Origin: Candidatus Methylomirabilis limnetica
GTDB lineage: Bacteria > Methylomirabilota > Methylomirabilia > Methylomirabilales > Methylomirabilaceae
Reading direction: 5' to 3'
Length of the DNA: 30,002 nt
Assembly (NCBI RefSeq): GCF_003044035.1
Contig: NZ_NVQC01000018.1
Span: 1 to 30,002 of the forward strand
How positions within the stretch are numbered: position 1 is the first letter of the stretch; each line of letters starts with the position of its first letter. A model generated the notes under the pieces. That model did not search any database and had not been told where the DNA came from. It saw nothing but the letters and a program-made list of their open reading frames with translations. Below, piece after piece: positions 1 through 30,002 of the stretch. The translations under genes were made by a program, and so were the position numbers.

Positions 1-120
1 GCTTGCAGGTGACGGCGACGTTCTGCTTGAAGACGCCAGAGGCGGGATCGGCAGCTCGTCGGATCTCGTGAGCGCCATGGCAATCGGTGCAGGTTGCGGC
101 AGTGAGATTGCCTTTCTGTA
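1..120 (-). pseudogene. 5'-truncated c-type (probably multihaem) cytochrome gene fragment that runs off the window start
   Basis: The minus-strand frame reads ..KGNLTAATCTDCHGAHEIRRAADPASGVFKQNVAVTCK. The CTDCH haem-c motif lies at 77-91 and the next Cys at 5-7. The cytochrome-like sequence stops near 120, where DUF4338-like sequence takes over in another frame. No native N-terminus or signal peptide is present. Confidence 0.5.
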
Positions 121-125
121 GGATG

Positions 126-581
126 GCCAAACAGGAGACAGGACAGGGGGCGGTGCGAAGCATCGCGAATCAGGTATTTGATGTTTTCCCCTACAGCGCC
201 ACGGTAACCCAGGTAATGATATTGTGACAAGAGGCAGTTGAACAGCGCATAATCCTCCGATTTGAGGCTTACAACCGTGATCCGAAGGGGAATCAATGCC
301 TTGAGACTGTCGCTGATCCCTTCCTTTCGATATGGAACAGATGGATAAGAAGGACGGGACGTAAAAGTAAGTTTCCCCTGGCGGGGAGGCAACACAATAG
401 AGCCAGCTCGCTCCAGTTTCAGCAGGAGGCTGCGGCAGGCCATGTCTTTGTATTGCCCTGTGGGACTTTGCCAGTTCCACAACCTGCAAATCTCCAAAGA
501 GAGGCGGGTGCGGTGCCAGTCGGGGTTGGCAGTAAGCAGCTGTCGGATTTGCTGGACATTTACGGTCATGGATTGTTCCAT
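126..581 (-). pseudogene. DUF4338-family (DruA-like) gene retaining only the N-terminal ~150 codons
   Basis: The start ATG is at 581-579. The translation is MEQSMTVNVQQIRQLLTANPDWHRTRLSLEICRLWNWQSPTGQYKDMACRSLLLKLERAGSIVLPPRQ...LFNCLLSQYHYLGYRGAVGENIKYLIRDASHRPLSCLLFG. This fits the DUF4338 pattern as I remember it (KDMxCR, YHYLGY, LKYL..RPLxCLxFG). The expected AAWK..RD.FIGW continuation is absent after ~126. This ORF is not in the supplied track because the frame stays open to the window edge. Confidence 0.55.
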
Positions 582-730
582 GCCGTGGAATATCACATAA
601 AAAAACGCGTGAGTCCAGCAAAAATGAAGGGGTTCATGAAACTTTTTTAAGGGGTATTCCGTCAGGAAGAAATCACACCTGTTTTATTACTCCATGCTCA
701 GTAGCGGCAAATTATGTGCCGAACAGTATT

Positions 731-1017
731 GGGACAGACACTATTATCGTGACGATTCGTGATGTTCGCGGTCATGATCGTGCATGCCACGGATTGCTCG
801 GATCGTTACACCCGGCCACCCGCATCATTTGACGCAACGAGGGAATTATCACCAGGCGGTCTTTCGAAACGACAGCGATTCGAAGGCACACGCTGACAGA
901 GCGATCACTGCAAGGGGATGGGGCCATCTGGGAAGTGGGCAGGATAACTGGGACGAGTAATACGCGTGTTGCAGAGGAGAAGACCAAGAAAGGATCTCAA
1001 TAAATAGTGTCTGTCCC
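731..1017 (+). mobile_element. MITE-like element A1 (287 bp) with 15-bp terminal inverted repeats GGGACAGACACTATT
   Basis: The left end is GGGACAGACACTATT (731-745) and the right end AATAGTGTCTGTCCC (1003-1017). It is roughly 80% identical by eye over its whole length to a second copy at 1838-2119 in the same orientation. Confidence 0.75.
784..960 (+). pseudogene. 58-codon remnant of an IS200-like / REP-associated tyrosine transposase (COG1943-type) N-terminus inside element A1
   Basis: The translation is MPRIARIVTPGHPHHLTQRGNYHQAVFRNDSDSKAH.. . The motif MPRxARxxxPGxPHH(V/L)TQRGNxxQxxF..D.D is the characteristic start of this transposase family. The catalytic HUH/Tyr part is absent. At 58 aa it falls below the ORF-track cutoff. 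Confidence 0.6.
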
Positions 1018-1068
1018 TATATTTCCAGCGTGGAGGTCCAGTTCGTACCATCCCTTACAAGACGAGAA

Positions 1069-1146
1069 GGCGAACAATCGCATTGAGAGCGACGAGGTAT
1101 GGCGCGCAGACGCGCCACACCTCGGGCCTCATGCGTAACGTTATGC
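1069..1146 (+). other. attC-like recombination site 1 (78 bp)
   Basis: Layout: R'' GGCGAAC 1069-1075, 5-nt spacer, L'' CATTGAG 1081-1087, central 13-bp stem GAGGTATGGCGCG/CGCGCCACACCTC (1094-1106 / 1111-1123), L' CTCATG 1128-1133, 6-nt spacer, R' GTTATGC 1140-1146. L'' carries one unpaired T relative to L'. The AAC and GTT triplets are in place. Confidence 0.55.
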
Positions 1147-1804
1147 CTCGTGAGGTCCAGAGATGCCTGAACCATTGACGCCAAGTTCAAGCCTAGTGTC
1201 GGAGTATCTTGACAAGTGGGAACAGCTAGAAAATTACAAACTCCAAGAGGCTTCTTTGGGTCTGCTCTTTCATGGCCTGTGCCCCGAAAACAAACAAATT
1301 GAGCATGTGCTACTGAAGGTCAGCACCCTTAATGACTTTTACAACACCAATATTTTTGACACATATTCGGTAGCCAAGCACATCCTCAAGAAAGATATAG
1401 ATGCTCAGCTCGGGGCAAACGATTATTTCTTGGTAAATGACATTGCGAAGATTTCAATAAAAGGTAAAACAAGAAATTTCTATTCGTTCGCCTCGAAGTA
1501 TTGCAGTCATCACAAACCGAATAACTATCCGATCTTTGACTCATTCATTGAGAAGATGTTGCTGCACTATAAATCAACGGACAGATTCAATGGCTTCAAT
1601 AAAGGTGATCTCAAAAATTACGTACACTTTATCGAGATCATCAAAAGCTTTCAGAGCTTCTACAAGCTGGAGAGCTTTTCTCTGAGGCAAATAGACAATT
1701 TCTTGTGGTTGGCGGGGAAAGAATGGTTCCCGAGAAACTACAAACGAGGCTTAACCAATCGCTCTACGGGACGCGTAACAGCGGCGCGCCCGTGAGCTCA
1801 ACCG
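1141..1804 (+). mobile_element. Integron-type gene cassette (664 bp) bounded by the G|TT points of two attC-like sites
   Basis: A single ORF starts 23 nt after the upstream R' and stops inside the downstream attC. The ORF and both attC sites share one orientation. G+C is about 35-40% (hand count of two lines) against roughly 60% in the surrounding sequence. Confidence 0.5.
1163..1795 (+). CDS. Orphan cassette-borne hypothetical protein (210 aa), AT-rich, no family recognised
   Basis: The ORF is intact with a GAGG motif at 1152-1155, 7 nt upstream of the ATG. It shows strong compositional contrast with its neighbours. The last ~15 codons run through attC-2 and the stop TGA (1793-1795) lies in L'. 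Confidence 0.7.
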   Translation: MPEPLTPSSSLVSEYLDKWEQLENYKLQEASLGLLFHGLCPENKQIEHVLLKVSTLNDFYNTNIFDTYSVAKHILKKDIDAQLGANDYFLVNDIAKISIKGKTRNFYSFASKYCSHHKPNNYPIFDSFIEKMLLHYKSTDRFNGFNKGDLKNYVHFIEIIKSFQSFYKLESFSLRQIDNFLWLAGKEWFPRNYKRGLTNRSTGRVTAARP

Positions 1805-1810
1805 TTCAGC
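1749..1810 (+). other. attC-like recombination site 2 (62 bp)
   Basis: Layout: R'' GCTTAAC 1749-1755 (fits RYYYAAC), spacer CAATC, L'' GCTCTAC 1761-1767, central GGG-a-CGCG / CGCG-CCC stem with a 9-nt loop, L' GTGAGC 1792-1797, spacer TCAACC, R' GTTCAGC 1804-1810. Two unpaired bases (T1765, A1771) lie on the left arm. The 7-5-7...6-6-7 layout matches classical 59-base elements. Confidence 0.65.
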
Positions 1811-1837
1811 GGGAATCGAAATAATAGGAAAATAATA

Positions 1838-2119
1838 GGGACAGACACTATTATCGCGACGATTCGTGGTGGTTACGGTCATGATCGTGCATGCCACGTA
1901 TCTGAATCGCAGCATCCGGCCACCTGTATCATGTGACGCAACGAGGGAATGATCGCCAGGCGATCTTTCGGAACGACAGCGATTCGAAGGCGCACGATGA
2001 CAGAGCGGCCACTGCGAAGAGACGGGTTCATCCGGGAGGTGCGCAGGAAACTGGACGAGTGGGACACGTATTGCAGAGGGGAAGACCAAGAAAGGATTTC
2101 AAGAAAGAGTGTCTGTCCC
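1838..2119 (+). mobile_element. MITE-like element A2 (282 bp), second copy of the GGGACAGACACT-TIR element
   Basis: The termini are GGGACAGACACTATT (1838-1852) and AGTGTCTGTCCC (2108-2119). The transposase-remnant frame (ATG 1891) reads MPRI-TGA-IAASGHLYHVTQRGNDRQAIFRNDSDSKAH, so an in-frame stop sits at codon 5 (1903-1905). Confidence 0.75.
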
Positions 2120-2191
2120 TGTACCCGTGTATAAGTGACACCATAGCGTCTTGACGTTAAGATGCTATTCTTGCTCATGGAGGTGATGACC

Positions 2192-2425
2192 ATGAGTGAA
2201 CCAGTCAAGCGCTCCACTGTCTACTTCAGTCCGGATCTGCATCGAGCTCTTCGCATAAAGGCTGCCCATACCCAGCGCACGGTGTCCGATCTCGTCAATG
2301 ATGCTGTGCGCATGGCCCTCCGCGAGGATCAAGAAGACTTGGCTGCCTTCGTCGAGCGACAGGCGGAACTCGTGATGACCTACGAGGATCTCTTGAGAGA
2401 CCTGAAGTCTCATGGGAAGATTTAG
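2192..2425 (+). CDS. Type II antitoxin, ribbon-helix-helix (CopG/RelB/ParD-like)
   Basis: The translation is MSEPVKRSTVYFSPDLHRALRIKAAHTQRTVSDLVNDAVRMAL.., a typical RHH N-terminus. GGAGGTG lies at 2179-2185, 6 nt upstream of the ATG. The gene overlaps the toxin gene by 14 nt. Confidence 0.85.
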   Translation: MSEPVKRSTVYFSPDLHRALRIKAAHTQRTVSDLVNDAVRMALREDQEDLAAFVERQAELVMTYEDLLRDLKSHGKI

Positions 2426-2675
2426 CCTGGTCTTCAAGAAATCAGTCGCCAAGGATCTTCAAGGGATTCCGAAGGAGGACGTTTCCCGGCTCCTGAAATG
2501 CTTTGAGGTATTAGCGGAAGATCCACACGGGAAAGGGTGCGAGAAGTTGTCCGGACAGGAGAGGTATCGGCTTCGCCAAGGTTCATACCGTATCGTCTAC
2601 GAGATCCAGGGTGATGTTCTCGTTGTGATCGTTGTTACGGTCGGGCGCCTGCGCGACGTCTACAGGCGCAGGTAA
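2412..2675 (+). CDS. Type II toxin, RelE/ParE family
   Basis: The 87-aa product contains ..YRLRQGSYRIVYEIQGDVLVVIVVTVGRLRDVY, the characteristic RelE/ParE C-terminal pattern. The gene is paired and overlapping with the upstream RHH gene. Confidence 0.85.
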   Translation: MGRFSLVFKKSVAKDLQGIPKEDVSRLLKCFEVLAEDPHGKGCEKLSGQERYRLRQGSYRIVYEIQGDVLVVIVVTVGRLRDVYRRR

Positions 2676-2920
2676 CCCGCGCGGCAGAATCGGACCGGCT
2701 TTGCCGGGCGTTCAGCCGCAACATCCGGCTTCCTCGCTTTATTCCATCAGTTCCTCCCCATCATCTTCATCCTCACCAGGGTAATAGCATGTGTATGCCC
2801 TGCCTGGCGGCGCTGGTGAAATCTGCTTGCGGAGTGGGAGCCGCTTTGATAGCCTCGCCCTGACACGGATTCGGGGCCTGCTATACATAGTTATACGTGG
2901 CAACAATGGACGTCATTGAT

Positions 2921-3117
2921 TAGAAAATCCCCCCCCACCCGTCCCCTCCCCCCCGAATCGGGTCCGGGGCAGGCTCTCCGAGGGGGGAGGGTTGGGTACA
3001 CCGCAGGCGCATGGGGTATTCCCGCGAAAATGAGAATCCACACCTTGGATCCGCGCTTTCGCGGGGATGGATTCCCCCGTATCAAGTACGGGGCAGGCTT
3101 GTCAATCCCGGAATGAC
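2921..3117. repeat. Composite REP-like repeat cluster (a C/G-tract unit nested in a CGTCAT...ATGAC hairpin unit)
   Basis: CGTCAT (2921-2926) and ATGAC (3111-3115) bracket the cluster. The 16-mer GTCCGGGGCAGGCTCT (2961-2976) is shared with 18776-18791. Hairpins include CCCGCGAAA/TTTCGCGGG and CCCCGTA/TACGGGG. The cluster is related to units at 15890-16018 and 18688-18866. Confidence 0.6.
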
Positions 3118-3159
3118 ACACTGCCTGAGACGTATGCCCTCGTGTATACAAGGAGGAAG

Positions 3160-3750
3160 ATGATGGCGGCAAAGAAGATTCTGATGCTTGTGGGGGATTT
3201 TGTTGAGGACTACGAGGCGATGGTTCCCTTTCAGATGTTGACCATGGTCGGGCATACGGTTCACACGGTCTGCCCCGGCAAGAAGGCCGGCGACACTGTG
3301 CGGACAGCCGTCCACGACTTCGAGGGGGACCAGACGTACAGCGAGAAGCGGGGTCACAACTTCGCCCTCAACGCCACCTTCGCCAAGATCAGGCCCAAGA
3401 ATTACGACGCCCTGGTGATTCCGGGAGGACGGTCGCCGGAATACCTTCGCTTGAACGAGCAGGTGCTCGACATCGTCCGACACTTTGCGAAGGAGAACAA
3501 ACCTATCGCCTCCATTTGTCATGGACAGCAACTCTTGACGGCGGCCGGTGTCGTGGAGGGCAAGCGCTGCACCTCCTATCCGGCCGTGAGGCCTGAGCTG
3601 ATCCGAGCCGGCGCCAAGTGGGAAGAGGTGAACGCTACCTTCTCCAATGCGTGTGTATATGGTACCCTTGTCACAGCCGCAGCTTGGCCAGGCCATCCTG
3701 AATGGATGCGCAAGTTTCTGGATGTGTTAGGCACCAAGATCGAGCCTTAA
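3160..3750 (+). CDS. DJ-1/PfpI family protein (intracellular protease/amidase-like)
   Basis: The translation is [25 protein letters not shown]...[10 protein letters not shown]...[13 protein letters not shown], with the nucleophile-elbow Cys in ICHG. AGGAGG lies at 3151-3156. The start is 3160 or 3163. The longer track ORF from 3067 runs through the repeat and is rejected. Confidence 0.9.
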
Positions 3751-3765
3751 ATATCATCGTGAATC

Positions 3766-3933
3766 GTAACTACTCAGGTGTTTAGGCTGTAGGCTGAGGG
3801 CTGTTAGTCATTGCGCACGGACCGAATCAAGGCGCACTGCGTCGGCCAGTTCAAACGCTCTGAGCTTGGTATGGTCTCGCATGGTGCGTTCCTACAGTCT
3901 AAAAGCCTACAGTCTATCTACCTGAGTAGTTAC
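3766..3933 (+). mobile_element. MITE B1 (168 bp), GTAACTACTCAGGT terminal inverted repeats, 8-bp TSD CGTGAATC
   Basis: The TIRs lie at 3766-3779 and 3920-3933. Identical 8-mers CGTGAATC lie at 3758-3765 and 3934-3941. The internal arms are long and complementary (GGCTGTAGGCT.. / ..AGCCTACAGTC). Confidence 0.9.
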
Positions 3934-3992
3934 CGTGAATCGTCTCAACTCTCGACGGTTAGGCCTGACCAAGTGACAGAGGAGTCGCCCCC

Positions 3993-4994
3993 TTGATAAA
4001 ACTAAGGATCGCTGTACTGTTTCTCGCGGTTGTAGTGATCACAGGGATTGCAGGGTATCGCTTCCTTGAGGGGTATACGTGGTTTGAGGCCTTCTATATG
4101 ACGATCATCACCATCTCAACGGTGGGATTTCAAGAGGTAAGACCCTTGAGCTCGACCGGTAGGCTCTTCACGATCGGGCTCCTCTTTGCCGGCCTGGGGG
4201 TGGTTCTCTATACAGCAGGAACTGTTACCGCAAAAATCGTGGAGGGGGAGTTCCAGCAGTTCTTCGGGAGGAGGAGAATGGAGAAGCAAATCGACGCCCT
4301 GACAAACCACTATCTCGTGTGCGGCTATGGTCGTATCGGGGAGGTGATCTGCCGCGAGTTGGCTTCAAAGCCTGTCCCGTTTGTAGTCATTGAGCTGGAG
4401 GAAGAGCGGGTCCGCAGGGTGGAGGAGGCGGGCCACCTGTTGCTCAAGGGGGATGCCACCGATGAGAAGGTCCTCCTGGTTGCCGGGGTGATAAGGGCCA
4501 AAGGTCTCTTCGCCACCATGCCGGTCGATGCGGACAATGTCTTTATGGTCCTCACGGCCAAGGATCTCAACCCCTCCATCTTTGTAGTAGCCAGGGCCGA
4601 GACGGAGCGTAGCGAAAAGACCCTCGTCCACGCAGGGGCCGATAAGGTTATTTCGCCCTACGCAATGGGGGGACACCGCATGGCTCAGGCGGCCCTCCGC
4701 CCCGCCGTGGTGGACATCATTGAATTGGCCACGCACTATCAAAGCCTGGAACTGCAGCTTGAGGAGATTGTGGTGCCACCGGGGTCTCCCTGCGAGGGGG
4801 TCACGCTGCGTGACTCCGGGCTACGCCAGGAGCCGGGGGTGATTGTGGTAGCGATCAAGCGGGCATTGGGTGGCATGATCTTTAATCCCTCCGCAGATGA
4901 AAAGATTGAGGCCGGGGATAGCCTTGTCGCCCTGGGAGAGGTTGCCCGCCTGAGGTGGTTGGAACGGCGAGTAGAATTGACTTCTTCAACATAA
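3993..4994 (+). CDS. 2-TM potassium-channel-like protein with RCK (TrkA-N + TrkA-C) domains
   Basis: The start is TTG with GAGGAG 8 nt upstream. There are two hydrophobic helices flanking a pore loop, TIITISTVGFQEV. The Rossmann motif is LVCGYGRIGEV and a C-terminal TrkA-C-like segment follows. Confidence 0.85.
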   Translation: MIKLRIAVLFLAVVVITGIAGYRFLEGYTWFEAFYMTIITISTVGFQEVRPLSSTGRLFTIGLLFAGLGVVLYTAGTVTAKIVEGEFQQFFGRRRMEKQIDALTNHYLVCGYGRIGEVICRELASKPVPFVVIELEEERVRRVEEAGHLLLKGDATDEKVLLVAGVIRAKGLFATMPVDADNVFMVLTAKDLNPSIFVVARAETERSEKTLVHAGADKVISPYAMGGHRMAQAALRPAVVDIIELATHYQSLELQLEEIVVPPGSPCEGVTLRDSGLRQEPGVIVVAIKRALGGMIFNPSADEKIEAGDSLVALGEVARLRWLERRVELTSST

Positions 4995-5035
4995 AAGATG
5001 CGTTTTCAACATGGTGAGAGTGCGGAGCAGGGGAC

Positions 5036-5296
5036 ATGATGATGCGGTGGGAGGAGACGATGTCTGGCCCCTGGTTCTGGGGGTGGGGAATCCTCTGGAT
5101 GGTGATGATTACGGCCTTCTGGCTCCTCATCCTGTTGGTGCTGGTGCTGGCGGTTCGCTGGCTCTGGCAGGCTGGTTCCGGGATCCGCTCCGTCCAGCCA
5201 CCGGAGGAATCAGCCCAGGAGATCCTCAAGAAGCGGTATGCCAGGGGCGAGATTGGGAAGGAAGAGTTCGAAACCAAGAAGCGCGATTTACTGTGA
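5036..5296 (+). CDS. Small membrane protein with a C-terminal SHOCT domain
   Basis: One Trp-rich TM helix is followed by ILKKRYARGEIGKEEFETKKRDLL, which is the SHOCT signature. Confidence 0.8.
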   Translation: MMMRWEETMSGPWFWGWGILWMVMITAFWLLILLVLVLAVRWLWQAGSGIRSVQPPEESAQEILKKRYARGEIGKEEFETKKRDLL

Positions 5297-5309
5297 TAGG
5301 ACAGACAGG

Positions 5310-5975
5310 ATGATGCCAAGGTTGCACGATCGCTCGAAGCCTTCCGGGTCCATCGTCAGGCCATTCGACAGCAAGGTGTTGAGTTATACCCCCCTGTTAT
5401 TCGCCGTGTTGCCTTTTCTTGTGTTGTACATAGACGGCCCCGTCAAGACCTTCATCCTGTCGGTGCAGAGCGATTGGGGGCTGATGGTTGCGAGTGCGAT
5501 CACCGCCCTCGGGTATGGCCCAGTGGCTGCCGCCGTGGCTGTGACCCTTTTGGTCATCGGCCTGAAGGCTGGAAAGCATCGAGAGGCCACCGTGGGCAAA
5601 TTCGGATTACTTGCGGTGATCCTCGGTGGCCTCTCCAGTCAGATCATGAAAAACCTGTTTTGCCGATCCCGTCCCCTTGCTGAAAAGTCGGGCCAGTTTT
5701 TTGTCGATTTTCCTTGCTTGGGTAAAGGTTCCGGCCTCATCTCCTTCCCCTCCGGCCATTCTGTGACCGCCTTTGCCCTGGCATGTGTGCTCTCCCGCGC
5801 CTATCCCAGGTGGACGTTTCTCTTCTACGGGCTGGCCGTCCTGGTCGCCCTCTCCAGGATCTATCTCGCCAAGCATTTCCCCTCTGATGTTGTGGCCGGG
5901 GCCGCAATCGGCCTCTTGGCAGGTTGGATCGTCTGTCGGTTTGCGGCCTTTTCCCTTGTGCATGGGCACACCTGA
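5310..5975 (+). CDS. PAP2-family (acid phosphatase / polyprenyl-diphosphate phosphatase-like) membrane protein
   Basis: PAP2 motifs are present: KxxxxRxRP (KNLFCRSRP), PSGH (SFPSGHS) and SRxxxxxHxxxD (SRIYLAKHFPSDV). The start is taken at the ATG at 5310, after the SHOCT gene stop. Confidence 0.85.
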   Translation: MMPRLHDRSKPSGSIVRPFDSKVLSYTPLLFAVLPFLVLYIDGPVKTFILSVQSDWGLMVASAITALGYGPVAAAVAVTLLVIGLKAGKHREATVGKFGLLAVILGGLSSQIMKNLFCRSRPLAEKSGQFFVDFPCLGKGSGLISFPSGHSVTAFALACVLSRAYPRWTFLFYGLAVLVALSRIYLAKHFPSDVVAGAAIGLLAGWIVCRFAAFSLVHGHT

Positions 5976-7662
5976 GAAGGCGACACCAGCCGTCACTAGC
6001 TCCCGCCGATGGGTTCGAGAAGTCGCTGTGACGACCCTCCTCCTTGGTGTCGGCCTGCTGCTCTTCTTCTATCGCCTGGATTCGCTCTACCTGTTCGACG
6101 CAGATGAGCCGGCCTACGCGGAGGCGGCGAGGGAGATGCTGATCTCGGGAGACTGGATCACACCCCACTTTAATTTCCAGCCTCGCTTCGATAAACCGAT
6201 CTTATTCTACTGGCTGATCGCGCTGGCCTACAAAAGCTTCGGGATCGGCGAGTACGCGGCCCGCTTCTGGTCTGCCGCCTTTGCTGCCGGCCTCACGGCG
6301 TCGATCTACCTATTCGGACGGCAACTGCTTGGCCGGCGGGGCGCATGCATTGCCGCTCTGGCCTTTGCCACGAACGTCGGGACCATCGTTCTGGGGCGGG
6401 CGGCGGTCACCGACATGACGCTCGCCTTTTGCATGACCTGGGCACTCTTCTGTTTTTTCGATGTCTATCGGGCTACAGACAAGACGCACGAGAGCCTCCT
6501 CTTTGTTGGATATCTGGCTGTGGCGCTCGCCGTTCTCACGAAGGGCCCGATCGGCCTTTTGCTTCCTGGGCTGGTTATCGGCCTGTTTCTGATCATTCGT
6601 AGAAAGGTCCGAGCGACTCTTTCCAGGCTTCGGCTGCTCAGCGGCCTTGCGCTGTTTACCGTGATCGCCCTTCCATGGTACGTCTTGGTCCTGCGCGAGA
6701 ACGGATGGACGTTTGTTCAAGGATTCTTTGTACAACACCACCTGAACCGCTATCTCGGTGTAGTGTCAAGCCATGTCGGGGGCCCCCTGTATTTCTTGCC
6801 GGTGGTCGCCCTCGGCTATTTTCCGTGGAGCGGAACGCTGCCCAATGCCTTTGGTCATCTCTGGGCTATCCGAAGTCGATTACGTGATGAACTAACCGGA
6901 CGACAGGAATTGTTACTCTTTTTATGGGTCTGGTGTGGTGTCGTCGTGCTCTTTTTCTCATTCTCCCACACGAAACTCCCGTCCTATATCTTCCCCGCTG
7001 TCCCTGCGCTCGCCTTGCTGACAGGGGCTGCGGGAGAGGCCGCCATCGACGAACGACAGCAGGGATGGAGGTGGGAGAGGGCATGTGACTGGCTCGTGGG
7101 TGGGATGGCCTGTTCACTTGCCGTGATCCTCCTCTTCCTACCATCAATTGCTGATCGTATCCGCCTCCGCGAGGCGCCTGATATTCCCCCATTTGATTTT
7201 GGGCTGGCGCCTTACGTGCTGGCTGTCCTCCTCCTGGTTGGACTTGGCCTTGCGCTAGTAGCCAGGCGAAGAGGGCAGGGGGATATGGCAGTGGCCGCGA
7301 CGGCGGTCACGATGATCCTGAGCATCGTGCTGGCCGTGCATCAGGTTGCCCCGGCCATACAGGAGAGTCTTCAGAAGTCTCTCCACGATTTCGCCATTAT
7401 CGCCAGGCAAGAGCTTCGCCACGGTGACATCCTGGTGGCCTATGACCTGAACGCACCCAGCCTTGTATTTTACTCAAAACGACAAGTCGCGATCATCAAG
7501 AGGGGAGAGGAAGCCGGGTTTCACGGTCTTGCCGTCTCTTATGGGCGGCTCTTCATCGTAGCCAAGGCCGCCGCAGAGACTCGCTTGCAACAGGTCCCGG
7601 ATATTTTCCCCTTGGACAGGCGAGGGGGGTATGTCCTATACTCTAATCGTTACAGTCCGTGA
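5962..7662 (+). CDS. GT-C fold glycosyltransferase, ArnT/PMT-like (family 39/83)
   Basis: The N-terminal loop DADEPAYAEAAREMLISGDWITPHFNFQPRFDKPILFYWL is typical of ArnT/PMT_2 enzymes, and there are more than 10 predicted TM helices. The start at ATG 5962 overlaps the PAP2 stop by 14 nt. The track start at 5773 lies inside the PAP2 gene. Confidence 0.85.
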   Translation: MGTPEKATPAVTSSRRWVREVAVTTLLLGVGLLLFFYRLDSLYLFDADEPAYAEAAREMLISGDWITPHFNFQPRFDKPILFYWLIALAYKSFGIGEYAARFWSAAFAAGLTASIYLFGRQLLGRRGACIAALAFATNVGTIVLGRAAVTDMTLAFCMTWALFCFFDVYRATDKTHESLLFVGYLAVALAVLTKGPIGLLLPGLVIGLFLIIRRKVRATLSRLRLLSGLALFTVIALPWYVLVLRENGWTFVQGFFVQHHLNRYLGVVSSHVGGPLYFLPVVALGYFPWSGTLPNAFGHLWAIRSRLRDELTGRQELLLFLWVWCGVVVLFFSFSHTKLPSYIFPAVPALALLTGAAGEAAIDERQQGWRWERACDWLVGGMACSLAVILLFLPSIADRIRLREAPDIPPFDFGLAPYVLAVLLLVGLGLALVARRRGQGDMAVAATAVTMILSIVLAVHQVAPAIQESLQKSLHDFAIIARQELRHGDILVAYDLNAPSLVFYSKRQVAIIKRGEEAGFHGLAVSYGRLFIVAKAAAETRLQQVPDIFPLDRRGGYVLYSNRYSP

Positions 7663-7692
7663 GATTGGTCTGGTTGACGTGGAGGCGCGCGT

Positions 7693-8670
7693 GTGATTGC
7701 CGAGACGATTCTCTCTCCTGTTACTTCTGAACTCGCCCTGGTCGAGGAGCGGCTGCTCCAGGACATAGGCGGCGATGTAGAGTTGATCTCCGAGATTATC
7801 CGGTATGTGCTCAAGAGCGGCGGTAAACGGGTCCGACCTGCGCTGCTGCTGCTTTCGGCAAAGCTCTGCGGCTATTGTGGCGGCTCTCGTAACATTGAGC
7901 TTGCGGTGGCGGCAGAGTATATGCACGCTGCCACGCTTATCCATGATGATATCATCGATCGTGCCGACAAGCGCCGCGGACTCCCGTCGGCGAATAATGC
8001 CTGGGGTCCTCAGATCTCCGTGCTGGCCGGCGATTTCCTCTATGCCAGATCGATTCAGATCCTGGTGACAGATGGTGACTTGGCTGTCTTACAGACCTTT
8101 GCCGACGCGACGGTTCGGATGATTGAGGGTCAGGTGCGCGAGGTTCAGATGGCCGGAAACCTCGACCTCACTTATAACGAGTATCTGAACATCATGACGT
8201 TAAAGACCGCTGCCCTGATCTCAGCCGCTTGCAGGACTGGCGCCCTGATCGCCGATAGACCAGCGGAGGATGTGGCTGCGTTAACCGAGTTCGGCTTGAA
8301 TGTGGGGATCGGGTTCCAGTTGGTCGATGACGCGCTGGATTTTGTCGCCGAGGAGTACCGGCTGGGTAAGCCGGTAGGGAACGATTTCAAAGAGGGAAAG
8401 ATGACGTTTCCGGTGCTCCATGTGATGCGGACAGGCTCGGAGGCCGATAAGGGCAGGATCAGAGAGTTGGTCGCGCAGGAGACCATCGGAGAGTCTGATC
8501 TGGCAGAGGTAAAGGCGATAATGGAACGGTATGGCGCCGTTGCGGCCACGATGGAGCTCGTTCGCAACTACCTCAAGAAAGCCAAGGCATCCCTTGGTAG
8601 CTTTCCGGATTCGGACGCCAAACGTTCGCTTGTCCTGATGGTCGATTTTATAGGAGATCGAGACTGGTGA
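7693..8670 (+). CDS. Long-chain trans-polyprenyl diphosphate synthase (IspB/HepT-like)
   Basis: Both Asp-rich motifs are present: LIHDDIIDRADKRRG and GFQLVDDALDF. The start is GTG with GGAGG at 7681-7685. Confidence 0.9.
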   Translation: MIAETILSPVTSELALVEERLLQDIGGDVELISEIIRYVLKSGGKRVRPALLLLSAKLCGYCGGSRNIELAVAAEYMHAATLIHDDIIDRADKRRGLPSANNAWGPQISVLAGDFLYARSIQILVTDGDLAVLQTFADATVRMIEGQVREVQMAGNLDLTYNEYLNIMTLKTAALISAACRTGALIADRPAEDVAALTEFGLNVGIGFQLVDDALDFVAEEYRLGKPVGNDFKEGKMTFPVLHVMRTGSEADKGRIRELVAQETIGESDLAEVKAIMERYGAVAATMELVRNYLKKAKASLGSFPDSDAKRSLVLMVDFIGDRDW

Positions 8671-8784
8671 TCACTGGCTTACTTCCCATGAGGGTGCTCC
8701 TGCTGCGCCGCCTTCCTTCCGAGCTGCTCTACAGCTTGCCGTCAGCGTTCTTGCTGAACGCTGGCGACTGAGTTCTTAGTATCA

Positions 8785-10593
8785 ATGGCGACCAACCTGC
8801 AACAGATTCGTAACTTCTCCATCATTGCGCACATCGATCATGGAAAGTCAACCCTGGCCGACCGGATCCTGGAGGCCACTGGGGCGCTGCAGCCACGTGA
8901 GATGGAGGCCCAGGTCCTGGATCATATGGATCTAGAGCGGGAACGGGGTATTACCATCAAGGCGAAGGCCGTTCGCCTCCACTACAAGCGGCAGGGCGAG
9001 CAAGAGTATATCCTGAACCTGATCGACACTCCCGGCCATGTGGACTTTTGCTACGAGGTTTCGAGAAGCCTCTCCGCGTGTGAGGGCGCGCTGCTCGTGA
9101 TCGATGCCGTCCAGGGGGTGGAGGCGCAGACGCTCGCCAATGTCCATCTCGCCATGGAACATGACCTGACCATCATCCCGGTTATTAACAAGATTGATCT
9201 GCCGAATGCCGATGTTGCCCGGGTAAAGATGCAGATAGAGGAGACCCTGGCCATCGATGCCTCCGAGGCGATCCTGTGCAGCGCCAAACAGGGGATCGGC
9301 ACTGAGGAGGTGATCGAAGCGGTCATCAAGCGGATCCCGCCTCCCAAAGGATCCCCGGACGCTCCTCTGAAAGCGCTGATTTTTGACTCTTCATTCGATC
9401 CGTACCAAGGCGTGGTCATGTATGTCCGGCTGTACGATGGGCAGGTGCGCCACGGGACGAGGATACTCCTGATGTCCACCGGTGTTGCGTTCGAGGTGTT
9501 ACAGGTCGGCGTCTTCACCCCTCAGATGCGCCCGGCAGATCTCCTGTCAGCCGGAGAGGTAGGGTACATCATTGCCGGTATCAGGGATGTGCGTCACACC
9601 AGGGTAGGGGATACCATTACTGCCGTAGACAGACCTACAACCACGGCCCTGCCTGGCTTCAAAGAGGTCCGGCCTATGGTGTTTGCCGGTCTGTACCCGA
9701 CCGAGAGCGAACAGTACCAGGAAATGAAGGAGGCATTGGAGAAGCTTCGCCTCAACGATTTTTCCTTTAGTTTTGAGCCGGAGACCTCGCTCGCCCTCGG
9801 CTTTGGTTTCCGGTGTGGTTTCCTTGGCTTGCTCCACATGGAGATCATCCAGGAGCGACTGGAGCGCGAGTTCGACCTGACGCTGATTACTACCGCTCCG
9901 ACGGTAGTATACCGAGTGGTCAAGAGAGACGGAACCGTTGTTGAGGTGGATAACCCCAGTGACCTTCCTCTTACGCAGCAGATCGAACGGGTTGAGGAGC
10001 CATACATCAAGGCCTCCATCATGGCGCCTGGTGAGTATATTGGGCCAATCTTTGGGCTCTGTCAGGAGAAGCGTGGGATTCAACGCGGCGTCGAGTACAT
10101 GGAAGGTGGTCGAATCCTCATTACCTACGACCTCCCGCTCAATGAGATCGTCATGGATTTCTACGACCGGCTGAAGTCTGCCACCCGCGGCTACGCCTCC
10201 CTGGACTATGAATTTCTCGATTATCGGGAGGGCCAGTTGGCGAAGCTGGATATCCTGGTTAACGATGAGCCGGTTGACGCACTTTCTTGCATCGTCCCGA
10301 AGGAGCAGGCACACCTGAGGGGCCGGATGCTGGCGGAACGGATGAGGGAGCTGATCCCGAGGCAGCTCTTCGAGGTGGTAATTCAGGCTGCGCTTGGCGG
10401 CAAGGTCATCGCGCGGGAGACCGTGCGTCCCCTGCGTAAAAATGTGACGGCCAAATGCTATGGCGGGGACATCAGCCGCAAGCGAAAGCTGCTTGAGCGC
10501 CAGAAGGAGGGGAAACGCCGGATGAAGCAGGTGGGCAGGGTCGAGATTCCACAGGAGGCCTTCATGGCGGCGCTGAAGGTGAAAAGCCCATGA
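8785..10593 (+). CDS. lepA: Translation elongation factor 4 (LepA)
   Basis: [28 protein letters not shown] and NKID motifs are present, along with the LepA-specific C-terminal domain. The product is 602 aa. Confidence 0.97.
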
Positions 10594-11228
10594 CGCGGCA
10601 GACGATGGATGAGACGACAAAGAAGGATCAGGAGCCCACTTCGCAGCCAGGCGCGAAACCGGAGAAGTCGGTCATTCGGCAATATTCCGAGGCCGTCATC
10701 ATTGCCATTATCCTGGCGCTGGTGATCAGAAGTTTTATAATCCAAGCCTTCAAAATCCCCTCTGGATCGATGCTCCAGACGCTGCAGATCGGCGATCACA
10801 TCATGGTCAATAAGTTCCTGTATTGGTTTACCGATACGCAGCATGGGGACATTATCGTGTTCAAGTATCCCCAGGATGAGGAGAGAGACTTCATTAAGCG
10901 AGCGGTCGCCCTGCCAGGTGATAAGATGGAGATACGGGGAAAACAGGTCTACATCAACGATAAGCCTATCGCTGAGCCGTACGCGGTTCACCTGGATCCT
11001 GACATCATCGAGAAATCGAGTTCGCCTCGGGACAATTTCGGTCCGGTCGTGGTTGCGCCGGGTCAACTCTTCATGATGGGCGATAACCGGGACTACAGCA
11101 TGGATAGCAGATTCTGGGGCTTTCTTGACATGAAGAAGATCAAGGGGAAAGCTTTTATTATCTACTGGTCGTGGGATCACGAGCGCTTCAGGCCCCGCTG
11201 GGAGCGAATCGGGATGTTAGTCCGATGA
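10590..11228 (+). CDS. lepB: Signal peptidase I
   Basis: The IPSGSM (Ser nucleophile), KR and [14 protein letters not shown] boxes are present. An ATGA overlap couples it to lepA. Confidence 0.95.
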
Positions 11229-12439
11229 AGGCAGTTTCGAGTTTCAAGTTTCGAGTTTCGAGTTCTAACTCTGCCATAGACCCGAAACCCGAAACCAGAA
11301 ACCCGAAACCCTTCGGTTTATACATCCATATCCCCTATTGCCTGTCACGCTGTCATTACTGCGATTTCAACACCTATCGTCTTGATGACGCTCACGTACA
11401 GCAGTATCTGGATGGGCTTGCGCAAGAGATAACGCTCCGCGCCTCCGCTATGGCGATCCGAGACCGGCGGGTCTGTTCCGTCTTCTTTGGCGGCGGGACG
11501 CCCTCAATACTGCAGGCATCGCAACTCATCGGCATCCTCGACCACTGTCGAGCCGCCTTCACCTTCGAGGATGGCGTAGAGGTCAGCCTCGAGGCCAACC
11601 CCGGGACGGTGGACCTTCCGAAGCTTCGTACGCTGTGGGAGGGCGGGGTGACCCGTCTGAGTGTAGGGGTTCAAGCTGTTCAGGACCGACTCCTCCAGCG
11701 GATCGGTCGTGCTCATGCTGCCTGCGAGGCTAAACGGGCTTTCTGGCTGATGCGTGAGGCCGGCTTCAGCAACATTAACCTGGACTTAATGTTCGGCCTG
11801 CCCGGTCAGAGTATCGGTGACTGGTCGGAGACCCTTGACTGGGCCATCAGCGTGGGTCCTGAACATGTCTCTCCCTACGGGCTGATCCTTGAAGAGGGGA
11901 CACCTCTGCACCAGGAGCATCGCCAAGGGGAGATTGGGCTACCCGACGAAGAGGCGGAGGCAGTGATGTACGGGATGGCCGTGGACCGGCTGCTTGACGC
12001 CGGCTTTGAGCATTACGAAATCTCAAACTTTGCGCGTCCCGGCTTCCGTTGTCGCCACAATCTGGTTTACTGGCACCACCAGGAATACCTCGGCATGGGG
12101 GCGGGAGCTCACTCATTCCTTGCCGGGCGCCGGTTTTATAACGAGTTACTGCCTGCAAGCTACGTGCGCGCCATTAGCGAGCGTGGGACAGCCGTAGCCG
12201 GCGACGAAGAGCTTTCCGCTGAGATGCTGCGATCTGAGCGTCTAATGTTGGGGCTTCGGCTCCGGGCCGGACTGGACGTGCAGGTATTCAAGGACGTACT
12301 TAGCATTGAAGATCTCTCTGCGTCTGATCGAGTTACCCGTCTCCTGGATGATGGGTTTCTTCGCGTGAAGGAGGGGCGGGTGCAGATCACAGAGCGAGGG
12401 CTCCTCGTGGCCAATGAACTGATTGTCCAGCTCCTCTGA
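11225..12439 (+). CDS. hemW: Radical-SAM haem chaperone HemW (HemN-like), with a repeat-derived N-terminus
   Basis: YIHIPYCLSRCHYCDFN is the CxxxCxxC radical-SAM motif, and a HemN C-terminal domain follows. The start at ATG 11225 forms an ATGA overlap with the lepB stop. Codons 4-29 are encoded by the heptad hairpin element. Confidence 0.9.
   Translation: MKAVSSFKFRVSSSNSAIDPKPETRNPKPFGLYIHIPYCLSRCHYCDFNTYRLDDAHVQQYLDGLAQEITLRASAMAIRDRRVCSVFFGGGTPSILQASQLIGILDHCRAAFTFEDGVEVSLEANPGTVDLPKLRTLWEGGVTRLSVGVQAVQDRLLQRIGRAHAACEAKRAFWLMREAGFSNINLDLMFGLPGQSIGDWSETLDWAISVGPEHVSPYGLILEEGTPLHQEHRQGEIGLPDEEAEAVMYGMAVDRLLDAGFEHYEISNFARPGFRCRHNLVYWHHQEYLGMGAGAHSFLAGRRFYNELLPASYVRAISERGTAVAGDEELSAEMLRSERLMLGLRLRAGLDVQVFKDVLSIEDLSASDRVTRLLDDGFLRVKEGRVQITERGLLVANELIVQLL
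11231..11313 (+). repeat. Heptad hairpin element copy H-A
   Basis: The left arm is GTTTCGA GTTTCAA GTTTCGA GTTTCGA GTTC (11234-11265). A 13-nt loop follows. The right arm is GA CCCGAAA CCCGAAA CCAGAAA CCCGAAA CCC (11279-11311). Confidence 0.9.
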
Positions 12440-12442
12440 TTC

Positions 12443-12623
12443 GTAACTATAAGGTGTTTAGGCTGAAGGCTGAAGGCTGTTAGTCGTTGCGCATGGACCG
12501 AATCAAGGCGCCCAGATTTATCTTGGTCTCCATCATGTTCGCGTCGCATTCAGAAAACGCCTGGCTCATCCGTACGCGTTCCTACAGTCTAACAGCCTAC
12601 AGTCTATCTGCCTGAGTAGCTAC
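12443..12623 (+). mobile_element. MITE B2 (181 bp), degenerate TIRs, 8-bp TSD TCTGATTC
   Basis: The ends are GTAACTATAAGGT.. and ..CCTGAGTAGCTAC. TCTGATTC lies at 12435-12442, where it contains the hemW stop codon, and again at 12624-12631. Its centre resembles B1. Confidence 0.85.
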
Positions 12624-12659
12624 TCTGATTCTCTAGCGTACGACCGATGGCAAATCCGC

Positions 12660-12689
12660 TTGACATTAGTGGCTGTTTGTCTTTAGTAT
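12660..12689 (+). promoter_or_regulatory. Sigma70-type promoter candidate for hrcA-grpE-dnaJ
   Basis: TTGACA (12660-12665), an 18-nt spacer and TAGTAT (12684-12689) lie immediately upstream of the CIRCE-like operator. Confidence 0.55.
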
Positions 12690-12699
12690 TTTTCAACAC

Positions 12700-12726
12700 G
12701 TGGCACTCTCCTTAAAGAAGTGCCAC
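12700..12726. promoter_or_regulatory. CIRCE-like HrcA operator
   Basis: The sequence is GTGGCACTC-N9-AAGTGCCAC, against the consensus TTAGCACTC-N9-GAGTGCTAA. The GCACTC/AGTGC cores and the 9-nt spacing are kept. The palindrome is extended by TTCAAC (12692-12697) and GTTGAA (12729-12734). It sits 41 nt upstream of hrcA. Confidence 0.75.
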
Positions 12727-12767
12727 GGGTTGAAAGAAGGGCAAGGAAAGGGGGTAGAGGGGGGCTG

Positions 12768-13808
12768 ATGGGGGCGCATGGACTTACTCCAAGGGAGTGT
12801 CAGATTCTGAAGGTGATTATCCATGACTACATCACCTCCGGGGAGCCTGTAGGTTCCCGAAGTGTCGCCAGACGCCATCTGGGCCACCTCAGCTCTGCTA
12901 CTATCCGCAATGTTATGGCGGACCTTGAGGATGTAGGTTATCTCTCTCAACCGCACGCTTCAGCCGGTAGGATCCCAACCGATTCCGGGTATCGCTTCTA
13001 CGTTGATAGCCTCATGCAGCGCCCTAAATTATCGAGGGTAGAGGAAAGCCGTATCGAGCAAGGGATCCGTCCGAGTCATGGTGAGGCCGAAGAATTGGTG
13101 CAGGGAGTCAGCCGAATCCTCTCCGATCTATCGCGATACGCTTCCGTAGTTCTTGCGCCAAAGTTTGCTCAGAACACCTGGCGACGCATTAACTTTGTCC
13201 ACCTCAATCGGGAGCGGATCCTGGTAGTCCTCATGGCTGATTCCGGGCTCGTACGGCAGAAGGTGATCGCTATCGATGAGCTGATCGAGCAGCCGGAGCT
13301 GGATCGGATCTCTAACTACCTGAACAGTGTATTGGGCGGGGTTACCCTTCACGAGGTGAGGAAGAGGATCATGGCCCGGATGGCCGAGGAGCGGGATGAG
13401 TTCAACCGTCTGATGCAGCGCGCTCTGGAGCTCAGCAACAAGACGCTGGAAGGTGAGGAAGAGCACGTCTATATTGGAGGGACGGCCAACATCGCTCATC
13501 AGCCGGAGTTTGCCGACGTAAAAACGATGAAGAACATCTTCGCGGCCTTCGAAGAAAAATCAAAGCTGGTGAAAATCCTTGATTACTGCCTCACCCAGGA
13601 GGGGTTAAGGATTATCATCGGTCGCGAGAGTGAAGTCAGAGAGATGCGCGAGCTCAGCCTGATTGCCGCGCCGTACAAGAGCGGGGATCATGTCGTTGGC
13701 GTGCTCGGAATCGTGGGACCGAAACGGATCGCCTACGACCGTATGGCAGCCCTAGTCGATTGCACCGCCAGGCTCGTCAGTAAGCTCCTGACAGAGGCCG
13801 ATGTGTAG
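12768..13808 (+). CDS. hrcA: Heat-inducible transcription repressor HrcA
   Basis: ILKVIIHDYITSGEPVGSRSV...SSATIRNVMADLEDVGYLSQPHASAGRIPTDSGYRFYVD is the canonical HrcA N-terminus. The start is taken at ATG 12768, because the track start GTG 12720 lies inside CIRCE. Confidence 0.93.
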   Translation: MGAHGLTPRECQILKVIIHDYITSGEPVGSRSVARRHLGHLSSATIRNVMADLEDVGYLSQPHASAGRIPTDSGYRFYVDSLMQRPKLSRVEESRIEQGIRPSHGEAEELVQGVSRILSDLSRYASVVLAPKFAQNTWRRINFVHLNRERILVVLMADSGLVRQKVIAIDELIEQPELDRISNYLNSVLGGVTLHEVRKRIMARMAEERDEFNRLMQRALELSNKTLEGEEEHVYIGGTANIAHQPEFADVKTMKNIFAAFEEKSKLVKILDYCLTQEGLRIIIGRESEVREMRELSLIAAPYKSGDHVVGVLGIVGPKRIAYDRMAALVDCTARLVSKLLTEADV

Positions 13809-13872
13809 CCTGTTCTCAAGAGTGATGGGGCGCTGTGTAGCCTGACGGACCGATCTGCCGAATTTACCGATG

Positions 13873-14027
13873 GTAACTACAAGGTGTTTAGACTGAAGAC
13901 TGAAGGTTCTAAATTATCTCGCAAGGCACGAATCGAGTCATTCAAGACCTTTTCGGAGTTTTGTATGATCACGCATGGCTTACTCCTAAAAGCCTTCAGC
14001 CTTCAGTCTATCTACCTGAGTAGTTAC
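13873..14027 (+). mobile_element. MITE B3 (155 bp), TSD (T/C)ACCGATG
   Basis: The ends are GTAACTACAAGGT.. and ..CCTGAGTAGTTAC. ACCGATG lies at 13866-13872 and 14029-14035. It is about 90% identical to B4. It lies between hrcA and grpE. Confidence 0.85.
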
Positions 14028-14058
14028 CACCGATGAACGAAAGGGAACCGATCAGATA

Positions 14059-14700
14059 ATGGATCAAGAAAACGAAGAAGCCAAAGCGCCGACAAGCGAT
14101 AACGTCCAGGAGAGCCCTGTCGCCCCCACGACCGAGCTAGAGTTGACGATCGACAAGCTACAGGCCGTTCTCAAGGAAAAGATTGCTGAGGTAGAGTCGC
14201 TCAACGACCGCCTCCTTCGCCTGCAGGCGGAGTTTGAGAACTACAAGAAGCGAGCGGCCCGCGAGCGGGGCGAGTTCGTGAGGTTCGCGAACGAAGGACT
14301 ACTTTTAGAGCTGCTGCCTGTGGGGGACAGTCTGGAGCATGCTGCTGCCACGACCAGGTCTGGAGCAGACGCTCAAGGCGTTGCCGAAGGCCTCGATGTC
14401 ATTCGGCGGCTTTTTCAGGCAACATTGGAGAAGGTAGCGGTGAAGGCCATCGAGGCGTTGGGGCATGAGTTCGATCCGAACTTCCATCAGGCTGTGATTC
14501 AGGTAGAGTCGACTGATGGACTGGACAACATCGTGGTCGAAGAGGTCCGAAAGGGGTACCTCCTGGAAGGACGTTTGCTGCGGCCGGCGATGGTAAAGGT
14601 ATCGAAGGGAGCAGTTCCGAGTTCCGAGTTCCGAGTTTCGAGTGTCGATGAGGATGAACCCGAAACCCGGAGCCCGGAATCCGGCATATATGAGCCATGA
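14059..14700 (+). CDS. grpE: Nucleotide exchange factor GrpE with a repeat-derived C-terminal tail
   Basis: A coiled-coil N-terminus, LRLQAEFENYKKR and ..GYLLEGRLLRPAMVKVSKG (where GrpE usually ends) are present. A further 29 aa, AVPSSEFRVSSVDEDEPETRSPESGIYEP, is encoded by heptad element H-B. Confidence 0.93.
   Translation: MDQENEEAKAPTSDNVQESPVAPTTELELTIDKLQAVLKEKIAEVESLNDRLLRLQAEFENYKKRAARERGEFVRFANEGLLLELLPVGDSLEHAAATTRSGADAQGVAEGLDVIRRLFQATLEKVAVKAIEALGHEFDPNFHQAVIQVESTDGLDNIVVEEVRKGYLLEGRLLRPAMVKVSKGAVPSSEFRVSSVDEDEPETRSPESGIYEP
14611..14686 (+). repeat. Heptad hairpin element copy H-B
   Basis: The left arm is GTTCCGA x3, GTTTCGA, GTGTCG (14614-14647). The right arm is GAAC CCGAAAC CCGGAGC CCGGAAT CCGGC (14656-14685). 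Confidence 0.85.
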
Positions 14701-15788
14701 GCAAGCGTGACTACTACCAGGTGCTGGGGGTGGATCGGGAAGCCCCTTCCGATGAGATTAAACGAGCCTATCGTCGGCTGGCCCATAAGTATCACCCTGA
14801 TAAGAACTCTGGAGATAAGGCATCGGAGGAGCAGTTCAAAGAGGCCGCGGAAGCCTATGAGATTCTGAATAACCCTGAGAAACGAGCGGCCTATGACCGG
14901 TTCGGAGCTGCCGGCGAAGGGGCTGGCTTAGGGGGTTTTGGCGATGCCAGGGTTGGGTCTGTGTTCGAGGATCTTTTCGATGGGTTCTTTGGAGGGTCTA
15001 CTCGACGGGCTGCCTCCCGAGGCGCCGATCTTCGTTACAACCTTGAGATCAGTCTTGAGGAAGCGGTCATCGGGACGGCGAAAGAGATCACCATCCCCCG
15101 CTTGGAGCCCTGCGGCGTCTGCAAGGGGAATGGCGCGAAGCCCGGAACATCCCCAACCGCTTGTCGTTCCTGTCGCGGCAGCGGCCAGGTCCGGTACTCG
15201 CAAGGCTTTCTAACGATCAGCCAGACCTGCTCGGCTTGCCGAGGCGAGGGGCGTGTCATCGAACATCGATGCCGGGACTGTAGAGGCACGGGGCGGTCAC
15301 GGTCCAATCGGTCCCTTACAGTGAAGATTCCTGCGGGTGTGGATACGGGGATGCGCTTGAAACTTCAAGGTGAGGGCGAGGAAGGTCCTCAGTGGGGGGA
15401 TCGAGGCGATCTGTATGTCGTCATTACCGTGAAGGAGCACCCGCTCTTCTCACGGAACGGCGACGACCTCTACTGTGAGGTCCCCGTCAGGTTTGTTCAG
15501 GCAGCCTTGGGGGCCGAGTTAGAGATTCCGAGCTTTTTCGGAAAGACGAAGCTCAAGATTCCACCCGGGACCCAGTCCGGCGCTGAGTTCCGCATTCGTG
15601 GGAAGGGCGTGGCAGGCGTGCGCGGTAATAGCTTGGGAGACCTTGCGGTCAGGATCGTCGTCGAGGTACCAAGGAAGCTTACTACGCAGCAGCGCGAGTT
15701 ACTAGAGGCCTACGCTGAGCTGGAGGGCGGAGAAGAGGGCCATCTGGTTACGAGCTTCTTTGAGAAGGTCAAAAGCCTTTTTGGCTGA
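14697..15788 (+). CDS. dnaJ: Chaperone DnaJ
   Basis: The J-domain carries HPDKN, followed by a Gly-rich linker and four CxxCxGxG zinc-finger repeats (CGVCKGNG, CRSCRGSG, CSACRGEG, CRDCRGTG). An ATGA overlap couples it to grpE. Confidence 0.96.
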   Translation: MSKRDYYQVLGVDREAPSDEIKRAYRRLAHKYHPDKNSGDKASEEQFKEAAEAYEILNNPEKRAAYDRFGAAGEGAGLGGFGDARVGSVFEDLFDGFFGGSTRRAASRGADLRYNLEISLEEAVIGTAKEITIPRLEPCGVCKGNGAKPGTSPTACRSCRGSGQVRYSQGFLTISQTCSACRGEGRVIEHRCRDCRGTGRSRSNRSLTVKIPAGVDTGMRLKLQGEGEEGPQWGDRGDLYVVITVKEHPLFSRNGDDLYCEVPVRFVQAALGAELEIPSFFGKTKLKIPPGTQSGAEFRIRGKGVAGVRGNSLGDLAVRIVVEVPRKLTTQQRELLEAYAELEGGEEGHLVTSFFEKVKSLFG

Positions 15789-15889
15789 TCCTTGCCGTGG
15801 CCTGCCACGCTCCGATTTCACATCCCAGTGATCGTTCTCAAAACTGGCCCTTGCCCTCGCCCCGCTATACACCTGCCAGGTAAATGAAC

Positions 15890-16018
15890 TGCCCCGCAGC
15901 AAGCTGCGGGGTATTGTCTTCTGTCCTAGCCCGTCATTCCGTGCTTGACACGGAATCCAGTCGGGCCCTCTGGATACCGGCTTCCGCCGGTATGACGAAC
16001 TCGCGGCAAGCCGCGGGG
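15890..16018. repeat. 129-bp REP/MITE-like element flanked by a 7-bp direct repeat AATGAAC
   Basis: AATGAAC lies at 15883-15889 and 16019-16025. The terminal hairpins are CCCCGCAGC-aa-GCTGCGGGG (15892-15911) and CGCGGC-aa-GCCGCG (16002-16015). The core at 15932-15997 folds into four 6-bp stems. Confidence 0.6.
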
Positions 16019-16075
16019 AATGAACCCCCAGGTAATCCAACTAAACGGCTCGATCTGTCTAAAGGACGCTAATCC

Positions 16076-18688
16076 ATGGCAGGTAGATTGCTGCATCTTA
16101 TCGACGGGAGTTCCTACCTGTTTCGGGCCTACCACGCGCTTCCACCCCTCACTAATGGCGAGGGGGTTCCGACCGGCGCCGTATACGGTTTCACCAAGAT
16201 GCTTCTGAAGATTATCCGGGACGAGCGTCCAGAGGCCATGGTCGTAGTCTTCGATTCTGGGGGACCGACCGAACGACATGCGCGATTCGCTGACTACAAG
16301 GCCAATCGCGCGCAGATGCCAGACGATCTGAGCCGTCAGCTTCCCTATGTCCATCGGGTGGTGGAGGCGATGCGAATCCCGCTCCTGATGCAACAGGGGC
16401 AAGAGGCTGACGATCTGATCGGCTCGTTGGCGAAACAGGCCGCGGCACAGGATTTTCACGTGACTATTGCGACGAGTGATAAGGATATGCTCCAACTCGT
16501 TGGACCCGCAATTCGGGTCTATGATTGGATGAAGGAGAAGGTCTACGGCGAAGCGGAGGTCCTGGAGCGCTTCGGTGTGCCCCCCGGTCAGGTGGTGGAG
16601 GTGATGGGACTGATGGGCGATCCGATCGACAACATCCCTGGCGTACACGGGATCGGGGAGAAGACCGCCAGGAGCCTCATCCAGCAATTCGGGAGCATCG
16701 AAGAGACTATTACTCGCTTACATGAGATCAAGTCCGCAAAGGTCCGGGAGATTCTGAGGTGTCAGGTCGAGCAGGCCCGTCTCAGCCGGGATCTGGCCAG
16801 CATCATGACAGATCTCCATGTGAAGCTGGACCTGGGGCAGGTGGCGCTGCAGGCGCCTGACCACCTTGCTCTACAGGCCCTCTTTCGGGAGCTGGAGTTC
16901 ACAGAGCTTCAGCGGGCGTTTACCCCTGTGACTTCGCGTAGCTGTCTCCGCATGGTCGTTATTGATCGCGAGGAGGGGATCGACGATGCCGCCAGGGAAC
17001 TCCTGGCCTCCGACAGCGTGGCCATTGCCGTCGCATTCAGTGGCGGCGGGACGGCTGATGGGGAACTCTATGGGCTTACCTTCTGCAAAGAGTCTGATGT
17101 TGTCCTCTGCCTCCTTCCATGCCCAACTCCTGGGTCTTCTCTTGAGTGCCTGCGACCTGTCCTGGCGGGCGAGGAACCAGCAAAGATCGGCCACGACCTC
17201 AAGCGGACCATGGCTGCCCTTGCGAAGGAGGGCATCGTCCTGGGAGGGATCTCCTTCGACACGATGGTGGCTTCCTATCTCCTGAACCCCACCAGATCGG
17301 ATCACTCCCTTGCTGCTGTGGTGCTGGAGCAGTTGGGGGTAGTGGGTCCTGCGTCGGTTTCCAAAGGCACGGAGGGGGAGGACAGGCGGGAGGAGGCAGT
17401 GAGGCGGGCGGCCGAGGAGGCTCACCTTGCGTGGCAACTCAAAAATGTGTTGCTTCCGAAACTTGAGCAGTCAGGGCTGCTGCCGCTGTTTAAAACGATC
17501 GAGATGCCGTTGATCGAGGTCTTAGCCTCGATGGAGGAAGTCGGGTGCAGGGTTGATACCGACCAACTCGGCGAGCTGGGCAAGGAGCTGGAGATCCAGC
17601 TCGGCCAGGTCGAGTCGCGGATCTTCGCCCTGGCGGGCGAGCGATTCAACATCAATTCACCTAAGCAGTTGGCGGATGTGTTATTTCAGCGACTAAAGCT
17701 TAAGCCGCTCAAGCGGACCAAGACCGGCTATTCTACCAATGTGGAGGTACTTCAGCGGTTGGCCATGACTCACGAGCTACCTGCCGAGGTCCTGAATTAC
17801 CGGAGTCTCGCGAAACTCAAATCGACCTATGTTGATGTGCTGCTCAGGCTTGCTGATCGCGTGAGCGGTCGAATTCATACATCGTTCAATCAGACGGTGA
17901 CCGCCACAGGACGCCTGAGCTCCAGCGAGCCCAACCTCCAGAATATCCCCATCCGCAGCGAGGTTGGGCGGCGAATCCGACAGACTTTCATCGCCTCGAA
18001 GGGTCAGTGGCTCTTGTCGGCCGACTATTCCCAGATCGAGCTGCGGATCCTGGCGCACCTTTCACAGGACCAGGCTTTAATCGCTGCCTTCACGGCAGGG
18101 GCTGATGTGCACCGCAGCACTGCAGCCGAGATATTCGGGGTGCAGTCGGCGGAGATGCGACGACGGGCAAAGGTGATCAACTTTGGCATCATCTACGGGA
18201 TGAGTCCCTTTGGCCTGGCCTCGGAACTCGATATACCACAGGAGGAAGCCGCTCTGTACATCGAGCGCTATTTCCAGACATATCGCGGTGTCAAGGCATT
18301 TATCGACCGGACGGTCCATGAAGCCAGGGAGATCGGCTTCGTGAGTACGCTCTGGGGACGCCGCCGGGCTATCCCGGAACTCAAGAGCTCCGACCATGTG
18401 GTTCGACAACTTGGGGAGCGGTTAGCAGTGAACACGCCGATTCAGGGATCTGCCGCAGACCTGATCAAGGTCGCGATGATCGCCATCTTCCGACGCCTGA
18501 GGTTGGAAAGGTTGGGGACCAGGATGATTCTTCAGATCCACGATGAGCTGTTGTTCGAGGTGCCCGACGCTGAGTTGGACGTCGCCAAGCGGGTGGCCAC
18601 CGAAGAGATGGAGCGGGCAGCCACGCTCCGCGTTCCCCTGAAGGTAGACCTCGGGGTTGGGACAAACTGGGCTGAGGCCCATGCCTAG
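16076..18688 (+). CDS. polA: DNA polymerase I
   Basis: The 5'-nuclease N-terminus (LHLIDGSSYLFRAYHA) and the polymerase motifs A (LLSADYSQIELRILAH), B (RRRAKVINFGIIYG) and C (QIHDELLFE) are present. The product is 870 aa. Confidence 0.97.
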   Translation: MAGRLLHLIDGSSYLFRAYHALPPLTNGEGVPTGAVYGFTKMLLKIIRDERPEAMVVVFDSGGPTERHARFADYKANRAQMPDDLSRQLPYVHRVVEAMRIPLLMQQGQEADDLIGSLAKQAAAQDFHVTIATSDKDMLQLVGPAIRVYDWMKEKVYGEAEVLERFGVPPGQVVEVMGLMGDPIDNIPGVHGIGEKTARSLIQQFGSIEETITRLHEIKSAKVREILRCQVEQARLSRDLASIMTDLHVKLDLGQVALQAPDHLALQALFRELEFTELQRAFTPVTSRSCLRMVVIDREEGIDDAARELLASDSVAIAVAFSGGGTADGELYGLTFCKESDVVLCLLPCPTPGSSLECLRPVLAGEEPAKIGHDLKRTMAALAKEGIVLGGISFDTMVASYLLNPTRSDHSLAAVVLEQLGVVGPASVSKGTEGEDRREEAVRRAAEEAHLAWQLKNVLLPKLEQSGLLPLFKTIEMPLIEVLASMEEVGCRVDTDQLGELGKELEIQLGQVESRIFALAGERFNINSPKQLADVLFQRLKLKPLKRTKTGYSTNVEVLQRLAMTHELPAEVLNYRSLAKLKSTYVDVLLRLADRVSGRIHTSFNQTVTATGRLSSSEPNLQNIPIRSEVGRRIRQTFIASKGQWLLSADYSQIELRILAHLSQDQALIAAFTAGADVHRSTAAEIFGVQSAEMRRRAKVINFGIIYGMSPFGLASELDIPQEEAALYIERYFQTYRGVKAFIDRTVHEAREIGFVSTLWGRRRAIPELKSSDHVVRQLGERLAVNTPIQGSAADLIKVAMIAIFRRLRLERLGTRMILQIHDELLFEVPDAELDVAKRVATEEMERAATLRVPLKVDLGVGTNWAEAHA

Positions 18689-18866
18689 CGAGCAACACCC
18701 CATGCAGCCCCAGCCGCACCACGGCGTACGAAAAGGCAGCTCCACCCCCCATCCTTACCTTTCCCCCCGGATCGAGTCCGGGGCAGGCTCTCATGGGGTG
18801 AAGGGGCACCTCACGCGGACTCCTCCCCCCTCGGAGGGGGAGGATACAGGTGGGGGGGGTGCTCGC
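18688..18866. repeat. GC-tract palindromic composite repeat filling the polA-coaE spacer
   Basis: The outer inverted repeats are GCGAGCAACACCCC (18688-18701) and GGGGTGCTCGC (18856-18866). Inner hairpins are CCCCGGA-tcgag-TCCGGGG and CCTCCCCC..GGGGGAGG. It shares the 16-mer GTCCGGGGCAGGCTCT with 2961-2976. Confidence 0.65.
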
Positions 18867-18883
18867 AGGAGGACACCCGACGA

Positions 18884-19489
18884 ATGGTGGTAATAGGTCT
18901 GACCGGGGGCATCTGTTCGGGCAAGAGCACGGTTGCTGCGATGTTTATGCGCCTAGGCGCTACGGTCATCGACGCGGATCAGGTCGCTCACGAGTTAGTG
19001 GAGCCAGATCAGCCCCTCTTCGAGGCGGTCGCCTCGGCGTTCGGTCGCGAGGTAGTCGGAGCGGATGGTCGAATTGACCGCCGGAGGCTGGGCGCTATGG
19101 TATTCGCCGATCCCAAGGCCCGCAGACGATTGGAGGCGATCCTCCATCCGTCCATTATCCTGGAGTGTGAACGACGTATCCGGCAGGCTGGGATCTCTGG
19201 GGCGGCCGCGTGTCTTCTCGATGCCGCGCTGTTGATTGAGAGCGGTTGGCACACTCGCTGTGACGCGGTGATCCTGGTTGAGGCTAGCGAAGCTGTCCAG
19301 CTCGACCGCTTGGAAGGGGCCAGGGGCCTCAGCCGAGACGATGCGATGCTGCGCATCAGAGCGCAGATGCCGCAAGAAGAGAAACGTCCCCACGCCCGCT
19401 ACGTCATCGAGAACGAAGGACTGATTGAAGAGACGGAGCGCCAAGTGAAGGCGGTGTGGGAACAATTGTGCGCCCGGACTTCGATGTAG
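18884..19489 (+). CDS. coaE: Dephospho-CoA kinase
   Basis: MVVIGLTGGICSGKSTVA is a P-loop N-terminus typical of CoaE. The product is 201 aa, and the position after polA is the conserved one. Confidence 0.9.
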   Translation: MVVIGLTGGICSGKSTVAAMFMRLGATVIDADQVAHELVEPDQPLFEAVASAFGREVVGADGRIDRRRLGAMVFADPKARRRLEAILHPSIILECERRIRQAGISGAAACLLDAALLIESGWHTRCDAVILVEASEAVQLDRLEGARGLSRDDAMLRIRAQMPQEEKRPHARYVIENEGLIEETERQVKAVWEQLCARTSM

Positions 19490-19592
19490 GCGCCTGCCTG
19501 TGGCTTCGGTAGCCCGCGATGAGTGTTGTCGCGTCAAGCACGGTGCAATCCACGCTGAGTCTGATCTGCTACTGAGGGCTTCGAAAAAAGGC

Positions 19593-19621
19593 TTGACAAA
19601 GGGTAGAGGCTCCACTAAATT
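19593..19621 (+). promoter_or_regulatory. Sigma70-type promoter candidate upstream of rho
   Basis: TTGACA (19593-19598), a 17-nt spacer and TAAATT (19616-19621). Confidence 0.4.
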
Positions 19622-19818
19622 CAAGTTGTAATTCTCGCTGAGGGTGTGACTTCTTCAGAATGTCGTTTGTCGGTCGGCCCTGAACTGCGCATCATTGAGG
19701 TTGAGGGGGACCGACGCTGCCTGAGATCAAACTCATCTCACTTTCCTATTCAGACCGCTATCTCCCACGCATCCGGCAGGGGCCTTATTCCTGATGATCG
19801 GCTTCTCCTATTCACGCG

Positions 19819-19974
19819 GTAACTACTCAGGTGTTTAGACTGAAGACCGAAGGTTCTAAATTATCTCGCAAAGCACGAGTCGAGCCATTCAAGATCTTTT
19901 CGGAGTTTTGTATAATCACGCATGACTTACCCCTAAAAGCCTTCAGCCTTTAGCCTATCTACCTGAGTAGTTAC
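19819..19974 (+). mobile_element. MITE B4 (156 bp), perfect 14-bp TIRs, 8-bp TSD TTCACGCG
   Basis: GTAACTACTCAGGT (19819-19832) pairs with ACCTGAGTAGTTAC (19961-19974). TTCACGCG lies at 19811-19818 and 19975-19982. It sits in the rho 5' leader. Confidence 0.9.
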
Positions 19975-20086
19975 TTCACGCGCATCATACCTCAGATCGG
20001 TCACACGGAGAGGCGGGTTATTTGGTTGAGATCGCGAAGTAGATTCATCGTTAACAGGCTTACTTAAGGAAGAGGAGTTCGCGTAG

Positions 20087-21421
20087 ATGGCTTCATCAGT
20101 GTCTGAATCGACCAGGCGGTCCAGTATGTCAGAAGTGAAGGAGAGCGTTGCGGCGCTTCCCAGGGGTGGTTCGATGAACATCGTAGAGTTGAAAGAGAAG
20201 ACCATCTCTGAGCTGAGCGGCATTGCCAGGACCCTGAACGTGGTGGGTGCCAGCGGCCTCCGCAAGCAAGAGCTCATCTTTAAGATCCTGGAGGCACAAA
20301 CCGAGAAGAGTGGGCTGATCTTCGCGGAGGGCGTACTCGAGGTTCTGTCAGATGGGTTTGGCTTCCTTCGGGCGCCGGACTACAATTACCTTCCGGGGCC
20401 GGATGACATTTACGTATCGCCGTCGCAGATTCGGCGCTTTGACCTTAGGACTGGCGATACTGTCTCGGGACAGGTGAGACCCCCCAAGGAAGGGGAGCGT
20501 TACTTCGCCCTCCTCAAGGTCGAGGCGGTGAACTTCGAAAACCCGGAGCTGGTTAAGGATAAGATCCTCTTCGATAACCTGACTCCCCTTTTCCCGAATC
20601 AACGGATCCGACTGGAGACCACACAGGACGAGATGAACATGCGGGTGATGGATCTTCTCACGCCGATCGGCAAGGGGCAGCGTGCGCTGATCGTCGCCCC
20701 ACCGAGGACGGGCAAGACCATTCTCCTGCAAAAGATCGCCAACAGCATCACCAAGAATCACCCTGAGGTGGTCCTGATCGTTCTCCTGATCGACGAACGG
20801 CCGGAGGAGGTAACGGACTTCCAGCGCTCTGTCAAAGCTGAGGTGGTGAGTTCCACCTTCGACGAACCGCCAACGCGTCACGTTCAGGTGGCCGAGATGG
20901 TGATCGAGAAGGCCAAACGGTTGGTGGAACACAAGCGGGACGTGGTGATCTTGCTGGATTCTATCACTCGACTGGGAAGGGCCTACAACACCATTGTCCC
21001 GCCGAGCGGCAAGATCCTCTCTGGCGGCGTGGACAGCAACGCGTTGCAGCGCCCTAAACGGTTCTTCGGGGCGGCGCGGAATATCGAAGAGGGCGGCAGC
21101 CTGACGATCATAGCCACAGCCCTTATCGATACCGGTAGCCGGATGGACGACGTCATCTTCGAGGAGTTCAAAGGGACCGGCAACTGCGAGCTTGTCCTGG
21201 ACCGAAGGTTGGTGGACAAGCGGGTCTTTCCTGCCATCGACATCTTCAGGTCAGGCACACGTAAGGAGGAGCTCCTGCTCACACAGGAAGAGCTTAACCG
21301 GATGTGGATTCTCCGCAAGGTCCTCCAGACTATGGGCGTGGTGGAGGCGATGGAACTCCTGCTTGAGAAGTTGAGGCAAGCCAAATCGAACGAAGATTTC
21401 ATGAGGGCAATGAATTCGTAG
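20087..21421 (+). CDS. rho: Transcription termination factor Rho
   Basis: It is collinear with E. coli Rho from MNIVELKEK (ATG 20174) onward: GFGFLR, the RNA-binding domain, Walker A PPRTGKT, and LIDERPEEV. The upstream ATG 20087 has the better SD (GAGGAG, 9 nt) and would add 29 aa, so the start is uncertain. Confidence 0.93.
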
Positions 21422-21450
21422 GTGATTTTCTCGCAGTAGATGCGTCCCAA

Positions 21451-21480
21451 CAGCCCGTCCTCCGACGGGCTGTATTTTTT
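21451..21480 (+). terminator. Intrinsic terminator after rho
   Basis: The stem is CAGCCCGTC-ctcc-GACGGGCTG (21451-21472), followed by TATTTTTT. Confidence 0.8.
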
Positions 21481-21481
21481 G

Positions 21482-21511
21482 TTGAGAGGCCCCCAGTCTT
21501 GGGGGTATAAT
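21482..21511 (+). promoter_or_regulatory. Sigma70-type promoter candidate for rpmE-prfA-prmC-murA
   Basis: TTGAGA (21482-21487), an 18-nt spacer and TATAAT (21506-21511), about 50 nt upstream of rpmE. Confidence 0.55.
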
Positions 21512-21562
21512 CAACCGCGGCTAAGTAACTGAAAAATCCAGAATATCTCGGGAGGGACAATC

Positions 21563-21838
21563 ATGAAGGCAAGCATTCACCCTGACTATCAACTGACCAC
21601 TATCACGTGCGCGTGTGGCGAAGTGATCAACACCCGGTCCACCGTACTCACTCTCCGGGTAGAGATCTGCTCCAAGTGCCACCCGCTCTTTACCGGGCGC
21701 CAGAAGCTGATCGACACCGAAGGGCGAGTCGATCGGTTCCGGAGGAAGTACCAGAAGAAGCCGACGGCGGACACATCTGCCCCAGTAGCTGCCCAGGCTG
21801 AACCCCTCGCCGCAGTGCCTGGAGAAGTAGCCTCCTAA
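21563..21838 (+). CDS. rpmE: 50S ribosomal protein L31 (Cys-containing form) with an Ala/Pro-rich C-terminal extension
   Basis: The translation is [27 protein letters not shown]...[33 protein letters not shown] lies at 21551-21556. Confidence 0.93.
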
Positions 21839-21871
21839 CAGGGGGCCGCTCGTGTGGTAGGAGTGACGTCG

Positions 21872-22948
21872 ATGCTGCAGTTGCTTGAGCGCCTGAAGAC
21901 CATCGAGCAGCGATCTTCTGAGATCGGACTGGAGATGAGTGATCTGGCTGTCATTAGCGATCGGCCCCGTTTCCAACGGCTGGCCAAGGCGCATGCGGAG
22001 CTGGAACCGGTGGTAGACGCGTTCCAGCGGCATCGTAAGCTTCTGCGGAGCCAGGAAGAGACGAAGACGCTGCTGCATGATGGGGTCGATGACGACGTGC
22101 GCGAGCTGGCGGAAGCGGAACTGAAGGAGCTGGCCATCAAGCTGGAGAAGCTTGAAGAGGAGTTGAAACTTCTGTTGCTTCCGCGAGATCCGGCCGACGA
22201 GAAAAACATCATTCTGGAGGTGCGAGCAGGGGCTGGCGGCGGAGAGGCCGCACTATTCGCTGCGGAACTGGTCAGGATGTACACCCGATACGCCGAACTG
22301 CATGGCTGGCGGGTGGAGGTCCTGTCGGCGAGTCAGACCGGTGTCGGTGGAGTGAAGGAAGCGATTCTCGGCGTTGAAGGGCGCGGGGCGTACAGCCGCC
22401 TTAAATTCGAGAGCGGTGTCCATCGGGTGCAGCGGGTGCCGGTCACGGAATCGAGCGGGCGGATTCATACCTCTACGGTGACGGTGGCAGTCCTCGCTGA
22501 GGCGGAAGATGTAGAGGTCCAGATCGATCCCAAGGATCTTCGGATCGATGTCTTTCGGTCCACGGGTCCGGGAGGACAGTCTGTAAACACCACCGATTCG
22601 GCCGTGCGGATCACCCACCTGCCGACCGGGTTGGTGGTCACCTGCCAGGATGAGAAGTCGCAACACAAGAACCGGGCCAAGGCGATGAAGGTGCTGCGAG
22701 CTCGCCTGCTTGATGCAGCCACGGCGGAGCAGGCGGCAGAGATTTCGCAAACGCGCCGTCTGCAAGTGGGGACAGGGGACCGAAGTGAGCGGATCCGCAC
22801 CTACAACTTCCCACAAGGTCGCCTCACTGACCACCGGATTGGGATCACGCTTTACAGCCTCCAGCGGATCCTGGAAGGGGAGATGGAGGAACTGATTGAT
22901 ACACTGGTGACCAATAATCAAGCCGAGCGATTGAAAGCCTTGGTGTGA
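21872..22948 (+). CDS. prfA: Peptide chain release factor 1
   Basis: The GGQ motif ([22 protein letters not shown]) and the P-x-T tripeptide region (RVPVTES) are present. The start is ATG 21872 with GGAGTG 6 nt upstream. Confidence 0.95.
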
Positions 22949-22950
22949 GG

Positions 22951-23970
22951 ATGGCGGGTACGCTTGCAGAAGAAGTGCGAAGCGCGGGGTCCGAGGTGCG
23001 GAAGCAGCCCACCCCGCACGTCTTCACATATCGCCGCGTGGTGGAACGGTTGGTGGATAGTGGCGTGGAAAGCGCGTTGCTCGACGCGGCGTGCCTCATT
23101 GAGGCCGCATCAGGAATCCCACGGTGGCGGTTCATACTGGACCCGGAGCAATCGATCCCCTCGGACAAATCTTGCCTCCTTGAATCGATGGTATCACGGC
23201 GCGAGGCCAGAGAGCCAATTGCCTATATCCTCGGAGTGAAAGAGTTTTGGTCTCTTCCCCTTACGGTGGGTTACGACGTCCTGATCCCGAGGCCGGAAAC
23301 CGAAACGCTTGTCGAGGCCGTCCTCGAGAAGATCGGTTTCGAGTTTCGAGTTTCGAGTTTCGAGTTTGCTCGTGATAGTTCGAGGTTGACTGCTGGTTCT
23401 GTAAACCCGAAACCCGAAACCCGCAACTCGAAACTTGTTATCGTGGACCTTGGCACCGGTAGCGGCGCGATTGCCTTGGCGCTTGCTGTCGAGATGCCCC
23501 ACGCGCTTGTTTACGCCATCGATCGTTCGCCTGGCGCTTGCAGGATTGCCAGGCGGAACATAGAGGCGCTGGGGTTGACGAGCAGGGTTCACTGCGTACA
23601 GGGCGATCTGCTTGATCCGCTTCGGACGATTGACGCTGGAGGAGGGTGCGACCTGATCGTTTCAAATCCTCCGTACATCCCTTCCGGAGCATGCGGCTCC
23701 CTGTCTCCTGAGATCGTCGCCTACGAGCCTCTTGAGGCCTTAGATGGCGGTCCTGACGGTCTCCGCTATCATCGGCGAATCATCGAAGAGGCTCCCGCCT
23801 ATCTTCGCGAAGGAGGCTGGCTATTCCTCGAGGTCGGCGACGGTCAGGCACCAGCCGTGATGGAACTGATCCGGAAGACAGAAGGCTTCGGACCAGCCGG
23901 GGTGAGGCAGGACGTAGCGGGTCGTGACCGAGTCGTCTTTGCGCCACGGCGAGGGAGGGCGCTTGGATAA
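22951..23970 (+). CDS. prmC: Release-factor glutamine N5-methyltransferase PrmC/HemK carrying an internal repeat insertion
   Basis: [39 protein letters not shown] and NPPY (SNPPYIP) are present. An alternative start is GTG 22945. About 34 aa between [15 protein letters not shown] and IVDLGTGSG derive from heptad element H-C. Confidence 0.92.
23335..23436 (+). repeat. Heptad hairpin element copy H-C (inside prmC)
   Basis: The left arm is GGTTTCGA (GTTTCGA)x3 GTTTG (23335-23368). A ~34-nt loop follows. The right arm is AAC CCGAAAC CCGAAAC CCGCAAC TCGAAAC (23403-23434). Confidence 0.9.
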
Positions 23971-25219
23971 ACTGATTATCAGAGGTGGGGCGCCCCTCAG
24001 AGGACAGGTAGAGGTTAGTGGCGCCAAGAACGCGGCCCTGCCGGCAATGGTGGCGTCTTTACTCACAGAGGAGTCGATCCGGCTTCATCGTATTCCGCAA
24101 CTGGGCGACGTGAGGACGATTATCGGTCTGCTCAACCATTTAGGCGTGAGCGTCGAAGGACGTGATCGAGAGCCCATATCCCTTCGTGCTGATCGCATCG
24201 ATCGGTTTGAGGCTCCCTACCAACTGGTCAAGACGATGCGGGCATCGGTGCTGGTGCTTGGCCCGCTGCTGGCCCGTTTCGGCCGGGCACGGGTCTCTTT
24301 GCCAGGAGGGTGCGCGATAGGGACGAGGCCGATCAATCTGCATCTCGCAGCCCTTGAGAAGATGGGTGCAACGGTCAGCTTGGATGCCGGGTACGTAGAG
24401 GCCAAGGCGCCACGCTTGAAGGGTGCCAGGATCACATTTGATGGCCAGACCGTTACCGGCACCGAGAATCTGATGATGGCCGCCACCCTGGCGGATGGGG
24501 TTACGGTATTGGAAAACGCCGCGTGCGAGCCCGAGGTCACTGACCTGGCCGCCCTGCTGAATCGCATGGGGGCGAGAATCGAAGGCGCTGGTACTCCGAC
24601 GATCAGCATCGAGGGTACCTCACATCTGCACGGGGCAGAGCACGAGGTGATCCCGGACAGGGTCGAGACCGGGACCTTTATGGTTGCGGCTGCGATTACC
24701 GGTGGTGATGTGACCATCAATCGCTGCCTGCCGTATCACCTGGAAGCAGTCACGGAGAAACTGCGGGAGACAGGCGTGCGCGTGGAGGAGACGGACTGTA
24801 GTATTCGGGTCGTGGGAGATGGGCACGTGAGAGGAGTCAATATCAGGACCCACCCCTATCCCGGGTTCGCCACCGATATGCAAGCGCAAATGACGGCTCT
24901 CATGTCTATTGCCCAGGGGAGCAGCGTCATCACCGAAACAGTTTTTGAAAACCGATTTATGCACGTGAATGAGCTGCTGAGGATGGGTGCGGACATCAAG
25001 GTGGTTGGTACTACCGCGTTCGTCCACGGAGTTCCCACGCTGTCGGGCGCGCCAGTGATGGCCACCGACCTGCGGGCGAGCGCATCGCTGGTTCTGGCGG
25101 GACTGGCCGCTCAGGGGATTACGACTATCTCGCGTGTCTACCATCTGGACCGGGGATACGAGTCGATTGAGCAGAAGCTCCTCGGCCTCGGCGCCAGCAT
25201 CGAGCGAGTCGCAGAATAA
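23963..25219 (+). CDS. murA: UDP-N-acetylglucosamine 1-carboxyvinyltransferase
   Basis: (M)[26 protein letters not shown] is the canonical MurA N-terminus, and the active-site loop [12 protein letters not shown] is present. The start is TTG 23963 with GAGGGAGGG 4 nt upstream, giving 418 aa. The track start GTG 23924 is less likely. Confidence 0.93.
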
Positions 25220-25225
25220 AGGAGA

Positions 25226-25306
25226 GTTTCGGGTTTTGAGTCCCGAGTTTCGAGTTGGGACCAGAAACCCGAAACCCGAAACGCGAAACATGGAACATGG
25301 AACCCA
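25226..25306 (+). repeat. Heptad hairpin element copy H-D (murA-hisG spacer)
   Basis: The left arm is GTTTCGG GTTTTGA GTCCCGA GTTTCGA GTT (25226-25256). The right arm is AGAAACC CGAAACC CGAAACG CGAAACA TGGAACA TGGAACC (25263-25304). The hisG ATG lies in the last degenerate heptads. Confidence 0.85.
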
Positions 25307-25974
25307 CAAATAACGACGTGATCGCGATCGCGCTGCCGAAGGGTCGGTTGCTGACCCCTATCCTTGAACTCTTTGAGGGGATCGGTTTTCCGTGCGTGAA
25401 GGTCTTTTCTGACTCACGGCGCTTGATCTACGAGGATCGCGATCGGCAACTCCGATTCCTCATACTCCGGCCTGCCGACATCCCGACCTATGTGGAGCGC
25501 GGGGCCGCCGACATGGGTATCGCGGGGAAAGACCAGCTTCTCGAGCAGCGCCGGGATGTCTATGAGCCGCTGGATCTCAGGTTCGGTGCATGTCGACTTG
25601 TCGTGGCCGAGCCGGCTGAACTCCATAAGCAGGATGATCCTCATTCCTGGTCGAACCTGAGGGTGGCCACCAAATATCCAAACCTTGCGGAAGCGTACTT
25701 CAGTCGTAAAGGGATCCAGGCGGAGATCATCAAGCTGACCGGTTCTCTTGAACTTGCGCCCCTTGTAGGGCTGGCCGAGCGGATCATTGATCTCGTAGAA
25801 ACCGGGCAGACCTTGAAGGAGAACGGGTTGGTGGAGGTTGAGGAGATCGTCAAGTCCACGGCGCGGCTCATTGTCAATCGCGCGAGCCTCAAGACGAAGT
25901 ACCGCAGGGTCCAGGATCTAGTCGAGAAGATGCGAGCGCAGGTCGAAGCGCATACGGCAGGGGCGCGTGCATGA
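25297..25974 (+). CDS. hisG: ATP phosphoribosyltransferase, short (HisZ-dependent) form
   Basis: The translation is MEPTNNDVIAIALPKGRLL..ILRPADIPTYVERGAADMGIAGKD... The start is ATG 25297, with no clear SD. TTG 25255 is an in-frame alternative that would translate the element's right arm as GPETRNPKRET. Confidence 0.9.
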   Translation: MEPTNNDVIAIALPKGRLLTPILELFEGIGFPCVKVFSDSRRLIYEDRDRQLRFLILRPADIPTYVERGAADMGIAGKDQLLEQRRDVYEPLDLRFGACRLVVAEPAELHKQDDPHSWSNLRVATKYPNLAEAYFSRKGIQAEIIKLTGSLELAPLVGLAERIIDLVETGQTLKENGLVEVEEIVKSTARLIVNRASLKTKYRRVQDLVEKMRAQVEAHTAGARA

Positions 25975-27260
25975 GACTGCTCCATGCTGGATCGCGCGAG
26001 TGTACGCTGTTCTTCTCGCAGCTCAGGTCCCGACAGGGCACCATGCCCGTCGAGGTCGAGCAGGCCGTTCGCGACATCCTGGAAGAGATACGGACAGGCG
26101 GCGATGCCGCCCTGTTCGATCTGACGCAGCGGTTCGATGGGGTCCGCCTCGATGCTACCTCAGTACAGGTAGGGCCAGGGGAGATCGATGAGGCATACGC
26201 GGCCCTGGCACCCGCCTCTCTTGAAGCCCTCAAGACGGCGGCGTCGCGGATCAGGGCCTTCCATCTGCGACAACTCCGCTCCTCCTGGTTCTCGGAGGAA
26301 GACGGGGCGATCGTCGGGATGCTCGCTCGTCCGCTTGAGCGGGTAGGGATCTATGCCCCTGGGGGCACGGCGGCCTACCCGTCCACGGTACTCATGAATG
26401 CGATCCCGGCTGCGATTGCCGGCGTGGCGGAGGTCGTGATGTGCACGCCGCCGAGTCGGGACGGCAAAGTGGCTGGAGCGGTGTTGGTCGCCGCTGATCT
26501 CTGCGGGGTTCATGCGATCTATAAGGTAGGTGGTGCCCAGGCGATAGCGGCCATGGCTTACGGGACCGCGTCGATCCCGAAGGTCGATAAGATCGTCGGC
26601 CCAGGCAATGTCTATGTTGCGACCGCCAAGCGTCTCGTCTTCGGGCAGGTAGGGATCGATATGATCGCTGGCCCGACGGAGTTGTTGATCATTGCCGACG
26701 AGGAGGCCAGGGCCGCGTGGGTTGCCGCCGACATCCTCTCCCAGGCTGAGCACGATCCACTCTCCAGCGCCATGCTGCTCACACCTTCCCAGCGGCTTGC
26801 CGAAGAGGTGGTGGACGAGGTGAAACGGCAGGTCGCACTGCTGCCAAGGCGGCAGATTGCTGAGACCTCCCTAGAACAGTTCGGTGCAGTAGTCGTAGTG
26901 AAGGGGCTTCACGAGGCCGCCACCCTCTCCAACGAGGTCTCGCCGGAACACCTGGAGCTGCAGGTGAAGGATCCCTGGGGACTATTGCCACAGATCAGGC
27001 ACGCTGGCGCCATCTTCATGGGGGGCGCAAGTCCGGAGGTGGTGGGCGATTACTTGGCCGGGCCGAATCATGTTCTGCCGACCGGAGGGACGGCACGCTT
27101 CGCCTCCCCCCTTTCCGTAGACGATTTTCAGCACAGAACATCACTGATCGCCTTTAGCCAGCAGAAACTGGAGGCGCTGGAGCCAACATTGGTCGAGCTA
27201 GCCCGCTTAGAGGGGCTTGAGGCCCATGCCAGGGCAGCCTCTATCAGGAGGCTCGCATGA
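25971..27260 (+). CDS. hisD: Histidinol dehydrogenase
   Basis: The 429-aa product contains ..GPGNVYVATAKR.. and AEHDP.., typical of HisD. An ATGA overlap couples it to hisG. Confidence 0.95.
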   Translation: MRLLHAGSRECTLFFSQLRSRQGTMPVEVEQAVRDILEEIRTGGDAALFDLTQRFDGVRLDATSVQVGPGEIDEAYAALAPASLEALKTAASRIRAFHLRQLRSSWFSEEDGAIVGMLARPLERVGIYAPGGTAAYPSTVLMNAIPAAIAGVAEVVMCTPPSRDGKVAGAVLVAADLCGVHAIYKVGGAQAIAAMAYGTASIPKVDKIVGPGNVYVATAKRLVFGQVGIDMIAGPTELLIIADEEARAAWVAADILSQAEHDPLSSAMLLTPSQRLAEEVVDEVKRQVALLPRRQIAETSLEQFGAVVVVKGLHEAATLSNEVSPEHLELQVKDPWGLLPQIRHAGAIFMGGASPEVVGDYLAGPNHVLPTGGTARFASPLSVDDFQHRTSLIAFSQQKLEALEPTLVELARLEGLEAHARAASIRRLA

Positions 27261-28330
27261 AGACGCTACGTCTTCTCGATCTGGTCAAACCCGAGGTCTT
27301 GAGCCTCACGGCGTATCGAGCTGAGGAACGACGACCCGATCTTGTCAAGCTCGATGCCAACGAAAGCCCGTTCCCGCTTCCGGAGGAGCTTCGCCAGGAG
27401 CTCCGGTACGCCTTGGATCAGGTGGCAGTACACCGCTACCCCGATCCGAAGGAGGATCGGCTCCGATCAGTTCTGGCTGTACAGCTCCAGGTGGCGCCGG
27501 GGGCACTTGTCCTGGGCAATGGGTCTGATGAGCTGATTCAACTGTTATTACTGGCGACGTCAGGACCTGGGACCACGATTCTCGCTCCAGTTCCAACCTT
27601 TTCGATGTATGAGCTGATCGCGAGGGCTCAGGGACTGCGCTTTGAAGGAGTACCCCTCGGATCTCGCTTTGAGCTTGACATGCCAAGACTGATCGAGACT
27701 ATCGAGCGACGTAACCCCAAGGTCATCTTTCTGGCTACGCCAAACAATCCAACCGGCGGCGTCCTCTCTGAGGCGGAGATGTGCAAGATTTTGGCCGTTG
27801 CTCCCGGATTGGTAGTTGTGGACGAAGCTTATGGACCGTACGCTGGGCGGACTATGTTGCCGCATTTGGTCGATCAGGAACGGCTGGTGATCCTCAGCTC
27901 CCTTTCCAAAATCGGGCTGGCCGGTCTGCGCATTGGCTACCTCGTTGCCCATCCTGCACTCACAGCCGAGCTGGAGAAGGTCCGCCTTCCGTTTAACCTC
28001 AACGCCTTCTCTCAGGTGGCCGCCGCCGTGTTGCTCAACCACCAAGAGTGGATCGATGCGAGTGTTCGTGAGGTGGTCCGGGAGCGGACGAGGGTGATGG
28101 ATCGCTTGGTCGCGCTCCCCGGCGTTGAGCCCTTCCCGTCAGCGGCAAACTTCATTCTCTTCCGGACGACACTTCCTGGGAACGATGTATTCGAAGCGGT
28201 GTTGGGGCAGGGCGTCCTGGTGCGAAACTTAGGGTCAGTGCCAGGTCTGCAAAATTGTCTGCGCGTTACTGTGGGCACGGACGCGGAGAACGATCGGTTT
28301 TTGGATGCATTGACGAAGGCGCTGAGATAA
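27257..28330 (+). CDS. hisC: Histidinol-phosphate aminotransferase
   Basis: This is a class-II aminotransferase of 357 aa. The PLP-Lys context is SSLSKIGLAGLRIGY, and NPNNPTG appears as TPNNPTGG. An ATGA overlap couples it to hisD. Confidence 0.93.
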   Translation: MKTLRLLDLVKPEVLSLTAYRAEERRPDLVKLDANESPFPLPEELRQELRYALDQVAVHRYPDPKEDRLRSVLAVQLQVAPGALVLGNGSDELIQLLLLATSGPGTTILAPVPTFSMYELIARAQGLRFEGVPLGSRFELDMPRLIETIERRNPKVIFLATPNNPTGGVLSEAEMCKILAVAPGLVVVDEAYGPYAGRTMLPHLVDQERLVILSSLSKIGLAGLRIGYLVAHPALTAELEKVRLPFNLNAFSQVAAAVLLNHQEWIDASVREVVRERTRVMDRLVALPGVEPFPSAANFILFRTTLPGNDVFEAVLGQGVLVRNLGSVPGLQNCLRVTVGTDAENDRFLDALTKALR

Positions 28331-28344
28331 TGTGCGTGGTGTAA

Positions 28345-28395
28345 AAATTCCTTCACCCCCCCCTTTACGAAAGGGGGGCACGGGGGGATTTGAGG
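28345..28395. repeat. C/G-tract palindromic element copy F1 (hisC-hisB spacer)
   Basis: The sequence is ..CACCCCCCCC TTT ACG AAA GGGGGG CAC GGGGGG ATTT. It has a 9-bp perfect inner stem (CCCCCCTTT/AAAGGGGGG) with a 3-nt loop. Its core matches the reverse complement of 29371-29405. Confidence 0.8.
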
Positions 28396-28450
28396 TGCGG
28401 GGTGCGAAGGGCGAAGGACACAGTGCAATGGAGCAGATGGAGGTCGGGTG

Positions 28451-29038
28451 ATGGGCAGGACAGCTAAGGTGTGCAGGAAGACCGCGGAGACCGATGTAGC
28501 GGTGGAGCTCAACCTGGATGGGGTGGGCCGACACACGATTCAGACCCAGATCCCCTTCCTCGATCACATGCTGGCCCAACTGGCGACGCACGGCCTCTTC
28601 GACCTCAGCATTGAAGCGCGGGGCGATCTTCAGGTCGACCTGCATCATACTGTGGAGGATGTCGGGATCGCGCTCGGCGAAGCGTTTGCCCAGGCCGTGG
28701 GGGACAAGCGGGGCATCCGGCGGTTTGCCTCAGCGCTTGTCCCGCTGGACGAGGCGCTGGCCCGCGTGGTAGTTGACATCAGCGGCCGCCCCTATCTGGT
28801 CTATCAGGCACCGCAACTGCATGGAGAAATCGGGAGTTTCGATGTCAGCCTCGTGAAAGAGTTTATGCGTGCTCTCGCCATGAATATGAAGGTGAACCTC
28901 CATGTTGAGGTCCTGCACGGTGAGAACCTGCACCACTGCGTCGAAGCGATTTTTAAGGCATTAGCCAAGAGCCTCGACCAGGCGACAGCTCTCGATGCGC
29001 GAAGTGCCGACGTCCCCTCGACCAAGGGAAGCCTGTGA
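28451..29038 (+). CDS. hisB: Imidazoleglycerol-phosphate dehydratase (monofunctional)
   Basis: RKTAETDV..LDGVG...TQIPFLDHML.., HHTVEDVGIALG and ..NLHHCVEAIFKALA are present. GGAGG lies at 28439-28443, 7 nt upstream. GTG 28448 is an alternative start. Confidence 0.95.
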   Translation: MGRTAKVCRKTAETDVAVELNLDGVGRHTIQTQIPFLDHMLAQLATHGLFDLSIEARGDLQVDLHHTVEDVGIALGEAFAQAVGDKRGIRRFASALVPLDEALARVVVDISGRPYLVYQAPQLHGEIGSFDVSLVKEFMRALAMNMKVNLHVEVLHGENLHHCVEAIFKALAKSLDQATALDARSADVPSTKGSL

Positions 29039-29679
29039 TTGCCATCATCGATTCCGGCGTCGCGAACCTCCGAAGCGTCCAGAAGGGGTTCGAGTGCGTT
29101 GAGGCTGATGCCAGGATCGTGGAGGATCCTCTGACGCTTCGGGACGCATCCGGTATTGTTCTCCCTGGGGTGGGCGCGTTTGCCGATGGGATCAGTAAGC
29201 TTCGGGATGGTGGATTTGTCGAGCCGCTGCTTCGGGCGATTGAGGAGGGTAAGCCGGTCCTGGGTATCTGCTTGGGACTGCACTTCCTGTTCAGTGAGAG
29301 CGAGGAGTTCGGGCATCATGCGGGCCTCAACGTCATCAAGGGCCGAGTCGTCCGATTTACCAATAATCTCCCCGTGCCCCCCTTTCGTAAAGGGGGGGTG
29401 GGGGGATTTCTCAAAATCCCGCACATGGGGTGGAACCGGATCAGAATCGAGCAGCAGGCCCCGATCTTCAAGGGCATTCCCGACGGGGGGTTCTTCTACT
29501 TCGTCCACTCCTACTATGTGCAACCAGAGGATGAAAGCGTGATCGCCGCCACGACCGAGTACGGCCCCCGATTCACCTCAGTGTTGTGGCGAGACAACCT
29601 CTTTGCCTGCCAGTTTCACCCCGAAAAGAGCCAAGCGCTAGGTTTGCAACTATTGAAGAACTTCGCCTCCCTCACGTAG
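29035..29679 (+). CDS. hisH: Imidazole glycerol phosphate synthase, glutaminase subunit HisH, with an internal repeat insertion
   Basis: (V)IAIIDSGVANL, GICLGLHFLF (catalytic Cys), PHMGWN and FHPEKS are present. A GTGA overlap couples it to hisB. About 15 extra residues (NLPVPPFRKGGVGGF) before PHMGWN are encoded by repeat F2. Confidence 0.93.
   Translation: MIAIIDSGVANLRSVQKGFECVEADARIVEDPLTLRDASGIVLPGVGAFADGISKLRDGGFVEPLLRAIEEGKPVLGICLGLHFLFSESEEFGHHAGLNVIKGRVVRFTNNLPVPPFRKGGVGGFLKIPHMGWNRIRIEQQAPIFKGIPDGGFFYFVHSYYVQPEDESVIAATTEYGPRFTSVLWRDNLFACQFHPEKSQALGLQLLKNFASLT
29366..29418. repeat. C/G-tract palindromic element copy F2 (inside hisH)
   Basis: The sequence is AATCTCCCCGTG CCCCCC TTT CGT AAA GGGGGGG TG GGGGGG ATTT. 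It is a near-perfect palindrome and the reverse complement of the F1 core. Confidence 0.8.
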
Positions 29680-29697
29680 ATGCTAGTCATTCCAGTG
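29680..29697 (+). pseudogene. hisA: Probable hisA start remnant (about 5 codons) followed by unrelated sequence
   Basis: ATG CTA GTC ATT CCA G encodes MLVIP(A), matching the usual HisA start M(L/I)(V/I)IPAIDL, directly after the hisH stop. The frame then reads VPTEHTSH-stop, and no hisA-like ORF follows within the window. Confidence 0.4.
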
Positions 29698-30002
29698 CCC
29701 ACAGAACATACCTCGCACTGACGGCCACCTTGTCGCGGAGAGACATCGGCAACGCCTCCCCCCGACCTCACGTCCGACGGCATAACAGGATAGGCCTGCC
29801 CTCGTAGACTCTTTCAGTCAGGTCAGGGTATCCAGGCGCTCTGACCGGGAACTGCCTCCCCCAAAAGCTCCTCGATTTGGGTGTAAGACAAATTTATGGG
29901 TAAGCTTCTCACCCCGTTGCCCGATTTCCCCAAAACTCCTCCCACCGGCCACTGATCTGACAGCAACGTAGGGCGATAATTGCGTTGGCCCCTCTGACAG
30001 TC

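Follow-up and report, generated by a model that had tools for sequence, protein, structure and literature searches.

In class 1 integrons, the 59-base elements, such as the attC of aadA, have the layout R''-5-L''(7)...L'(6)-6-R', with AAC and GTT cores and one extrahelical base in L''. The position of the crossover, G^TT, and the hairpin mechanism of IntI are established integron biology. Integrase-less arrays of attC sites (CALIN) were described by Cury et al. (2016, PMC4889954) and in the IntegronFinder 2 paper (10.1101/2022.02.28.482270), and they hold about 5-6 attC sites on average. A complete integron carries intI by attI and Pc at the head of its array. One such integron, L007 (GCA_040960175.1, JBFOMP010000456.1), was found among the loci compared in this study. 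It encodes a divergent IntI, which scored 369.8 bits on TIGR02249 (cut-off 265), and the apparent insertion point, GTTATGT near 9503, is followed by five cassettes with canonical attC sites. The second of these cassettes is a homologue of the cassette described below.

The window analysed here (30,002 bp) appears to be one entire contig of Candidatus Methylomirabilis limnetica. We conclude with high confidence that the segment at 1141-1804, some 1 kb in from the left end, is a genuine integron gene cassette, and that the intervals 1069-1146 and 1749-1810 are true attC sites. A preliminary description made from the sequence had assigned the classical layout to both sites, and the letters agree with it. 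In site 1 (plus strand), R'' occupies 1069-1075, L'' 1081-1087, the variable stem 1088-1127, L' 1128-1133, and R' 1140-1146, reading GGCGAAC-AATCG-CATTGAG-(40 nt)-CTCATG-CGTAAC-GTTATGC. In site 2 (plus strand), R'' occupies 1749-1755, L'' 1761-1767, the stem 1768-1791, L' 1792-1797, and R' 1804-1810, reading GCTTAAC-CAATC-GCTCTAC-(24 nt)-GTGAGC-TCAACC-GTTCAGC. Both have the inverted cores, AAC at the end of R'' and GTT at the start of R', and both have the asymmetric 5-nt and 6-nt spacers. L'' pairs with L' in the two sites alike, and the sole mispairing is one bulged T, as had been noted. The crossover points are G1140/T1141 in site 1 and G1804/T1805 in site 2. Site 2 is the own attC of the cassette, and site 1 is the 3' recombination site of a preceding cassette that is truncated or has no ORF.

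Compared with the aadA-type elements, the two sites have the same layout, but no sequence similarity was seen beyond the cores, and their R' boxes deviate from the GTTRRRY of class 1 59-base elements. The deviations in R' (GTTATGC and GTTCAGC) and in R'' of site 1 (GGCGAAC) had been flagged from the beginning, and they fall within the variation of integrase-adjacent arrays. The 5/6 (or 5/5) spacing was common to the 37 integrase-adjacent sites in our alignment. The extrahelical base in L'' is typically C or G on the top strand of integrase-adjacent sites, but sites 1 and 2 carry T, which is A on the bottom strand. The bulge column of 40 integrase-adjacent sites contained C in 18, G in 15, T in 5, and A in 2. 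A bulged T is thus a minority state that nevertheless occurs (5/40), and it is compatible with membership as attC. Folding of the bottom strands, which the preliminary description had proposed as a check, gave imperfect hairpins with the extrahelical base, and the DNA fold z-scores against shuffles were -5.45 for site 1 and -2.16 for site 2. In the comparison with sedentary chromosomal integrons, the two sites were dissimilar beyond attC architecture, and just two were present.

The cassette (664 bp, plus strand) starts with TTATGC, followed by an RBS-like GAGG and the ORF, and it ends with its own attC, at the G of R'. The ORF (1163-1795, plus strand, from the ORF list) encodes 210 aa and belongs to the family PF27257 (HI_0787_N). 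Its ATG lies 23 nt past the G of the first R', which is 16 nt past the end of the R' box, and its stop codon, TGA at 1793-1795, falls within L' of site 2; both positions are as first reported. No promoter-like site was found between site 1 and the ATG, and the cassette consists of one promoterless ORF that is co-oriented with both sites, in line with the earlier reading. No terminator-like T run was found at the attC hairpins. The GC content was 43.2% for the cassette (40.5% for the ORF without its extension past the ancestral stop) versus 58.1% for the rest of the contig, which bears out the AT-richness that had been pointed out for the enclosed 664 bp.

The ORF product is 100% identical to the M. 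limnetica hypothetical protein CLG94_06350. The family has more than 3000 relatives, many of them 194 aa long, and many relatives are 80-88% identical although they come from unrelated phyla. In the homologues, a TGA or TAG stop codon stands just before GCATAAC. The ancestral stop codon 195 (1745-1747) is CGA in the window copy, so that translation continues 16 aa further, into the attC. Loss of this stop codon was also seen in two of the homologous loci, L004 and L005. Residues 193-210 are disordered in the AlphaFold (AF2) model, with pLDDT < 50. We found no match of the product in the local Pfam copy, NCBIfam, PADLOC, or the PDB sequences. With Foldseek, the AF2 model matched best to HhH-GPD-like enzymes (Qng1/DUF2419, AGOG/OGG1; E = 0.2, TM ~0.3), and this modelled fold resemblance is weak and may be taken as a lead only. 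The cargo is not a resistance gene, and its setting is chromosomal in an uncultured methanotroph, unlike that of the class 1 aadA cassettes.

The strict geometry AAC-N5-L''7...L'6-N6-GTT with perfect bulged L pairing occurred 4 times in the window versus 0.85 expected, and 20% of the shuffles had at least two such matches. Geometry alone was insufficient, and therefore a surrogate attC covariance model was built. Its source was 80 metagenomic loci encoding integron integrases, from which the site harvest was 44 on the array strand versus 8 on the other strand. The first model, R1, contained 37 trimmed integrase-adjacent sites, and both window sites and any homologues were left out of it. With R1, site 2 scored 31.9 bits (E 1.7e-5) and was the sole window match with E < 1; site 1 was not detected. 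Since R1 with its trimmed sites missed site 1, the model was retrained on 40 full-length sites, all of which lie beside IntI genes (R2). With R2 and the filters off, 1749-1810 scored 45.2 bits (E 2.3e-9) and 1069-1146 scored 25.1 bits (E 2.5e-4), both on the plus strand, and the next-best score in the 30 kb of the window was 9.3 bits; these E-values are rough because the calibration of the surrogate models was shortened. Thus, the surrogate model recovered the two sites at the exact coordinates and on the strand that had been described. Site 1 is a marginal scorer and disappears under the default filters. Bona fide attC sites ranged from 25 to 55 bits with the surrogate models.

On other loci, the models proved specific. 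R1 found 40 sites in 45 integrase loci, with 25.6-45.6 bits, and 40/40 were on the array strand. In 818 kb of loci with relatives of the ORF, all 44 R2 matches were co-oriented with the ORF, and R2 gave no match in five Firmicutes loci. Rfam at gathering thresholds gave no match in the window. The other two geometric matches, at 3850-3964 and 8521-8630, failed the covariance model and were rejected as attC, and of the four geometric matches only the two described sites fall at homology breakpoints. A third attC after the ParE toxin gene, at 2671-2716 (GGTAAC-CCGCG-CGGCAGA...TTGCCG-GGC-GTTCAGC), was also considered and rejected, as its L'-R' spacer is just 3 nt and R2 gave no match there at E <= 10. 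This candidate is further disfavoured by two relatives, L176 and L177, in which the toxin-antitoxin pair is kept beside DJ-1 without any attC.

Homologues of the whole cassette were found at other loci. By blastn, the cassette aligned with L004 over nt 1-662 (87.8% identity), with L005 over nt 1-664 (82.2%), and with the complete integron L007 over nt 1-655 (81.3%, with 82% for the protein). The DNA homology to the other copies starts at T1141, in GTTATGC, and ends at about G1804 (...TCAACCG), and the flanks are unrelated. These breakpoints coincide with the G^TT crossover points, and the boundaries are therefore those that define a cassette. In the homologues, R'' of the attC is GCATAAC, the exact reverse complement of the cassette 5' end GTTATGC, whichever R' comes next. 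Such complementarity is what circularisation predicts. In the window copy, R'' matches the reverse complement of its own 5' end at 6/7 positions. Compared with most homologues, site 2 shows GCTTAAC in place of GCATAAC in R'' and T in place of C as the bulged base.

An attC abutted the ORF in at least 13 homologues. IntI adjoins the homologue in L104, a Zetaproteobacteria MAG in which it is the first cassette, and in L122, a Pseudomonadales MAG. In L004, L005, L092-L102, L114, and L117, the homologue has unrelated neighbours, and its position varies between arrays, as is expected of a mobile unit. Relative to L007, the window copy has the same 5' start, GTTATGC, and the same attC architecture, and its L box is divergent yet covarying; on the other hand, the window copy has lost its stop codon, carries one R'' substitution, has T rather than C as the bulge, and stands on a contig where neither IntI, attI, nor Pc is seen, whereas L007 has IntI. 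Neither site 1 nor the 50 bp preceding it had a homologue among the fetched loci.

Across 41 attC sites, the helix of the L box and stem was 97.6% paired, and compensatory changes were found in 8/9 pairs, for example GCTC.AC/GTGAGC in the window versus CTTC.AC/GTGAAG in L007. The covariation score was 0.488 versus 0.156 in shuffles, was reached by 0/500 of them, and collapsed on sliding the partners. The AAC/GTT pairs were 95-100% conserved, and the outer R-box pairs were about half paired, as is expected when R' is contributed mostly by the neighbouring cassette. The comparative evidence for the cassette and its attC outweighs the covariance scores.

If the cassette was formed by the usual route, the bottom strand of the attC in the cassette circle would have folded into an imperfect hairpin with the R and L boxes paired and the bases extrahelical. 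IntI would then cut between G and TT of R' and join the cassette to attI or to another attC. The junctions seen here, ...G|TTATGC... (1140/1141) and ...G|TTCAGC (1804/1805), are what such events would leave.

The preliminary description had reported no integrase in view, and a tblastn search with IntI indeed found no tyrosine recombinase in the 30-kb contig, even at E <= 10. The arrangement of a complete integron, with intI by attI and Pc at the array head, is absent from this contig. On the other hand, the locus agrees with the CALIN of Cury et al. (2016, PMC4889954; 10.1101/2022.02.28.482270) in having two attC sites on one strand, 603 bp apart and thus below the 4-kb limit, without intI on this contig. 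It is also similar in that IS- and MITE-like elements are nearby and that the cassette ORF is without assigned function, but with two sites it has the minimum size. The host phylum, NC10/Methylomirabilota, found no mention in the searched literature. The array is therefore a two-attC CALIN at a contig edge, a class that is provisional because the absence of intI covers 30 kb and not the genome. The earlier proposal of either a CALIN or an array with its integrase outside the window stands as far as two attC sites without intI are concerned; its two alternatives are inseparable on this contig, which ends about 1 kb upstream.

The genomic context helps to weigh these alternatives. To the right of the array lies a ribbon-helix-helix/ParE pair and then DJ-1/PfpI. 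The toxin-antitoxin pair (2162-2675, plus strand, Pfam) is outside the array and has its own promoter-like site (2135-2163). It is conserved beside DJ-1/PfpI in L176 and L177 without any attC. The palindrome TCTTGACGTTAAGA at 2149-2162, upstream of the antitoxin gene, was considered as a collapsed R''/R' remnant and rejected. Since the palindrome is conserved before the antitoxin gene in L176 and L177 (TCTTGACGTCAAGA in L176), it is more likely a putative operator than an attC remnant. DJ-1 opens a conserved block, DJ-1-trkA-SHOCT-PAP2-PMT-polyprenyl synthase-lepA-lepB-hemN-hrcA-grpE, which was found in M. oxyfera and in three other Methylomirabilis/NC10 assemblies, and the region upstream of it is variable between assemblies. 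In the complete genome of M. oxyfera, small genes that share one orientation, two toxin-antitoxin pairs among them, fill about 7.5 kb upstream of DJ-1. This region (L172) contains one strong attC at 7173-7271 (R2 40.9 bits) and two degenerate attC sites, at 7846-7939 (23.1 bits; ATT in place of GTT) and 4344-4427 (19.9 bits; ATC in place of AAC and GAT in place of GTT), all on the plus strand. No IntI or IntI remnant was found within 10 kb of the M. oxyfera array, and no attC was found at the orthologous locus in the relatives L174 and L177.

We consider it probable that the window holds a decaying, integrase-less remnant array (CALIN) in a variable hotspot upstream of the TA-DJ-1/PfpI-trkA-...-lepA-hrcA block. 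The remnant state is suggested by the changes in R'' and in the bulge of site 2, the lost stop codon, and the interrupting MITE-like elements and DruA-like ORF. It is also suggested by the M. oxyfera array, in which degenerate attC sites lie upstream of the orthologous DJ-1 with no IntI within 10 kb. The main competitor is that the array is the distal end of a complete and possibly active chromosomal integron, with intI, attI, and Pc on another contig because the assembly broke at a repeat. The array lies close to the end of what appears to be the whole contig, and its cassettes are oriented away from the left end, as they would be if intI lay to the left. The independent assemblies L001 and L002 both begin at position 707 of the window, which suggests a repeat there. 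Moreover, the IntegronFinder 2 paper (10.1101/2022.02.28.482270) reports that draft assemblies split integrons and yield spurious CALIN. However, the orthologous array in the complete M. oxyfera genome has neither IntI nor a remnant of it within 10 kb, and 2/3 of its attC sites are degenerate. In the window itself, a DruA-like ORF and a MITE-like element stand between the array and the contig end. The finding of no Methylomirabilis IntI among the best 120 relatives of an environmental IntI is a weak argument in the same direction. We therefore regard a split integron as a serious though unlikely alternative to the remnant array.

It is improbable that no resident integron ever existed here and that a trans-acting IntI, for example from a transient plasmid, put cassettes at a secondary genomic site. 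One study (10.1101/2022.09.11.507474) reports insertion of cassettes by IntI at places in bacterial genomes other than att sites, and Cury et al. (PMC4889954) name secondary-site integration as one origin of CALIN. The lack of attC at the locus in L174 and L177 would also fit such an event. But the upstream junction is an attC (site 1) and not a bare GTT target, which means at least two consecutive cassettes, and attC sites at the same locus in a second species are better explained by inheritance or by a true hotspot than by a single event.

To the left of site 1, a 51-bp stub, a 287-bp MITE-like element, a unique stretch of 150 bp, and an ORF that resembles DruA/DUF4338 follow in outward order. 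The ORF (3-581, minus strand) runs off the left contig end, and its match to DruA/DUF4338 is weak (PF14236, 30.3 bits). The first copy of the MITE-like element (731-1017), which has terminal inverted repeats GGGACAGACACTATT, ends 51 bp upstream of site 1 and sits inside the preceding cassette. The second copy (1838-2119) starts 27 bp downstream of site 2. The first copy is 84% identical to the second and 87% to a copy in M. oxyfera, and the second has a truncated orthologue in L176 and none in L177. We identified no transposase or intron features in the MITE-like copies; an internal ORF (784-960) was considered as the N-terminus of an IS200-like Y1 transposase, but it was without profile support. 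Families of palindromic repeats abound in the contig as a whole.

Within some 50 kb of sequence from M. limnetica and M. oxyfera, 3/3 independent copies of this ~285-bp element lie within ~20-51 bp of an attC, with unrelated flanks. The insertion sequences of the IS1111-attC type and the group IIC-attC introns insert inside attC, whereas the MITE-like copies sit beside it, on either side. A preference of the GGGACAGACACTATT element for insertion beside folded attC hairpins is a doubtful idea at this stage. If it were true, the GGGACAGACACTATT element would join IS1111-attC and the group IIC-attC introns as a new kind of parasite that is associated with attC in integron arrays.

Two co-oriented, 84%-identical copies that bracket the cassette at 51 and 27 bp from the attC sites might also suggest that the copies and all between them form one composite mobile unit, in which the attC-like hairpins are incidental. 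This is very improbable, as the homology of the ORF region in every other genome stops at the attC crossovers and not at the MITE ends, and the MITE is absent from the other cassette-bearing loci examined (L004-L171). In addition, the truncated second copy in L176 runs without a break into the conserved TA and DJ-1 flank, and this suggests that it inserted independently. Least credible of all is that the attC geometry is a coincidence in a genome full of repeats, arising by chance or from unrelated hairpins such as REP-like repeats or terminators, because, against the excess of geometric matches, their frequency in shuffles, and the abundant palindromes of the contig, the covariance scores set both sites apart from all else on it, the sites belong to no repeat family of the window and have no terminator-like T run, and for site 2 orthology to and covariation with attC sites inside complete integrons refutes it.

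An attC-bounded cassette is a well-known kind of element, for which we found no earlier report in Methylomirabilis, and our understanding of integrons is unchanged by this finding. The preliminary description had called integrons little documented in this lineage, and this is supported only in the narrow sense that we found no paper on integrons in Methylomirabilis; the sole link in the literature was PMC3001079, in which M. oxyfera is listed with a group IIC-attC intron that belongs to no array. The present locus extends attC-bounded cassettes to Methylomirabilis (NC10), the nitrite-dependent methane oxidisers that are known only from enrichments and metagenomes. One cassette is shared at 72-88% whole-cassette DNA identity among Verrucomicrobia, Planctomycetes, Nitrospirae, Delta- and Zetaproteobacteria, and NC10, which is direct evidence of cross-phylum cassette traffic. 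Finally, the attC sites upstream of one conserved gene block in M. limnetica and M. oxyfera mark a hotspot that could be used to follow the decay of an array.

An attC array was also found in the complete genome of M. oxyfera (locus L172; FP565575, 1938289-1958876, reversed), where one strong and two degenerate sites (L172 4344-4427, 7173-7271 and 7846-7939) sit among small co-oriented genes, including PIN/PhdYeFM and Gp49/HTH pairs. No integron integrase was found within 10 kb of this array, and the orthologous DJ-1/PfpI gene lies directly downstream of it.

A 285-bp MITE-like element with the terminal inverted repeats GGGACAGACACTATT is present at 731-1017 and 1838-2119 of the window and at about 4025-4325 of L172. 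Every independent copy in the window and L172 (3/3) has an attC site within about 20-51 bp; the element is located upstream of the attC site in two copies and downstream in one. The flanks of the three copies are mutually unrelated, and their shared homology ends precisely at the terminal inverted repeats. A 58-aa ORF inside the element suggested a resemblance to the N-terminus of Y1 (IS200-like) transposases, which no profile supported.

A ribbon-helix-helix antitoxin and ParE toxin pair (2135-2675), with a promoter-like site and the palindrome TCTTGACGTTAAGA at 2149-2162, adjoins the DJ-1/PfpI gene in the window and is also kept beside that gene in two further NC10 assemblies. The same position in M. 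oxyfera is occupied by a different toxin-antitoxin pair, Gp49/HTH. The window pair is separated from DJ-1/PfpI by one of the C-rich and G-rich repeats (CCCCCC...GGGGGG palindromes), which were found at 2929-2991, 18745-18859 and 28346-28390 with 29365-29409. Other repeats in the window include a second palindromic MITE-like family of about 150-170 bp with the ends GTAACTACTCAGGTG...CACCTGAGTAGTTAC, whose copies (3766-3934, 12452-12624, 13882-14028 and 19829-19975) are intergenic, and paired (AGTTTCG)n and (CGAAACC)n heptamer tracts that form long inverted repeats in four places (11222-11326, 14602-14690, 23324-23437 and 25214-25320). At the left contig end, a minus-strand ORF (3-581) runs off the contig; it matches DruA/DUF4338 weakly, at 30 bits. 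In other assemblies of this organism the sequence breaks at position 707, a hint that the DNA at this end is repeated or variable.

In the cassette ORF, the ancestral stop (1745-1747) is CGA in the window and in the metagenomic cassette homologues L004 and L005, while most homologues have TGA or TAG there and encode 194 aa. The CGA codon therefore adds an attC-encoded tail of 16 residues to the cassette protein, and this tail is predicted to be disordered. Members of its HI_0787_N family, at 51-58% identity, are also carried by Firmicutes, namely Streptococcus, Ligilactobacillus and Clostridia (L118, L121, L125, L127, L129, L136, L148 and L155-L160), and longer forms of about 310 aa with an additional domain exist. 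The attC scan of five Firmicutes loci (L136, L148, L155, L157 and L158) returned 0 sites, indicating that the gene is not exclusively cassette-borne.

Follow-up and report, generated by a model that had tools for sequence, protein, structure and literature searches.

A dispersed tandem-heptad hairpin repeat in Candidatus Methylomirabilis and other bacteria, with probable passive absorption into housekeeping genes

Tandem arrays of heptanucleotides are known from several groups of bacteria. The STRRs of heterocystous cyanobacteria are arrays of this kind (Mazel 1990; Vioque 1997, both as cited in PMC2858038), and the title of the latter paper places them inside the RNase P RNA gene. G-rich repeats of Xanthomonas and Nostoc, with the units GGGNATC and GGGGA(C/T)T, occur in runs of about four near stop codons (PMC4692102). 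The genome of Geobacter metallireducens carries 49 copies of (GGACCGG)x4 together with (MTYCTGA)x5 (PMC2700814), and direct repeats of TAACTGA have been reported from Beggiatoaceae, Cyanobacteria and Bacteroidetes, with "no mechanism evident" (PMC4679880). Two other kinds of short repeat also bear comparison. Rickettsia palindromic elements (RPEs) are about 150 bp long, conserve both sequence and peptide within a family, and are found in Rickettsia only (PMC10969869), and REP and REPIN sequences are short, imperfect extragenic palindromes that carry a GTAG or CGTC tag (PMC3733652, PMC8049555).

The element described here combines known kinds of repeat, namely heptanucleotide SSR arrays, REP-like placement and RPE-like absorption into genes. 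In the window, which is the whole stretch of 30,002 nucleotides analysed (Candidatus Methylomirabilis, NC10), it forms four (GTTTCGA)n-loop-(CCCGAAA)n hairpins, all on the plus strand (Table 1). A preliminary description of this DNA had reported four heptad-periodic copies, and these are indeed present where it placed them and far above chance: two-heptad probes with up to two mismatches gave 18 and 15 matches in the window versus 0.2–0.3 expected, counts reached by none of 100 shuffles. Only the span of copy 4 had to be shortened, as its hairpin stands but a distinct (AACATGG)2.4 repeat, 3′ of it, occupies the stretch on to 25306. The arms are tandem 7-mers, as had been proposed, since TRF found period-7 arrays of 4.1–4.7 copies in all eight. 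The suggested folding was likewise recovered, with a hairpin predicted for all four copies at z-scores of −3.6 to −9.3. In copy 2, the GTTCCGA units are compensated by changes in the right arm (CCCGGAx).

Table 1. Hairpin copies in the window and the genes that contain them
Feature	Coordinates	Strand	Left arm	Loop	Right arm	Left-arm units	Right-arm units	Remarks
Copy 1	11231-11313	+	11234-11261	11262-11280	11281-11308	GTTTCGA, GTTTCAA, GTTTCGA, GTTTCGA	CCCGAAA, CCCGAAA, CCAGAAA, CCCGAAA	
Copy 2	14611-14686	+	14614-14648	14649-14658	14659-14684	GTTCCGA x3, GTTTCGA, GTGTCGA	CCCGAAA, CCCGGAG, CCCGGAA, TCCGG	
Copy 3	23335-23436	+	23336-23363	23364-23405	23406-23433	(GTTTCGA)4	CCCGAAA, CCCGAAA, CCCGCAA, CTCGAAA	
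Copy 4	25226-25289	+	25226-25253	25254-25260	25261-25288			
hemW	11225-12439	+						Host gene of copy 1; ATG overlaps lepB stop (ATGA)
grpE	14059-14700	+						Host gene of copy 2; stop overlaps dnaJ start (ATGA 14697-14700)
prmC (hemK)	22951-23970	+						Host gene of copy 3; start as called on identical contig L001

The element is widely distributed. Its general consensus is A(GTTTCGR)~4, a variable loop and (CYCGAAA)~4 T, with a size of 50–140 bp. It was found at 69 genome loci labelled as at least 10 phyla, on contigs that include some of 0.4–3 Mb, and at 120 or more metagenome loci; its hosts include Methylomirabilota, Acidobacteriota, Chloroflexota and others, and AP021857.1 and CP070743.1 are closed genomes that carry it. 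Among the matches listed, 120 metagenome copies also consist of head-to-tail 7-nt units, and the modal unit number is four in left and right arms alike. The preferred position is directly after genes: 70 of the 120 metagenome copies (among the matches listed) follow at 0–36 nt, with a mode of 0–4 nt, the stop codon that closes an ORF with 150 codons or more, and placement in the genome sample is similar. A stop triplet occurs within 7 nt of the element boundary in 36–42% of copies versus 13% at random. Outside Methylomirabilota the element is mostly intergenic, and absorption into genes, the behaviour that had been emphasised, is the exception there. Conservation of the flanks is limited to one base, the end logos reading A then GTTTCG on the left and CGAAAC then T on the right, which rules out a built-in stop codon or a fixed target sequence at the termini.

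Literature searches with the literal sequence gave nothing bacterial, and a search for Methylomirabilis together with repeat found nothing. Even so, contrary to what the preliminary description had implied, the element is no isolated invention and belongs with the known heptanucleotide arrays and with other heptad hairpins of the same genomes; GTTTCGR is one family among many such "heptad hairpins" in period-7-rich genomes. Much like the element, the STRR and Xanthomonas/Nostoc arrays are tandem 7-nt repeats with a mode of about four units, lie no more than about 50 bp from stop codons, and vary strongly in length and sequence at orthologous sites of close relatives. Inverted stem-loop pairs, however, are occasional in those arrays and the rule in the GTTTCGR element. 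The heptads also differ (GTTTCGR/CYCGAAA as opposed to, for STRRs, CCCCAGT, TTGGTCA and CAACAGT), as do the taxa, none of the 69 genome loci being in a cyanobacterial record. The element further departs from the quadruplex repeats in that most of its units lack a G-run, and from SSR arrays in general in that it appears, from its reading frames, to be heavily translated in Methylomirabilota. The Geobacter elements have a different sequence and were described from a single genome, and PMC2700814 analyses neither their pairing into hairpins nor reading frame nor orthologous empty sites. TAACTGA resembles the element as a 7-mer common to distant phyla that is mostly intergenic and non-randomly placed relative to genes, but it forms direct repeats (one inverted case is reported) upstream of start codons; because its forward strand has stops in all three frames, it could not be absorbed in that orientation.

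One property that had been thought special is the openness of all six frames. Enumeration of the triplets agreed that neither heptad yields a stop on either strand, and the forward-strand cyclic peptides VSSFEFR and PETRNPK were recomputed with the same result, those of the reverse strand being SKLETRN and FRVSGFG. The idea of a stop-free design did not survive comparison with other heptads, as both strands lack stops in about 50% of all heptads (61% when weighted by composition), and among hairpins that have one A.C per heptad about 40% contain no stop in any of the six frames. The property is real yet unremarkable, since 40–60% of heptads qualify. Similarly, the single A.C mismatch per heptad holds in the window's lineage and fails as a general rule. 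In an unbiased scan, pairing at that position was A-T in 40%, G-C in 16%, G.T in 22.5% and A.C in 21.6% (among the matches listed), which matches the expectation from independent R and Y frequencies, and the degenerate scan with ascertainment correction ruled out a general A.C design. Co-orientation with genes was likewise seen at the Methylomirabilota loci examined, but both orientations occur elsewhere. Both features are lineage traits, not general rules.

Three of the window copies would be translated, as the N-terminus of HemW, the tail of GrpE and the inter-domain linker of PrmC. The ATG at 11225 is the sole usable in-frame start of hemW, with no alternative found, so that the element supplies about codons 3–30 (previously given as 4–29); the Pfam Radical_SAM domain starts at residue 33. 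In L201, a relative with 90% protein identity, hemW is without exactly the 75 nt of copy 1. The additional 75 nt occur in five lineages, with an own homogenised heptad in each, and the N-terminal extension has a constant 31 residues across most Methylomirabilis lineages. The proposed element-derived tail of GrpE lies C-terminal to the Pfam domain, which ends at residue 183 of 213, and crosses copy 2 to the overlap with dnaJ; L076 has the same tail at equal length. In PrmC, where about 34 internal residues had been attributed to the element, residues 131–165 stand in place of about 6 residues of the inter-domain linker of E. coli HemK (2B3T). This insert has a pLDDT below 50 between confident domains in the predicted structure and is predicted to be disordered. 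Gene callers choose a later start for PrmC than that of the 341-aa version. Copy 4 lies outside genes, in the interval from the murA stop (25217–25219) to the probable hisG ATG (25297), with orthologues in L043, L073 and L076.

In-frame inserts are also found in many other proteins. A sister Methylomirabilis genome has them in HisF, HisD and PrmA, and other phyla have them, in both orientations, in UvrA-like, ValRS (three inserts), P-type ATPase, glycosyltransferase (GT1), IorA-like, B12/radical-SAM and DUF1553 proteins, with Pfam domains lying around or across the inserts. This recurrence in unrelated housekeeping proteins upholds the suggested likeness to RPEs, which are also palindromic and add peptide segments at fold-compatible positions. 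Unlike RPEs, the element conserves its arms alone, changes in unit number, encodes a free peptide, inserts in both orientations and spans several phyla. In the methane-oxidising Methylomirabilis lineage it would often be read through and so form part of housekeeping proteins.

Several observations are consistent with such translation. Inserts in genes are multiples of 3 nt. At operon junctions, the upstream ORF stays open to its original overlapping stop/start codon, and ATGA or GTGA overlaps are retained at lepB/hemW, at grpE/dnaJ (two lineages) and at hisD/hisC (two lineages). The PrmA insert of L076 keeps TGA where it is out of frame and has CGA instead where TGA would be in frame. Programmed bypass elements, such as those of T4 gene 60 and mitochondrial byps, are skipped by the ribosome, and their frame and stops are unconstrained. 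Bypass was rejected here on the multiple-of-3 inserts, the avoidance of TGA in frame only, and the retained overlaps.

It is scarcely credible that the VSSFEFR and PETRNPK repeats are selected protein modules. The fixed length of the HemW extension and the persistence of inserts in essential proteins would fit such a role, but the encoded peptide varies freely between lineages at one site, the two orientations specify different peptides, disorder is predicted for the PrmC insert, and most copies are intergenic. Moreover, a search of 5.8 billion proteins with idealised arm peptides gave mainly domain-less ORFs of 43–112 aa, and short "hypothetical proteins" called across these hairpins are artefacts. 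One-arm matches in a cryptophyte were also returned.

Comparison of orthologous sites, which the preliminary description had recommended, uncovered sites without the insertion in hemW (L201) and prmC (L074), and more generally sites that are empty, filled, contracted or expanded. The PrmC linker measures 90 nt when empty (L074), 93 nt when contracted (L073), 180 nt in the window and L043, 225 nt in L076 and 252 nt in L075, where a 21-nt unit is repeated three times. PrmC orthologues differ in seven-residue steps, and the clearest length differences within ORFs are of 21 nt (3 units, 7 aa). L076 and L073 have the element at the hisD-hisC and hisB-hisH junctions, which are empty in the window. 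Arms are homogenised internally within a lineage, and the heptad sequence drifts between lineages, as at the murA-hisG site. These comparisons between lineages point to slippage. On balance, it is probable that the element is a dispersed, non-autonomous tandem-heptad hairpin repeat with slippage dynamics and passive absorption into genes. Arrays would expand, contract and homogenise through slippage during replication, in steps of 7 nt. A copy that comes to lie in a gene end, a junction of coupled genes or an inter-domain linker, or that expands over one, would become translated because the heptads contain no stop triplet whatever the frame, and within genes only multiple-of-3 lengths would survive, persisting as disordered tails or loops.

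Slippage and drift alone fail to explain two things: the identical heptad at many loci and phyla, and the heptad variants shared between loci of one genome, such as GTTCCAG, which in L076 is common to prmC, hisF, hisB-hisH and murA-hisG. Horizontal spread of one 7-mer across phyla is our default guess. Nor does reading-frame constraint explain the four-unit mode, since intergenic copies have it as well.

Such arrays could also arise locally, if slippage and template switching acted on short palindromes or terminator stems that were already in place, with the heptad shared through convergence on easily slipping sequences. The genomes certainly offer much comparable material: 181 other period-7 arrays occur in 525 kb versus 12 in shuffled sequence, and 84 of 198 period-7 arrays (42%) stand in complementary pairs with 4–5 units per arm, counts that include a few duplicate records with an estimated inflation below 5%. 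In addition, some copies are nested within palindromic flanks, a deep-branching relative has GGTTCGAAG, similar to one unit, at its empty PrmC site, and at the hisD junction the left arm looks like the Shine-Dalgarno sequence that it replaced. Local origin is nevertheless very improbable, because hundreds of unrelated loci, from at least 10 phyla, are identical over 28 specified bases, where convergence is very unlikely, and heptads one or two changes away are not equally common. By inspection, no slippage-prone feature is common to the families either, the TCGA palindrome being restricted to the main one.

A third possibility is strict mobility, the element being MITE-, REPIN- or RPE-like, copied as a unit by a trans-acting enzyme and spread horizontally between phyla. 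Copies are indeed dispersed within genomes, with eight strict matches in one Chloroflexota MAG and four in one Pseudomonadota MAG, close relatives differ in presence or absence, and one heptad recurs across phyla. In a Phycisphaeraceae MAG, two copies share a loop but have different flanks, and a third, by eye, has the loop inverted. Some copies in L013, L071 and L053 are exactly centred in a palindromic flank, as would fit hairpin targeting. The element also has the terminal inverted repeats of a MITE, which are simply its two arms. Target-site duplication is missing, however: flanking direct repeats of at least 5 bp accompany 4.2% of copies versus 6.4% of random placements, although a true MITE in the window, used as positive control, has flanking direct repeats of 7–9 bp. 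A single-strand, hairpin-specific enzyme of the HUH/RAYT type would leave no such duplication. Also missing is the shared internal sequence of a MITE, as with arms masked the loops are unrelated between copies, those of the window included, except in the one MAG. REP and REPIN sequences resemble the element in their many copies, their position just 3′ of genes and their inverted halves around a variable spacer. They differ in not being based on tandem repeats and in being rarely translated. The flank and end logos contain no GTAG or CGTC tag, and no recurrent neighbour protein family, transposase or RAYT was found within 2.5 kb of the 69 loci. REPs and REP-RAYT pairs are normally lineage-specific, and so would not be expected to be identical across phyla, as this heptad is. 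Finally, the viral contigs searched gave no match. Taken with the points in its favour, strict mobility is unlikely but deserves to be kept in mind.

A fourth reading is that the element is selected in cis, as a 3′ stem-loop for transcript stabilisation or termination, a binding array for a conserved protein that recognises 7-nt units, or a hairpin/G-quadruplex switch on (GGGTTTC)4, with intragenic copies as by-products. This we regard as unlikely. The far from random placement directly after stop codons would suit such a role, as would the four-unit mode of both arms, which recalls the G-quadruplex heptamers of Xanthomonas and Nostoc (PMC4692102), and the conservation across phyla of the heptad sequence beyond mere pairing. 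Pairing of the arms is maintained by compensatory changes, and the prmC element, loop included, is 92.9% conserved versus 72–83% for the flanking codons, which hints at a constraint that the slippage model does not name. On the other hand, the U-run of a Rho-independent terminator is missing, with no T-run 3′ of the hairpin at the four window copies and a flat downstream logo, and copies lie between translationally coupled genes of operons, where termination would be harmful. The HemW copy of L199 has wholly lost its arm pairing though its arrays are still there, and Rfam, searched at a permissive threshold, returned only chance matches to a miRNA hairpin model. The window's own copies have a G-run in every unit, as a G-quadruplex would need, but the family as a whole does not: only about 38% of right-arm units have CCC (GGG on the other strand) and the rest CTC, among the matches listed. 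Unrelated AT-rich heptad families show the same 4–5-unit mode, and this, with the lack of a G-run in most units, excluded the G-quadruplex as the general cause of the mode.

Mismatches may nonetheless record selection on RNA structure. In translated copies, the sense-strand RNA hairpin would be selectively weakened through A.C mismatches. Folds of the HemW hairpins, sense versus antisense, are −32/−47, −24/−48 and −14/−28 kcal/mol, and the consensus fold is −4.5 versus −17.5; because the arms are homogenised, this weakening trend rests on few independent mutational events. In 3′ untranslated copies, the hairpin would be kept through G.U wobbles, probably as at most a REP-like 3′ stem-loop. Intergenic copies polarised by the upstream gene show 39 G.U versus 23 A.C (p = 0.08), a trend in the transcript sense that would also favour selection in cis.

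Finally, it is conceivable, if doubtful, that a widely shared non-DDE process writes and homogenises inverted arrays of about four units from any heptad, GTTTCGR being one horizontally spread "template". The activity behind it could be templated, or specific to single-strand hairpins, and the template would have spread through bacteria of soil, freshwater and groundwater that belong to at least 10 phyla. If true, this would explain the 4–5-unit mode, the variants shared within a genome and the identical units in distant phyla.

The most immediate consequence of passive absorption concerns annotation, as the 25–55 extra residues in essential PrmC, HemW, GrpE, HisD, HisF, ValRS and UvrA would be repeat-derived. 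For protein evolution, the element would provide a clear case outside Rickettsia in which selfish or neutral repeat DNA turns into protein segments, and one with an unusually readable record: alleles from empty and filled to contracted and expanded, length steps of 21 nt, avoidance of stops in frame, and retained translational coupling. Its hundreds of loci, its hairpin and the contrast with a MITE also make the over-representation of heptamers and their sharing across phyla testable. If confirmed, mismatches of opposite polarity in translated and untranslated copies would be a read-out of selection on mRNA structure.

Direct reading of the sequence found hairpins with heptanucleotide arms in all four regions where they had been described, on the + strand, which carries all of the window genes. 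Probes of two heptads, allowing up to two mismatches, matched the window 18 and 15 times against 0.2–0.3 expected, counts reached by 0 of 100 shuffles. Tandem Repeats Finder also bore out the tandem nature of the arms, resolving all eight as period-7 arrays of 4.1–4.7 copies, and every copy is predicted to fold into a long hairpin (z-scores −3.6 to −9.3). The arithmetic of the preliminary description proved correct as well: the GTTTCGA and CCCGAAA heptads contain no stop triplet on either strand and give an identical cyclic peptide in every frame (VSSFEFR and PETRNPK forward; SKLETRN and FRVSGFG in reverse). Openness in six frames is true of the element but not as a special design, since 50% of all heptads are stop-free on both strands (61% when weighted by composition), and among hairpins that have one A.C mismatch per heptad all six frames are open in 40%. 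It is a filter rather than a design. Stop-containing heptad arrays noted in the window (AGGCTGA, within a MITE) are all intergenic.

Locations of the heptad hairpins and of the separate MITE in the window
Feature	Position	Strand	Setting	Basis
Copy 1	11231-11313	+	Within the hemW N-terminus, 9 nt 3′ of the sole usable start	
Copy 2	14611-14686	+	Last ~30 residues of GrpE, past the Pfam domain, which ends at 183/213	
Copy 3	23335-23436	+	Internal to PrmC, residues 131-165	Alignment to E. coli HemK (2B3T)
Copy 4	25226-25289	+	Intergenic, murA stop to probable hisG start	Sequence reading
MITE copies	3766-3933, 12443-12623, 13873-14027, 19819-19974	one strand	All intergenic	

The proposed absorption into proteins is upheld at each of the three genes concerned. 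The hemW ATG and the lepB stop overlap, with no further in-frame start ahead of the radical-SAM motif, so the element, lying between the only usable ATG and the Pfam Radical_SAM domain (from residue 33), supplies N-terminal codons. The GrpE tail comes from the element too, the ORF ending in an ATGA overlap with dnaJ. The PrmC insert stands in for ~6 residues of the HemK linker that joins the N-terminal domain to the methyltransferase fold, and AlphaFold2 models two confident domains (mean pLDDT 82) with residues 135-161 below 50.

Relatives provide a record of these sites. By its PrmC and HemW orthologues the window belongs to Candidatus Methylomirabilis (NC10). A metagenome contig of ENA ERZ4201065 matches the window over the compared stretch, and a contig of ~83% DNA identity (L043) shares the elements of both the prmC and the murA-hisG site; its prmC element is 92.9% identical to that of the window (left arm 100%, loop 88%), compared with 83% and 72% for the codons on either side. 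L043 and L057 (DATMXF01) carry a Patescibacteria label, and L046 (CAMBFS010000004.1), with 12 period-7 arrays in 8 kb, is labelled a Klebsiella pneumoniae MAG; mis-binning or mislabelling of these MAG contigs is probable. In L076, from a more distant species, the GrpE tail is present at equal length, again with the ATGA overlap.

Orthologues without the insertion, a comparison suggested at the outset, were found for both prmC and hemW. At prmC, L074 has an empty site (90 nt) and L073 one that has shrunk to a mini-hairpin of 7 bp (93 nt); the site is 180 nt long in the window and L043, 225 nt in L076 with another heptad, (GTTCCAG)n...(CCCGGAA)n, and 252 nt in L075, with a 21-nt unit three times; modulo 3, all of these differences are zero. 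Among 120 PrmC orthologues, the segment from PRPETE to DLGTGSG spans 30–33 residues in E. coli and in part of the NC10 lineages, reaching 84 in others, in 7-residue steps, with several heptad "dialects" (FEFRVSS/PETRNPK, SRFQVPG/EPGTRNL, SQFTVHS, SAECGVR/PAPRTPH). At hemW, L201, a relative with 90% protein identity, lacks the element, and exactly 75 additional nt occur in each of five lineages, the arms internally homogenised per lineage: (GTTTCGA)4/(CCCGAAA)4, GTGTCGA-like/(CTCAACA)4, .../(TCCACGC)4, (ATGTCGA)4/(TCCGCAA)4. The hisD-hisC junction is filled in L076 and L073, and hisB-hisH in L076, whereas the window and L043 have an insert at neither; at filled hisD-hisC junctions the HisD ORF continues across the insert up to the original ATGA overlap. 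A perfect right arm in a PrmA-like gene of L076 would include TGA, which is kept in two out-of-frame units and replaced by CGA in the unit where it is in frame. Together, the patterns at PrmC, HemW, hisD-hisC, hisB-hisH and the PrmA-like gene show, on comparative grounds, that the inserts would be translated and their reading frame under selection. Such sites may be likened to a microsatellite under a reading-frame filter.

One A.C per heptad, given earlier as a property of the hairpin, holds for translated Methylomirabilota copies but is not general. Among the matches listed in a degenerate scan, the mismatch position is A-T in 40%, G-C in 16%, G.T in 22.5% and A.C in 21.6%, as predicted for independent choices; the A.C excess in the first collection arose because the search pattern forced it. 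Sense-strand A.C in the translated Methylomirabilota copies equals antisense-strand G.U, a polarity opposite to the window's positive GC skew. HemW hairpins fold at −32/−47, −24/−48 and −14/−28 kcal/mol (sense/antisense), with pairing entirely gone in one lineage, and the consensus at −4.5 (sense) and −17.5 (antisense) kcal/mol. The trend is reversed in those intergenic copies that one upstream gene alone polarises (G.U 39 vs A.C 23 unit pairs; by element, 22 vs 11, p = 0.08). The strand effect is real but only partly explained. Because homogenised arms leave few independent events, its simplest reading is offered as a hypothesis, namely that selection acts against strong mRNA structure in the path of the ribosome, with 3′ untranslated structure tolerated or mildly beneficial.

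A search of bacterial and archaeal genomes, one per species, placed the exact 28-base hairpin pattern at 69 loci, on records labelled Methylomirabilota, Acidobacteriota, Chloroflexota, Binatia, Verrucomicrobiota, Planctomycetota, Pseudomonadota, Bacteroidota, Nitrospirota, Omnitrophota and others. Mis-binning cannot account for this spread, because closed genomes and contigs of 0.4–3 Mb are among the loci. A degenerate pattern matched at least 120 metagenome contigs. Among 2.9 million viral contigs there was no match. The claimed co-orientation with genes is uniform in the Methylomirabilota loci examined but mixed elsewhere. In-frame copies do lie within real genes of other phyla, in both orientations (UvrA-like, ValRS, P-type ATPase, glycosyltransferase, IorA-like, B12/radical-SAM and DUF1553 proteins), but among the matches listed from an unbiased metagenome sample, 70/120 lie within 36 nt 3′ of a long-ORF stop (mode 0–4 nt) and ~5/120 are genuinely internal. 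An in-frame location within genes is the exception outside Methylomirabilota. One valyl-tRNA synthetase gene of an Omnitrophota MAG (L066, JACPSR010000061.1) holds three separate in-frame heptad-hairpin inserts, at about 6122-6182, 6826-6897 and 7757-7824; two belong to the GTTTCGR family and have opposite polarity, and the third is built on another heptad.

The hairpin matches no Rfam family, has no U-run on its 3′ side and no recurrent protein family next to it, and its flanks are conserved over one base only, an A before GTTTCG and a T after CGAAAC. There is no target-site duplication: repeats of ≥5 bp flank 4.2% of copies vs 6.4% at random, whereas the same test recovered duplications of 7–9 bp at an unrelated MITE of the window. 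Loops of different copies are unrelated, save in a single Phycisphaeraceae MAG; there the same loop recurs in two differently flanked copies and, by eye, inverted in a third. The MITE is a classical one of ~155–180 bp, separate from the heptad hairpin and present four times, with terminal inverted repeats GTAACTAC...GTAGTTAC and a conserved interior in two subfamilies; its subterminal arms are heptad repeats too (AGGCTGA/CAGCCTA), with stop triplets. At L013 3749-3825, L071 2343-2429 and L053 1429-1487, the immediate flanks of the hairpin are perfect inverted repeats (e.g., GGGGCGGGGAAAAA before and TATTTTCCCCGCCC after), which puts it in the middle of a larger palindrome, possibly a former terminator stem.

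Heptad arrays are themselves abundant, with 181 additional period-7 arrays in 525 kb of fetched DNA vs 12 in shuffled sequence and 18–74 arrays at periods 6, 8, 9 and 10. Complementary inverted pairs of 4–5 units per arm, independent of the heptad, take in 84/198 such arrays; a few duplicate records inflate the array counts, by an estimated <5%. L076 has about eight heptad hairpins within 21 kb, mostly in genes or at gene ends. The GTTTCGR hairpin is one family in a general class. The parallel drawn with the Rickettsia palindromic elements (RPEs) holds for in-frame absorption into proteins.

Other heptads deserve mention. A lone GGTGCGR array lies just 5′ of hisB in the hisC-hisB spacer (window 28331-28447), beside a C8/G6-rich hairpin; in L076 (15546-15575) the HisC ORF runs through the same array into an overlapping stop/start, and the window hisC ends sooner. 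Two Methylomirabilota contigs (L042 16-100; L060 6734-6810) carry a (TAGGGTT)n/(ACCCTAA)n hairpin family with stop triplets on both strands, whose unit is that of the plant-type telomere repeat TTTAGGG. The L076 murA is called as two ORFs (11055-11897 and 11958-12350, within 11055-12350) with an in-frame stop between them, which may reflect a pseudogene, an error in sequencing or recoding; the break itself is free of heptad arrays. A search with idealised arm peptides returned many partial hypothetical proteins of the cryptophyte alga Baffinella frigidus (P0009-P0101), matching one arm only at 83–100% identity, which suggests that a eukaryotic genome holds a simple satellite resembling (CCCGAAA)n.

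Earlier literature reports heptanucleotide repeats in excess in bacteria. STRRs of cyanobacteria are reported even inside the RNase P RNA gene (Vioque 1997, cited in PMC2858038); Geobacter has heptad elements of four and five units in and between genes (PMC2700814); Xanthomonas and Nostoc have G-rich heptamers of four units beside stop codons (PMC4692102); and one heptamer is common to three phyla by a mechanism not known (PMC4679880). All of these differ from the GTTTCGR family in sequence and hairpin architecture, and no description of that family was found in the literature, in keeping with the first impression that it was undescribed. A more novel mechanism may lie behind the seeding of copies, the ~4 units per arm and the 7-mer common to phyla. 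The element itself, a hairpin of heptanucleotide repeats, unites known traits of heptamer SSR arrays, a placement like that of REPs and an absorption into proteins like that of RPEs, and its local dynamics and the reason for its tolerance in genes are well supported.
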